DNA of 64,000 bases from Pelagibacteraceae bacterium AG-325-J13 (GCA_003282835.1 QBYL01000003.1:21491-85490), one strand, 5' to 3'; shown: positions 1 through 64,000, counted from the stretch's first letter. Notes: generated by a model not told the origin, from the sequence alone. Translations and numbers: made by a program.

Positions 1-233
1 TAGGAGGAACATTTTTTACGCCAATTATTAATCCTCCGGAGGTAGCAATTTTAGGTGTTGGCAAAAGTTTTGACAAAATTGTTAAAATACAAGGTAAAAT
101 AGTTTCAAGAAAAATTCTGCCAATTTCTTTATCCTATGATCATAGAATAATTGATGGAGCTGAAGGTGCTAGATTTTGTGTTTATTTAAGTGAGTGCCTA
201 GGAAAAGATTTTGCATTCAAGCTTGCTGTTTAA
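1..233 (+). CDS. aceF: Dihydrolipoamide acyltransferase E2, C-terminal fragment (probably pyruvate dehydrogenase E2; 5' end outside the window)
   Basis: Frame from base 3 reads GGTFFTPIINPPEVAILGVGK...LPISLSYDHRIIDGAEGARF (catalytic DHRxxDG); stop TAA at 231-233. sucB lies elsewhere in the window, so this is most likely the PDH E2. Confidence 0.8.
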   Translation, partial: GGTFFTPIINPPEVAILGVGKSFDKIVKIQGKIVSRKILPISLSYDHRIIDGAEGARFCVYLSECLGKDFAFKLAV

Positions 234-256
234 TTTAAATTACAATAATAAACACC

Positions 257-1159
257 ATGAATAAAAATTTAGTCTCTGTGATCTGTGCCATATCTTGCTC
301 GTTTTTATGGGGAACAGCTTTCATTGCACAGGATATGGGGATGGATTATATCGGGCCCTTTTCTTTTTCTGCTGGAAGAATGTTTCTAGGATTTATTGCT
401 TTAATCCCCTTTTTTTTATTTTTTGAATTTAAAAAAATCAAAGAAAAGAAAATTTCTTTTAATACTGCCTTAATTTATTTGGCTCTTCTTGGATTTTTTC
501 TTTGTGGAGGATTTGCATTACAACAATATTCATTACTTTATACTGATGTGGCAAACTCAGCAATATTTACAATATTTTATGTTTTAATAGTTCCTGCTAT
601 ATCTTATTTTTTATTTTCTAAAAAAATCCACTGGTCTGTTTGGCCCTCAGTCTTTGTTTGTATAATTGGAGCTTTTTTACTTACCGAAATAGATAATGTG
701 AATGTAAGATTAGGAGATACATTGGTTTTACTTGGCGCCTTTTTTTGGGCTTTTCATATTGTTTGTTTGTCAAAATTTTTGAAGTTGTTTAATTATCCTA
801 TCGCTATAACCATGGGTTCTTGCCTAATTGGATCTATATTTGCATTTATTCCTTCTTGGGCCTTTGAAAACATATCATTGGGAAATTTATTAATGGAAAA
901 AAATGAACTTCTTTACGCTGGTGTTTTATCAAGTGGGGTTGGGTTTTTGCTACAAGCTTATAGTCAACAAAATTTATCCCCAGCACCAGTAGCGATTATT
1001 TTTTCTTTAGAAGGTGTTTTTGCTGCAATTTTTGGATGGATACTTCTAAATCAATTCTTGAGCGATCTAAAAATATTTGGAATAGTATTAATATTGTTTG
1101 CAGTAATTTTCTCTCAACTAGCCCCAATTTATGTTAAAAAATCTCATGGACGAAACTAA
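257..1159 (+). CDS. DMT/EamA family 10-TM transporter
   Basis: LWGTAFIAQ, GRMFLG and SLEGVFAAIFGWILL motifs; two EamA repeats. Confidence 0.9.
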   Translation: MNKNLVSVICAISCSFLWGTAFIAQDMGMDYIGPFSFSAGRMFLGFIALIPFFLFFEFKKIKEKKISFNTALIYLALLGFFLCGGFALQQYSLLYTDVANSAIFTIFYVLIVPAISYFLFSKKIHWSVWPSVFVCIIGAFLLTEIDNVNVRLGDTLVLLGAFFWAFHIVCLSKFLKLFNYPIAITMGSCLIGSIFAFIPSWAFENISLGNLLMEKNELLYAGVLSSGVGFLLQAYSQQNLSPAPVAIIFSLEGVFAAIFGWILLNQFLSDLKIFGIVLILFAVIFSQLAPIYVKKSHGRN

Positions 1160-1520
1160 AAAAGGTTTTATGCAGAATATTGGTGATTTATCTTTCAAAA
1201 AGATAAATGACACGGATTATGAATTTAGTATTAAAGTTTTGGAAAATTTTTTGAATACTGGAGGGATAGCTCATGGAGGATTCATAGCTACAATCGCAGA
1301 TACTGGAATGGGAAATGCTGCACATATCGCAGCAGGGAACAAAAGATGTGTAACAATAAATTTGGATATAAAGTTTATTTCTGCAGGAAAACTAAATGAA
1401 AAATTATTAGGAAAAGTTAAAATTTTGAAACGAACAAAAACATTAGTTTTTATTAACTGTGAAATATTTGGTGTAGAAAGAATAGTAGCTACTGCGTCTG
1501 GTACTTGGAAAATTCTCTAA
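1146..1520 (+). CDS. PaaI family hotdog-fold thioesterase
   Basis: NTGGIAHGGFIATIADTGMG motif; likely start is the ATG at 1146 (MDETKK). Confidence 0.88.
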   Translation: MDETKKGFMQNIGDLSFKKINDTDYEFSIKVLENFLNTGGIAHGGFIATIADTGMGNAAHIAAGNKRCVTINLDIKFISAGKLNEKLLGKVKILKRTKTLVFINCEIFGVERIVATASGTWKIL

Positions 1521-3841
1521 ATTTTTCTTCTATAATTTAAATAGCCAATCAATAATAAAAAAAGTAGTGCAAAAGGATAAACAATAGCTTTATTCGGTCT
1601 TTCAGGATTTTCAATTTTAAAATTACTTATGATATCACCCATTTGAATCCCAGATTTTTTTGCCTCCCCTTTCCAGTTTAATTTGTCTATAACCAGTTGT
1701 TCATTTTGTTCTGAAAGTGCTACGCCGTATTCTTCTAAATTATATTCTTTTTCAAATTTTCCCTTATCAATGACGAACAATTTATATCTCTCTCCATACT
1801 CAGTAACCCTAGTTACTTTAATGTGAACTTCCTTAGCGGGGTCAAAAGAAAGTTTTTGAATAAACTCTGCTGAAAGTTTTTGCTCATTATATTTTGGATA
1901 AAATTTTCCTAAAACATAATCTGGAGCCAAAAATGATAAAGAGATTACTAAAAATGCTAGGGTTTCATACCATTTTAATTTATTTATAAACCATTGTTGA
2001 GTAGCGGCAGTAAAAACTAATATTCCTATCAAAGAGGTAATAATAACTATTAAAGCTTGCCAAATACTATCTACGCCGATTAACAAAAGTTCATGATTGA
2101 ATAAAAAGACGATTGGTAAAATTCCTGTCCTCAAACTATACCAAATCGCTTGAAGTCCCGTTCTTAAAGGGTCACCTCCAGAAATTGCTGCTGCTGCGTA
2201 AGAAGCTAAACCGACAGGAGGTGTAACATCTGCCATCAAACCAAAATAAAATACGAATAAATGAACTGCGATTAATGGAAAAATAAATCCAGAGGCGTTC
2301 CCTACGTCAACTAAAACTGTTGCCATTAAAGATGCTACTACGACATAGTTTGCAGTTGTAGGAAGACCCATACCTAACAATAAACAAAGTATTATAGTTA
2401 ATAAAATAAGTATAATTACATTATCTCTGGCAATTGTCTCAATTACTATAATTAAATTAGTGCTTAACCCAGTAGAACCTACCGCTCCTACAATTATACC
2501 AGCTGTTGCGATAGCAATTCCAACGCCAACCATATTAATTGCACCTTTTTGAAGACCAACAACTGTCTGATTAAACCAATCAATTAATCCAGTTTTAAAA
2601 TCTGGATTTTTAACAACACGATTTATTAAATTTACTATGACCAAAGAGATTGTTGCATAAAAAATTGAGAATCCTGCTGTATATCTCATATAAACAAGTA
2701 AAAAAATCAAAACAAAAATTGGTATTAAAAAATGTAATCCAGATAAAAAAGTTTTTTTAAGATGTGGTACGTCAGCATCATTCATTCCTTTAAGACCTAG
2801 CTTAAGGGCTTCGAGATGAGATATATAAAATAATGCAATGTAAGAAATAATGGCTGGTAAAAAAGCATGTTTGACAACCTCAAAATAAGTTACACCAATA
2901 AAACTTGCCATTACAAAAGCTGCTGCCCCCATTACAGGTGGCATTATCTGACCATTGACTGATGATGAAACTTCTATTGCTCCAGCTTTTTCTTGAGTGA
3001 ATCCTGTTTTTTTCATTATAGGAATTGTGAAAGTTCCAGTAGTAACAGTGTTAGCAATAGAAGATCCTGAGATCATACCAGTCATTCCAGATCCTAATAT
3101 TGCAGCTTTAGCTGGTCCCCCTCGCATTTTACCAACCATAGCAAAAGCTAAATCTAAAAAATATTTTCCTCCACCCGCAGTTTCTAATAAAGCTCCAAAT
3201 AGTACGAATAAAAATATAAAATCTACTGATACACCTATAGGAATTCCAAAAATTGCTTCCTGATCAAACCATTGAAAACCTACTAACCTTTTCACAGATA
3301 AACCTCCGTGAGAAATTATGTCCGGAGCGTATCTTCCAAAATAAGAAAATAAAAGAAAACAAATAGCAATAATTACTAAAGGCAAACCTATTGCTCTTCT
3401 TGTAGCTTCAAGAAGTATTAACATACCTGTAGCACCTATGATTAACTCAACTGGAATTTTAAATCCAAATATCTCTTTAACTAAAAGTATCCCACCTCTA
3501 TTAACAAGATCGTCATAAAAAAAATAAATATATAAACAACAAAATGCAGCAATTACACTAATGAGTATATCAAAAATAGAAATCTTTTTTCCTCTAACTG
3601 CTGGAAAAATTAAAAAAGTTAATGATAAGGCAAAACCTAAATGTATGGCTCTAGCTGGCAGACCTTTGAACATTCCAAAGTTTAACCAAAATGGAAATGG
3701 AGAAGCGTACCATAATTGGAAGAATGTCCAAAGTATTGCAATTCCAAAAACTATTTTTAAATGTGTGCCTGATAAGTTGCGTGTAGGAGAAATATCTTCT
3801 TGAATTTTTTCTTTGATCTTACTCTGAATGTTTTGATTCAT
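1517..3841 (-). CDS. TAXI-type TRAP transporter fused permease (4TM/12TM)
   Basis: GGPAKAA, ISGSSIANTVTTG, GQIMPPVMGAAAF, GMGLPTTANY and ADVTPPVGLA motifs; adjacent TAXI binding protein. Confidence 0.95.
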   Translation of the reverse strand: MNQNIQSKIKEKIQEDISPTRNLSGTHLKIVFGIAILWTFFQLWYASPFPFWLNFGMFKGLPARAIHLGFALSLTFLIFPAVRGKKISIFDILISVIAAFCCLYIYFFYDDLVNRGGILLVKEIFGFKIPVELIIGATGMLILLEATRRAIGLPLVIIAICFLLFSYFGRYAPDIISHGGLSVKRLVGFQWFDQEAIFGIPIGVSVDFIFLFVLFGALLETAGGGKYFLDLAFAMVGKMRGGPAKAAILGSGMTGMISGSSIANTVTTGTFTIPIMKKTGFTQEKAGAIEVSSSVNGQIMPPVMGAAAFVMASFIGVTYFEVVKHAFLPAIISYIALFYISHLEALKLGLKGMNDADVPHLKKTFLSGLHFLIPIFVLIFLLVYMRYTAGFSIFYATISLVIVNLINRVVKNPDFKTGLIDWFNQTVVGLQKGAINMVGVGIAIATAGIIVGAVGSTGLSTNLIIVIETIARDNVIILILLTIILCLLLGMGLPTTANYVVVASLMATVLVDVGNASGFIFPLIAVHLFVFYFGLMADVTPPVGLASYAAAAISGGDPLRTGLQAIWYSLRTGILPIVFLFNHELLLIGVDSIWQALIVIITSLIGILVFTAATQQWFINKLKWYETLAFLVISLSFLAPDYVLGKFYPKYNEQKLSAEFIQKLSFDPAKEVHIKVTRVTEYGERYKLFVIDKGKFEKEYNLEEYGVALSEQNEQLVIDKLNWKGEAKKSGIQMGDIISNFKIENPERPNKAIVYPFALLFLLLIGYLNYRRKI

Positions 3842-3863
3842 TTTATTTAAGATACATTATTCT

Positions 3864-3897
3864 AAAAAAAAAGGCCCAACAAATATTGGGCCTTTTT
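3864..3897 (-). terminator. Intrinsic terminator/stabilising hairpin between the TAXI binding-protein and permease genes
   Basis: aaaaaggcccaa-caaata-ttgggccttttt; a U9 tract follows the stem on the minus strand. Confidence 0.85.
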
Positions 3898-3917
3898 AAT
3901 TTAATCAAGTAGTTGGA

Positions 3918-4922
3918 CTACATTAATCCAGCTTCTTTATAATACTTTACTGCGCCTGGATGCAATGGAGCTGATAAACCGTCAGCTATCATATTTTTCT
4001 TTTCCAAAGGTCCAAAAGCAGGATGTTGATCTCTGAAAGAATCAAAGTTTTCAAAAACTGCTTTAGTTATCAAGTAAACAAGTTCCTCAGAAACGTCAGC
4101 ACTTGTTACAACAGTAGCTTTTACACCAAATGTAGTAGCGTCTTTTTTTTGATTTGAGTAAGTACCTTTTGGAATTACTGCTTTAGCATAATAGTCAGCA
4201 CCATCAATTAAACCCTGAACTGGTGCGCCAGTTAGATTAATTGGGCTCGCTTTAGCTTTGCAAGTTGCAGCTTGTTCCATAGCACCATTAGGAAATCCAA
4301 CAGAATATCCAAATGCATCTATTTTACCATCACAAAGAGCTTTTACTTGCTCAGAAGAAGTAAGTTCAGTAGTTGCTTTAAACATACTCATGTCTGCTCC
4401 CATGGCTTTCATCAGCTCCTCCATAGTTCCTCTTTGACCAGAACCTGGGTTACCGATGTTTACTGTTTTTCCTTTTAGACCTTTAAAATCTTTAATCTTA
4501 GATTTTTTACTAGCCCAAATTTGAAATGGTTCATTGTGCACTGAGAATACAGCTCTTAAATTACTAAACTGTTTACCTTCCCATTTGCTTGATCCGTTAT
4601 AAGCATGATACTGCCAGTCAGATTGAGCAACACCAAATTGAAATTCACCATCTTTAATTTGTCCAATATTATAGTTTGAGCCTCCTGTAGAAGGTGCAGT
4701 ACATCTATAAGCTTTAGCTGTACCTTTCTTTCTACCATGATCAGCACTTATTGCTGATTTGTGAAGCATTTTACAAATAGCATTACCTGTTTGAAAATAA
4801 ACTCCAGTAGGTCCGCCAGTTCCTATTGTGAAGAACTCTGCTGATTTAGCAATTGAAGTAATTGGGCTTGATAAAGCAAAAGTTACTAAAATTGCTGAAA
4901 TCATCGATATAACTTTTTTCAT
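3918..4922 (-). CDS. TAXI family TRAP solute-binding protein
   Basis: Signal peptide; IGTGGPTGVY, STGGSNYN, AQSD, GNPGSGQR and PLHPGA motifs; SD GGGAG at 4928-4932. Confidence 0.95.
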   Translation of the reverse strand: MKKVISMISAILVTFALSSPITSIAKSAEFFTIGTGGPTGVYFQTGNAICKMLHKSAISADHGRKKGTAKAYRCTAPSTGGSNYNIGQIKDGEFQFGVAQSDWQYHAYNGSSKWEGKQFSNLRAVFSVHNEPFQIWASKKSKIKDFKGLKGKTVNIGNPGSGQRGTMEELMKAMGADMSMFKATTELTSSEQVKALCDGKIDAFGYSVGFPNGAMEQAATCKAKASPINLTGAPVQGLIDGADYYAKAVIPKGTYSNQKKDATTFGVKATVVTSADVSEELVYLITKAVFENFDSFRDQHPAFGPLEKKNMIADGLSAPLHPGAVKYYKEAGLM

Positions 4923-4949
4923 ATGATCTCCCGTGTTTGTTAATGTAAT

Positions 4950-4979
4950 AATTTAACTATGGATAGAGACGAAGGTCAA
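4950..4979 (-). promoter_or_regulatory. Putative sigma70 promoter of the TAXI operon
   Basis: TTGACC (4979-4974), 18-nt spacer, TAAATT (4955-4950). Confidence 0.45.
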
Positions 4980-4987
4980 AGAGAATC

Positions 4988-6223
4988 TTATAAATTTTTC
5001 GCCCAATTTGATAATTTCTGTATACCTTCAACTACATTTGGTGCGTATTTTTCTATTATTTTATTATCTAATAATTTTCCATTAATATCTGCATTAAGAA
5101 ATTTTGTACCGTCAAAATCTATATAACACAATCTAGTAAGCATTTTTTTCGGCTTAAAGCCAAAGTCAGAAGCTGGCAGCATCGCCACTCCAGTTTCGTC
5201 TAATATAGTTTCACACAACTCAGTCGAAGATTTATATTTCTTATTAGGAAATTCTGGCATTAAATAAAATGCACCTTGAGGAGCATTTATTAAAACCTTA
5301 TTAGATTTTAAATTATTGTAAACATAGTTTCCAACAGATCTTAAAATGTTTACAGTTTTACTCTTATATTCACTATAATCTCCTCTGTAAGCTTCAACAG
5401 CAGCAAATTGAGCTGGACTATTAACTGTAGAGTAAGACTCACTTGCTAACGTTTTTATATTCTCCAAAAGTCCTGACAGTTTATCTGGAACTGCAAAAAA
5501 TCCAACTCTCCATCCACCTGCACCACACCATTTGCTTAAACCACCACTTATAAATGTTTTCTCAGGATAATATTGTGAAATCGACTCATATTTATTGCAA
5601 AATGTTAAATCTGTATAAATTTCATCTGATAAAATTATTATTTTATACTTCTTTGCAACTTCAGCTAATTCTTTTAAATTTTGACAAATTGTTCCTGAAG
5701 GATTATTTGGTGAATTAAGTATAAATATCAAATTCTTTTTTTTTAATGATCTAATTTTTTTTTCTAGTTGTTTAGCAGTTGGAAACCAATTATTTTCTCT
5801 TGTGGTTTGAATCCAGTGAACTTTATTTCTACCAATGATAGCTTGGGGCTCATAAGATACCCAGCTGGGTGCTGAAAGAATTATTTCTCCATTAAAGGCG
5901 ACATGCAATAAAAGCATTGCTTCTTTAGACCCTGGTGTAATAACAATATTTTCTTTTGGATAATTTATACTGGTCTTCTTTTTTAAGTAATTGGAAATTG
6001 AGTCTCTTAGTTCATTTAAACCTTGAATTGGCAAATACTCTTTTCTATGTGCATTATCTTTAAGGGCTGTGACAATTTTTTCTGGTACTGGAAATGGGGA
6101 TTGTCCAAATCCAAATTGATAAACTTTTTTACCTTTAGCTATTAGTTTCTTACATTTCTCATTTATTACTAAAGTCGATGATTGTTTGAGATTTAAGATA
6201 TTCTTTTTAGTAAGATTGCTCAT
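4988..6223 (-). CDS. PLP-dependent class I/II aminotransferase (aspartate aminotransferase-like)
   Basis: FGFGQSPF, NSPNNPSG, SDEIY and GLSKWCGAGGWRVG (PLP lysine) motifs. Confidence 0.9.
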   Translation of the reverse strand: MSNLTKKNILNLKQSSTLVINEKCKKLIAKGKKVYQFGFGQSPFPVPEKIVTALKDNAHRKEYLPIQGLNELRDSISNYLKKKTSINYPKENIVITPGSKEAMLLLHVAFNGEIILSAPSWVSYEPQAIIGRNKVHWIQTTRENNWFPTAKQLEKKIRSLKKKNLIFILNSPNNPSGTICQNLKELAEVAKKYKIIILSDEIYTDLTFCNKYESISQYYPEKTFISGGLSKWCGAGGWRVGFFAVPDKLSGLLENIKTLASESYSTVNSPAQFAAVEAYRGDYSEYKSKTVNILRSVGNYVYNNLKSNKVLINAPQGAFYLMPEFPNKKYKSSTELCETILDETGVAMLPASDFGFKPKKMLTRLCYIDFDGTKFLNADINGKLLDNKIIEKYAPNVVEGIQKLSNWAKNL

Positions 6224-6254
6224 AATAACTTTTTTTTAAAAAAAGCTATTTTTG

Positions 6255-6284
6255 ACCATACGGGGAACTTGGGATTTAAGTCAA
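6255..6284 (-). promoter_or_regulatory. Putative sigma70 promoter of the aminotransferase gene
   Basis: TTGACT (6284-6279), 18-nt spacer, TATGGT (6260-6255). Confidence 0.45.
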
Positions 6285-6396
6285 TTCAAATCTCGAAAAT
6301 TAGAACATTTGACAAATTGATTCGGTCATGTTTTAATCTTCATTTGTTCTCAGTAATTATCTATATATAGTATAAAACAAATTATCTAACACAAAA

Positions 6397-8868
6397 ATGG
6401 AAAATCAATCTAAAAACATTGTTGCTCTTTTAGGTCCTACAAACACAGGTAAAACTCATGTAGCTATAGAAAAAATGCTTCAGTTTAATACTGGAATATT
6501 TGGATTGCCGCTAAGACTTTTAGCAAGAGAAGTATACGATAAATGTGTAGAAAAGGTTGGTTTATCAAAAGTGGCTTTGATTACAGGTGAAGAAAAAATT
6601 ATTCCAAGTACTGCAGACTTTTTTATTTGCACTGTGGAATCAATGCCTAAGGATAAAAAAGTAGATTTTGTTGCTGTTGACGAAATTCAAATGTGTGCTG
6701 ATCGCGAAAGAGGTCATATTTTTACTGAAAGATTATTAAATGCTCGAGGCCAAAAACTTACGATGTTTTTAGGTTCTCAAGTAATGCGGAAAATGATTGA
6801 AAACCTTTTAGAAAATGTTGACTTTGAAAAAAAAGAGAGATTTTCTAAATTGAGTTACGCAGGTTACAAAAAGATATCTAGACTTGATAGGAAAGTTGCA
6901 ATAATTGCATTCTCTATCGAAGAAGTTTACGCAATAGCCGAATTGGTTAGAAGACAAAAAGGTGGCGCAGCTGTGATTATGGGATCTTTAAGTCCAAAAA
7001 CAAGAAATTCACAAGTAGGCCTTTATCAATCTGGTGATGTAGATTATTTAATTGCAACAGATGCTATTGGTATGGGATTAAACATGGATATTAACGAAAT
7101 TTATTTCTCAAATTTAAAAAAATTTGACGGAAAAAAAACAAGAAGACTCAATTTAATAGAAATGTCTCAAATTGCAGGCAGAGCAGGACGTTTTAAAAAT
7201 GACGGTGGATTTGGAACAACTGGAGATTGTGAAAATCTCAATTCAGACGAAATTGAAAATATTGAAAAACATAACCTTCCAGAAACTAAGATGATTTACT
7301 GGAGAAACTCTAACTTAAATTTTAGTAATCCTGAACAATTGATATCATCACTCGAACTTAAGCCAGATAACAAAAATCTTATAAAAACGAACGACTCTTT
7401 AGATGAAAGTGTTTTAAGATATTTTTTAAAAAAGGGTAATAATAATATTTTATATCATAAAAATTTAGAACTACTTTGGGAATGTTGTCAAATACCAGAT
7501 TTTGAAAAAAAAGCGTATGGACAGCATATCAACACTGTAGATAAAGTTTTTCAATTTCTTTCAACTAGAAAGAAAAAAATTCCAAGCAATTTCATGAAAG
7601 AACAATTAAAAGGTCTTGAGAAAGATCATGGTAATGTTGACCTCTTGTCTCACAGACTTTCAAATGTGAGAACATGGTCTTATGTAGCAAATAAAAAAAA
7701 TTGGGTTGAAAATTCCGACTATTGGATACAATTAACAAAAAATATTGAGGATAAATTATCAGATAAACTGCACGAAGAATTAACAAAAAGTTTTATAGAT
7801 AAGAAAATTTCCATTTTATCAAGGAGTTTAAAACAAGATTTAATTTTAAATACTGAAATTAATGAGGACAATAAAATTTTTATAGATAATCAGCTTATTG
7901 GGGAATTAAAGGGTTTAAAATTTTTAATTGAACTTACGTCAAAAACCTTAGACACAGACATTAAGTCTATAAAAAAAGCTGCTAGAAAAGGAGTTAAGGA
8001 GGAATTAGATAAAAGAATAGATGATATCACCGAGAATCAAAACATCAAGATTGACCATAGTTGCAAAATTATCTGGAAAGGAAATCCTATTGGAATGCTG
8101 AAAAAGGGCAATGACTATCTCGGTCCCGAAATAGATATAATTGCTGATGACTCAATTGAAGAAGAGACAAAAAATAAATTAGAGAAGTTTTTAAAAGGTT
8201 GGTTAAAAGAATACATTAATGAAGTTCTTGGAGATTTAATTAATTTAACCAATAAAAAAGTGGAAAACCAATATCTTAGAGCTTTAGTATTTCAATTATA
8301 CGAAAATAATGGAGTTATAAAAAGGGATGAAATTGAAAATATTGTTAAATTAATACCAGCTGTCGAAAGAAAAAAACTTTGGGGAATGGGTATTAAAATA
8401 GGCAGATACCATGTTTATTTACCTAAAATGCTTAAACCAAAAGCAGTAGAATTTAGAATTTCACTTTGGAAAATTTTTTTCAATTACACTAAAAAAAATG
8501 AAATACCTAAATCTGGGTTAAATTTTATCATTAATAGTAATTATGAGAAAAATTTTTTGTTACTATGCGGATTCGAAAAATTCAAAAATTTTTTTGTCAG
8601 AATAGATATTTTAGAAAAATTGTTTATCAAAATATTAGATAGCAGCAAAGATCGTAAATTTAAGATAAATGCTGAAATGATGAATTTATTAGGATGTTCT
8701 AAAGAAAATTTTTATAAATTAATGACCTATATGAACTATAAAAAAGATAAAATCGAGAAAGACACTTATATATTTAGAGGGGAAAAGAAAAAAAATGAGA
8801 AATTTATAAAATTTGACAAACAAGAAAATCCATTTAAAAAGCTTTTATCATTAAATTTAAACAAATGA
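6397..8868 (+). CDS. Suv3-like SF2 helicase (alphaproteobacterial MgpS type)
   Basis: GPTNTGKT, PLRLLA, DEIQM, ATDAIGMGLN and QIAGRAGR motifs; usual position upstream of fdxA-carD. Confidence 0.9.
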   Translation: MENQSKNIVALLGPTNTGKTHVAIEKMLQFNTGIFGLPLRLLAREVYDKCVEKVGLSKVALITGEEKIIPSTADFFICTVESMPKDKKVDFVAVDEIQMCADRERGHIFTERLLNARGQKLTMFLGSQVMRKMIENLLENVDFEKKERFSKLSYAGYKKISRLDRKVAIIAFSIEEVYAIAELVRRQKGGAAVIMGSLSPKTRNSQVGLYQSGDVDYLIATDAIGMGLNMDINEIYFSNLKKFDGKKTRRLNLIEMSQIAGRAGRFKNDGGFGTTGDCENLNSDEIENIEKHNLPETKMIYWRNSNLNFSNPEQLISSLELKPDNKNLIKTNDSLDESVLRYFLKKGNNNILYHKNLELLWECCQIPDFEKKAYGQHINTVDKVFQFLSTRKKKIPSNFMKEQLKGLEKDHGNVDLLSHRLSNVRTWSYVANKKNWVENSDYWIQLTKNIEDKLSDKLHEELTKSFIDKKISILSRSLKQDLILNTEINEDNKIFIDNQLIGELKGLKFLIELTSKTLDTDIKSIKKAARKGVKEELDKRIDDITENQNIKIDHSCKIIWKGNPIGMLKKGNDYLGPEIDIIADDSIEEETKNKLEKFLKGWLKEYINEVLGDLINLTNKKVENQYLRALVFQLYENNGVIKRDEIENIVKLIPAVERKKLWGMGIKIGRYHVYLPKMLKPKAVEFRISLWKIFFNYTKKNEIPKSGLNFIINSNYEKNFLLLCGFEKFKNFFVRIDILEKLFIKILDSSKDRKFKINAEMMNLLGCSKENFYKLMTYMNYKKDKIEKDTYIFRGEKKKNEKFIKFDKQENPFKKLLSLNLNK

Positions 8869-9257
8869 AGACTTTAGATCAGGATAATATAATTGGAATA
8901 GCAGCTTTACTTGTACACGCTGCAAGAATTGATGAACAATACTCTGAACACGAAAAAGGTTTAATAAAAGAATTTATAAAATCTTACTTAAAAGATAGTG
9001 ATTTGGATAAAGTACTTAAATCAGCTGAAGAATTGGAAAAAAACTCAAATCAACTATTGAGTTTTACTAATATTATTAAAAAAGAAAATAATGAAATTAA
9101 ATCTGATATAATTAGTCATCTTTGGAAAATAATTATTTCTGATAAATCAATAGATCAATATGAATCTAATTTAATGAGAAGAATTTGTGGTTTAATTTAC
9201 TTTTCAGATAAAATGAGTGCTGAAATTAAACTACAAATATTAAATAGCAAAAAATGA
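8865..9257 (+). CDS. TerB family (tellurite-resistance fold) protein
   Basis: [16 protein letters not shown] and [19 protein letters not shown] motifs. Confidence 0.8.
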
Positions 9258-9595
9258 CATATATAGTTAAAGACGAATGTATTAAATGTAAGTTAACGGA
9301 TTGTGTGGAAGTTTGTCCCGTAGATTGTTTTTATGAAGGAGAAAATTTCTTAGTGATCAACCCAGATGAATGTATTGATTGTGGAGTTTGTGAACCCGAA
9401 TGTCCTATAGATGCAATAAAAGCTGATAATGACGAAAGTGTAGAAGATATGAATAAATGGTTGTTGATTAATAAAAAGTTTTCTGCAATATGGCCTAATA
9501 TTTCAAAAAAAAAAGAACCAATGAAAGATCACGAAAAATTTAGAAATATAAAAAATAAATTTGAAAAACATTTTTCAGAAAAACCAGGTAAATAG
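9254..9595 (+). CDS. fdxA: Ferredoxin FdxA (7Fe type)
   Basis: [18 protein letters not shown] and [12 protein letters not shown] motifs. Confidence 0.93.
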
Positions 9596-9600
9596 ATAAG

Positions 9601-10275
9601 ATGCCAAAAAAGAAAAAAGTCAAAAAAACTAATATTCTTAAAAAATTTAAAAAAAGTAAGATTAAGGTAAATGTAAAACCTCAAATTAAAACTCCAATTA
9701 AAAAAGCAGCATCAACAAACTTAGAAGAAAAACCAGAAATTAAGAAAGTAAAAAAACAACCAACTGAGAAACGTATCTATAATTTAAAAGATTACGTGGT
9801 TTACCCAAAACACGGTGTTGGAAAAATAACAGCTGTTGAAAAAGCAAATATAGGTGAAATTGATATACAGTTTTATAAAATTTTTATTGAAAAAGAAAAA
9901 CTTACTCTTACAGTGCCTATCAACCAGCAATCAAAATTAAGACCTATTTCATCCATTAATCAAATCAATAAATGTGTATCTATTCTTAAAATGAAACCTA
10001 AAATCAAAAGAACTATGTGGAGTAGAAGAGCACAAGAATATGACCAAAAAATTAATTCTGGTAAAATTTATGAGTTAGCTGAAGTAGTAAAAGATTTAAA
10101 TAAGAACACTGATATAATTGCGGATCAATCATACTCTGAGAGACAATTATTTGAAAAAGCTTATGAGCGCTTAAAGTCTGAATTTGAGGCGGTTCTCAAA
10201 GTAAGCCCAGAAGACGTACAAAAAAAAATGGATAAAGCATTAGGGCGAATGCAAATTTCTGAAAGTTTAGAATAA
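9601..10275 (+). CDS. carD: CarD/CdnL RNA-polymerase-binding transcription factor with a Lys-rich N-terminal extension
   Basis: VVYPKHGVG, MWSRRAQEY..KINSG and QSYSERQLFE motifs. Confidence 0.93.
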   Translation: MPKKKKVKKTNILKKFKKSKIKVNVKPQIKTPIKKAASTNLEEKPEIKKVKKQPTEKRIYNLKDYVVYPKHGVGKITAVEKANIGEIDIQFYKIFIEKEKLTLTVPINQQSKLRPISSINQINKCVSILKMKPKIKRTMWSRRAQEYDQKINSGKIYELAEVVKDLNKNTDIIADQSYSERQLFEKAYERLKSEFEAVLKVSPEDVQKKMDKALGRMQISESLE

Positions 10276-10314
10276 AAAAACGCCCTTTTTAAATTGTTTT
10301 TAAAAAGGGCGTTT
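10274..10314 (-). terminator. Perfect 16-bp hairpin terminator, possibly bidirectional, with the stronger U tract on the minus strand
   Basis: aaacgccctttttaaa-ttgtt-tttaaaaagggcgttt; A7 at 10274-10280 gives U7 on the minus strand. Confidence 0.85.
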
Positions 10315-10326
10315 GTAAAAAGTAAA

Positions 10327-10398
10327 CTATCTTCTTCTTCTTCTTCTTTTAGCTTTCTTTTTAGCTTTTTTTGCTTTTTTTCTTCTTCGTTTAGCCAT
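10327..10398 (-). CDS. 23-aa extremely basic protamine-like peptide MAKRRRKKAKKAKKKAKRRRRRR (not in the ORF track)
   Basis: ATG at 10398 and TAG at 10329-10327; SD AGGGAG 6 nt upstream; own promoter, 5' hairpin and terminator. Confidence 0.8.
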   Translation of the reverse strand: MAKRRRKKAKKAKKKAKRRRRRR

Positions 10399-10448
10399 CT
10401 TATTCTCCCTTGTTTAAACAAATCTTTTTGATTCGTTTATTAATTTAA

Positions 10449-10476
10449 ACATTAATTAATTTAAGATTCATGTCAA
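10449..10476 (-). promoter_or_regulatory. Sigma70 promoter of the basic-peptide gene
   Basis: TTGACA (10476-10471), 16-nt spacer, TAATGT (10454-10449); AT-rich sequence upstream; a GANTC site at 10465-10469. Confidence 0.6.
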
Positions 10477-10608
10477 ACATAAATTAATTTGTAATTTTTA
10501 TTAAAAAATAAAAAAGTTTATCTAATTTTAATCAATTTATATAAAAGTTAAAAAAGTTAACAATTTCAATGTTTTTTTAAGCAAATAATTAAACAAATCT
10601 TAATTATT

Positions 10609-12279
10609 TTAATAAAGTTTTTCTAATTGATGTTTATAATTTTTAATTATTTCTTTTCTTTTTAACTTTAAAGTTGGTGTTAACATTCCATTATCAATTG
10701 TAAATTCTTTATCAATTATCACAAATTTTTTTACTTTTTCTATTAATGTTAGACTTTTATTAATGTTTTCTATTATTTTACTAATCATTTCTTTTGTTGC
10801 ATCAGTTTCAACAACAATTAATGCAACTAAATAATTTTTTTTATCACCATATATATAAGCTTGTTTGATTTGATCGCTTAGACATAAAATATTCTCAATC
10901 TTGCTTGGTGATATATTGTCTCCACCTAAATTAACTATAATATCCTTTTTTCTGTCAGTAATTTTTAAAAACCCGTTATTGTCTATTTCACCGATGTCCC
11001 CTGTTTTTAACCATCCGTTATCAATAACTTCTTCAGTAGATTTTTTTTGATTCCAATAACCTAACATTACGTTTTCACCTTTAATTAGAATTTCGCCATC
11101 ACTAGCTATTTTAACTTTATTGGTTCTAAAGGGAGGGCCCACTGTATCAACTTTTACTAAACCCGGTAAATTACAACTTACTACTGGAGAGGTTTCGGTT
11201 AAACCATAACCTTGTAAAGTAGGTAAACCTATAGCGTTAAGAAATTCTCCAATATTACGGTCCAGGGCTCCACCGCCAGAAACGAAAGCTTGAAGTCTAC
11301 CCCCGAATTGCCTTCGAATTTTATTTCTTATCAAAATCTCGCATATATAATTTTGGATTTTTTCTAAAAAGTTAAATTTCTTTTTATTGAGTAATTTTTT
11401 TCCTAAATGTAATGTTAAAAATATTAACATTTTTTTTAATCCCTTTTGTTTTTCAAAATTTATATTTATTTTTGTATAAAGATTTTGATAAAATCTTGGA
11501 ACAGCTGTCATAATTGTTGGTTTTGCATGACCCATATTTGTAATTAATTTATCTAAGCTCTCTGCATAAAAAACTTTCGCTGCTAGTAAAATTTGTATCA
11601 TTTGTACTGTGTGCTCATAAGAATGAGATAAAGGTAACCATGTTAAAAATGTTGGGTCCTTTTTTTTAATTAATGGCTGCAATAATTCAAATGCGCCTTC
11701 ACAATTTGATAATATTCCTCCATGACTTAACATAACACCTTTTGGATTGCCTGAAGTACCTGAAGTATAAATTATACAAGCTAAATTGTTTCTTTGTAAA
11801 TCTAAATTAATTTCACTCTCAAATGTTTCATTAAAAATTTGATCAAAAGTTTGTGAATTTATTTCTATTTTTTCGAACGAAATTACTTTTATACTTGTAA
11901 TAAAATTCTTAATTTTTTTAAGTTGTTTATTGTTTGATACAATAATTAAAGAAGGTGAACAGTCTTTTAGAATATATTCATAATCTTTTTCTGCATAAGT
12001 TGTGAAAATTGGTACTGTAATCCCACCAGAATTCATTATAGCAATATCTGAAATAAGCCATTCTGGTCTATTTTCAGATAGTAATAAAACTCGATCTCCT
12101 TTATTAATTAAACTCTTAATTTTATAAGAAAGTTTATATATTTTATCTGTAACTTCATCCCAATTATAAGTGATATTTTTCTCAGGTTTTAGCCAAGTTA
12201 AAAAAGATTTTTTTTTGTCTATTTTTTCTACTTGTTTAAAATAGAGTTCAACTAAACTATTTAATTTACTTATATCCAT
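10609..12279 (-). CDS. Long-chain-fatty-acid--CoA ligase (AMP-dependent synthetase)
   Basis: IIYTSGTSGNPKGV, QGYGLTETSP, GWLKTGDIG and TPTLKLKR motifs. Confidence 0.92.
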   Translation of the reverse strand: MDISKLNSLVELYFKQVEKIDKKKSFLTWLKPEKNITYNWDEVTDKIYKLSYKIKSLINKGDRVLLLSENRPEWLISDIAIMNSGGITVPIFTTYAEKDYEYILKDCSPSLIIVSNNKQLKKIKNFITSIKVISFEKIEINSQTFDQIFNETFESEINLDLQRNNLACIIYTSGTSGNPKGVMLSHGGILSNCEGAFELLQPLIKKKDPTFLTWLPLSHSYEHTVQMIQILLAAKVFYAESLDKLITNMGHAKPTIMTAVPRFYQNLYTKININFEKQKGLKKMLIFLTLHLGKKLLNKKKFNFLEKIQNYICEILIRNKIRRQFGGRLQAFVSGGGALDRNIGEFLNAIGLPTLQGYGLTETSPVVSCNLPGLVKVDTVGPPFRTNKVKIASDGEILIKGENVMLGYWNQKKSTEEVIDNGWLKTGDIGEIDNNGFLKITDRKKDIIVNLGGDNISPSKIENILCLSDQIKQAYIYGDKKNYLVALIVVETDATKEMISKIIENINKSLTLIEKVKKFVIIDKEFTIDNGMLTPTLKLKRKEIIKNYKHQLEKLY

Positions 12280-12283
12280 ATTT

Positions 12284-12370
12284 TGGTGGGCGAAGAGAGA
12301 CTCGAACTCTCAAGGTATTGCTACCACCGGATTTTGAGTCCGGCGCGTCTACCAGTTCCACCATTCGCCC
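12284..12370 (-). tRNA. tRNA-Leu (anticodon CAA)
   Basis: Reverse complement GGGCGAATGGTGGAACTGGTAGACGCGCCGGACTCAAAATCCGG...GTTCGAGTCTCTCTTCGCCCACCA; long variable arm and encoded CCA. Confidence 0.97.
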
Positions 12371-12385
12371 TTTTTTTTAAATAAT

Positions 12386-13231
12386 CTAATTTATTTTTCT
12401 AACTATGAGAACAAAAATAATTGATGTAACGAACATAATTAGTGCATATGCTGCTGTCGGCACCATAAATACTATATCGTCAAATAATTGCGTGGCGACA
12501 AAAACAGCCAAAGTTCCGTTTTGTAAGCCGCATTCTAGCGAAATACATTTCCTTTGAGATAAGCCTGAAGCTAAATATTTTGCCATGTAATAACCTATGA
12601 AAATCATTGTCATGTTTAAAATAAAAGCTACTAAGCCTGCTCTTGATAAAAAGCTAACTATTCTATTCCATTCTTCTACCCAAATAGAAATAAAAACTAT
12701 TAAAAACAATATTACTGATAATCTCTGGACAAGGATAGTTTTAGAGAGAATGAAATTTGTCATTAAACTCCTTACAATCATTCCCAAAATTACTGGGACT
12801 GTAACCACAAAAAACATTTTAGAAGCGATATTAATCATTGATATGGTTTTAGTCATTTCAAAACCTAAAAAATTTGCTGAATTGTAAATAATTAAAGGGA
12901 CTGTTATTACGGAGATTAAACTTACAACAGCGGTTAAAGTTACAGATAGCGCAACATCTCCATTCGCAAATTTAGTTAATATATTTGATGTAACTCCGCC
13001 AGGAGCAGCTGCAATTATCATTAAACCAAGAGCTATTTCTGGAGGTATTGAAATGATATGTATTATAATGAAAGCAATTATTGGAAGTAGGATAACTTGA
13101 CCAAAAAAACCTATAAAGAAATCTCTTGGTATTGTTATTACTCTTTTAAAATCTGATATGGTTAATCCAAGACCTAAGCCGAACATTATTATAGCGAGTG
13201 CAAGGGGTGCTATATTTTTTGCTATTTCCAT
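12386..13231 (-). CDS. Bile acid:sodium symporter (BASS) family transporter
   Basis: MFGLGLGL, APGGVTSN, GDVALSV and ECGLQNG motifs. Confidence 0.92.
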   Translation of the reverse strand: MEIAKNIAPLALAIIMFGLGLGLTISDFKRVITIPRDFFIGFFGQVILLPIIAFIIIHIISIPPEIALGLMIIAAAPGGVTSNILTKFANGDVALSVTLTAVVSLISVITVPLIIYNSANFLGFEMTKTISMINIASKMFFVVTVPVILGMIVRSLMTNFILSKTILVQRLSVILFLIVFISIWVEEWNRIVSFLSRAGLVAFILNMTMIFIGYYMAKYLASGLSQRKCISLECGLQNGTLAVFVATQLFDDIVFMVPTAAYALIMFVTSIIFVLIVRKIN

Positions 13232-13246
13232 AATTTAGTTAAATAT

Positions 13247-14263
13247 TTAAATTTTAAAATTTGAATTTTTCATATAGTCAAAAAAATCAGTCAAAAATTC
13301 TGCAACAGCATTTTGATTTAAAATGAAATTTTCTTGTATTAATTTATTCAATTTTCCACCTTTTTTCATTTGGTATTCTAAATTTTTATTTTTTTTAATA
13401 CAATCTTGCCTAACTAGCCATTTCAATTTTCTAATAACTGTCGCCCTTGGTATAAGTGAAATGTCTGCTATAGAAGAAGCATTTATTCCTCGAGTAACTT
13501 TAACGTCCGTGACATTTGAATAATAACTTTTAATTGTAACTGGTTCCTCTATAAGATTGTTTTCAGCTGCTCTACCTAAATGGTATTGATGGCTAAGAGC
13601 TATATTACCCCAGACTATCCAAGTTTCTAAATCCTTAAAAACATTTCTATGTCTTGTTAAAAAAGGTATTTGTAACTTAAAGAATCTTAGCCAAACAACT
13701 GTAAAATATTTTTTTATGAAATCTGCTATTTGCTGCTTTGAAATTGATTGACCAAACCATTCTTGGCCTTCCATCATTTTAGATTTTTTTTCTATAAAAG
13801 TTGATAGTAAATTAATACTCTCATTAGGTTTTTGGGTTTCTATACCTTTCCTATTGAAAACGATTGATTTGCCATCTCTTTTCAAAAGTCCTTGTGATTG
13901 TAGTTCATTAACCTTTCTTCTAACCGTTTCTTTAGGAATATTAAGTTCGTTTGATATTTTGATTAAATTAATTTTTTCAATTGTTACAAATTCTGATTCA
14001 TAAAATTCATCCATCGTTTGATATTGAAATCTATCAGATAACTTTTGCCAATTCTCTTTTATCAAATATATCAAAACTACGTACTTATCTAAATCTTTCA
14101 AAGTTTTAAAAGCCCTACTAGTCCATGCTTGTTGGAACTTTCCCCAAGTATCCCAATGAGTTAGAAGGTTTCTTTCAAGACTTTCTAAAACTAATAATTT
14201 ATTAAATTTTTGCTCAATTGATGGAATGGCTTTTTTAGTTTTAATATCAACAGGTTGACTCAC
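13247..14263 (-). CDS. Uncharacterised protein with two tandem winged-HTH modules
   Basis: INLIKISNELNIPKETVRRKVNEL and INASSIADISLIPRATVIRKLKWL; GTG start. Confidence 0.7.
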   Translation of the reverse strand: MSQPVDIKTKKAIPSIEQKFNKLLVLESLERNLLTHWDTWGKFQQAWTSRAFKTLKDLDKYVVLIYLIKENWQKLSDRFQYQTMDEFYESEFVTIEKINLIKISNELNIPKETVRRKVNELQSQGLLKRDGKSIVFNRKGIETQKPNESINLLSTFIEKKSKMMEGQEWFGQSISKQQIADFIKKYFTVVWLRFFKLQIPFLTRHRNVFKDLETWIVWGNIALSHQYHLGRAAENNLIEEPVTIKSYYSNVTDVKVTRGINASSIADISLIPRATVIRKLKWLVRQDCIKKNKNLEYQMKKGGKLNKLIQENFILNQNAVAEFLTDFFDYMKNSNFKI

Positions 14264-14264
14264 T

Positions 14265-14450
14265 TTATTTTTTCCAAGTTATCGATTGATTGATTAATAT
14301 AGCCATTAAAATCCATATCATAAATGTCTCAGATGGCGAAAACCCATAATTTGCTCCAAACATTCCTGCTGCTATTACAATTCCATATATGACTATAGTG
14401 GATAATATTAAACTTGCCAGATACCTAATGATTGTGCATTTTAAATTCAT
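14265..14450 (-). CDS. Small two-TM membrane protein (about 61 aa)
   Basis: Two hydrophobic helices and a basic C-terminus; stop lies 1 nt before the next gene; start codon uncertain. Confidence 0.6.
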   Translation of the reverse strand: MNLKCTIIRYLASLILSTIVIYGIVIAAGMFGANYGFSPSETFMIWILMAILINQSITWKK

Positions 14451-15051
14451 GATACTAAAAAAAGTATACGACAGATGTGTTGAGCTTGCTAGACATAAAT
14501 TTTCCAAACCGCTGCTTGGATTTGTAGCTTTTATAGAAAGTTTCTTTTTTCCTGTCCCACCTGATTTAATGATTATACCAATGGTCGTAGCTAAAAGAGA
14601 TGACTATTTAAAAATTTTTTTAATTGCAACTGTGGGCTCTGTTTTAGGAGGATTATTTGGTTATATGTTGGGAGTATTTTTCTTAGATGCAGCAATGGTA
14701 ATAATTGAGTTTTATGGATATGAGGAAAAAGTTTTTGAGATACAGGAAACAATGACAACTAAAGGAGGTTTTTATACATGGTTAGGGATAATGTTCTTAG
14801 CTGGATTTACACCATTGCCATTCAAAGTTTTTACAATTACTAGCGGAGTAATAAACTTTAATCTTTTAGTTTTTTTCTTCATATGCTTATTTACAAGAGG
14901 CCTTCGTTTTTTTTTAGTGTCTTATTTTACAAATCTTTTTGGGAAAAAGTTTGGTGTATTTATTGAAAAAAGAGGTGCTATTTGGTTTTCCATCAGTGGT
15001 ATAATGATAGTAACAATAGCAATTATTATTTATCTAATTTTCGTAAAATGA
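14449..15051 (+). CDS. YqaA/DedA (VTT domain) membrane protein
   Basis: AFIESFFFPVPPD, GSVLGG.FGY, FTPLPFKVFTI and RGLRF motifs; likely start is the ATG at 14449. Confidence 0.88.
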   Translation: MILKKVYDRCVELARHKFSKPLLGFVAFIESFFFPVPPDLMIIPMVVAKRDDYLKIFLIATVGSVLGGLFGYMLGVFFLDAAMVIIEFYGYEEKVFEIQETMTTKGGFYTWLGIMFLAGFTPLPFKVFTITSGVINFNLLVFFFICLFTRGLRFFLVSYFTNLFGKKFGVFIEKRGAIWFSISGIMIVTIAIIIYLIFVK

Positions 15052-15533
15052 TTTCAAAAAATGATAAAATAGTTCTAAATGGAGTTTTAATTTTTAGTAT
15101 TTTAACTTTAATAATTGCTTATTTCATTCAATACGTTCTTGAACACAAACCTTGTAATTTATGCTTAATTGAAAGATACCCTTACATAGGTGCAATAATA
15201 TTAATTTCTTTCCTATTAATGATTAATAAGTTCGAGACAACTTTTTTATACTTAATCTTATCACTATTCGTATTTGGAGCAGTAATATCTGCTTATCACG
15301 TTGGAATAGAGCAAGAAATTTTCACTGAGTCTTTTGTTTGTGACTTGAATAATAATGAAGGCAGTCTCTCGAAAGAAGAACTTTTGCAACAATTAGAAAA
15401 AAAAACACCAATAAGCTGCAAAATTGTGACTTTTAGAGTTTTGGGGCTTTCGCTTGCTACAATAAATACAATTATTTCATTAATTATAACTGGTATTATG
15501 GTTAAAATTTTAAATAGATATGGCAAAAACTAA
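15048..15533 (+). CDS. dsbB: Disulfide bond formation protein DsbB family
   Basis: PCNLCLIERYP and YHVGIE motifs plus a second Cys pair; ATGA overlap with the previous stop. Confidence 0.85.
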   Translation: MISKNDKIVLNGVLIFSILTLIIAYFIQYVLEHKPCNLCLIERYPYIGAIILISFLLMINKFETTFLYLILSLFVFGAVISAYHVGIEQEIFTESFVCDLNNNEGSLSKEELLQQLEKKTPISCKIVTFRVLGLSLATINTIISLIITGIMVKILNRYGKN

Positions 15534-16053
15534 TAAAAAACTTTTAGAAGAAATAATAAGGGTAGACCACGCAGGAGAGCGAGGTGCTATAAAGATTTAT
15601 GAAGGTCAACTACTTGCATTAAAAACATTCAAACAAAACGAATATTTAAAAAAAAAAATCGAAGAAATGAAAGAACATGAAAGAGAACACTATGAATATT
15701 TTGATAACGAAATTAAAAAAAGAAATATTCAACCTACAAAATTACTTCCACTATGGGATCTAATGGGTGTTACGCTTGGATTTGGTACAGCTATGTTAGG
15801 TGAAAAAGCTGCAATGCTCTGTACAGCTTCAGTGGAGGAAGTAATTGATGGCCATTATAAAGATCAAACTTATAAATTAGGTGAGGATGAAAAAGAATTA
15901 AAAGAAAAAATTAAAAAATTTCGGCAAGATGAATTAGATCATAAAGATATGGCTTATGAACATGGTGCAACTAAAAAAGGTTTATACAGTATTCTGGATA
16001 AGGTAATAAAAACATCATCTAGAATAGCTATAACTATTTCAGAAAAGATTTAA
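15520..16053 (+). CDS. coq7: Demethoxyubiquinone hydroxylase (Coq7, di-iron)
   Basis: RVDHAGERGA..IY.GQ, EREH, VEEVIDGHY and DELDH motifs. Confidence 0.92.
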   Translation: MAKTNKKLLEEIIRVDHAGERGAIKIYEGQLLALKTFKQNEYLKKKIEEMKEHEREHYEYFDNEIKKRNIQPTKLLPLWDLMGVTLGFGTAMLGEKAAMLCTASVEEVIDGHYKDQTYKLGEDEKELKEKIKKFRQDELDHKDMAYEHGATKKGLYSILDKVIKTSSRIAITISEKI

Positions 16054-16623
16054 TTAAGGTTCTAATTCAATATCCCAATATAGGTAGTCCATCCAACTTT
16101 CATGTAAGAAATTTGGGGGAAAGTTTCTTCCGTTTCTGTGTAGATCTTCGACAGTTGGAGCATAAGGTCTGTTGGTCAACTTCAATTCACAATCTCTATA
16201 TAATTTGCCTCCTTTTTTTACATTACAACTTGAACAAGCTGTAACAACGTTGTTCCAATCAGTTAATCCACCCTTTGACTTAGGTAGAAGATGGTCGAAT
16301 GTTAAATCTTTCTTATCTCCACAATATTGACAAGTGAACTTATCTCTTAAGAAAACATTGAATCTGGTAAAATTTGGATTTTTAGAAGGTTGTATAAAAT
16401 TTTTTAAAGCAATAACACTTGGTAAATTCATCTCAAATGATGGACTTCTAATTTTTCTTTTATAATTTGAAACAATGCTAACACGATCTAAAAAAACAGA
16501 TTTTACCGCATCCTGCCAACACCAAATTGATAAAGGATAGTAGCTAAGCGGTCTGAAATCAGCGTTTAAAACAAGCGCCGGGCACTTTTCTAATGGAACT
16601 TTATCAACTGAAGAAATAATCAT
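16054..16623 (-). CDS. HNH endonuclease, conserved alphaproteobacterial type
   Basis: LVLNADFRPLSYYP, FTRFNVFLRD.F.CQYCG and TFDH..P.SKGG..W.NVVTAC..CN motifs. Confidence 0.9.
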   Translation of the reverse strand: MIISSVDKVPLEKCPALVLNADFRPLSYYPLSIWCWQDAVKSVFLDRVSIVSNYKRKIRSPSFEMNLPSVIALKNFIQPSKNPNFTRFNVFLRDKFTCQYCGDKKDLTFDHLLPKSKGGLTDWNNVVTACSSCNVKKGGKLYRDCELKLTNRPYAPTVEDLHRNGRNFPPNFLHESWMDYLYWDIELEP

Positions 16624-16687
16624 AATTAAAGCTAACTGATAGAAAAAATTTTATCAAGTTATTATTATGTTGCAGCACTAAATTTTA

Positions 16688-17341
16688 TTATCTAAAATGT
16701 TTTTTTATAAACTGAAGCCCTAAACTGGACCCTTCAGTAGGTATTCTATGCTCACAATCTTTAAATAATTTAGATTCTATGGCATAATTATTCTTTCCGA
16801 AAAAATCTTTAGCTTCTAAAAAAGCATCAACAGTTACTACTTGATCTTGCTCTCCATGCATTAAGAGTATATTTGGTCTTGAGTTTAAATTTTTCGATAA
16901 ATGTTCTGCATTAATTATTTTTCCTGAATAACCAATTATTGAATTTATTTTATCTTTCCGCTTAATTCCAGTTTGCAAAGTTAGCATACACCCTTGACTA
17001 AAACCACCAATAATAACCTGATTTGAAATTAAATTATTTTTTTTTAGAACCTCATCGATAAGTTCGTTTAGTTTACTTTCAGCTACTAATGACTTAGACA
17101 AAATCTGATCTGGCGACTGATCCAATAAATCAAACCATTGGTAACCAGTTGGGCTCGCGGCACATCTCTCTGGAGCATCTGGACAAATAAAAATAGTATC
17201 CGGTAAATATGTTCTCCAATATCCCGCTAGTATCGATATGTCTTTTCCATCGCCACCATAACCGTGACAAAGTATTACTGCGTTTTTTGGTTTCTTTTTA
17301 GATAAAGGTTCTAAAGTAATTGTATTTAGTGTGTAGGTCAT
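16688..17341 (-). CDS. Phospholipase/carboxylesterase (alpha/beta hydrolase)
   Basis: HGYGG, GFSQG and HGEQDQVV motifs with a C-terminal catalytic His. Confidence 0.9.
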   Translation of the reverse strand: MTYTLNTITLEPLSKKKPKNAVILCHGYGGDGKDISILAGYWRTYLPDTIFICPDAPERCAASPTGYQWFDLLDQSPDQILSKSLVAESKLNELIDEVLKKNNLISNQVIIGGFSQGCMLTLQTGIKRKDKINSIIGYSGKIINAEHLSKNLNSRPNILLMHGEQDQVVTVDAFLEAKDFFGKNNYAIESKLFKDCEHRIPTEGSSLGLQFIKKHFR

Positions 17342-17353
17342 ATAGATAAAATA

Positions 17354-17557
17354 ATGATGACAGAATTTTTTTTCAATTTTATAGGTTTTTCACTTTTAGG
17401 AGCTGTGGCCATAGTTTTAGTTATGGGTATTTATACTTTATTTAAAGGTGGAAAGACTAGTAAAAAATATTCAAACAAATTAATGCAGCTTAGAGTACTT
17501 CTTCAATTCATAGCTGTAATTGTGTTGGTTTTGATGGCTTACTTTTTTAAAGATTAA
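17354..17557 (+). CDS. HIG1-domain twin-TM small protein
   Basis: SNKLMQLRVLLQF motif between two TM helices. Confidence 0.82.
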   Translation: MMTEFFFNFIGFSLLGAVAIVLVMGIYTLFKGGKTSKKYSNKLMQLRVLLQFIAVIVLVLMAYFFKD

Positions 17558-18081
17558 ATATATTTTTTTAACAATTTAATAAAATCTTTGTCTGTAAAAT
17601 CGATTTCACCCACGATTCTTCCAAATTCTTTTCCATCTTTATCTATCAAAATACTAGTCGGTAAACCTCTCATTCTAAACTGTTTAACTAATTTCAATTC
17701 TGGGTCAAAATAAATGTCTAAACTTAATACGCCTATGAATTTAAAGAAATCTTGAGCTTTTAGTTTATTAGGCTTTTCCATATTAATGGCATAAACTTTA
17801 ATTTTTGGGTGTAAGTGAGTCAATTTTTCTAGAGACGGCATCTCTCTTCTACAAGGCGCACACCAAGTGGCCCAAAAATTTAAGATCATGATATTGCCTT
17901 TTTTATTAGTTAAATCAACTTCTTGAAGATTTAAATCTTTAAATCTAAGCTCTTTTATAACCTTTGGTTTTTCATAAATAACTATATTTTTGGAAAAATC
18001 AGTGTCAGCCAAAACGTTTTTGCTGATTAAAAACACAAGTATTATGTGAATATAGATTTTAAAAGATTTACTAATTTTCAT
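17554..18081 (-). CDS. tlpA: TlpA family thiol:disulfide oxidoreductase
   Basis: NFWATWCAPCRREMP and GLPTS motifs; divergent from argH as in other alphaproteobacteria. Confidence 0.88.
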   Translation of the reverse strand: MKISKSFKIYIHIILVFLISKNVLADTDFSKNIVIYEKPKVIKELRFKDLNLQEVDLTNKKGNIMILNFWATWCAPCRREMPSLEKLTHLHPKIKVYAINMEKPNKLKAQDFFKFIGVLSLDIYFDPELKLVKQFRMRGLPTSILIDKDGKEFGRIVGEIDFTDKDFIKLLKKYI

Positions 18082-18110
18082 ATTAATTTAAATTGAAAAT
18101 AACATAGTTT

Positions 18111-19499
18111 ATGACAAATAAAAATAAGACAGTTTGGTCAGGCAGATTTAAAAGCTCAACTTCTAAATCATTTCAAAGAATTGGAGCTTCAATAAACGTA
18201 GATAAAAGACTCTATGAACAAGATATTTTTGCCTCAAAAATTCATACTCAAATGCTAATTAAGAAAAAGATTATTCCTACAAAAGAAGGTAAAAAAATAC
18301 TTAAAGGATTAGAAAAAATCAAAGGACAAATAAAAAAAGGTAAGTTTGTTTTTAAAGAAAAATTTGAGGATATTCATTTAAATATTGAAAAAAAATTGTA
18401 TGAAATAATTGGTAATTCAGCAGGCTATATGCACACTGCTAGATCGAGAAATGACCAAGTGGTGACTGATTTTAAGCTATGGGTAAAAGATTCATCACTA
18501 ATTATAATTGAAGAATTAAATTTTTTAATGAAACATATTATAAGTAAAGCAGAAAAAAATGTGAGTACTGTGATGCCAGGTTTTACACATCTTAAAAATG
18601 CACAGCCAGTTTCTTTTGCGCATTACCTTTTGGCTTATTATGAAATGTTAAAAAGGGACAAAAAAAGATTTCAAAATAATTTAGAATTAATTGATGAGTC
18701 ACCTCTTGGAGCTGCAGCATTAACAGGGACATCTTACAATATAGATAGAAATTTTACATCTAAGAAGTTAGGTTTTAAAAAACCAACGGATAACTCAATC
18801 GATACAGTTTCTGACAGAGATTTTGCAATAGACTTTCTTTACGCTTCTGCAGTATGCGCAATGCATTTATCAAGATTAGCTGAAGACTTCATAATATTAA
18901 ATTCAGATGCATATCAACTAATTAGCTTTAATGATAAAATACTAACTGGCTCATCTATTATGCCGCAAAAAAAGAATCCAGATCCTGCAGAACTTATTAG
19001 AGGGAGAACAGGAATTAATTATGGAAAATTAAATTCTATTCTAACAATTTTAAAAGGACTTCCAATTTCTTATTTTAAAGATTTACAAGATGACAAGGCG
19101 TTAGTATTTGATGGATTTGATACTTTAAAAGATACCTTAATTATGAGCAGTGAGTTAATTAGAAATATCAACCCAAATAAAACAAGAATGTATAATATGG
19201 CAAAAACTGGGTATACAACAGCAACAGACTTTGCAGACTACTTAGTAAAAGAAAAAAAACTATCTTTTAGAGATGCTTATAAAATATCTTCAAAAATTGT
19301 CAATTATGCAGAAAAAAGTAAAAAAAATTTAGATGAGCTGTCTTTAAATGAAATAAGAAAATTTTATAAACATTTAAATAATAATGTTTTAAAAGTTTTT
19401 AACGTAAAAAATTCTATGAATTCAAAAAATTCATATGGAGGAACATCAGAAAGAAATATTAAAAATATGATAAAAAAGTACAAAAAGGAACTTAGATGA
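18111..19499 (+). CDS. argH: Argininosuccinate lyase
   Basis: HTARSRNDQV and GSSIMPQKKNPD motifs. Confidence 0.97.
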   Translation: MTNKNKTVWSGRFKSSTSKSFQRIGASINVDKRLYEQDIFASKIHTQMLIKKKIIPTKEGKKILKGLEKIKGQIKKGKFVFKEKFEDIHLNIEKKLYEIIGNSAGYMHTARSRNDQVVTDFKLWVKDSSLIIIEELNFLMKHIISKAEKNVSTVMPGFTHLKNAQPVSFAHYLLAYYEMLKRDKKRFQNNLELIDESPLGAAALTGTSYNIDRNFTSKKLGFKKPTDNSIDTVSDRDFAIDFLYASAVCAMHLSRLAEDFIILNSDAYQLISFNDKILTGSSIMPQKKNPDPAELIRGRTGINYGKLNSILTILKGLPISYFKDLQDDKALVFDGFDTLKDTLIMSSELIRNINPNKTRMYNMAKTGYTTATDFADYLVKEKKLSFRDAYKISSKIVNYAEKSKKNLDELSLNEIRKFYKHLNNNVLKVFNVKNSMNSKNSYGGTSERNIKNMIKKYKKELR

Positions 19500-19606
19500 A
19501 ATACTTAATAACTCTTATGATATTAATATTTATATTGGGATCATGTGGAAAAAAATCAGAACCTCAATACCAAGGGTCAATTAATAATTTTACAAAAATA
19601 ATTTAA
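19496..19606 (+). CDS. Small lipoprotein, LptM/YifL/LppL-like (36 aa; not in the ORF track)
   Basis: MKYLITLMILIFILGS-CGKKSEPQYQGSINNFTKII with lipobox LGSC; ATGA overlap with the argH stop; argH-lipoprotein-lysA synteny. Confidence 0.8.
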   Translation: MKYLITLMILIFILGSCGKKSEPQYQGSINNFTKII

Positions 19607-19609
19607 CAT

Positions 19610-20839
19610 ATGTCTTATATAAGTTATAAAAACAATAATCTTTTCGTGGAGAGTGTCTCCGTAAGAAATTTAGCTACAAAGTTAAGCACTCCGTTTTATC
19701 TTTATTCAAAGGGTAATATTATTGAAAATTATAAATCATTCTTAAGTAATTTCAAAAAATCTAACCCATTAATTTGTTTTTCAGTAAAAGCGAATTCAAA
19801 TATTCAAATTTTAAAAGTTTTAAAAAAAATGGGATCAGGTGCAGATGTAGTCTCAGGAGGTGAATTACTTAAAGCTATCAAATCTGGCATAAAACCAAAT
19901 AAAATTGTTTTCTCTGGTGTTGGTAAAACAGAGGATGAAATTAAATTAGCAATAAGAAAAAATATTTTATTAATAAATGTGGAGTCAGAGAATGAAGCTA
20001 CATTGATTAACAAAATTGCAGGTAAATTAAAAAAAAAGATTGCTATTGGTATCAGACTAAATCCTGATATTAATGCTCCAACACATAAAAAAATTTCTAC
20101 AGGTAAAGCGGAAGATAAATTTGGTCTCTCAAAAACAAGTTTAATTTCCTTTTGTCTAAATATCAAAAAATTAAAAAATTTGAAACTTAATGCAATAAGT
20201 GTTCACATTGGGAGTCAAATTTTAAGTGAAAATCCTTTTAAAAAGACTTTAAAAGTTTTAGAGGAAATAATTAAAAAAACTAAAATTTACTTCAAGTTTG
20301 TAGATCTTGGCGGTGGATTTGGTATTACTTACAAAAAAAGTGATAAAAAAATAAATCTTAAACATTATTCAAGTCTGGTAGAAAAATTTAGACAAAAATA
20401 TAATTGTAATATTATTTTTGAACCAGGTCGGGCGTTAGTGGGTAATACAGCTATTTTAGTAACTAAAGTTCAATACCTTAAAAAAGGTTCTAATAAAACA
20501 TTTGCAATTTTAAACGCTGGTATGAATGATTTTATGAGAACTGCACTTTATGATGCAGTTCACAATATAATTCCGGTAATTAAAAATAGTAAAAAAAATA
20601 AAGGACCTTTAGAGTTTGTTGGACCAATATGCGAAACCACTTGTAAATTTATAAAATATAATAAATACCAAAGACTAAATGAATCCGATTACGTTGCTAT
20701 TTCAGATGTTGGTGCTTATGGTGCATCTTTATCTTCAAACTATAATACTAAACCTTTAATAGCTGAAATAATTGTAAATAAATCTAAAGCTAGAATAATT
20801 AGAAAAAAACAGGATATAAAAAGTTTGCTTAAACAATAA
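19610..20839 (+). CDS. lysA: Diaminopimelate decarboxylase
   Basis: SVKANSN, HIGSQ, DLGGG, EPGR and GPICE motifs. Confidence 0.96.
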   Translation: MSYISYKNNNLFVESVSVRNLATKLSTPFYLYSKGNIIENYKSFLSNFKKSNPLICFSVKANSNIQILKVLKKMGSGADVVSGGELLKAIKSGIKPNKIVFSGVGKTEDEIKLAIRKNILLINVESENEATLINKIAGKLKKKIAIGIRLNPDINAPTHKKISTGKAEDKFGLSKTSLISFCLNIKKLKNLKLNAISVHIGSQILSENPFKKTLKVLEEIIKKTKIYFKFVDLGGGFGITYKKSDKKINLKHYSSLVEKFRQKYNCNIIFEPGRALVGNTAILVTKVQYLKKGSNKTFAILNAGMNDFMRTALYDAVHNIIPVIKNSKKNKGPLEFVGPICETTCKFIKYNKYQRLNESDYVAISDVGAYGASLSSNYNTKPLIAEIIVNKSKARIIRKKQDIKSLLKQ

Positions 20840-21546
20840 TGCAATTTATAAGATCAATCCTTTTTACCATATTATTTTATTTAACCTTAATATTAGTTTT
20901 TATTATAGCTATACCCACATTGATTTTGCCTAATAAAGCTACTTTGATCTGTGGAAAGATACTTGCTCATTTAATTTTATTGTTATTAAGATTTATATTA
21001 GGAGTTAAAGTTACTTTTTCTGGAATAGAAAATTTAAAAAAGAATGAAAAATTTTTTGTTGCAAGTGCACATCAATCTTTACTTGAAACATTTATACTTC
21101 AAGCTCCTTTACAATATCCTATATTTATTCTTAAGAAGGAACTTTTAAGAATTCCCTTATTTGGTTGGTATTTAAAAAAGATTGGCTCAATTGATATAGT
21201 AAGAGACACGACTACAAAAGATAATTTAAATTTTTTCGATAAAATCAAAAATAATATTGAAGTTAGTAAAAGACCTCTGTTAATTTTTCCTCAAGGGACT
21301 AGAGTTAAATTAGGAGAAAGACAATCATTTAAAAAAGGCGTCGGCAGAATTTATGAAGCTTTGAAATTACCTTGTATTCCTGTTGCATTAAACACTGGTA
21401 AAGTTTGGCCAAAAAATAGTTTTATTAAATGTTCGGCAGATATACATTTTTCTTTTTTGGAACCAATCATGCCAGGTAAAGAAAAAAATGTGTTCATAAA
21501 GGAATTGGAAGATAATATTTATACTGAGATTGATAGATTATCTTAA
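20839..21546 (+). CDS. plsC: 1-acyl-sn-glycerol-3-phosphate acyltransferase
   Basis: HQS..E and IFPQGTR motifs. Confidence 0.88.
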   Translation: MQFIRSILFTILFYLTLILVFIIAIPTLILPNKATLICGKILAHLILLLLRFILGVKVTFSGIENLKKNEKFFVASAHQSLLETFILQAPLQYPIFILKKELLRIPLFGWYLKKIGSIDIVRDTTTKDNLNFFDKIKNNIEVSKRPLLIFPQGTRVKLGERQSFKKGVGRIYEALKLPCIPVALNTGKVWPKNSFIKCSADIHFSFLEPIMPGKEKNVFIKELEDNIYTEIDRLS

Positions 21547-21547
21547 T

Positions 21548-22444
21548 TTATTTTCTGCCAAAACCAGGCTTTTCAGTATCTTGACCAGCTTTGATAATGT
21601 CTTTTCTTATTTTTTTTGTAGATGAAAATATTTCAATTAATTTATTGCCATCTTTATTGATAATTGCCTTTTTAATTTCTTCAAGGTTTGCAACATATTT
21701 TTCTAATACTTTTAAAATATTCTCGCTGTTGTCTATAAAAATATCTCTCCACATCAATGGATCTGAAGCGGCAATTCTAGTGAAGTCCCTTAGCCCTCCA
21801 GCGCTATACTGGATAATATCATTTTTAAATTTATCATCATTATTAATAGCAGTTCTGACTAAACTGTAAGCAATAGCGTGAGGTAAATGACTTGTTAAAG
21901 ATAAAACATAGTCATGGTCTTCAAAATTCATGAACTTTACTTTACAGCCTATCTTATACCAAAAATTTTCTAAAAGTTTAAATTTATCTTTAGAGATATT
22001 TTCATCTGAAGATAAAATGCACCAACGGTCTTTAAATAAATGTGATGAACCGGCTTCTGGCCCACTATACTCTGTGCCAGCTATAGGGTGTGATGCTATC
22101 CAATTTAAATTAGGAAGATTAAAATTATTTATAATCTTATTGATTTCTTTTTTTGCTGATCCGGTATCAGTTAAAATTGCATCTTTTTTTAAGTTATCTT
22201 TAATAGAAAGTAAAATTTCTTTATAGCTACTAAGTGGAGCTGAAATTATTATTAAATCAGCATCTTTTACAGAATCTGAAATATCTTTATAAGCTTCTGC
22301 CTTAAAATTTTTCTTAATAAAAGAAGTAACATCATTAGACTTATCAAAAATATTTATTTTTTTTGATAATTCTTTTTCTTCTATAGCTCGCATAAGAGAA
22401 GAGCCAATTAACCCACAACCTATTATAGTAATACAATTAAACAT
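21548..22444 (-). CDS. tyrC: Prephenate/arogenate (cyclohexadienyl) dehydrogenase
   Basis: GCGLIGSS, HPIAGTE.SG, TSHLPH and DFTRIAASDP motifs; likely ATG at 22444. Confidence 0.9.
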   Translation of the reverse strand: MFNCITIIGCGLIGSSLMRAIEEKELSKKINIFDKSNDVTSFIKKNFKAEAYKDISDSVKDADLIIISAPLSSYKEILLSIKDNLKKDAILTDTGSAKKEINKIINNFNLPNLNWIASHPIAGTEYSGPEAGSSHLFKDRWCILSSDENISKDKFKLLENFWYKIGCKVKFMNFEDHDYVLSLTSHLPHAIAYSLVRTAINNDDKFKNDIIQYSAGGLRDFTRIAASDPLMWRDIFIDNSENILKVLEKYVANLEEIKKAIINKDGNKLIEIFSSTKKIRKDIIKAGQDTEKPGFGRK

Positions 22445-23519
22445 TAAATATTTTTTCAATTCTAGAAATCAATTTTTTGTTTTCCTGACTTTTTCCAATT
22501 GTTATTCTTAATGAATTCTTAATATTATAAACATCCATCTTTCTCACTAAAATTCCTGAATTGGCTAGTATTTTAAATACCTTTGAAGATTTTATTTTAA
22601 CTCTATCAAAATTCAATAATAAGAAATTAGCAAAACTTTTATTAGTAATTATATTCATCTTTTCAAATTTTTTAAACATTATGCTATTCCACTTGTTTAC
22701 ATGTTTAATTTCTTTTTTTAACCATTTTTTATCTTTTACTGCAGCGCAAGCTGTAAACAAAGCTGGTCTGCTAATATTAAAAGGAGGTTTTACTTGGTTT
22801 AGTGCCTTTATAATATTTTTTGATGCATAGCCCCAACCTACTCTTAATCCTGCTAAACCATAAATTTTTGAGAATGTTCTTGTAACAAGAACATTTTTGT
22901 AATTAGAAAATAAACTTAAAGCAGAAGAGTAATCTTTTGATTCTACATATTCATAATAGGCGTCATCTAATACTAATAGTATATCACTTCTCAATTTTTT
23001 TCTGAGATAAAATAATTTTTTTTTGTTAATAAACGTTCCAGTTGGATTATTCGGATTAGCCAAAAATACTATTTTCGTTTTTTTATTAACTTTTTTTATT
23101 ATATTCTCCACTGAAACTATAAATTTATTCTCATTAGCGTATATTACTTTTGCCCCATTCATTTTGCTGTAAATTCTGTAAATTATAAAACTAAATTTTG
23201 GAACAATGACTTCGTCACCTTTTTTTAAATAAGTTTTGCATATGAATTCAAAAATTTGATCTGAACCCGATCCTAAAATAATTCTATTTTTGTCCAAATT
23301 AAATTTGTTAGCTAAAACACTTTTTAAGTATGTTCCATCTGACTCTGGGTAACGTTTCAAATTTTTTGAAACTTTTAAATATTCTTTGATAGCTTTAGGA
23401 CTTGGCCCTAAAGCTGACTCATTTGCTGATAATTTCATTTTAATAGGTTTTTGCTTAAAACGACTTAATCCAGCAATATACTTCTCAGTAACAATTTTAT
23501 TTGGCTTTGGTAATCTCAT
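22437..23519 (-). CDS. hisC: Histidinol-phosphate aminotransferase
   Basis: KLSANE, ANPNNPTG and RTFSKIYGLAGLRVGW motifs; likely ATG at 23519. Confidence 0.93.
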   Translation of the reverse strand: MRLPKPNKIVTEKYIAGLSRFKQKPIKMKLSANESALGPSPKAIKEYLKVSKNLKRYPESDGTYLKSVLANKFNLDKNRIILGSGSDQIFEFICKTYLKKGDEVIVPKFSFIIYRIYSKMNGAKVIYANENKFIVSVENIIKKVNKKTKIVFLANPNNPTGTFINKKKLFYLRKKLRSDILLVLDDAYYEYVESKDYSSALSLFSNYKNVLVTRTFSKIYGLAGLRVGWGYASKNIIKALNQVKPPFNISRPALFTACAAVKDKKWLKKEIKHVNKWNSIMFKKFEKMNIITNKSFANFLLLNFDRVKIKSSKVFKILANSGILVRKMDVYNIKNSLRITIGKSQENKKLISRIEKIFNV

Positions 23520-23582
23520 AATTAAATAATGTATTATATAAAATGCTAGGTTATTTCTATATAACATTCATTTCATATAAAA

Positions 23583-23611
23583 TTGACAAGTTTGTGATGA
23601 TTTAGTAAACA
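23583..23611 (+). promoter_or_regulatory. Sigma70 promoter of the metXW leader
   Basis: TTGACA (23583-23588), 17-nt spacer, TAAACA (23606-23611), placing the transcription start at the start of the aptamer. Confidence 0.65.
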
Positions 23612-23615
23612 TTAT

Positions 23616-23668
23616 TTGCGCTGATTTAACCATATTGCAAGCGCATAATAAATGTAGCTAAAAAGGGG
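23616..23668 (+). ncRNA. SAM-II riboswitch aptamer
   Basis: tgcgctgatttaaccatattgcaagcgcataataaatgtagctaaaaaggg closely matches the canonical metX SAM-II pseudoknot and lies upstream of metX. Confidence 0.93.
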
Positions 23669-23670
23669 AT

Positions 23671-23696
23671 GCCCAGTTTAGCTGGGCTTTTTTTTT
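23671..23696 (+). terminator. Intrinsic terminator acting as the riboswitch expression platform
   Basis: gcccagt-tta-gctgggc followed by T9, ending 2 nt before the metX ATG. Confidence 0.85.
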
Positions 23697-23698
23697 GG

Positions 23699-24838
23699 AT
23701 GAATAGTAAAATTGAAAATATTAAAAAATTCGATGTTTCAAAACCACTGAAGTTAGATTGTGGCAAAACAATAAATAATTTTCCATTGGCTTATGAGACC
23801 TATGGGAAATTGAATGAAAATAGAGACAATGCTGTTTTAGTTTTTCATGCATTAACAGGTGACCAATTTGTTACAGGAAAAAATCCTATTACAAATAAAG
23901 AAGGATGGTGGGTTACTGCGGTTGGTCCAAATAAGTCAATTGATACAAATAAATATTTTGTTATTTGTGCAAATGTAATTGGAGGATGTATGGGTTCTTT
24001 GGGTCCAAAAAGTACTAACCCAGATACTAACAAACCGTATGGCTTAGATTTTCCAGTTATTACCATTAGAGACATTGTAAGAGCTCAAGAGTCATTATTA
24101 GAACATTTGGGAATTAAAAAACTACTATGTGTAACAGGTGGTTCTATGGGTGGAATGCAAGTTTTACAATTTTGTGCAACTTTTCCAGAAAAAACATTTT
24201 CTGCTATTCCGATAGCATGTAGTTCAAGTCATAGTGCTCAAAATATTGCACTAAACGAATTAGCTCGTCAAGCAATCATGGCAGATCCAATATGGGACAA
24301 TGGAAAATATTTTTTAAAAAATGTGCAACCAAAAAATGGATTAGCTGTTGCTAGGATGGTTGGACATATTAGTTATTTATCTGAAAAAGGTATGCAAGAA
24401 AAATTTGGTAGAAAATTGCAAGAAAAAGCGGACTATGAATTTAGTTTTAATGCCGACTTTCAAGTTGAAAGTTATTTAAGACATCAAGGATATGCTTTTG
24501 TTGAAAGATTTGATGCTAATTCTATTCTTTATATTACAAGAGCGATGGACTATTTTGATCTTTCTAAACAGTTTAAAGGAGGACTGGTAGAAGCTTTTAA
24601 AAATCAAAAAACAAAATATCTAATAATATCATTCTCTTCTGACTGGCTTTACACAACTAAAGAAAATAAGGATATTGTAATAGCACTTAACGCATCAGGA
24701 GCAGATGTTTCATATTCAGAAATAATAACTGATAAAGGACACGACTCTTTTTTATTAAACGAACCTGAGTTTTTAAAAACGTTGAAAAGTTTTATTGACT
24801 CAATGCACGAAAAATTTAAAAATGAAAAAAGAATTTAA
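23699..24838 (+). CDS. metX: Homoserine O-acetyltransferase
   Basis: HALTG, GGSMGGMQ, RFDANS and GHDSFLL motifs; likely ATG at 23699. Confidence 0.95.
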   Translation: MNSKIENIKKFDVSKPLKLDCGKTINNFPLAYETYGKLNENRDNAVLVFHALTGDQFVTGKNPITNKEGWWVTAVGPNKSIDTNKYFVICANVIGGCMGSLGPKSTNPDTNKPYGLDFPVITIRDIVRAQESLLEHLGIKKLLCVTGGSMGGMQVLQFCATFPEKTFSAIPIACSSSHSAQNIALNELARQAIMADPIWDNGKYFLKNVQPKNGLAVARMVGHISYLSEKGMQEKFGRKLQEKADYEFSFNADFQVESYLRHQGYAFVERFDANSILYITRAMDYFDLSKQFKGGLVEAFKNQKTKYLIISFSSDWLYTTKENKDIVIALNASGADVSYSEIITDKGHDSFLLNEPEFLKTLKSFIDSMHEKFKNEKRI

Positions 24839-25415
24839 AGTAATTGCAGACTTATTACCAAATAATACCAGAGTTCTTGATATTGGTTGTGGAGATGGAT
24901 CTCTTATGACATTTCTGCGAAAAGAAAAAAATATTGAGGTCAGAGGATTAGAACTTGATAAAGACAATGTACAAACATGTATTCACAAGGGACTACCAGT
25001 TATTCAAGGTAACGCAGAAACCGAGCTTCATCAGTTTCCAGATCAATCTTTTGATTATGTGGTGCTAAGTCAAACACTTCAAGCTTTTTATGATCCTGAA
25101 AAAGTATTAAGAGATTTGTTAAGAATTGGAAAGTCAGTCGTTGTATCTATACCCAATTTTGGTTATTGGAAGGTAAGAACTAAGCTTTTGTTTTTTGGTG
25201 AAATGCCAGTTACTAAAACTTTGCCAAATACATGGTATAATACTCCAAATTTACATATGTGTACCATTAAGGACTTGTTTAATTTTTGTGATGAAAAAAA
25301 CATTGAAATAAAAAAAGTTATTGGTGTAAACGAGAATAATACCTCTTTTATCAAAAAGAATAATTTAGAAATTAAAAATCTCTTTTCTAAATTAGGTATT
25401 TTTTTAATTGGATAA
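24822..25415 (+). CDS. metW: Methionine biosynthesis protein MetW
   Basis: LDIGCGDG, LSQTLQ and WYNTPNLHMCT motifs; follows metX. Confidence 0.93.
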   Translation: MKKEFKVIADLLPNNTRVLDIGCGDGSLMTFLRKEKNIEVRGLELDKDNVQTCIHKGLPVIQGNAETELHQFPDQSFDYVVLSQTLQAFYDPEKVLRDLLRIGKSVVVSIPNFGYWKVRTKLLFFGEMPVTKTLPNTWYNTPNLHMCTIKDLFNFCDEKNIEIKKVIGVNENNTSFIKKNNLEIKNLFSKLGIFLIG

Positions 25416-25416
25416 A

Positions 25417-26175
25417 ATGAAAATAGAAATTATTCCATGTTTAAATGATAATTATAGTTATCTAATTGTTGAAGAAAAAACTAATACCGTATCGATCGTT
25501 GATCCATCAGAATATGAAGCTTGTGATCAAATTATAAAAAAATATAATAAGTTAGATTATATTTTAAACACTCATCATCATGCTGATCATGTGGATGGTA
25601 ATTTGAAACTCAAAAAAAAATACAATTCGCTAATTTTAGGATTTGGTTTAGATAAAGGTCGTATTCCTGGAATTGATATTTTTTTAAAAGATAACCAAAA
25701 ACAAAAAATAGGTGATTTAGAGTTTGAGGTGATATTTGTTCCTGGTCATACTAAAGGCCACATTGCAATATATTTTCAAAAAGAAAAAATTGTTTTTACT
25801 GGTGATACGTTATTTTCACTTGGATGTGGAAGAGTGTTCGAAGGATCACATAAGGAAATGCTAAAGTCTTTAATGAAGCTAAAAAATTTACCTCAAGAAA
25901 CAAAAGTATACTGTGGTCATGAATATACCAAAACTAATCTTAATTTCTGCTTAAAATATGATGAAGATAATTCTTTTTTAAAAAAGAAGTCTGTTGAAAT
26001 TCATGATAAGTTGAAAAAGAATATGCCAACAATCCCAACTACGATTGGTGATGAAATTAAATCAAATATTTTCTTGAGGTTCGACGATGCCAACGTAAAA
26101 AAAGCATTAAATCTCAAAGATTCATCAGATCAAGAAGTTTTTAGTAAATTACGAGATTTAAAGGACACTTTTTAA
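25417..26175 (+). CDS. gloB: Hydroxyacylglutathione hydrolase (glyoxalase II)
   Basis: THHHADH, PGHT.GH, GDTLF..GCGR and CGHEYT motifs. Confidence 0.95.
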   Translation: MKIEIIPCLNDNYSYLIVEEKTNTVSIVDPSEYEACDQIIKKYNKLDYILNTHHHADHVDGNLKLKKKYNSLILGFGLDKGRIPGIDIFLKDNQKQKIGDLEFEVIFVPGHTKGHIAIYFQKEKIVFTGDTLFSLGCGRVFEGSHKEMLKSLMKLKNLPQETKVYCGHEYTKTNLNFCLKYDEDNSFLKKKSVEIHDKLKKNMPTIPTTIGDEIKSNIFLRFDDANVKKALNLKDSSDQEVFSKLRDLKDTF

Positions 26176-26186
26176 CCTCAATAATC

Positions 26187-26214
26187 TTGACTTGGTGATT
26201 TTGGGGGCTATATT
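26187..26214 (+). promoter_or_regulatory. Putative sigma70 promoter of the rplU operon
   Basis: TTGACT, 16-nt spacer, TATATT. Confidence 0.5.
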
Positions 26215-26240
26215 GCGTGGAAACTGAAAAAAAAAAATTT

Positions 26241-26648
26241 ATGTCATTTGCTATAATTGAAACAGGCGGTAAACAATACAAAGTTTCCACAAGTAAAATT
26301 TTGGAGATAGAAAAATTGGACGCTAAAATAGGTGAAACTATTAAATTTAATAATGTTTTATTATTAAACGATAGTAAAAACACAGAAATAGGTAATCCAA
26401 GTATTGATGGCGCAATAGTTGAAGCTAAACTTTTAGATAATGTTAAAGACAGAACAGTTTTAGTATTTCATAAAAGACGAAGGAAACACTCTAGAAAAAA
26501 GAATGGGCATAGACAACGACATTCAAAAATTCAAATAACAAAAATTTTAGCAAAGGGTGGGAAGGTTATTGATGAGGCGAAAATTGTTGAAAATAAGAAA
26601 ACTGTTAAACAAGAGAAAAAAGTTATAAAGAAGGAAGTAAAAAAATAG
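26241..26648 (+). CDS. rplU: 50S ribosomal protein L21 with a Lys-rich C-terminal extension
   Basis: FAIIETGGKQYKV and GHRQ motifs; likely ATG at 26241. Confidence 0.95.
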   Translation: MSFAIIETGGKQYKVSTSKILEIEKLDAKIGETIKFNNVLLLNDSKNTEIGNPSIDGAIVEAKLLDNVKDRTVLVFHKRRRKHSRKKNGHRQRHSKIQITKILAKGGKVIDEAKIVENKKTVKQEKKVIKKEVKK

Positions 26649-26656
26649 GTTATTAA

Positions 26657-26911
26657 ATGGCAACAAAAAAAGCAGGTGGATCATCTAAAAACGGCCGAGA
26701 TAGTAAAGGAAGACGTCTTGGAGTAAAAAGATATGGTGATCAATTAGTAATCCCTGGAAATATTATTGTTAGACAAAGAGGTACTAAAATTCACCCAGGT
26801 GATAACGTTGGTATTGGTAAAGATCATTCAATTTTTTCACTTGTTAAAGGAAAAGTTAAATTTAAAAAATCAAAATTAAACAGAACTTTTGTTTCTGTAA
26901 TCCCCAGCTAA
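26657..26911 (+). CDS. rpmA: 50S ribosomal protein L27
   Basis: [20 protein letters not shown] motif. Confidence 0.98.
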
Positions 26912-26951
26912 ATCTATATAAATAACCTTACTTATTTATATTATATTTATA

Positions 26952-27935
26952 ATGAAATTTTTAGATCAAGCAAAAATATATATCAAAGCTGGAAACGGCG
27001 GTTCAGGTTCAGCAAGTTTTCGCAGAGAAAAATTTGTAGAATTTGGAGGTCCAGATGGTGGAGATGGAGGTAATGGAGGATCTATTATTGTTGAGTCTGA
27101 TAGAAATTTAAATACATTAATTGATTTTAGATACTCTCAACATTTTAAAGCTCAGCATGGGAAAAATGGAAGTAAAAGAAATAGAACTGGCGCTAACGGT
27201 GAAGACCTAGTTCTTAAAGTTCCTATAGGGACACAAATTTATGAGGAAGATAATAATACTTTAATTTATGATTTTACAAAAAATAAAGAAAAATATCTTG
27301 TAGCTTCTGGAGGTAAAGGAGGACTAGGAAATGTTAGATTCAAAAGTTCTACTAATAGAGCTCCTAAGAAGAAAACTAATGGAAGACTTGGTGAGGAATT
27401 TTGGATATGGTTTCAATTAAAAGTAATAGCAGACATAGGTATAATTGGTAAACCAAATGCAGGTAAATCAAGTTTACTTGCTGCACTTACAAGGGCTAAA
27501 CCAAAAATAGCCAATTATCCTTTTACGACGATTAACCCAAATTTAGGCGTAACATATTATGGGGGAAAAGAAGTTACTTTAGCTGATATACCTGGATTAG
27601 TAGAAGGAGCACATAAAGGGATAGGATTAGGAGATAAGTTTTTACGTCATATTGAAAGATGTAAAGTTTTGTTGCACTTAATTGATTTAAGTGAGGAAAA
27701 TTTAGTCACAACATATAAACAAATTACCAAAGAGCTCTCATCATATGATAAAAAGTTAAATACAAAAAAGGAAATAATTTTTTTTAACAAGTCAGACTTG
27801 TATAAAAGTGACGAAATAAAAAAAAAACTGAGCGAATTTAAGAAAAAAATAAAAACTAAATATGAAATAATTTCAGTGCTCTCGAATAAAGATCTACTTA
27901 AAATAAAAAAAATTTTAATCAAATATGCTAATTGA
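26952..27935 (+). CDS. obgE: GTPase ObgE/CgtA
   Basis: Gly-rich Obg domain; GKPNAGKS, YPFTT, DIPG and NKSD motifs. Confidence 0.97.
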   Translation: MKFLDQAKIYIKAGNGGSGSASFRREKFVEFGGPDGGDGGNGGSIIVESDRNLNTLIDFRYSQHFKAQHGKNGSKRNRTGANGEDLVLKVPIGTQIYEEDNNTLIYDFTKNKEKYLVASGGKGGLGNVRFKSSTNRAPKKKTNGRLGEEFWIWFQLKVIADIGIIGKPNAGKSSLLAALTRAKPKIANYPFTTINPNLGVTYYGGKEVTLADIPGLVEGAHKGIGLGDKFLRHIERCKVLLHLIDLSEENLVTTYKQITKELSSYDKKLNTKKEIIFFNKSDLYKSDEIKKKLSEFKKKIKTKYEIISVLSNKDLLKIKKILIKYAN

Positions 27936-29010
27936 TAATTCAAAAAGAATTGTAATAAAATTAGGGTCCACAACAGTAGTTGACAAAAAAGGAAAATTTA
28001 AAAAAAGATGGGTAATATCTTTAATTAAAGATATAAAAAAATTTGGTGCAGGTAAAAAATTTGTAATAGTTTCTTCTGGTGCAATTGCCCTAGGTCAAAA
28101 GTACCTAAAAATTAAAAAAAAAAAATTAAAACTTGAAATGAGTCAAGCTATAGCTGCCGTTGGTCAAATTCAATTAGCTGGAGAATTTCAAAAACTATTT
28201 GAGAAATATAGATTAAAGTCTGGACAAATTTTAATAAGTCCTGATGATACTGAACAGAGAAAAAGAGCTTTAAATGTTAGGAGTACGTTTGAAAATCTTT
28301 TTAAATTGAATGCAATCCCAATAGTTAATGAAAATGATACAACTGCAACCTCAGAAATTAAATATGGAGATAACGATAGACTTGCCGCTAGGGTTGCTCA
28401 AATTGTAGGGGCAGATACTTTAATAATATTATCAGATGTGGACGGCCTTTATGATAAAACTAAAAAGATAGTCAAAAGTGTAAATACATTAAATGAGGAT
28501 ATTTATTCAATGATAAGTGAAAGTAAAAATGCTTATGGATCTGGTGGAATTTCTACAAAACTTGATGCCGCAAAAATTTGTATGAATTGTGGTTGCCATA
28601 TGTTTTTAGCTAATGGAAAAAAAGATAATCCTCTGAGGAGAATATTATCCAATAAAATTTATACACATTTTATTCCAAAAATCTCTAGCTTAGATGCTAG
28701 AAAAAAATGGATAATAAGTTCTTTAAGTTCAACTGGAGTAATTTATATTGATGATGGGGCTGCTAAAGCTTTATCAAATGGAAAAAGCTTACTAGCTGCT
28801 GGAATAACTAAAGTTAAAGGTTCTTTTGATAAAGGGGAAAACATATTGATAGTCGATCAAAGTGAAAATCAACTGGCAAGAGGATTAGCATCATTTAATT
28901 CTAAAGAAATTGATAAAATTAAAGGCAAACAAAGTAAAGAAATCGATAAAATCCTAGGATATCTAGCTAAATCTGAGATTATTCATAAAGATGATATGGT
29001 AAAATTATAA
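27925..29010 (+). CDS. proB: Glutamate 5-kinase with PUA domain
   Basis: VIKLGS, VSSGA, NEND and GDND motifs. Confidence 0.95.
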   Translation: MLIDNSKRIVIKLGSTTVVDKKGKFKKRWVISLIKDIKKFGAGKKFVIVSSGAIALGQKYLKIKKKKLKLEMSQAIAAVGQIQLAGEFQKLFEKYRLKSGQILISPDDTEQRKRALNVRSTFENLFKLNAIPIVNENDTTATSEIKYGDNDRLAARVAQIVGADTLIILSDVDGLYDKTKKIVKSVNTLNEDIYSMISESKNAYGSGGISTKLDAAKICMNCGCHMFLANGKKDNPLRRILSNKIYTHFIPKISSLDARKKWIISSLSSTGVIYIDDGAAKALSNGKSLLAAGITKVKGSFDKGENILIVDQSENQLARGLASFNSKEIDKIKGKQSKEIDKILGYLAKSEIIHKDDMVKL

Positions 29011-30252
29011 ATGCAATATTTAAAAAATATAGGAAAAAACGCTAGAAATGCTTTTGAAGATCTTAAATCAGTAAATCACAAAAAGGTAGTAAAGGTCTTA
29101 AATGATTATAACAAAGAACTATTTCACAATAAAAGAAAATTAATTAGAGAAAATCAAAAAGATGTTAAAAATGTTAAACGTGAACACCTTATTGATAGAC
29201 TTATATTAAATGAAAAAAGAATTGATGGCATTAGATATTCTATAAATGAAATCGCAAAATTCAAAAATCCTGTAGGAAAAGTTTTGGAACAATGGCAAAG
29301 ACCAAATAAAATTAATATAAAAAAAGTTTCAATACCTATAGGTGTTATTGGAATCATCTATGAAAGCAGGCCAAATGTAACAGCAGATGTTGCTGCATTA
29401 AGTTTAAAATCTGGTAATTGTTGTATTTTGAGAGGTGGATCTGAAGCAATTAATTCAAATAAATTGTTGGCTAATATTTTCAGAGAAATCTTGCACAAAA
29501 ATAATATTAACAAAAATTGTGTTCAATTTATTGACAGAAAAAATAGAAAAATCGTAGATAATTTATTATCTAAAATGAGTAAATATATTGATGTAATTGT
29601 TCCACGAGGTGGGAAGAACTTGGTAGCAAAGGTACAAAAATTTTCTAATGTACATGTAATTGGTCACTTAGAAGGATTATGTCATATATACCTAGATAAA
29701 AGTGCAAGTTTAAATATGGCAAAGAAAATAATCATAAATGCCAAGATGAGGAGAACAGGGATATGCGGTGCTGTTGAAACGCTACTAATTGATCAAAAAG
29801 CAGTTAATTCACATGCAAAAGAAATTATAAATGCTCTTACAGATTCTGGGTGCGAAGTAAGAGTTGATAATAAAATTAATAAATTATTTAATTTTAAATT
29901 AAGAAAAGCTTTAGAAAAAGATTGGAAAACTGAATATTTGGACTCTATAATTTCTATTAAAACTGTAAAGAACGTTCAAGATGGGGTAAATCATATCTTA
30001 AAGTATGGCACTATGCACACAGATAGTATTATTACGAATAATAAAAAAAATGCTAAATTATTTTTAAATAATGTTAATAGCTCAATTGCAATGCACAATG
30101 TTTCTACGCAATTCGCTGATGGAGGTGAATTTGGGTTTGGAGGAGAAATTGGTATATCTACAAATAAACTACCACCAAGAGGTCCAGTTGGTATTAACCA
30201 ATTAACTTCATATAAATATATTGTGTCAGGAAAAAATATTATTAGACCCTAA
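29011..30252 (+). CDS. proA: Gamma-glutamyl phosphate reductase
   Basis: IYESRPNVT, CGAVETLL and FADGGEFGFGGEIGIST motifs. Confidence 0.96.
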   Translation: MQYLKNIGKNARNAFEDLKSVNHKKVVKVLNDYNKELFHNKRKLIRENQKDVKNVKREHLIDRLILNEKRIDGIRYSINEIAKFKNPVGKVLEQWQRPNKINIKKVSIPIGVIGIIYESRPNVTADVAALSLKSGNCCILRGGSEAINSNKLLANIFREILHKNNINKNCVQFIDRKNRKIVDNLLSKMSKYIDVIVPRGGKNLVAKVQKFSNVHVIGHLEGLCHIYLDKSASLNMAKKIIINAKMRRTGICGAVETLLIDQKAVNSHAKEIINALTDSGCEVRVDNKINKLFNFKLRKALEKDWKTEYLDSIISIKTVKNVQDGVNHILKYGTMHTDSIITNNKKNAKLFLNNVNSSIAMHNVSTQFADGGEFGFGGEIGISTNKLPPRGPVGINQLTSYKYIVSGKNIIRP

Positions 30253-30258
30253 GTAAAT

Positions 30259-30798
30259 ATGCAAAATTTAAAAGATGCAATTGGAATATTAGGGGGAAGT
30301 TTTGACCCACCTCATAAAGGTCATGTTAAAATTTCCAATATAAGTATAAAAAAATTAAAGTTAAAAAAAGTTTTTTGGATAGTAACAAAAAAAAATCCAT
30401 TCAAAAAAAAGGCGCACTTTGAATTAAATAAAAGAATTATAAAATCAAAGAAAGCTGTACAGACATACAAAAAAATTAAGGTGTTATACTTAGATGATTT
30501 TATTAAATCTTCTCGAACGATAGATATAATCAATTATCTCCGTAAAACAAAAAAATATAGAGATCTTCACCTTATTATAGGGTCAGACAATCTTGTAAAT
30601 TTTCATAAGTGGACAAACTGGAAAAAAATTGTAAAGTTAGTAAAGTTAGTTGTGTTTTCAAGAAAAGGATATGTTAAAAAAAGTAAAAAATCAGTAGTAG
30701 TGAAGTATCTTGATGCTAGAAATATTATTTTTATTAACAACAAATTTATTGACATTTCTTCAACACACATCAAAAAAATGTATAATAAAAGATCTTAA
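30259..30798 (+). CDS. nadD: Nicotinate-nucleotide adenylyltransferase
   Basis: GGSFDPPHKGH, IIGSDN and ISST motifs. Confidence 0.93.
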   Translation: MQNLKDAIGILGGSFDPPHKGHVKISNISIKKLKLKKVFWIVTKKNPFKKKAHFELNKRIIKSKKAVQTYKKIKVLYLDDFIKSSRTIDIINYLRKTKKYRDLHLIIGSDNLVNFHKWTNWKKIVKLVKLVVFSRKGYVKKSKKSVVVKYLDARNIIFINNKFIDISSTHIKKMYNKRS

Positions 30799-31145
30799 TG
30801 AAAATTATTGAAATAAAAAAAAATATAGAAAATATTTTAGATAAAAATAAAGCAAAAAATATAATTTCAATTAATCTAAAGAATAAATCATTCATCGCAG
30901 ATTACATGATTATTGCTTCTGGTACATCATCAAGACATTTGCAAGCTTTATCAGAAATTTTAGTGGTAGAGCTTAAAAAAATCGGACTAGATAATTGTCG
31001 GATAGAAGGCAGAGAAAGTAACGATTGGAAATTGGTAGATACAAACGATATTATTGTTCATATTTTTCATCCAGAAAAAAGAGAATTTTATGATTTAGAA
31101 AAAATGTGGTCTGAAGAAATTCCTAAAGAAAAAGCAATGATATGA
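30798..31145 (+). CDS. rsfS: Ribosome silencing factor
   Basis: DYMIIASGTSSRH, W.LVD..DIIVHIF and FYDLEKMW motifs. Confidence 0.95.
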   Translation: MKIIEIKKNIENILDKNKAKNIISINLKNKSFIADYMIIASGTSSRHLQALSEILVVELKKIGLDNCRIEGRESNDWKLVDTNDIIVHIFHPEKREFYDLEKMWSEEIPKEKAMI

Positions 31146-32278
31146 AAAAATCTTTAATATTATTTTTGGTTTGTTTTGGTTTAAATTCAATATGTCTACA
31201 CGCAGCTAATAAACTCTATGAGAAAATTGATTTATTTGGGGAAGTTCTTGAAAAAATTGAAAAAGATTATGTCGATGATGTAAATCAGTCAGAATTGATG
31301 GATTCTGCGATTAATGGAGTTCTGCAGTCACTAGATCCTTATTCTGCTTATATGAGTCCTGAATTATTTAAAGAAATGCAGACTGATACCAGAGGTGAGT
31401 TTGGAGGATTAGGAATTGAAATAGGCATGGAAGCTGGGGTCGTCAAAGTTATAGCTCCTATTGATGATACACCTGCAGCAAAAGCTGGGATAAAAGCGGG
31501 TGACTATATAATTAAAGTTGGCAATGATCAGGTGCAAGGTAAATCTTTAATGGAAGCAGTCAAATTAATGAGAGGGCCAGTGGGCACTTCTATTGATTTA
31601 ACTATTCGAAGAAAAAATGTAAAAAAATCTCTTGAGTTTAAAATTACAAGAGAAATTATTGAAGTTAAATCTGTCAGTTCGGAAATCATAGGCACCAAAA
31701 AAGATTTAGGTTATATAAGATTGAAATCGTTTAATGAAAATAGTGACAAACAGTTTCTTAATGTTGTTAAAAAATATGAGAAAAATTCTAAATTAAATGG
31801 GTATATTCTTGACCTTAGAAATAATCCTGGTGGATTGTTAACGCAAGCTATTAATATTACTGATTTTTTTCTTGATGATGGTGAGATTGTATCAACTAAA
31901 GGTCGTAAAATTTCTGAAACGAGAAAGTTTTTTGCAAGAAAAGGTGATGAGATTAAAGGAAAGCCAATAATTGTTTTAATAAATAATGGTTCAGCTTCGG
32001 CTGCAGAAATATTTGCAGGGGCACTCAAAGATCATAAAAGAGCGATTATACTAGGGGAAAATTCATTTGGTAAAGGTTCAGTTCAATCAATAATACCATT
32101 ACGTAATGGTGGTGGAATGAGACTAACAATTTCAAAATATTATTTACCATCAGGAAATTCTATTTCAGAGGTTGGCGTAACACCTGATATAATAGTTGAA
32201 GAAACAGGTAAAGATTTCAAAATCAAATCTAAAAATGACAATCAGTTAAATTATGCTTTAAAACTGTTCAATTCTTAA
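31142..32278 (+). CDS. ctpA: C-terminal processing protease (S41)
   Basis: LDPYS, PDZ GLGI, DLRNNPGG, SASAAEI and FGKGSVQ motifs. Confidence 0.93.
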   Translation: MKKSLILFLVCFGLNSICLHAANKLYEKIDLFGEVLEKIEKDYVDDVNQSELMDSAINGVLQSLDPYSAYMSPELFKEMQTDTRGEFGGLGIEIGMEAGVVKVIAPIDDTPAAKAGIKAGDYIIKVGNDQVQGKSLMEAVKLMRGPVGTSIDLTIRRKNVKKSLEFKITREIIEVKSVSSEIIGTKKDLGYIRLKSFNENSDKQFLNVVKKYEKNSKLNGYILDLRNNPGGLLTQAINITDFFLDDGEIVSTKGRKISETRKFFARKGDEIKGKPIIVLINNGSASAAEIFAGALKDHKRAIILGENSFGKGSVQSIIPLRNGGGMRLTISKYYLPSGNSISEVGVTPDIIVEETGKDFKIKSKNDNQLNYALKLFNS

Positions 32279-32282
32279 ATCG

Positions 32283-32753
32283 ATGAATGATAAAAAACTT
32301 CCTTTAAGAATTGGTGTTGGAGTAATCGTTTTAAATAACGAAAATAAAGTATTTGTTGGAAAAAGAAAAGATAATCCAGTTGATAAATGGCAAATGCCTC
32401 AGGGCGGCATTAATAAAAACGAGGATTATTTATCAGCAATGAAAAGAGAGTTAGAGGAAGAGACAAGTATTAGAAATATTGAAGTTTTAAAGGAATTAGA
32501 CAAAAATTTTGAATACGAATTGCCTAAAGAACTTTTGGGTATTATTTGGAAAGGTAAATTTAGGGGTCAAAAACAAAGGTGGTTTATAGTAAAATTTACT
32601 GGTGAAGACAAAGAAATAAATCTTAATACAAAACATCCAGAATTTATAGAGTGGAGATGGATAAATTTTGAAGAACTGCCAAATGTTATAGTAGATTTTA
32701 AAAAAAAGGTTTATGAAGAATTGTTAATAGAGTTAAGAGAATTTATATATTAA
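32283..32753 (+). CDS. rppH: RNA pyrophosphohydrolase (Nudix)
   Basis: WQMPQGG...RELEEET and GQKQRWF motifs. Confidence 0.93.
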   Translation: MNDKKLPLRIGVGVIVLNNENKVFVGKRKDNPVDKWQMPQGGINKNEDYLSAMKRELEEETSIRNIEVLKELDKNFEYELPKELLGIIWKGKFRGQKQRWFIVKFTGEDKEINLNTKHPEFIEWRWINFEELPNVIVDFKKKVYEELLIELREFIY

Positions 32754-33131
32754 TTTCTTGCAAAGTTCTTATTTTGTAATGTAAAAGATATTTTTCTTTA
32801 TCGGTCACTTTATCGTTTTCAAGTAACTCATTAGATCTTCTGATCATTTCGTCTATTTCAACTTTATTTAATTCATTAAGTGTTTTTGCAGTAGAAGTTA
32901 AGATTAATAAGACATTATTATTAAATTCAACTGTACCATCTTCAACGAAGAAAATTTTTTCATCTTCACTCTTTATTAAAATTAATCCAGGTCTTAGAAA
33001 TGTTATTAAAGGAACATGATCTTTTAATATACCCATTTGGCCTTCATAAGCAGGTATTGTTACTTCACTTGAATCAGCTTTTAAAATTAGTCTACTAGGG
33101 CTAATTATTTCAACTGTAAATTTTTCTGACA

Positions 33132-33132
<1 letters not shown>
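32743..33132 (-). CDS. atpC: ATP synthase F1 epsilon
   Basis: GQMGILKDHVPLIT motif; last gene of atpHAGDC. Confidence 0.92.
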
Positions 33133-35436
<2,304 letters not shown>

Positions 35437-35437
<1 letters not shown>

Positions 35438-36966
35438 TATTTATTACCTTTTTTATATTCTTCTATTATCTTTGATAAAACTTTTTCTGTTTCTTCATCA
35501 AGCTTACCTGATGTCTGAATAGCCTCAAATACTTCAGGTTTGTCCAATTTTATCTTTTCAATAATATCTTTTTCAAATTTTTTTATATTGTTTAAGTCAA
35601 CATCATCTAAGAATCCTTTAACACCAGTAAATACAGAAATTACTTGTTCAGAAACTGTCATTGGTGAATATTGATCTTGTTTTAGAAGCTCAGTTAATTT
35701 AGCTCCTCGATTTAATAATTGTTGTGTTGAAGCGTCTAAATCAGAACCGAACTGGGCAAAAGCTGCCATTTCTCTATATTGAGCTAATTCTAATTTAATT
35801 GAACCAGCGACTTTTTTCATTGCTTTTGTTTGAGCTGCTGAACCAACTCTAGAAACTGATAGTCCTACGTTGACAGCTGGTCTGATTCCTTGATTAAACA
35901 ATTCGGTTTCTAAAAAAATCTGACCGTCTGTAATAGAAATAACATTTGTTGGAATATAAGCAGAAACGTCTCCTGCTTGTGTTTCGATAATTGGTAATGC
36001 TGTTAAAGATCCACCTCCATTTTTATCGCTTAATTTTGCCGCTCGTTCAAGCAATCTACTGTGTAAGTAAAATACATCTCCGGGATAAGCTTCCCTTCCA
36101 GGTGGTCTTCTCAAAAGTAAAGACATTTGTCTGTAGGCAACAGCTTGCTTTGACAAATCATCATAAACGATTAAAGCATGCATACCATTGTCTCTAAAAT
36201 ATTCACCGATTGTACAACCAGTATAGGGTGCTAAAAATTGCAAAGGAGCTGAATCGGAAGCTGTTGCTGCAACTATTGTTGTATACTTTAATGCTCCGGC
36301 TTCTTCTAAAGTTTTTGTAATTTGGGCGACTGTTGAGCGTTTTTGACCAATTGCAACATAAACACAATAGAGTTTTTTCTTTTCATCAGAAGATTCATTA
36401 ATTTTTTTTTGGTTTATAATTGCATCGATAGCTACAGCTGTTTTTCCAGTTTGCCTGTCTCCTATAATTAATTCTCTTTGTCCCCGACCTATAGGGATTA
36501 ATGAGTCAATGGACTTTAAACCTGTTTGCATTGGTTCATTTACTGATTGTCTTGGAATTATTCCCGGAGCTTTAACTTCTACTCGTTTTCTATTTGTAGC
36601 TGCTAAAGATCCTTTGCCATCAATTGGATTTCCTAATCCATCTACAACTCTTCCTAAAAGCTCTTTACCTACAGGAACGTCTACAATAGCTTTAGTTCTC
36701 TTTATTGTGTCTCCTTCTTTAATACTTCTATCATCACCAAAAATTACTACTCCAACATTGTCATTTTCTAAATTAAGAGCCATTCCTTTTGAACCATCTT
36801 CAAACTCAACCATTTCTCCTGCTTGAACATTGTCTAGGCCATACACACGTGCGATACCATCACCAACTGATAAAACCTTACCTATTTCTGAAATTTCGGC
36901 TTTTTCACCAAAATTTTTAATCTGATCTTTTAGTAATTTTGTAACTTCAGAAGGGTTAATTGTCAT
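35437..36966 (-). CDS. atpA: ATP synthase F1 alpha
   Basis: GDRQTGKT and [14 protein letters not shown] motifs. Confidence 0.99.
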
Positions 36967-36967
36967 C

Positions 36968-37525
36968 TTATTTTTCTAACATCACTTGTTTGTATCTTTT
37001 TAATTTGTTCTTGATTGAGGTATCAATCATATAACTGCCAAGCTGTAGCTTTAAACCTCCAATTAATTCTTTATCGACTTTATAATCAAATTTTAAAGTT
37101 GAACCTATTGAAGATGACAAATCTTTATTAATTTCTTCTAGTTGGCTTTGAGTTAATTCTTTAGATGAAATTAAAGAAGCTTTAATTTCTCCTCTTTTTT
37201 GAGAACACAACTTCATAAAACTACCAAATATTTTTTTAACAAAAAATATCCTTCTTTTTTCAATCAATAATAATAAAAAATTTTTTAAGTTTTTAGTAAA
37301 ATTTAAATTAGCAGCTAATAGATTTATGAACTCTTCCTGTGTTTTTTTATCTTGAGTAGGATCTTTAATAAAATTTCTAATCTCTTCACTTGAGTCAAGA
37401 AAAGCTAAAAAATTTTTGATATCAACTTCGACTTTGACTAATTCGTTCGCTTCTTTTACTACCTCAAATAAAGCACGAGAATACCTTTCTGAAGTTTCAG
37501 TTGAGAAAGATTTATTTGTGCTCAT
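36968..37525 (-). CDS. atpH: ATP synthase F1 delta
   Basis: RYSRALF and LIGG...IDTS motifs. Confidence 0.95.
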
Positions 37526-37606
37526 TTTTTATTGTTTGAAATTATCGTGAAATTATGCAGAGGTCGTACCATAAGAGTATAAGTTGATCAAGTTACCAAT
37601 TTGAAT

Positions 37607-39550
37607 TTATGCAAAATTGATAGGATCTACATCAACCGTAAGTTTAATTTTAGTAGAGATTTTAAGCTTATTTATCACTTTTAATATTCTTTTTTGCATG
37701 AAAGATTGATTGTTAAATTTAAGCAAAAGTCTAGTCCGATAGTTTCTTTTAATCTTTAATAATGGAGAATCCACTGGACCCAGAATTTCTAAGTTGTCGA
37801 TATGGCCTAATTTTAACTTTATTTCTCTAGCTCCTCTCAAACTCAATTTATGCTCCTTTGAGGAAATTATAATTGCAATTAATCGGACAAAAGGTGGTAA
37901 TTTATTTTTTTTCCTAATATTAAGCTCATTTTCTAAAAGCTCTTCTGATTTATTTTTAATTAACTCGTTAAGGATAGCATCGTGTGGTGTTAAAGTTTGA
38001 TAGACTATTAAAGATCTTGAACTAAATCTTCCAGCACGTCCACTTAACTGATGGTATAACTGAATATTTTTTTCTGTTGATCTTAAATCAAAACCTCTGC
38101 CAGAAAAGTCAGCATCAACTACAACTATGCAATTTAATTTTGGAAAGTTAAAACCTTTTGATATCATTTGTGTGCCAATTAATATATCAATTTTATTTTC
38201 ATTCATGTTGTTAAAAAAAAATTGAGTATCTTTTTTAGTTTTTAAATAGTCACTAGAAAAAATATTTACTTTTTTTTTAGGGAATAATTCTCTAATCTCA
38301 TCATATATTTTTTCTACCCCTGGTCCATACATTGTATAATCACAATAATTTTCTACATGACACTTTGTTTTTAATTCTTTTTCAAATGAACAATGATGAC
38401 ATATAGCTTTATTTTTTAATTTATGGAAAGTTAAGTATATCGAGCAATTTTTACATGTGTGCTTGTTACCGCATTTTTTACAAATTAAATAAGGTGCAAA
38501 TCCTCGTCTATTTATAAAAAAAAGCACTTGATCTCCTTTTTCTAAATATTCTTTAACAAACTCTACCGTTTCTTTAGCGATATATTTATTTTTTAATTTT
38601 TCAATATTCAAATTGACTAGTTTAGTATTTGGTAATGGATAATCTTTAAATCTTTTTAAAATTTTTACATGTCGATACTTTTTTTTTAAAATATTATTGT
38701 AAGTTTCTATTGATGGAACTGAAGAAACAAGATGTACAGGAATTTTTTCAAAACTAGCTCTTGAAATAGCCATGTCCCTAGCGTTGTATATAACTCCTTC
38801 ATCTTGTTTATATGAGGCGTCGTGTTCTTCGTCCACAACAATAATTCCCAATTTTTTAAAAGGCAAAAGCAAAGCAGATCTAGCTCCTACTATAATCTTT
38901 ATTTCATTTTTTATTATACCTTTCCAAATTATTCTTTTTTGTTTAGGAGTTACTTTGGAGTGCCAAATTGCTGGTTCAAATCCAAAAAAATCTTCAAATC
39001 TTGACTTAAAATCATTTGTTAAAAAAATTTCTGGAAGTAAAACTAACGCTTGTTTGTTTTTTTTGATAATCTTCTTTAATCGCTCAAAGTAAACTAGTGT
39101 TTTTCCTGAACCTGTGGTGCCTTGTAGAACTGATACGTCAAATTTATTTTCAACCTTTTCAAGAAATTTAAGCGCTAATATCTGTTCCTTATTTAATACA
39201 TATTTTCTTATTTTCTTGTTTTTTATTTCAATTTTATTATCAATTTTTTTTATGAATTTATCTGCACCTCCTATAACCATTTTTAAAACTAAGCCAAGTG
39301 AAACCATGTTATAAGTTGAAAACCACTCAATAAAACTAATTAATTCTTTGTTAATTGAATATTCGGTCTTTTTATTTATATTTTTAATTTTAATATTTTC
39401 AGGTTCATTATAGTTATTGTTCCAAATTACCCCGATCTCTTTTTTTGATCCAAAAGGAATTTCAACTAGACTTCCGATTTTATAATCGCTGTTTGAATTA
39501 TAAGTAAAAGGATAATTAAATATTTTTGGTAACAAAACTTGCGCTTTCAT
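37607..39550 (-). CDS. priA: Primosomal protein N' (replication restart helicase)
   Basis: GTTGSGKT, DEEHD.SYKQ, Cys-rich region, GRAGR and VDVDP motifs. Confidence 0.95.
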   Translation of the reverse strand: MKAQVLLPKIFNYPFTYNSNSDYKIGSLVEIPFGSKKEIGVIWNNNYNEPENIKIKNINKKTEYSINKELISFIEWFSTYNMVSLGLVLKMVIGGADKFIKKIDNKIEIKNKKIRKYVLNKEQILALKFLEKVENKFDVSVLQGTTGSGKTLVYFERLKKIIKKNKQALVLLPEIFLTNDFKSRFEDFFGFEPAIWHSKVTPKQKRIIWKGIIKNEIKIIVGARSALLLPFKKLGIIVVDEEHDASYKQDEGVIYNARDMAISRASFEKIPVHLVSSVPSIETYNNILKKKYRHVKILKRFKDYPLPNTKLVNLNIEKLKNKYIAKETVEFVKEYLEKGDQVLFFINRRGFAPYLICKKCGNKHTCKNCSIYLTFHKLKNKAICHHCSFEKELKTKCHVENYCDYTMYGPGVEKIYDEIRELFPKKKVNIFSSDYLKTKKDTQFFFNNMNENKIDILIGTQMISKGFNFPKLNCIVVVDADFSGRGFDLRSTEKNIQLYHQLSGRAGRFSSRSLIVYQTLTPHDAILNELIKNKSEELLENELNIRKKNKLPPFVRLIAIIISSKEHKLSLRGAREIKLKLGHIDNLEILGPVDSPLLKIKRNYRTRLLLKFNNQSFMQKRILKVINKLKISTKIKLTVDVDPINFA

Positions 39551-39578
39551 GGTGCAATAGTATTAGAATTATCTTTAA

Positions 39579-40979
39579 TTAAAAATGAATTGGTCTTTTA
39601 TCAACAGCTAAAGCGGCTTCCTTAATTGCTTCTGTGTGTGTTGGATGTGCATGGCATGTTCTTGCGATATCCTCTGCACTAGCTCCGAATTCCATTGCTA
39701 AGGCCATTTCTGCTATCATGTCTCCACAATGCGGTCCAATAATATGTACACCTAAAACTTTGTCTGTACTACTATCAGCTAAAATTTTTACAAACCCCTC
39801 CGTTTCATTATTAACTTTTGCTCTAGAGTTAGCAAGAAAAGGAAACTTTCCAACTTTATAAGAAATCTTCCTTTCTTTAAGTTGTTCCTCAGTTTTTCCA
39901 ACTGTTGCTACTTCTGGTGATGTATAAATTACGCCTGGAATTACATCGTAGTTTACATGCCCAGCTTGTCCAGCTAATATTTCAGCAACAGCTATTCCTT
40001 CGTCCTCGGCTTTATGAGCTAACATCGGTCCTTTTATTACATCACCAATTGCATAAATATTATTAACTGATGTTTGCAGTTTATCATTAACTTCGATTCT
40101 TCCTTTATCGTCTTTTTTAATTCCTATTTTAGATAAATTTAAACCTTCAGTGTAAGGCTTTCTTCCTACCGAAACTAACACTTTATCAACTTCAATTTTG
40201 TTATCTGATGAGTTCTTTATATCAGTATAATTTATTAAAACTGAAGTACCTTTGTTGTCTACTGAATTTACTTTTGAGCCCAATTTAAATTTTATTCCCT
40301 GTTTAATTAATATTTTTTTAAATTCATCAGAAATCTCTCTATCCATGCCTGGCGTAATAAAATCTAGATATTCTATTACTGTTACATCTGACCCCAGTCT
40401 TGACCAAACTGATCCCATTTCTAAACCTATATAACCTCCACCTATTATAGCCAGTTTTTTTGGAACCTTATTTAAAGATAAAGCTCCTGTTGATGAAATT
40501 ATATTTTTTTCGTCTATCTTTATTCCCGGTAAAGAAGTCACTTCTGAACCTGTCGCTATTACAATATTTTTAGTCTTATAACTATTTTTTTTGTTATTGT
40601 CGTAGACTACTACGTCATTTTTAGAGAAAATTACTCCTTTTCCTTTTATGTAAGCTACTTTATTTTTTTTAAACAAAAATTCTACTCCTTTAGTTAAAAC
40701 TTGTATTGACTTATTCTTATTAGACATCATTTTTTCTATATTTAGTTTTATTCCATCAATTTCTATACCTTGATTATTAAAATCTTTTTTAGCTTTATGA
40801 AAATTTTCAGATAAATTAAGTAAACTCTTTGAAGGAATGCACCCAACATTAAGACAAGTTCCTCCTAAAGAACCTCTTGACTCAACACATGCTGTTTTTA
40901 AACCTAGTTGTGCTGCTCTAATAGCACAAACATATCCTCCCGGACCTCCACCAATTACTATTAAATCAAAATTATCCAT
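39579..40979 (-). CDS. lpdA: Dihydrolipoyl dehydrogenase (E3)
   Basis: GGTCLNVGCIPSK and HAHPT..E motifs. Confidence 0.97.
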   Translation of the reverse strand: MDNFDLIVIGGGPGGYVCAIRAAQLGLKTACVESRGSLGGTCLNVGCIPSKSLLNLSENFHKAKKDFNNQGIEIDGIKLNIEKMMSNKNKSIQVLTKGVEFLFKKNKVAYIKGKGVIFSKNDVVVYDNNKKNSYKTKNIVIATGSEVTSLPGIKIDEKNIISSTGALSLNKVPKKLAIIGGGYIGLEMGSVWSRLGSDVTVIEYLDFITPGMDREISDEFKKILIKQGIKFKLGSKVNSVDNKGTSVLINYTDIKNSSDNKIEVDKVLVSVGRKPYTEGLNLSKIGIKKDDKGRIEVNDKLQTSVNNIYAIGDVIKGPMLAHKAEDEGIAVAEILAGQAGHVNYDVIPGVIYTSPEVATVGKTEEQLKERKISYKVGKFPFLANSRAKVNNETEGFVKILADSSTDKVLGVHIIGPHCGDMIAEMALAMEFGASAEDIARTCHAHPTHTEAIKEAALAVDKRPIHF

Positions 40980-40981
40980 TT

Positions 40982-42304
40982 TTATATATTCAAAAATAAT
41001 CTCTTGGGTTGTTCGAGAGATTCTTTAACAATTTTTAAAAAGGAAACTGCTTCCTTTCCATCTACTATTCTATGATCGTAAGATAATGCTAAATACATAA
41101 TAGGTCTTATTTCAATATTTTCATCGACTATGACAGGTCTTTTCACTATATTGTGCATTCCTAATACTGCTGACTGAGGTGGATTTAAAATTGGGGTTGA
41201 GAGCATTGATCCATAAATCCCTCCATTAGTAATTGTGAAAGTGCCTCCTTGTAAATCATCAATTGTAATTTTGCCACTACGCGCTTTTTCTCCAAGTTTA
41301 CTGATATTATTTTCTATTTCTGCAAACGACATTTCATCAGTTTCTCTTAATACAGGTACTACTAACCCCCTGTCCGTACCGACAGCAATACTTATATTGT
41401 AATAGTTTTTATAGACAATTTCATCATCTTGAATCTCTGCGTTTATCGCTGGATAGTTTTTTAGTCCGATAACACAAGCTTTAACAAAAAAAGACATGAA
41501 ACCTAATTTTATTCCGTACCTCTTTATAAACTCCTCTTTGTATTGATTTTTCATTGACATCACTTCGCTCATATCGACTTCATTAAATGTTGTTAACATA
41601 GCGGCATTTTCTTGTGCTTCTTTTAATCTTTTTGCAATTGTTAATCTTAGCCTTGTCATTTTTATTCTTTCCTCGGGACCGTGTTCAATTTTTCTTGTAG
41701 ATGGAGCTGGTTTAGATCCCATTAAACTCATAATATCTTCTTTTAGAATAATTCCATTCTTTCCAGTGCCCTTAATAGTATTAATATCTATATTAGACTC
41801 GGTTGCCATTTTTCTTGCAGCAGGAGAAACTAATTTTTCTTTTTTAGCTATGGTTGGTTTTTGTATCTCACTAACTTGCTCTACAACATTTTCTAGAATT
41901 AAAGTATCTTCCTCTTTAAGTTTAAGAGGTTTTTCTTTTTGTTTTATTTTTGGTTGTTTAAAAACTTCTTTTTGTGTTGTTTTAGACTGGTTATTTAAAA
42001 CCATTTTTTCTTGTTTCGGCGGTGAATATTCTTTTACTTCTCTAACCGTTTTTTCAGCAAGTTTGCTGGATCCATTGATTGTACCAAGCAATGCACCAAC
42101 ATTTACTGTTTGACCTTCTTTTACAGATATTTTTTCTAGAAAGCCACTTGAAGGAGAAGGAACTTCAACATTAACTTTGTCTGTTTCCAGCTCGACCAAT
42201 GGTTCGTCAGTTGAAACCTTATCGCCTTGATTTTTTAACCATTTTGAAACAGTTGCTTCGGTGACTGACTCTCCTAAAGTTGGAACTATTATTTTATCTG
42301 ACAT
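40982..42304 (-). CDS. sucB: 2-oxoglutarate dehydrogenase E2
   Basis: Lipoyl ETDKV and SYDHRIVDG motifs. Confidence 0.97.
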
Positions 42305-42307
42305 TTG

Positions 42308-45193
42308 CTATCTAAGTATCTTTTCTAATATTTCTTTTTGTTGTGCAAGATGTTTATTCATATTTCCGGTCGCAGTTGATGCTGAAGCATTTCTTCCCAC
42401 ATATTTAACCTTATCCTTCGTAAAGTATATGATTTCAAGGGTTCTATCTATATAATTTCTAACTGTATTCCAAGCACCCATATTTTTTGGCTCTTCTTGA
42501 CACCAAATAAATTCAGCTTTTTCATATTTTTTTAATAAATTTGCAAGTGTCTTTGCAGGAAAAGGGTATAATTGTTCTAACCGTATAAATACTAAATTAT
42601 TCTTTTTTGCCTTTTCTCTTGCCTCGATTAGATCGTAATAAATTTTTCCAGAACACATTACAACTTTTTTAATTTCATCATTGTTTTTTAATTTAATCAA
42701 TCCGTTTTTACTTTTATATGCATCATCATTTAATACTCGATGAAATGTATGATTTTCTGTAAAATCTTCTAGTTCAGAAACACATTTTTTATGCCTCAAA
42801 AGAGATTTGGGCGTCATGACAATTAGAGGTTTTCTAAAGTCTCTATGCATTTGCCTACGTAAAACATGAAAATAATTTGAGGGTGTTGTACAATTCACGA
42901 TTTGCATATTTTCTCCAGCGCATAATTGTAAAAATCTTTCCAATCTTGCTGAAGAATGCTCTGGACCTTGACCTTCGTAACCATGAGGTAATAGCATTAC
43001 AAGCCCACTTGCTCTTCCCCATTTAGACTCTCCTGAAGATATAAATTGATCGATAATTACTTGAGCGCCGTTAGCAAAATCACCAAACTGGGCCTCCCAA
43101 ATTACAAGCGTTTCTGGTTCTGATAAAGAATAACCAAATTCAAAACCTAAAACAGCTAATTCAGACAATAAGCTGTCAATAATTTCAAAATTTTTTTGAT
43201 TTTTCTCAATATTATTGACTGGAATGTATCTATCATGACTTTCTTGATCTCTAATAACTGCGTGTCGTTGACTAAAAGTACCTCTTCCAGAGTCTTGGCC
43301 TGACAATCTTACCGAAAAACCCTCTGTCAGCAAGGTCGCAAACGCTAAACTTTCTGATGTCGACCAATCAATTGGGTTGTTTTCTTTAAAATCAACAAAT
43401 CTATTATCAAATATTTTTTTTAATGTTTTATGTACATTTATATTTTTTGGTAATGTTGATATTTTTTTTCCAATCGTAATTATTTTTTTTCTACTAACTC
43501 CACTTTTACCCCTTTTGTCTTTTCCTAGCCCAGGTTTAAACCTTGACCAAGCACCCTCAAACCATTTTAGCTCTGATTTATATGATTTTGATAAATTTAA
43601 TTCTTTTTCTAAAAATTTTTTAAGGTTACTTTTATTATCCTCTAAATCTTTTAAACTTAACAATCCTTCATTTATAAGTTTTCCTCCATATATGCTCAAT
43701 GTAGATGGATGTTCTTTAATTTTTTTATACATTATTGGCTGTGTAAATGATGGTTCATCACCTTCATTATGTCCAAATCTTCTATAACAAACCATATCTA
43801 TTACAATATCTCTATTAAACTTTTGTCTGTACTCAGTTGCAATCTTAGCACAGTGGACTACTGCTTCGGGATCATCGCCATTTACATGAAGAATTGGTGC
43901 TTGGGCTGTTTTTGCAACATCTGAAGGATATGGTGAAGATCTGGCAAACCTCGGCGCAGTAGTAAAACCAATTTGATTATTAACTATTATATGAATAGTA
44001 CCACCAATATTATGGCCAGGTAAACCTGACATCGCAAAACATTCTGCTACGATTCCTTGTCCTGCAAATGCTGCATCGCCGTGCATTAAAACTGGAATAA
44101 CTTTTTTCCTAGACTTATCTTTATGAAAAAATTGTTTTGCTCTGACTTGTCCTAAAACTACTGGATTTACTGCTTCAAGGTGTGAGGGATTATCAGTCAA
44201 ACTTATATGCACGGAGTTTCCATCAAATTCTCTATTGGATGATGCGCCCAAATGATATTTTACATCACCTCCAAAATCTTTTTCAGCATTACTCCCTGTA
44301 CCGAAAAATTCACTGAATATAGCTTTATAGGGTTTTCCCATAACATTAGCTAATACATTTAGTCTTCCTCTATGAGGCATTCCTATTTTAATTTCTTTCG
44401 CACCTAAATTACCTCCACGTTTAATTATTTGCTCTAATGCAGGAATAAGAGACTCCCCTCCATCAAGACCGAATCTTTTAGTTCCTACAAATTTTACATG
44501 TAAATACTTTTCAAATCCCTCAGCTTCGATAATCTTATTTAAAATTGCTTTTTTACCATTTTCAGTAAATTCAATTTTTTTCTCTGGACCTTCTATTCTA
44601 TTTCTTATCCAGCTTTTTTCATCGGGGTCACCCATATGCATAAACTCATAACCTATCTTGGAACAGTAGGTTTTTTTCAATATTTTTAGTATTTGATTAA
44701 GGTCGCCATATTGAAGTCCTAGAACTCCATCTAGAAATATTTTTCTGTTATAATCTTTTTTACCAAATCCATAGGTTTCTGGCTGAAGTTCTGAATGCTC
44801 TCTTTTTTCTTGAAGTGATAAAGGATCCAAGTCAGCTATTAAATGTCCTCTAATTCTATATGCTCTAATTAACATTATAGCTCTAACGGAATCTTGAGTA
44901 GCTTGTTTAACTGATTGAAAATCTATTTCTTTAGAGGCATTGTTTTGTTTTTTATCTCCATTAGTTAGAAATATTTTTGAATCTTTTTTACCTGGAGACC
45001 AACTTGGTCCTTTTAAATCGTTATAAATTAATTTTTGTTCTTCACTTAATCCATCAAAAAATGCCTTCCAACTCTCAGGTAGTGACTCTGGGTCAGTTAA
45101 GTAATCAGAATAAAATTCGTTAATAAACTCGCTGTTGCTACCTATTAAAAAAGAAGTTTTTTTATAGTTAGTATTATTTTTTGAAGATGACAT
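42308..45193 (-). CDS. sucA: 2-oxoglutarate dehydrogenase E1
   Basis: GMPHRGRLN, HGDAAFAGQG and GQGPEHSSAR motifs. Confidence 0.98.
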   Translation of the reverse strand: MSSSKNNTNYKKTSFLIGSNSEFINEFYSDYLTDPESLPESWKAFFDGLSEEQKLIYNDLKGPSWSPGKKDSKIFLTNGDKKQNNASKEIDFQSVKQATQDSVRAIMLIRAYRIRGHLIADLDPLSLQEKREHSELQPETYGFGKKDYNRKIFLDGVLGLQYGDLNQILKILKKTYCSKIGYEFMHMGDPDEKSWIRNRIEGPEKKIEFTENGKKAILNKIIEAEGFEKYLHVKFVGTKRFGLDGGESLIPALEQIIKRGGNLGAKEIKIGMPHRGRLNVLANVMGKPYKAIFSEFFGTGSNAEKDFGGDVKYHLGASSNREFDGNSVHISLTDNPSHLEAVNPVVLGQVRAKQFFHKDKSRKKVIPVLMHGDAAFAGQGIVAECFAMSGLPGHNIGGTIHIIVNNQIGFTTAPRFARSSPYPSDVAKTAQAPILHVNGDDPEAVVHCAKIATEYRQKFNRDIVIDMVCYRRFGHNEGDEPSFTQPIMYKKIKEHPSTLSIYGGKLINEGLLSLKDLEDNKSNLKKFLEKELNLSKSYKSELKWFEGAWSRFKPGLGKDKRGKSGVSRKKIITIGKKISTLPKNINVHKTLKKIFDNRFVDFKENNPIDWSTSESLAFATLLTEGFSVRLSGQDSGRGTFSQRHAVIRDQESHDRYIPVNNIEKNQKNFEIIDSLLSELAVLGFEFGYSLSEPETLVIWEAQFGDFANGAQVIIDQFISSGESKWGRASGLVMLLPHGYEGQGPEHSSARLERFLQLCAGENMQIVNCTTPSNYFHVLRRQMHRDFRKPLIVMTPKSLLRHKKCVSELEDFTENHTFHRVLNDDAYKSKNGLIKLKNNDEIKKVVMCSGKIYYDLIEAREKAKKNNLVFIRLEQLYPFPAKTLANLLKKYEKAEFIWCQEEPKNMGAWNTVRNYIDRTLEIIYFTKDKVKYVGRNASASTATGNMNKHLAQQKEILEKILR

Positions 45194-45224
45194 TTTTAAT
45201 TATCTTAACATAAAAAGTAAAATT

Positions 45225-46100
45225 TTAACCATTAAGTTTTTGCAAAAGTGTCTTGCCAATATCAGCTGGAGATTTTGATATGGTAATACCTGCAGATTTC
45301 ATAATTTCTATTTTATCTTCTGCACCACCTTTTCCTCCTGATATTATTGCCCCGGCGTGACCCATTCTTCTCCCAGGAGGGGCAGTCAATCCAGCAATAA
45401 AACCTACCATGGGTTTTTTAATTTTGTTTTTTTTGAGAAATTGAGCAGCTTCCTCTTCTGCTGATCCTCCGATTTCCCCTATCATTACAATAGACTCAGT
45501 TTCATCATCTTGTAAAAAAAGTTCTAAACAATCAATAAAATTTGTTCCATTTATTGGATCTCCTCCTATCCCTATGCAAGTAGACTGACCCATCCCTGTT
45601 GCAGTTGTTTGAGCTACTGCCTCATAAGTAAGAGTGCCTGACCTTGAAATAATTCCTACTTTACCTTTTTTATGGATATTTCCTGGCATAATTCCAATTT
45701 TACACTCACCAGGTGTTATTATCCCTGGGCAGTTAGGTCCAATTAATCTTGATTGACTTTTTTTTAATTCGTTTTTCACTTTTAGCATGTCTACAACTGG
45801 AATGCCTTCGGTAATGCATACTATTAAAGCAATTTTAGCATTAATAGCTTCTATTATGGCTGCCGAAGCAAATTTTGGTGGAACATAAATCATAGAAGCG
45901 TTGGCTTGTGTTTTATCTTTTGCTTCTTTAACCGAGTTAAAAACAGGTAAATTTAAATGTGTTTGTCCGCCCTTTTTTGGAGTTACTCCACCAACTAGAT
46001 TAGTACCGTATTTGATAGCTTGCTCTGAATGGAAAGTTCCATGAGTTCCTGTAAAACCTTGACAAATAACTTTAGTATTTTTATTAACCAATACTGACAT
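45225..46100 (-). CDS. sucD: Succinyl-CoA synthetase alpha
   Basis: GPNCPG and RMGHAGA motifs. Confidence 0.98.
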
Positions 46101-47261
46101 TTATTTAATTGCCTCGACAATCTTTTTTGCAGCATCATTTAAATCAAACGCTGACAGAATTTTCAATTCTGATTTATCTAAGATTTTTTTTCCTTCTTCA
46201 AAGTTTGTTCCAGCTAATCTTACAACCAAAGGTACGGAAATATTAGTTTCCTTAACTGCATCGATAACTCCTTGAGCAAGTATATCACAACGCATTATCC
46301 CCCCGAATATATTTATCAAAATACCCTTAACATTTTTGTCAGATAAAATTAATTTAAAAGCTGCAGTCACTTTTTCTTTTGATGCACCTCCACCTACATC
46401 TAAAAAATTAGCAGGCTCTTCGCCATAAAGTTTTATGATATCCATTGTTGCCATTGCTAAACCGGCACCATTAACCATGCACCCAATTGATCCATTTAGT
46501 TTAATATAAGCAAGATCATGCTTACTCGCCTCTATTTCTGTAGGATCTTCTTCATCTAAATCTCTTAATTTCAATATTTCTGGCTGCCTAAAGATTGCAT
46601 TGTCATCAAAATTCATTTTTGCATCTAAGCATATCAAATTGTCCTCTTTTGTAATAATTAAAGGATTGATTTCTACCAAACTGGCATCCTTCTTAATTGT
46701 AATAGCATACATTGCTTTAATTATATTATAAGCTTCATTTTTTTGACTTGCGCTAAAATCAAACGGAGAAATTATTTTGTCTAATTCATTTTGTGGTATA
46801 TCCGATCCTATTTCAATTTTAGTTGTAACAATTTTTTCAGGTGTTTCGTTCGCAACTTTTTCGATATCCATTCCTCCTTCTGTGCTGCTAATAAAAGCAA
46901 TTTTAGATGTTTCCCTATCAATTAAACATGATAAGTAAAATTCTCTTGCTATATTAGAAGCTTCCTCTACGTAAAGTTTTTTAACGACTTTTCCTTCAGG
47001 GCCTGTTTGATGGGTAACCAAAACTTTTCCCATCATTTTTTTTGCCTCTATTTCTAATTCTTTATAACTCTTGACAAGTTTTACACCTCCAGCTTTTCCT
47101 CTGCCGCCTGCATGTATTTGAGCTTTAACAACATACTTGTCACCTTTTAATTTGGATATCTCATCTTTTAAGGCGTCTAATGACAAAATTATTTGTCCTT
47201 TAGATACTGGCACCCCAAAATCCTTTAGAATTTGTTTAGCTTGATATTCGTGAATATTCAT
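46101..47261 (-). CDS. sucC: Succinyl-CoA synthetase beta
   Basis: [18 protein letters not shown] and [11 protein letters not shown] motifs. Confidence 0.98.
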
Positions 47262-47266
47262 CTTTT

Positions 47267-48847
47267 TTATTTACAAGTAATCAATTCGTGCGAAGAAAAT
47301 CTTTTTTCTTCGAGGGTTTTACTTTTAAAGCAGACATTCGTAAAGTAATTTTTTATATTCTTCAACATCATTTCATTGTCATGACCTAATAGGTATATTA
47401 CTTGAATTTTATTTTTATCAACATTTTTTTGAACCATGCTTTTGTAAAATTCAAAATATTTGTGATTTTCAGTAGGATGCGTATTGTTATCCCACAAATA
47501 CCACCTATTCAAGATGTTTAGGTCTTCATCTAATATCGTGGATATAAATTGGTAATGGGTTATTAAAATTTTTTTTCTTTGATCATTTTTGATAACTACC
47601 AATGCATTTTTTATACTATCTATTTCATTTAAAGGGTCTAGATTTAATTTGTTAATCCATTTTAGCCCCTTTAAGTTTTTATCTATGGCCACAGCATCGA
47701 TTGCTTTACTTTTATCAATAGTTTCTAAATCATGAAATTTTCTATCAATATTATATCTAAAATGAAATTTAATTGATGCAAATAGAACAATAAAGATCAA
47801 CAGCCAAACTAACTTTGAAGATGGGTCAATTTTTGAAATGTTAAAATGTAATACTGCTGCTAATAGAGGGATCATGCTGAAAATATAGATCTGATTTGCA
47901 GTAAGTAACTGATTAAAAATGAAAGCAAAAGAACTTAGTATAATTATTAAATTAAAAGAATTGAGATATCCTTTGTTTTTTTTACGATATCTAATAGCAA
48001 CAAATATTAATGGAACTAAAAATGCATGTAAAAATTTAAAATCTCCTAAAATCCTTTTGATATTTAATTGATCTATTAATCCTAAATAAGCCATTTCGTT
48101 GCTACTAAATCTTCCTTCACCGATAGTTAAAGGAAAAAGAATGTACTGGTATAAGAAATTTATAAATGGTGTTTTAGTAAAGAATAAAAATAATATAAAT
48201 ATTAATATACTTAAAAATGCACCTAAAACAAAAAACTGTACATTCTTAAAATCAAAATGTTTAACAAAATGTTTTATAGATAAAAAAAATATAATAAGAA
48301 TAATATAAGCACTTGGTGTTTGCATTGACAAAAAAGCCATAAAACAAAATATTGGAATTAAAAACCAGCTTAAAAAGTTATTATTTTTTACTGCAATAAT
48401 GAAAATGAAAATTGAAATAAGTGAAAATATATAAGCATGTATATAGGCAAATGGGGTGCCTGAAACGGGATAACATAATGTTGCAAAACTAATTGTGTAA
48501 AAGATTGCAAATATTTTATTAAAATTAATTTTATTTAAGAAAATATAGAAGCTAAGTGATGCTACTATATTCATGAAAGAAGCATGTAAAACATAGCTGG
48601 CCCAGTTTTTTCCAAAAACAATTAAAAAGAAAGCTCCCATGTAATCAACGATAAGACCAGTAAAAATCCAAAAGTCCCTGATTGGCAATTTATTTTTTAA
48701 TATGCTAAATGCAGTATCAAAAAAACCAAAAGAATCGATTGGCATTACTCCAACTGCACTACTCAATCGATTTATATAATATGCATAAAAAATTATTCCT
48801 AATACAGTGATAAATTCTTTAAAATTACTTTTTTTTGTTAAAAACAT
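47267..48847 (-). CDS. Polytopic membrane protein, possibly a GT-C-fold glycosyltransferase or envelope-modifying enzyme
   Basis: About 12 TM helices, acidic first loop (PIDSFGFFD...LPIRDFW) and a soluble C-terminal domain; function is inferred. Confidence 0.55.
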
Positions 48848-48923
48848 TGTATGAAAATTAATAACCTATAAATTATTTAAATGTACCACTAAATGTATTT
48901 GATTTATATATTTACTAAACTAT

Positions 48924-49733
48924 ATGTTAAAAATAAAAGAAAAAGTTCAATTTCCCAGAGATCAGAATAGAATGAAATCTATAGCAAATACTAAAATTGC
49001 TAGAGAAATATATTACTCATCAAGTTCAAATAATTTGAGATTTTTATTAAATAAAAGATTTGATTGGATGAATAATTTTATATCAGATAATCATATAGGC
49101 ATTGAGGTTGGTTCAGGTGCAGGTTTTTCAAAAGATTTTATTAGAAATAAGAACTTCAAATTAACAGATTTAGGTGATGAAGATCATTTAGATATTAAAA
49201 ATATTGATGCACAAAATACTGGTTTAGAGGATGAAAGTTTAGATTTTGTGATAGCTTCAAATATGATTCATCATATTCCTTACCCTATAAAATTTTTTAG
49301 AGAAACAAATAGAATTTTGAAAAAAGGTGGCAAACTAATAATTTTTGAATCATATTGTTCAATATTTTTCCAACTAGCTACAATTATAATGAAGCATGAA
49401 GGTTTTGATTTCACTTTAAATGTGTGGGATGAGAATATTCCAAAGAGTGATGAAAAAAACGCCTGGCATGGAAATATTGCTGTTCCTCATCTTATTTTTG
49501 ATGATAAAAATATATTTAATGACAAATTGGGAGAACTTTTTTCTATAGAGTATGAAAAACTTACTGAGTGTTTTGTCTTTATAAATTCCGGAGGAGTCAC
49601 GTCGAAAACGGCTCATGTGCCGATGAATAATTTTTTTTTAAATATTTTACATAGGATTGATAATATATTGGTGAAATTATTTCCTAAAATATTCTGTATG
49701 GGAAGAAGGTTGGTGCTAAAAAAAAATGATTAG
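48924..49733 (+). CDS. Class I SAM-dependent methyltransferase
   Basis: [24 protein letters not shown] and RILKKGG motifs. Confidence 0.85.
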
Positions 49734-50689
49734 ATTAGAGTTTTGTCAATTTTTTTTGCAGCATTAAATAATTCTCTCACTGACTCAATAGACTTATCGA
49801 AGTTTTCTTTTTCTTGGTCACTTAAATTTAGTTCTATGATTTTTTCAATTCCAGAAGAACCAATTATTACAGGAACACCCGCATATAAATCTTTAACCCC
49901 ATACTCCCCATTTAAGTGGACAGCACATGGAAGTTGTTTTTTTTGATCCTTCAAATAACTCTCTGCCATTTCTACGCCTGATGCAGCCGGAGCATAAAAC
50001 GCTGATCCTTTTTCTAAGTATTTAACTATTTCTGCTCCTCCTTTTTTTGTTCTATCTACTATCTGATCGAGTCTATCTTTTTTTAATTTTCCTTGCTTCA
50101 CAAGTTCTCTTATTTTTACTCCATCTACTTCAGTATGATCAAGCATAGCTACCATACTGTCTCCGTGTCCTCCTAACACAAATGATTTTATTTTTTGAAC
50201 CGAAACCATCAGTTCTTGTGATAAAAAATAAATAAATCTTGAAGAGTCTAATATACCCGCCATTCCAACAACTTTTTTTTTTGGTAAACCTGAATATTTT
50301 TGTAATGCCATTACAATGACATCTAAGGGATTAGTGATACAAATTACAAAAGCATTAGGTGAAGTATTTTTTATACCGTCCGCTACTTGTTTAATAATTT
50401 TCAGATTTATTTCAAGCAAATCATCTCTTGTCATGCCAGGTTTTCTTGGAACACCTGCGGTAATAATTATTACATCTGAATTTTTAGTATCATCATAATT
50501 ATCTGTTCCTAATAAATTAACATTGAAACCATTCACTGGTGAAGATTGAGCTATATCCAATGCCTTTCCTTTAGCAATTCCTGCAGCAACATCAAACAAA
50601 ACAACATCTGCTAATTCTTTTAATGCTATCAAGTGAGCTAGGGTACCCCCAATTTGTCCAGCCCCAATAAGTGTAATTTTTTTTTTCAT
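49730..50689 (-). CDS. mdh: Malate dehydrogenase (LDH-like)
   Basis: [18 protein letters not shown] and GGHGD motifs. Confidence 0.97.
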
Positions 50690-50702
50690 TTTTTCCTTTT
50701 TG

Positions 50703-52196
50703 TTATTTCATCGTTGGCATCACAAATTCAGGGTCGGTCCTTAAACCAGAAGGCCATCTTGAAGTAACAGTTTTTAGTTTTGTATAAAATCGCACTCCTT
50801 CAGGACCATGCATATGCTGATCTCCAAATAAAGACCTTTTCCAACCTCCAAAACTGTGAAAGGCCATAGGAACCGGAATAGGTATATTAATACCTACCAT
50901 CCCTATCTTTGCTTTATTTGAAAATGTTCTTCCTGAGTCCCCGTCTCTGGTAAAGATACTTACTCCATTACCAAACTCATGGTCATTAACTAGATTTAGC
51001 GCCTCATCAAAATCTTTTGCTCTTATGACGGATAATACAGGTCCAAAAATTTCTTCTTTGTAAATTTTCATATCTTTTTTAACATGATCAAATAAACATC
51101 CTCCTATATAATAACCATTTTCATATCCCTGCAATTTGAAATTTCTTCCGTCAACAATTAATTTTGCACCTTCCTTTTCACCAATATCGACATAATTTTT
51201 TACTTTAGCTAGATGCTCTTTTGTAACTAATGGTCCCATTTCTGATTGTTTATCCATACCAGGACCAACTTTCAATGTTTCAACTTTTTTGGCAAGTGAT
51301 TTTACTAAACTGTCTCCAATTCCTCCTACAGCAACAGCAACCGATTGAGCCATACATCTTTCGCCTGCTGAACCATACGCAGCTCCCATCAATCCATTAA
51401 CAGCTTGATCTAAATCACAATCTGGCATTACTACACAATGATTTTTGGCACCTCCCAAAGCTTGAACTCTTTTTTCATTTTTTGCACAATTTTCATAAAT
51501 ATATTTAGCTATTGGGGTAGATCCTACAAAGCTCATCGCAACAACATCTTTATTATTGATTAGAGCGTCTACTGCTTCTTTATCACCGTTAACAACATTA
51601 AAAACTCCATCTGGTAAACCTGCCTCTTTTAAAAGTTCAGCTAGCATCATCGAACATGATGGGTCTTTTTCTGATGGTTTTAAAACAAACGTATTACCAC
51701 ATGCAATAGCCATAGGAAACATCCACATAGGAACCATCGCTGGAAAATTGAAAGGCGTAATCCCTGCGCAAACTCCTAAAGGTTGGCGTATAGACCAACT
51801 GTCTACATTAGATCCAACATTTTCTGTAAATTCTCCTTTAAGCATTTGTGGAATACCACAAGCAAATTCGACGACTTCTAATCCTCTTGTTAAAGATCCT
51901 TTGGCATCCTCGTATACTTTTCCATGCTCTGATACAATAATTTTTGTTAACGCGTCAGAATTTTTTTCTACCAGATCTTTAAATTTAAACATTATTCTTG
52001 CTCTATGAAGGGGGGGTTTATTGGACCATTCCCAAAACATCTTTTGAGCGTTTGATACTGCTTCATTAACGTCTTTTGTGCTCGCAAGCCTTACTTCAGC
52101 ACTTTGTTCACCAGTAGCAGGATTGAAAACTTTTCCAGTTCTTTTTGAGTCTCCGCTAAATAATTTGCCATCAACAAAGTGTTCAATAGTTTTCAT
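50703..52196 (-). CDS. mmsA: CoA-acylating methylmalonate/malonate-semialdehyde dehydrogenase
   Basis: [23 protein letters not shown] and EEIFGP motifs. Confidence 0.94.
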
Positions 52197-52219
52197 GAAG
52201 ATATTGAATAAATAAGCTT

Positions 52220-52996
52220 TTAGCTTGTTGCAAGCATTTTCTTAATAGAACCAATAGCTTTTGCTGGATTTAGACCTTTTGGACATGAATTTGTGCAATT
52301 CATTATGGTATGACACCTATATAGTTTCAGTTCATCAGCGACTTTTTTTAGTCTTTCCTTTTTGTCATTATCTCTACTGTCATTAATCCACCTATATGCT
52401 TGCAACAAGACAGCGGGTCCTAAATATTTGTCACCATTCCACCAGTAACTTGGACAGGAAGTTGAACAACAAGCACATAAAATACATTCGTAATACCCAT
52501 CTAATTTTTCTCTATCTTTTTGTGACTGTTTAATTTCTTCTTTTTCTTTACCTGTTTGCCCTACTTTTAACCAAGGCTGAATAGATTCATATTGTTTGTA
52601 AAGAGTGCTTAAATCCCCAATTAAATCTTTAATTACTTTTAAATGAGGAAGTGGATAAATATTTAAATCTCCATTAATATCTGTGTGAGATTTAATACAA
52701 GCCAGAGTGTTTACTCCATCAACATTCATAGCGCAAGATCCACAAACTCCATGGGCACAAGATCTTCTAAAAGTAAGTGAAGGGTCTATTTCATTTTTTA
52801 TTTTGATAAGTATATCTAAGACTTTTGGTCCACAATTATCCATATCAACTTCAAACGTGTCCACTCTTGGGTTCTTTCCTTTTGAAGGATCCCATCTATA
52901 AACATTTATTTTTCTTAGGTTTTTTGATTTTGTTTCGTCCTTAAAATAGTTTCCAACTTCGATTTTAGAATTTTGAGGTAAACTAAATCTCGCCAT
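52220..52996 (-). CDS. sdhB: Succinate dehydrogenase Fe-S subunit
   Basis: [22 protein letters not shown] and CHTIMNC...CP motifs. Confidence 0.98.
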
Positions 52997-52999
52997 TAA

Positions 53000-54775
53000 T
53001 TAATATACTCTTTCTTTTGGAGGAAAATATTGAACATCATTAGTTAGTGTACGAGAGTGAACGTCTCTATATTTTATTTTAACTTTATTTCCCTCTTGCC
53101 ATGCTAAGGTATGTTTCATAAAATTATTATCATCTCGTTTGTTAAAGTCTTCTCTAGCATGTGCTCCTCTACTTTCCTTTCTATGATAAGCAGAGTCCAT
53201 AGTTGTAAGAGCTTGTCTAATTAAATTATCGAATTCTAAAGTTTCAACTAAATCTGTATTAAAAAGTAATGATTTATCTTTTACTGATACATCATTAATG
53301 CCTTGATGAGGTTGTCTAATTTGATCTACTCCTTCTTTTAAAGTCTTTTCGGTTCTGAAGACGGCACACTTAGTTTGCATGGTTTTCTGCATGGACATTC
53401 TCAATTCAGAGGTTTTTGTTGAACCATTTGAATTTCTAAGTTTATCGAATCGACTCAAACACTTATCTGTTTCATCATTTGATATTTTTTCATGTGGACT
53501 TCCAGGTTTAATTAATTCTTTCGCCCTTTTTGCTGCTGCCCTGCCAAAAACTACAAGGTCAATCAATGAATTTGATCCTAAACGGTTAGCTCCATGAACT
53601 GAGACACATGCCGCCTCTCCAATCGCCATCAGACCTGGAACTGTTTTTTCTGACCCATTCAAAGTAAGAACTTCGGCTTTATAATTTGTTGGGATACCTC
53701 CCATGTTATAGTGTACTGTTGGTACGACTGGTATTGGATCTTTGCTGACATCTACATTTGCAAATGTTTTTGCTGCTTCAGCTATTCCTGGCAATCTTTC
53801 TTCAATTATATTCTGATCTAAATGATCTAAATGAAGATTTATATGATCTTTATTTTTTCCAGCACCTCTTCCTTCATTAATTTCCATCTCCATTGATCTA
53901 CTTACTACATCTCTTGATGCTAAATCTTTAGTGTTAGGTGCATATCTTTCCATAAATCTTTCACCTTCTCCGTTAACTAAAAATCCACCTTCTCCTCTTA
54001 CACCTTCTGTAATTAAACAACCTACACCATAGATGCCTGTTGGATGGAATTGTACAAATTCCATATCTTGAAGTGGCAATCCTGCCCTCAAAATCATTGC
54101 ATTTCCATCACCTGTACAAGTATGTGCGGAGGTTGCTGAATAATAAACTTTTCCATAACCACCTGTTGCAATAATAGTTATATGAGATCTAAATCTATGG
54201 ATTGTTCCATCAGTTAAATTCCATGCTATTACTCCCTTGCACTCACCATTCTTCATTATTAAATCTAATGCAAAATATTCGATAAAAAATTCAGTATTGT
54301 GTTTTAAGGCTTGTCCATACAGTGTGTGCAGTATAGCGTGACCTGTTCGATCTGCAGCAGCACATGTTCTTTGTACAATGCCATTTCCGTAATTTTTCGT
54401 CATACCTCCAAAAGGTCTTTGATAAATTTTACCATCATCAGTTCTGCTAAATGGCACACCATATCTTTCTAACTCTACAACTGCCCTAGGAGCTTCTTTA
54501 CATAAATACTCAATCGCATCTTGATCTCCTAACCAATCAGATCCTTTAACCGTATCATACATATGCCATCTCCAGTCATCCTCTCCCATGTTGCCTAGAG
54601 CGGCAGATATCCCTCCTTGCGCAGCAGATGTGTGACTTCTTGTTGGAAATACTTTAGATATACAAGCTGTCTTTAAGCCAGACTCCGAAAGGCCTACGGC
54701 AGCTCTCAAGCCTGATCCTCCTGCACCAAGTACGACAACGTCGTATTCATGATCAATAATTTTATATTCTTTCAT
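53000..54775 (-). CDS. sdhA: Succinate dehydrogenase flavoprotein
   Basis: [10 protein letters not shown] and [11 protein letters not shown] motifs. Confidence 0.98.
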
Positions 54776-55099
54776 TTAAAAATTTAAAATTCCTACGATT
54801 GTTAATACAGGAATTATTATAGCAAATATATTAAGTAGTTTATTTGCGACATTTTTGATTTTATCATTTCCAATATAATCTTCAAATATTTCACTAATTG
54901 TTAAAGCAGAGAAAAAGTAAGCAATTACAACAAAAACAGAGAACAAAAGCTTAGAAATTGGAGAGGAAAAAAAAATTACTATTTGTTGATAATCATTATC
55001 ATAAATCTTAACAAAATTTACTATAAACCAAACCATCATTGGCAACAAAACTAATGAGCTTGATTTCGTAAATAGCCATTTTTTCGTAGAATTATTCAT
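54776..55099 (-). CDS. sdhD: Succinate dehydrogenase membrane anchor (divergent, contains no His)
   Basis: Lies between sdhC and sdhA; 3 TM helices; EDY quinone-site motif. Confidence 0.85.
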   Translation of the reverse strand: MNNSTKKWLFTKSSSLVLLPMMVWFIVNFVKIYDNDYQQIVIFFSSPISKLLFSVFVVIAYFFSALTISEIFEDYIGNDKIKNVANKLLNIFAIIIPVLTIVGILNF

Positions 55100-55486
55100 T
55101 TAAATATAATTTCTTCCTAATACATAAATTATAACCGTTAAAATAAAAGATCCAAAAAAAACAATTATGCCAGTAATTTTTGAAATTCTAATATCAAAGC
55201 CATAACCAAAGTCCCAAGCTAGGTGTCTTATTTCATTTAAAATATGAAAACTAAAACTCCAGCAGAGAGCAATTATTAAAAATTTTCCAAAAAAAGAATT
55301 AAAAAAATTGTTAACAACTTCATAATTAGTTTCGCCTAATAGTAGATATAGTGACCAAACACAAATAAAAGTGATAGCAAAAAAATTAATTACACCTACA
55401 ATTCTATGTGTAATAGATAATAATGAAGAAATTTGCCACTTATAAATCTGAAGATGTGGGCTTAAAGGATTTTTATTTTGCTCCAT
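55100..55486 (-). CDS. sdhC: Succinate dehydrogenase cytochrome b556 subunit
   Basis: PLSPHLQIY, SITHR and FHILNEIRHLAWD motifs. Confidence 0.94.
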   Translation of the reverse strand: MEQNKNPLSPHLQIYKWQISSLLSITHRIVGVINFFAITFICVWSLYLLLGETNYEVVNNFFNSFFGKFLIIALCWSFSFHILNEIRHLAWDFGYGFDIRISKITGIIVFFGSFILTVIIYVLGRNYI

Positions 55487-55508
55487 AAAATTTCATAATT
55501 AACTATAA

Positions 55509-56501
55509 TTAAATTTTTTTTAACAAACACTCTGCAATTTGAACTGTATTTAATGCTGCACCTTTTAACAAATTATCAGAAACAATCCAAATGTTTAAAG
55601 CATTTTTATTTGAATTATCTTTTCTTATTCTTGATATAAAAGTTAGATAATTGCCATCTGCCTCAAGTGGAGTTATATAACCACCGTCCTTTCTCTCATC
55701 AACAACTTTGCAACCAGGAGCATTTTCTAAAATTTTATGAACTATATTTAAATCATATTCATTTTCAAATTCTATATTCACTGACTCAGAATGTGATGTT
55801 TTAACTGGCACTCTTACACACGTTGCGCTAAGACCGATTTTTGTATCCAAAATTTTTTTTGTTTCATTTTCCATTTTCCACTCTTCTTTAGTGTAACCAT
55901 CTTCAACAAAACTATCGATATGTGGAATCAAATTGAACGCCATTTGTTTTGTGAAATTTTTTGAAACAATCTTTTTTCCTTCTAAATAATCCTTTGTCTG
56001 AGCAAATAATTCGTCAACTGAAGCTTTCCCTGCGCCCGAAACAGCTTGATATGTAGAAACAATTACTCTTTTTATTTTATATTTATCGTGCAATGGTTTG
56101 AGAGGCAGCATTAATTGTATTGTAGAACAATTTGGATTTGCAATTATATTTTTGTGTCTTTTTAAATCTTCTGGATTAACTTCTGCAACAACCAAAGGGA
56201 CATCTCGATCCATTCTAAAATGTTTAGAGTTATCAATTACTATAGTTTTTTTTGAAGCATTAGGTATCCAATTTTTTGCAATTTCACTTCCGGCAGCAAA
56301 AATAGTTATTTTAGCTTTAGAAAAATCATATTTGTCTAACTCTTGAACTATAATTTCTTTATCCTTAAATTTTAGTTTTTGGCCAGCACTTTTAGCAGAC
56401 GCTACTAGATAAAGGTTATCAATATCTATCGAAGATTTTTCTAAAACTTCTATAGTCTTTCTACCCACATTCCCTGTGGCGCCAATTATTGCTAAATTCA
56501 T
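55509..56501 (-). CDS. asd: Aspartate-semialdehyde dehydrogenase
   Basis: GATGNVG, ANPNCSTIQ and DNLLKGAALN motifs. Confidence 0.97.
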   Translation of the reverse strand: MNLAIIGATGNVGRKTIEVLEKSSIDIDNLYLVASAKSAGQKLKFKDKEIIVQELDKYDFSKAKITIFAAGSEIAKNWIPNASKKTIVIDNSKHFRMDRDVPLVVAEVNPEDLKRHKNIIANPNCSTIQLMLPLKPLHDKYKIKRVIVSTYQAVSGAGKASVDELFAQTKDYLEGKKIVSKNFTKQMAFNLIPHIDSFVEDGYTKEEWKMENETKKILDTKIGLSATCVRVPVKTSHSESVNIEFENEYDLNIVHKILENAPGCKVVDERKDGGYITPLEADGNYLTFISRIRKDNSNKNALNIWIVSDNLLKGAALNTVQIAECLLKKI

Positions 56502-56513
56502 AACAGACTTATT

Positions 56514-57620
56514 TTATTTCAATTTTGATATAATTGCATCACCCATATCAGTTGTGGTGACTTCTTTTTTACCTTTTGAGATTATGTCTTTTGTTCTTAG
56601 ACCCTCATCTAACACTTTTTGAACAGCTGCATCTAATTGATCTGCCTCTTTGTCAAGATTTAGAGAATACCTTAAAGCCATCGACAAACTTAAGATAGTT
56701 GCAATTGGATTAGCTAAATTTTTTCCAGCAATATCTGGTGCTGAACCGTGTACTGGTTCATATAATGATCTAATTTTGCCATTTTTATCTTTTGCTCCTA
56801 AAGAAGCTGACGGCAATAATCCTAATGAACCTGTCAACATTGCTGCCTCGTCTGACAACATATCTCCAAATAAATTGTCAGCTAAAATTACATCAAATTG
56901 TTTTGGATTTCTTAATAATTGCATAGCACAGTTATCCGCTAACATGTGATGTAGTTCTACATTTTTATATTCTTTATCTTTAAGAACTTGCACCTCCTCT
57001 CTCCACAGGACTCCTGCTTCCATTACATTAGATTTTTCACAAGAGGTCACTTTATTTTTTCTTTTTTTTGCTAAATCAAAGGCAACTTTAGCAATTCTAT
57101 GAATTTCACTTGTAGTATACGAATGAGTGTTTATCCCTCTTCTTTGATTATTTTCTATTGGTTCAATACCTCTCGGTTCACCAAAATAAATTCCCCCTGT
57201 TAGCTCTCTAACAATCATTATATCTAAACCAGAAACTATTTCAGGCTTTAAGGTGGATGAATCAACTAGCTGACTAAAACAAATTGCAGGCCTAAGATTT
57301 GCAAAAAGTTTTAATTCTTTTCTAAGTTTTAAGAGTGCCCGTTCTGGTTTTTTTGAAAATTCTAGATTATCCCATTTCGGCCCTCCACATGCCCCAAGTA
57401 TTACTGCATCAGACTCTAGAGATTTATAGAAAACTTCATCGGTAATTGGTATTTTGTTGACATCTATAGATGCACCGCCAATTAATTCTTCCTCAAAACT
57501 AAAATCTAAAGATTTATTTTTATTAAACCACTCAAGAATCTTCTTAACTTCCCTAACTACTTCTGGTCCGATACCATCTCCTGGCAATAATAAGATCTTC
57601 CTACTATTTTTTTTATTCAT
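56514..57620 (-). CDS. leuB: 3-isopropylmalate dehydrogenase
   Basis: [18 protein letters not shown] and [12 protein letters not shown] motifs. Confidence 0.97.
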
Positions 57621-58221
57621 TTTTTAAAACCCAAGGTTTATCAGAATTTAATTTTTGTTCAAAACTATCAATTTGACTTATCTTTTCCATAGATAACGCA
57701 ATATCATCAAGACCTTCGATTAGACATTTTTTTTTAAATGCATCAACTTCAAAATTTACAGTCTTATTTCCAAAGAAAATTTCTTGTTTTGTTAAATTAA
57801 CTACAATTTCTTCTCTTCTTTTTGAATATTCTGCTAATTCCAAAATTGTTTCTTCCGAAGCTTGAATTGGTAAAATACCGTTCTTAAAGCAGTTGTTATA
57901 AAATATATCTGCAAAACTTGAGCTTATTATGCATTTAATCCCAAAATCGGATAGTGCCCAAGGGGCGTGTTCTCTTGATGAGCCGCATCCAAAATTTTTA
58001 CCAGCGATCAAAATTTTAGATTTATCATATGGAGCATTATTCAAAATAAAATTATCAATTTTTTTTCCATTTTCATCGAAACGCATCTCATAAAAAAGAC
58101 TTTTTCCTAGACCTGTTCTTTTAATAGTTTTTAAAAATTGTTTTGGAATTATCATATCTGTATCAATATTTTGTAATGATAAATATGACGGGATACTTTT
58201 TATATTAGAAAATTTTTCCAT
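57613..58221 (-). CDS. leuD: 3-isopropylmalate dehydratase small subunit
   Basis: NIDTDMIIP and [11 protein letters not shown] motifs. Confidence 0.97.
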
Positions 58222-59621
58222 TACTGTATTTCTCTGACGTCTGTTAAATGACCTTTGATTGCTGCCGCAACAGCCATACCTGGGCTTACTAAATGTGTTC
58301 TTCCTCCTCTACCTTGTCTGCCTTCAAAATTTCTATTAGATGTTGAGGCACATCTTTCTTTTGGTTTTAATTGATCTGGATTCATTCCTAGGCACATGGA
58401 GCATCCTGGCTCTCTCCATTCAAAACCTGCATTTATAAATATTTTGTCTAAACCCTCTTTTTCTGCCTGAGCTTTAACAAGTCCAGAACCAGGGACTACC
58501 ATTGCACTCACACTATTAGCAATTTTTTTTCCTTTAAGAAGATCTGCAGCTAGTCGTAAATCTTCAATTCTGCCATTAGTACAACTTCCAATAAAAATCT
58601 TATCAATTTTAATATCAGCAATTTTTGTATTTGCTTTTAAACCCATATATTCTAGTGATCTAAGCATTGCCATTTTTCTATCTTTATCAGTCTCTTTATT
58701 AGGATCAGGTACAACACCAGTAACTGGTGAAACATCTTGAGGTGAGGTACCCCACGTTACTAGTGGTTCAATATCTTTTCCATTAATACTTATTTCCTTA
58801 TCAAAATTACAATCTTTATCAGAATACAAAGTTTTCCAATAATTAACTGCTTTATTCCAGTTCTCACCTTTTGGAGACATATTTTTGTTCTTTAGGTAGT
58901 CAAAAGTTTTTTGATCAGGCGCTATTAAACCGGCTCTAGCTCCAGCCTCAATTGTCATATTACAAACTGTCATTCTTTCTTCCATGCTAAAATTTTGAAT
59001 TATTTCCCCTGCAAACTCGATCACAAATCCTGTCCCGCCTGCTGTTCCAATAGTTCCAATAATTTTTAAGATAACATCTTTTGCAGTAACTCCTTTAGGA
59101 ATCTTGCCATGAACATTTATTCTTAAATTTTTTGACTTTTTTTGAATAAGAGTTTGTGTCGCTAATACATGCTCTACTTCTGATGTTCCAATTCCAAAAG
59201 CTAAAGCGCCGAAAGCTCCGTGTGTAGCAGTGTGACTATCTCCACAAACTATTACTGTGCCTGGTTGCGTAAATCCTTGCTCTGGCCCAATAATGTGAAC
59301 TATACCTTGTCTCTTATCATTTACATCAAAAAGTTTGACACCAAAATCTTTACAATTTTTTCTTAATGTATCAACTTGAATTTTAGATTCTTTATCGTCA
59401 ATACCTTTAGATCTATCTGTTGTTGGAACATTATGATCTGGAACAGCTAAAGTAAGCTCTGGTCTTCTTACTTTCCTTTTTTGAATTCTCAAACCTTCAA
59501 ATGCCTGAGGACTAGTAACTTCATGCACTAAATGTCTATCAACATATATTAACGAGGTTCCATCAGCTTGTGTATGGACAAGATGATCATCCCATATTTT
59601 ATCATATAGAGTTTTTGGCAT
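58221..59621 (-). CDS. leuC: 3-isopropylmalate dehydratase large subunit
   Basis: [18 protein letters not shown] and [12 protein letters not shown] motifs. Confidence 0.98.
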
Positions 59622-59631
59622 GTAAAATATT

Positions 59632-60129
59632 TTATTTTTTTTCGGTAGATTGTAAATCAGTTTTCTTCTGATCGGTAGAAATTTCTTTTTTTAATATTTC
59701 TTCTTTTTCGACAATATCAACTTTTTTTATTGGTTCGGTTGCCTTTACTGAAACATCAACTCCAATCTTTTTCTTAATTTTTTCAGCTATCCTTGCTGAT
59801 TTTCCTTTTCTATCTCTTAAATAGTATAATTTAGCTCTTCTTACTTTCCCTGATCTTATTACTTTTATAGAATCTACATTAGGACTGTATAGGGCAAAAG
59901 TTCTCTCGACTCCTTCTCCAAAAGAAATTTTTCTCACAGTAAATGATGAATTTATATCTCTGTTTTTTTTTGCAATGCACACTCCTTCAAAAAATTGAAT
60001 TCTTTCTCTCTTTCCCTCTACTATTTTTACACCTACTTTAATGGTATCCCCAGCTGAGAAATCAGTAATCTTCTTGTTAGCAATAATTCTTTTAATTGCT
60101 TCTTTATTTATGTCTTCAATATTTTTCAT
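59632..60129 (-). CDS. rplS: 50S ribosomal protein L19 with a charged C-terminal extension
   Basis: [14 protein letters not shown] and [10 protein letters not shown] motifs. Confidence 0.97.
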
Positions 60130-60817
60130 TTTTTTTATTTAAATATTTTTTCCAAAGATCGGGTCTCTGGCGACGTGTTATATCCTCAGATTGTGATAAA
60201 CGCCAGCTTTTAATTTTGGCATGATCGCCTGATAAAAGTACATCAGGAGTACCTTTTCCTTCCCAATTCTGAGGTTTTGTATACTGAGGATATTCCAGTA
60301 GGTCGTCTTCAAAACTTTCTTCTTTTGAAGAATTTTCATTACCTAAAACTCCTGGTAATAATCGAATAATTGAGTCAATAAAAACATACGAAGCTGTTTC
60401 ACCCCCCGATAAGACAAAATCACCAATGCTGTATTCTTGAATATTTCTCGTTTCCAAAAGTCTTTGATCTATTCCTTCAAAGTGACCACATAAAATATTT
60501 AATTTTGTTTTCTTACTAAACTCTTTTACAGTTGTTTGATCCAATTTTTTTCCCTTGGGAGACAAATATATAATTTGATCTCCCTTATTTAAATTTTTGT
60601 CAAGAGCTGAAGCTACAACGTCTGGTCTAAGTAACATTCCGCTTCCACCACCAAAAGGAGTATCATCTACTTTTCGATGTTTATCAGTTGCATAATCTCT
60701 AATATCAATTACTTCCAAGTTCCAAATTTTTTTTTCCTGTGCCTTTTTATAAAGTCCAGTATTCAAGGGTCCAGGATATAAATTTGGATATAAAGTAAAA
60801 ATTTTTACCTCAAACAT
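60116..60817 (-). CDS. trmD: tRNA (guanine-N1)-methyltransferase
   Basis: [19 protein letters not shown] and [11 protein letters not shown] motifs. Confidence 0.97.
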
Positions 60818-60829
60818 AAGTTTTTTTCC

Positions 60830-61219
60830 TTACTTGGCCTTTGGTTCTTCCTTTTTAGCTTCTGCTTTTGGTTCTTCCTTTTTAGCTTCTGCTTTTGGTT
60901 CTTCCTTATTTTCCTTTTTTCTATCTTTTTTAGAAATAGCTTTTAAGGGATTGTTGCCTGGCTTAGGCATCGGCATTAATTGCATTTCACCTAAAATTCT
61001 TGAAACTCTTAAAGTAGGTTGGGCACCTTTGCTGATCCAATATTTAACTCTTTCAAATTCAACTTTAATTCTTTCTTTCTTATCTTTTGGTAATAATGGA
61101 TTATAAGATCCAAGTTTCTCAATAAATTTTCCATCTCTTGGATATCTTCCATCAGCTACCACTATTTTATAAATAGGCCTTTTTCTTACTCCCCCCATCG
61201 ATAATCTTATCCTTAACAT
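60830..61219 (-). CDS. rpsP: 30S ribosomal protein S16 with a repeated C-terminal tail
   Basis: [14 protein letters not shown] and GAQPT motifs. Confidence 0.96.
60840..60907. repeat. Perfect 27-bp tandem repeat (2.5 copies) in the rpsP tail
   Basis: tttggttcttcctttttagcttctgct at 60840 and 60867, partial copy at 60894; encodes KEEPKAEAK repeats. Confidence 0.92.
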
Positions 61220-61229
61220 ATTATACCTT

Positions 61230-62582
61230 TCATTTTAGTTGATTGAGCATTTCATCTGGAATCATTCCAGATGGAATTTTTTTTCCTTGAGACATTTTTT
61301 TCATCATGTCTGACATCATTTTAAATTGTTTTAATAATTTATTAATTTTTGAAACATCGACACCTGCACCTTTTGAAATTCTTTTACGTCTAGATCCGCT
61401 AATGATTTTTGGATTTTCTCTCTCATTTTTCGTCATTGATAAAATAATTGCCTCATTTTCCACTAGCATTTTTTCATCTATATCAGCTTGATCCATCTTT
61501 GCTTTCATTTTTTTTACTCCTGGTAACATAGACATTACGCCTTCCATTCCTCCCATTTTTTTCATTTGTCTTAGTTGAGCGAGATATGAATCCATAGTAA
61601 ATATCCCTTTTTTTAATTCATCTTCCGTTTCTTTAATTTTTGCTTCACTTAAATCTTGTTGTGCTTTCTCTACTAGAGTAACTACATCACCCATTCCTAA
61701 AATTCTGTTAGCTAGTCTGTCAGGGTGGAAAAGCTCTAGGTCAGAAATCTTTTCTCCAACTCCAATATATTTTATTGGTTTTCCAGTAACATGTTTCATG
61801 CTTAGTGCTGCACCACCTCTAGCATCACCATCAACTCTTGTAAGAATTATTCCAGAAAGACTAACTGCAGTATCAAACTCTTTTGCAACATTTACAGCTA
61901 TTTGTCCTGTCAATGAGTCAGCTACTAACATTGTTTCTGCTGGTTTTGTAATATCTTTAATTTGCTTAATCTCAGACATCATTGGTAAATCTATCTGAGT
62001 TCTTCCTGCAGTATCAAATATAATAACATCTGAACCATTTAGGTTTGCTACATTTAATGCTCTTTTAGTTATGTCAATTGGTTGTTGCTTTTCAACTATC
62101 GGCAAGCATTGAATTCCATTTGCTTCGGCAAGTAGTTTAAGTTGTTCTTGAGCAGCTGGTCTATAAACGTCTAAACTAACTACCATTACTTTTTTTTTGT
62201 AATTTGTCTCAATATTTTTTGCAAGCTTGGCAGCAGTCGTAGTTTTTCCTGAACCTTGTAATCCGACTAATAATAGTGAAACTGGAGGTACAGCTTTGAA
62301 GTTAAGCTCCTCATTTTTTGAACCTAATATATTAACTAGTTCATCATAAACAATTTTAACTATCATCTGACCAGCAGATGTTGATTTAATAATTTCTTGA
62401 CCAATAGCTTTTGGCTTTACATTCGCAATAAATTCTTTTGTGACCGGAAGAGCAACATCAGCCTCTAATAAAGCCAATCGTATCTCTTTTAAACCAGAGT
62501 CAACTTGCTCCTCAGTTAATGAGGGAGCACTTTTTAACCTAGAAAAAATACTTTCTAATTTATTTGTTAAATTTTCAAACAT
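61230..62582 (-). CDS. ffh: Signal recognition particle protein Ffh
   Basis: [14 protein letters not shown] and RILGMGD motifs plus a Met-rich M domain; likely ATG at 62582. Confidence 0.98.
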
Positions 62583-62590
62583 TTTTATAA

Positions 62591-62690
62591 TACCCAACAC
62601 CTATCGCACTAGTGGGCGAACCTTCGCTGACTAGTGTCGACACTCTTGTTTTCAAGAGCACCGCAAAAACTTAGGTATTTGCGGAAAGTC
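62591..62690 (-). ncRNA. Structured ffh 5' leader (ffh RNA motif-like)
   Basis: GC-rich island with three hairpins: ccgcaaa/tttgcgg, ctcttg/caagag, and cactagt/actagtg enclosing gcgaa/ttcgc. An ffh leader motif is known in alphaproteobacteria. Confidence 0.75.
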
Positions 62691-62695
62691 TGAAG

Positions 62696-62724
62696 AAACT
62701 ACAATTTGGGGTTTTAAAAGTCAA
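62696..62724 (-). promoter_or_regulatory. Putative sigma70 promoter of ffh
   Basis: TTGACT (62724-62719), 17-nt spacer, TAGTTT (62701-62696), just upstream of the leader. Confidence 0.55.
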
Positions 62725-62747
62725 CGAATAATTATACTACTTTAAAT

Positions 62748-63575
62748 ATGCCAGAGATTAACGCTTTTAAAATGGATGGTCTAGGAAATGATTTTGTCAT
62801 TATTGACAGAAGAAAAAACAAAATTAATCTATCTAAAGAGCAAATAATAGAAATAGGCAACAGAAGTAACGTAGGATTTGATCAAATAATATTTATTGAT
62901 AAAGAGGACAAAGGAATTTTTCCAATAACAATTTATAATTCTGATGGTGTTGAAATAGGGGCTTGTGGAAATGGAAGTAGATGTATTGCTTATTTAATCT
63001 CAAAAGAAAACAATCAAAGATCCGTTAAATTAAGAGCAGATAAAAAAATTTTAGAAGCAGAAATTTTAAGTGAAAAATTAGTAAGAATAAATATGGGTCT
63101 TCCAGAATTTAAAGGTGACAAAAGTATTCCTATTAAAGAGGGACTAAATCCCAGAAAAGTCTCAATCGATTTCATTGAAAAAGAATATGGAAGTGGAATT
63201 TGTGTAAATGTAGGAAATCCACATATTATTTTTTTTGTTAAAGACTGTGAAAAAATAGACATAAAAAAAATTGGTCCTAAAATTGAAAACCATCATTATT
63301 TCCCTGAAAGAATAAATGTTACTTTCGCAGAGGTCTCTGACGATTGTAAAAATATAAAAGTAAATGTTTGGGAAAGAGGAGCGGGTCAAACTAAAGCATG
63401 TGGAACTGCTGCATGCGCAACTGTGGTAGCAGGATATCTAAAACAATTAACTGAAAAAATTTGCAATGTTCATTTCAAAGAAGGAACTCTAGAGATAGTT
63501 TATGATTTGGGTGGTGGTAATGTATATATGACAGGACCCGTATCTGATATAAAAGAAATAACATTAAAAATCTAA
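62748..63575 (+). CDS. dapF: Diaminopimelate epimerase
   Basis: GLGNDF, ACGNG.RC, GNPH and WERGAG.TKACGT motifs. Confidence 0.96.
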   Translation: MPEINAFKMDGLGNDFVIIDRRKNKINLSKEQIIEIGNRSNVGFDQIIFIDKEDKGIFPITIYNSDGVEIGACGNGSRCIAYLISKENNQRSVKLRADKKILEAEILSEKLVRINMGLPEFKGDKSIPIKEGLNPRKVSIDFIEKEYGSGICVNVGNPHIIFFVKDCEKIDIKKIGPKIENHHYFPERINVTFAEVSDDCKNIKVNVWERGAGQTKACGTAACATVVAGYLKQLTEKICNVHFKEGTLEIVYDLGGGNVYMTGPVSDIKEITLKI

Positions 63576-64000
63576 TGAGTTTGTTTGATAAATTTAAAAT
63601 AGGACTTGGAAAAAGCTCTTCAGGTTTATCTGGTGGATTTAAAAATATTTTTTCAAAAAAAAAACTTGATAATACTGTCTTAGATGAATTTGAAGATTTG
63701 CTTATAAGCGCCGATACAGGAGTGGAAGTAGCCAAAGAACTAAGAAAAGATTTTGAAAATTTTAAAATTGATAAAAAATTAGATAATCACGAAGAAATTT
63801 TAAAATTAATTTCTGACAAAATGGCGATTGACTTACTTAAATACGAAAAGGATCTAAGTTTGATGGGTAATGCTAATTCTTCAGTTATTGTTGTCTCTGG
63901 AGTAAATGGCGTAGGTAAAACAACTACAATCGGAAAATTAGGGAAATATTTCAAAGATAATAGTAGATCAGTTGTTTTTGGGGCGGCAGATACCTTTAGA
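63575..64000 (+). CDS. ftsY: SRP receptor FtsY, N-terminal part (runs off the window; no acidic N-terminal domain)
   Basis: ATG at 63575; reads MSLFDKFKIGLGKSS...EDLLISADTG...GVNGVGKTTTIGKL...AADTFR. Confidence 0.95.
   Translation, partial: MSLFDKFKIGLGKSSSGLSGGFKNIFSKKKLDNTVLDEFEDLLISADTGVEVAKELRKDFENFKIDKKLDNHEEILKLISDKMAIDLLKYEKDLSLMGNANSSVIVVSGVNGVGKTTTIGKLGKYFKDNSRSVVFGAADTFR

What the first reader, a model, noticed from the sequence alone, without database searches (positions are those of the whole stretch)
10274..10476. Hidden stand-alone gene for a 23-aa protamine-like peptide (MAKRRRKKAKKAKKKAKRRRRRR)
Seen: the apparent gap between carD and the acyl-CoA ligase gene holds a complete minus-strand transcription unit. 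It has TTGACA-N16-TAATGT, a 10-bp 5'-UTR hairpin (10415-10439), SD AGGGAG 6 nt before ATG 10398, a 23-codon ORF, TAG, and a perfect 16-bp terminator with U7. The peptide contains only Met, Ala, Lys and Arg; 18 of 23 residues are basic (9 K, 9 R) and none is acidic. About 330 bp are spent on this locus in a genome where most spacers are 0-30 bp and few genes show a clear SD, which implies selection for high expression. Established: such compositions occur in protamines, histone H1-like tails (chlamydial Hc1) and tiny ribosomal proteins (eL41, bS22, bS31/Thx). Inference: a nucleoid-compacting or ribosome-binding micropeptide, or a polyanion (polyphosphate) binder, in an ultra-small cell. Gene callers would miss it on length, and tryptic proteomics would destroy it.
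Basis: partly seen in the sequence, partly recalled or inferred. Interest (0 to 1): 0.9.

Follow-up and report, generated by a model that had tools for sequence, protein, structure and literature searches.

The report
Hidden polycationic micro-gene of SAR11
The "empty" gap after carD holds a real, never-annotated gene, kept in every SAR11 ocean bacterium examined, for a 23-residue peptide made only of Met, Ala, Lys and Arg; it probably coats DNA or RNA like a histone-H1 tail, but its expression and target are unproven.

Summary

It is not a chance ORF.
- It sits convergent with carD in 60 of 60 loci across the order.
- It lies behind a genus-specific hairpin in 79 of 79 named SAR11 genomes, including the cultured strain HIMB058.
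- There are 28 peptide variants of 20-25 aa. All indels are whole codons, and changes are synonymous or Lys/Arg swaps.

Other Pelagibacteraceae genera have 22-36 aa forms. The sister family has a 50-91 aa protein at the same spot, with an 11-residue head followed by KKKKAAP repeats. The peptide is therefore the minimal member of a length-plastic, H1-tail-like polycation family.

No Pfam, NCBIfam, PDB or Rfam match exists, no copy is in a 15-billion-protein collection, and gene callers skip it.

Most likely it binds nucleic acid electrostatically, with the nucleoid favoured over the ribosome. Expression is untested.

This scan flagged the same gene before on other SAR11 DNA. Its proposed rhtB RNA partner shares 14-17 nt with the gene's start region in Pelagibacter, but was not found in this genus.

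The parts
10471..10476 (-). -35 box TTGACA
   Evidence: Read. TTGAC is invariant in 18 of 18 aligned upstream regions from 9 genera of two families.
10449..10454 (-). Putative -10 box TAATGT, 16 nt after the -35 box
   Evidence: It matches the consensus at only 3 of 6 positions and was not listed by the scan. A/T-rich hexamers sit at the same aligned position in other genera. Inference only.
10465..10469 (.). GAATC (a GANTC, CcrM-type methylation motif) directly after the -35 box
   Evidence: It is present in most but not all genomes of the genus. Any role is inference.
10429..10435 (-). Invariant 7-mer CGAATCA (contains GANTC), about 41 nt after the start of the -35 box, i.e. near the 5' end of the transcript
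   Evidence: Invariant in 18 of 18 sequences across two families. The 7-mer occurs 15 times in the genome against about 92 expected, and TTGAC-N33-39-CGAATC is unique to this locus.
10415..10439 (-). 5'-UTR hairpin, 10 bp with a 5-nt loop
   Evidence: Predicted in both the MFE and centroid folds. A hairpin built on CGAATCA is present in all genera, but its 3' arm varies: GATTTG gives a G.U pair, GATTCG gives a G-C pair, and g7 uses a different partner.
10405..10410 (-). Shine-Dalgarno AGGGAG, 6 nt before ATG
   Evidence: The GG..A core is invariant. SD cores are rare in this genome.
10327..10398 (-). 23-codon ORF MAKRRRKKAKKAKKKAKRRRRRR plus TAG
   Evidence: Orthologous ORFs are intact in 60 of 60 carD loci and 79 of 79 named SAR11 loci.
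10271..10314 (-). Intrinsic terminator: 16-bp stem at 10314-10278 plus a T7 tract; it abuts the carD stop at 10275
   Evidence: A GC-cored terminator is kept at this position in all loci.
9601..10275 (+). carD, the convergent neighbour (context)
   Evidence: Pfam CarD_TRCF_RID and CarD_C on the identical product. The micro-gene is convergent with carD in 60 of 60 loci.
10609..12279 (-). Acyl-CoA ligase-like gene, the upstream neighbour on the same strand (context)
   Evidence: By tblastn it is a conserved neighbour in all sampled genera of the window's family but not in the sister family.

Best explanation
This is a genuine protein-coding micro-gene. It has its own sigma-70-type promoter, a 5'-proximal stem-loop, one of the few strong Shine-Dalgarno sites in the genome, and a strong terminator. 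The product is a 3-kDa disordered polycation of about +17 charge. It is the minimal member of a SAR11-wide family whose members keep their composition (Lys/Arg/Ala, some Thr or Pro, essentially no acidic residues in the basic part) but not their length or exact sequence. The most likely mechanism is non-sequence-specific electrostatic binding and charge neutralisation of nucleic acid. The most probable target is chromosomal DNA, i.e. a tail-only analogue of linker-histone H1, chlamydial Hc2 or Coxiella ScvA/Hq1, acting in a very small cell with few nucleoid proteins. Shown here: the gene's anatomy, its conservation, its coding signature and its family relationship. Inferred: transcription, translation, abundance and the binding target.
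For: (1) Conservation.
- An ATG...stop ORF of 20-25 codons is present in 20 of 20 loci of the genus and in 79 of 79 uncut loci of named SAR11 genomes, as 28 variants.
- It is convergent with carD in 60 of 60 loci spanning genera g1, g5, g6, g7, g9, g10 and the sister family.

(2) Coding signature.
- Every C or T in the run falls in phase as GCN, ACT or CGN.
- Differences are synonymous (GCT/GCA, AAA/AAG, CGA/CGT/AGA) or Lys/Arg swaps.
- All length changes are whole codons, although A-runs of 6-9 are prone to slipping by single bases.

(3) Family relationship.
- At the same position the sister family encodes 76-91 aa proteins of the form MEELKVIFAKA plus (K)nAAP repeats. They have the same TTGAC box and the same CGAATCA hairpin.
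- A 50-aa form also exists.
- This length plasticity by repeat gain and loss is what the abstract of PMC2848022 (listed) describes for Hc2, which ranges from 165 to 237 aa by the number of lysine-rich pentamers.

(4) Expression signals.
- The invariant TTGAC, CGAATCA, SD core and ATG keep fixed spacing across two families.
- SD cores are otherwise rare in this genome.

(5) Context. HU/IHF has two members here. GapR was not found above cut-off in 0 of 60 near-complete genomes of the order.

(6) A feature-based look-alike search on the 85-aa form returns unnamed clusters, plus one cluster with the HC2 family on 23% of members at score 0.90. This is a lead only.
Against: - There is no direct evidence of transcription, translation or binding.
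- No HMM links any form to Hc1, Hc2 or any other family.
- The -10 box is weak.
- A purine-rich run cannot contain stop codons in two of its three frames, so openness alone proves little. The case rests on codon phase, whole-codon indels, and retention of the ATG, SD and stop.
- Composition cannot distinguish DNA from rRNA, mRNA or polyphosphate as the target.
- The absence of GapR and the presence of HU are circumstantial.
Confidence: 0.55

Rival explanations
1. It is a lineage-specific ribosomal or ribosome-associated micro-protein of the eL41, bS22, bL37 or Thx type. It would fill an rRNA cleft, or bind ribosomes more loosely, for example during dormancy.
For: - Its size and charge resemble those proteins (own knowledge; bS22 is 33 aa and bL37 is a tiny basic protein in PMC10085706).
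- Its expression signals are as strong as those of ribosomal-protein genes.
- Its conserved neighbour carD regulates rRNA promoters in other bacteria (established knowledge).
Against: - bL37 keeps the same length and 67% identity between two actinobacterial genera. This peptide ranges from 20 to 36 aa within one family and from 50 to 91 aa in the next, and has 28 variants within one genus.
- There is no similarity to any solved chain at E up to 10 or to any NCBIfam ribosomal model.
- The long forms are KAAP repeats typical of DNA-binding tails.
Confidence: 0.17
2. The peptide is incidental and the locus acts at the RNA level or through the act of translation. Possibilities are a small purine-rich RNA, a sponge or target for another RNA (as proposed for rhtB in Pelagibacter), or a Lys/Arg-rich sensor ORF.
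For: - A conserved 5' hairpin carries an invariant 7-mer.
- In genus g6 the initiation region shares 14-17 contiguous nt with the reverse complement of the rhtB hairpin loop.
- The opposite strand of that hairpin has no conserved ORF.
Against: - The codon-phase pattern, whole-codon indels and synonymous changes indicate selection on the protein.
- No gene lies downstream on this strand to be attenuated: the terminator is followed by convergent carD.
- No rhtB hairpin (0 of 10 genomes) and no other antisense partner was found in this genome or in 61 genomes of the genus.
- The long sister-family forms have ordinary protein features such as Pro/Ala codons and a hydrophobic head.
Confidence: 0.08
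3. The polycation targets something other than nucleic acid. It might bind polyphosphate or acidic membrane lipids, or be released as a membrane-active or antimicrobial peptide.
For: - Composition alone fits any polyanion.
- bS22 and bL37 peptides show antimicrobial activity in vitro (PMC10085706).
Against: - No signal peptide, hydrophobic face or export gene accompanies it.
- Nothing links it to polyphosphate genes in the conserved neighbourhood.
- Nucleic acids are by far the most abundant polyanions in the cell (inference).
Confidence: 0.08

Closest known systems
Chlamydial histone-H1-like proteins Hc1 (HctA) and Hc2 (HctB)
   Same: - They are lysine/alanine-rich and low in complexity.
- Hc2 length varies through gain and loss of lysine-rich repeat units (abstract of PMC2848022, listed), as this family does (20-91 aa).
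- One look-alike cluster of the 85-aa form carries Pfam HC2 on 23% of its members.
   Different: - No Pfam HC1 or HC2 match for the 23-aa, 85-aa, 89-aa or 91-aa forms.
- It is 5-10 times shorter.
- It occurs in a free-living oligotroph with no developmental cycle.
- The window's form has no Pro and no repeat unit beyond K2-4A.
Coxiella burnetii ScvA and Hq1
   Same: They are described as small basic DNA-binding proteins enriched in the condensed-nucleoid small cell variant (PMC4766238). ScvA is a peptide of similar size (own knowledge).
   Different: - ScvA is rich in Arg and Gln rather than being Lys/Arg/Ala only (own knowledge).
- No sequence was at hand to compare.
- It comes from a different class of bacteria, and its synthesis is tied to developmental stage.
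C-terminal tail of eukaryotic linker histone H1, and PAKKA-type tails on bacterial proteins (e.g. mycobacterial Ku)
   Same: The sister-family forms consist of KKKKAAP-type repeats. Lysine-rich PAKKA repeats modulate DNA binding in M. smegmatis Ku (abstract of PMC3553676, listed).
   Different: Here the tail is the whole protein, with no globular domain. The window's form lacks proline.
Tiny basic ribosomal proteins eL41, bS22, bL37 and bTHX
   Same: They are 24-33 aa, highly basic, and easily missed by annotation (PMC10085706).
   Different: Those keep length and sequence across genera (67% identity and the same length for bL37). This family does not. There is no PDB or NCBIfam similarity.
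rhtB RNA motif of 'Ca. Pelagibacter ubique' (Meyer et al. 2009, PMC2704228)
   Same: In genus g6 the reverse complement of the hairpin's apical part shares 14-17 contiguous nt with the micro-gene's SD-ATG segment.
   Different: - It was found only in g6 (107 of 116 genomes) and in 0 of 10 genomes of this window's genus.
- In this genome the only near match to the loop is the micro-gene itself.
- Loop variants that lack one G were not matched by a change in the micro-gene.

Membership tests
Hc1/Hc2 chlamydial histone-like proteins (Pfam PF07432, PF07382) | Significant match to the family HMM | tested here: not met
   Pfam scans of the 23-aa peptide and of three long sister-family forms gave no HC1 or HC2 hit, even at E up to 10.
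Hc1/Hc2 chlamydial histone-like proteins (Pfam PF07432, PF07382) | Lys/Ala-rich repeats whose number varies between strains | tested here: met
   K+R is 53-86% and Ala 9-31% of residues. Lengths of 20-91 aa arise from repeat gain and loss. This is a resemblance in kind, not homology.
Hc1/Hc2 chlamydial histone-like proteins (Pfam PF07432, PF07382) | DNA binding and nucleoid condensation | not testable with these tools
   Requires EMSA, microscopy or heterologous expression.
Ribosomal micro-proteins (eL41, bS22, bL37, bTHX) | Sequence similarity to a known ribosomal chain or family model | tested here: not met
   No PDB chain at E up to 10 and no NCBIfam model.
Ribosomal micro-proteins (eL41, bS22, bL37, bTHX) | Length and sequence held constant across genera | tested here: not met
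   28 variants of 20-25 aa within one genus, 22-36 aa across the family, and 50-91 aa in the sister family. In contrast, bL37 keeps the same length and 67% identity.
Ribosomal micro-proteins (eL41, bS22, bL37, bTHX) | Stoichiometric presence in purified ribosomes | not testable with these tools
   Requires ribosome purification with mass spectrometry or cryo-EM.
Leader peptide / transcription attenuator | A regulated gene downstream on the same strand, with alternative terminator and antiterminator folds | tested here: not met
   The single terminator is followed by convergent carD, and no alternative pairing appears in the fold.
rhtB-paired initiation region (as in genus g6) | An rhtB hairpin, or another locus antisense to the SD-ATG segment, in the same genome | tested here: not met
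   - 0 of 10 genomes of the genus carry the hairpin.
- No second locus lies within 3 mismatches in this genome.
- 61 genomes of the genus give one good match each.
- The only 14-nt antisense match lies inside a coding sequence on the wrong strand.
- This assembly is 81% complete.
SAR11 polybasic micro-gene family (defined here and in earlier notes of this scan) | Convergent with carD; TTGAC box; CGAATCA hairpin; SD; K/R/A ORF; terminator | tested here: met
   All elements are present in the window and aligned across two families. 60 of 60 loci carry the gene.

The most novel reading that the evidence does not exclude
SAR11, the most abundant bacterial clade in the ocean, may use a 3-kDa peptide made only of Lys, Arg and Ala as a major chromosome-coating counter-ion, a bacterial 'protamine'. 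Its synthesis would be tied to the cell cycle through the invariant GANTC-containing box at the start of its transcript (CcrM methylation read by GcrA; both gene families are present). In Pelagibacter proper it would additionally be throttled by the orphan rhtB RNA. It would then be the smallest known nucleoid protein, and would fill part of the gap left by the lack of GapR in this order.
Probability: 0.15. Interest if true: 0.85.

Novelty: new variant of a known kind. Interest (0 to 1): 0.62.

Why it matters
SAR11 genomes are among the most streamlined and most studied of free-living bacteria, yet this conserved gene is absent from their annotations and from protein databases. It is invisible to tryptic proteomics. 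If the peptide is abundant, it changes the inventory of nucleoid or ribosome components in a cell where every gene is thought to count. It would also give a minimal natural model for polycation-nucleic acid condensation. The cultured strains HIMB058 (24-aa form) and HTCC1062-like Pelagibacter (29-35 aa forms) make the question directly testable. It also shows how length-filtered gene calling hides a whole class of low-complexity micro-proteins.

Tried and rejected
1. RNA evidence. One search found five marine RNA runs holding 5-16% of the sampled words. The four that were laid are contig-level only, cover carD, and skipped the repeat at 10323-10358. They say nothing for or against transcription of the micro-gene.

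2. Rfam. All hits in the region are far below gathering scores (best is PyrG leader, 33.8 against 65). They sit on the terminator and are treated as chance.

3. Pfam PH_35 at E = 8.5 on the 85-aa form is noise.

4. A homologue search with the 85-aa form gave only two unnamed metagenomic proteins of 50 and 64 aa.

5. A 14-nt perfect antisense match to the SD region at C1:183495 lies inside a 356-codon ORF on the opposite strand. The transcribed RNA there is sense, not antisense, so it was rejected.

6. rhtB co-variation, claimed in earlier notes. In four g6 genomes whose rhtB loop lacks one G or has A for G, the micro-gene keeps GGGAG. I confirm a shared stretch of 14-17 nt but see no compensatory change in this small sample. 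Two further loci (G135, G208) did not contain the gene in the stretch I fetched.

7. The opposite strand of rhtB as a gene start. It has only unconserved ORFs of 3-25 codons.

8. GANTC enrichment. Two sites in 333 bp against 2.1 per kb of non-coding DNA is not significant by itself. No other promoter in the genome has the TTGAC...CGAATC arrangement, so there is no regulon.

9. A 110-aa 'basic ORF' near carD in one 64% GC genome is an off-frame artefact.

10. The 86-aa ORF at 10161-10421 (minus strand) overlaps carD antisense, is off-frame, and is not conserved. It is spurious, although one caller reports it.

11. Literature searches for SAR11 small proteins, nucleoid proteins or intergenic transcripts found no description of this gene.

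12. Structure prediction and complex prediction were not used, because a 23-residue polycation has no fold to compare.

Full report
**1. What is in the sequence**

On the minus strand between carD (9601-10275, +) and an acyl-CoA-ligase-like gene (12279-10609, -) lies a compact unit:
- TTGACA at 10476-10471, then 16 nt, then TAATGT at 10454-10449.
- A 10-bp hairpin at 10439-10415.
- AGGGAG at 10410-10405, then 6 nt, then ATG at 10398.
- 23 codons reading MAKRRRKKAKKAKKKAKRRRRRR, then TAG at 10329-10327.
- A 16-bp terminator at 10314-10278 followed by T7.

The terminator is the only such site in 1.5 kb, where 0.3 are expected. The transcript folds with z = -6 against shuffles, and both hairpins appear in the MFE and centroid structures. 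The -10 box is poor, matching the consensus at 3 of 6 positions, and the consensus scan did not list it.

The peptide has 9 K, 9 R, 4 A and 1 M. Its mass is 2993 Da and its charge about +17.5.

The spacer is 333 bp. On a crude ORF map of this genome the median gap is 44 bp and the 90th percentile 291 bp. SD cores precede only about 6-8% of long ORFs, against a 3-5% background.

**2. Is it more than chance?**

Yes.

The window lies in a 0.92-Mb, 81%-complete, 29.6% GC genome. Its relatives are named Pelagibacteraceae/Pelagibacterales, i.e. SAR11, and include 'Ca. Pelagibacter ubique HIMB058'.

The ORF is kept, with its ATG, SD and stop:
- in 20 of 20 loci of the genus;
- behind the genus-specific 22-nt hairpin in 79 of 79 uncut loci of named genomes, as 28 peptide variants of 20-25 aa.

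At codon level:
- Every pyrimidine in the run falls in phase as GCN, ACT or CGN.
- Differences are synonymous (GCT/GCA, AAA/AAG, CGA/CGT/AGA) or Lys/Arg and Ala/Thr swaps.
- Every length change is a whole number of codons, although A-runs of 6-9 would be expected to slip by single bases.

A purine run is trivially open in two frames. So the argument rests on phase, whole-codon indels, and retention of the initiation and stop signals, not on openness.

**3. The family**

Using carD as an anchor, 60 of 60 loci across the order carry a polybasic ORF convergent with carD.

| Group | Length | Form |
|---|---|---|
| g1 (this genus) | 20-25 aa | MAKRR... |
| g9, g10 | 22-23 aa | |
| g6 | 29-35 aa | MPKKRKKAAKKT..., or MAT... 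in some genomes |
| g7 | 31 aa | |
| g5 | 36 aa | |
| sister family f2 | 76-91 aa | MEELKVIFAKA followed by (K)nAAP repeats |

A 50-aa metagenomic form of the f2 type also exists. Genus g6 is Pelagibacter proper, because its rhtB sequence is identical to that of NC_007205 in PMC2704228 Additional file 8.

Orthology rests on three things:
- Position. The arrangement ligase, micro-gene, convergent carD holds throughout the window's family, and carD convergence holds in both families.
- A shared upstream architecture. In an alignment of 18 upstream regions from 9 genera, the invariant columns are TTGAC, a 7-mer CGAATCA about 41 nt downstream of it, the SD core and ATG.
- A conserved GC-cored terminator.

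Outside the order, 28 other alphaproteobacterial families sampled have no such ORF within about 1.5 kb of carD. One unpublished genome (G292) was among the 151 screened for carD.

**4. Known families and annotation**

- The peptide has no Rfam family at gathering score, and no Pfam, NCBIfam or PDB similarity. The long forms have no Pfam hit.
- None of 16 variants looked up exists letter for letter among about 15 billion predicted proteins.
- On four ocean-metagenome contigs with the identical CarD, callers skip the ORF. One reports the spurious 86-aa off-frame ORF instead.
- The 85-aa form is in the ESM Atlas among unnamed 'hypothetical' clusters. One lower-ranked cluster carries Pfam HC2 on 23% of its members, which is a lead only.
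- Literature searches found no description of the gene.

**5. The 5' element**

CGAATCA contains GAATC, a GANTC motif. A second GANTC directly follows the -35 box in most genomes of the genus.

GANTC is under-represented in the genome, at 0.59 of expectation. CGAATCA occurs 15 times against about 92 expected, and TTGAC-N33-39-CGAATC is unique to this locus. GcrA and a CcrM-type methyltransferase family member are encoded.

The hairpin's 3' arm varies. GATTTG gives a G.U pair, GATTCG gives a G-C pair, and g7 uses another partner. This fits an RNA stem built on a conserved 5' motif better than a DNA palindrome.

Two readings are possible. The box could be a methylation or regulator site, or the start of a stabilising 5' stem-loop. 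Either is inference.

**6. The rhtB lead from earlier notes of this scan**

The scan has reported this gene family before on other SAR11 DNA (e1-5278632, e1-5235780, e1-5267485, e1-2072802). Those notes proposed pairing with the orphan rhtB hairpin of Meyer et al. 2009 (PMC2704228).

I tested this myself.
- In g6 the micro-gene's initiation region shares GGGAGCUAAAGAUG (14 nt) with the reverse complement of the rhtB loop. The shared stretch reaches 17 nt in genomes whose gene starts ATGGCT.
- The other strand of rhtB opens only unconserved ORFs of 3-25 codons. The shared stretch is therefore real and is not simply two gene starts.
- The hairpin was found only in g6 (107 of 116 genomes) and in 0 of 10 genomes of this genus.
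- This genome, and 61 genomes of the genus, show no second sense or antisense copy of the initiation region.
- The one 14-nt antisense word lies in a coding sequence on the wrong strand.
- rhtB loop variants were not mirrored in the micro-gene in four genomes.

RNA-level control by rhtB is thus, at most, an add-on specific to Pelagibacter and does not explain the gene in this window.

**7. Mechanism**

What is conserved is charge and composition, not length or order. Such plasticity is the hallmark of polyelectrolyte tails:
- Hc2 varies from 165 to 237 aa by lysine-rich pentamers (abstract of PMC2848022, listed).
- PAKKA tails modulate DNA binding in mycobacterial Ku (abstract of PMC3553676, listed).

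It is the opposite of pocket-bound ribosomal micro-proteins. bL37, for example, keeps the same length and 67% identity across genera (PMC10085706).

Small basic DNA-binding peptides tied to nucleoid condensation have a precedent in Coxiella ScvA and Hq1 (PMC4766238).

The genome has two HU/IHF-type genes. The order lacks a detectable GapR in 60 near-complete genomes.

My confidences are:

| Reading | Confidence |
|---|---|
| Translated polycation binding nucleic acid non-specifically, DNA the most likely target | 0.55 for the package |
| The gene is real and translated | about 0.85 |
| The nucleoid specifically | about 0.35-0.4 |
| Ribosome-associated micro-protein | 0.17 |
| RNA-level or translation-sensor role only | 0.08 |
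| Other polyanion or exported peptide | 0.08 |

**8. What is missing**

There are no expression data. The only accessible RNA runs were contig-level, covered carD, and skipped the repeat. Transcription, translation, abundance and target all remain to be shown. The cultured strains HIMB058 and HTCC1062 make that straightforward.

**9. Verdict**

In kind it is a new variant of the known class of bacterial H1-like polycations. It is tail-only, 20-25 residues long, made of K, R and A only, and order-wide in SAR11.

Noticed in passing
window 9601-9780 (+), and carD loci L043-L061: SAR11 CarD carries a lysine-rich N-terminal extension (MPKKKKVKKTNILKKFKKSKIK...). The open frame is 227 aa here and about 270-320 aa in genus g6, against about 165-200 aa in most other alphaproteobacteria sampled. 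A second H1-tail-like segment therefore sits on the RNA-polymerase-binding factor encoded right next to the micro-gene.
   Followed up: partly
L021-L030 (sister family), about 25 nt before the ATG: The long forms have a second small hairpin abutting the SD (aaaCCCaaacGGGgggag). Two genomes have CGCaaatGCG instead, a compensatory change, which suggests the SD is partly sequestered there. The window's family has no equivalent.
   Followed up: no
L021-L030, downstream of the long ORF: The sister family has two tandem terminators after the gene: an AT-rich hairpin with T9, then the GC-cored one shared with carD. The window has one.
   Followed up: no
rhtB loci L063-L092 (genus g6): The rhtB hairpin of Meyer et al. 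2009 is restricted to one genus among the 11 sampled (107 of 116 genomes). Its non-annotated strand reads as a perfect SD-ATG-GCT-AAG mimic, followed only by junk ORFs of 3-25 codons.
   Followed up: partly
window 10161-10421 (-): An 86-aa off-frame ORF runs through the micro-gene and antisense into carD. It is spurious, but a JGI gene call on a metagenome contig reports it (L215).
   Followed up: yes
window 62599-62651 (-) and 12287-12370 (-): An ffh sRNA (RF01793, 42.4 bits) and a tRNA are the only Rfam families above gathering score in the 64-kb window. The SAM-II element noted by another reader at 23616-23701 did not reach gathering score in this scan.
   Followed up: no
whole genome G000: GANTC is at 0.59 of mononucleotide expectation. 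It is slightly denser outside long ORFs (2.1 per kb) than inside them (1.6 per kb). GcrA and a CcrM-type methyltransferase family member are present. GapR was not found in this genome or in 60 near-complete genomes of the order.
   Followed up: partly
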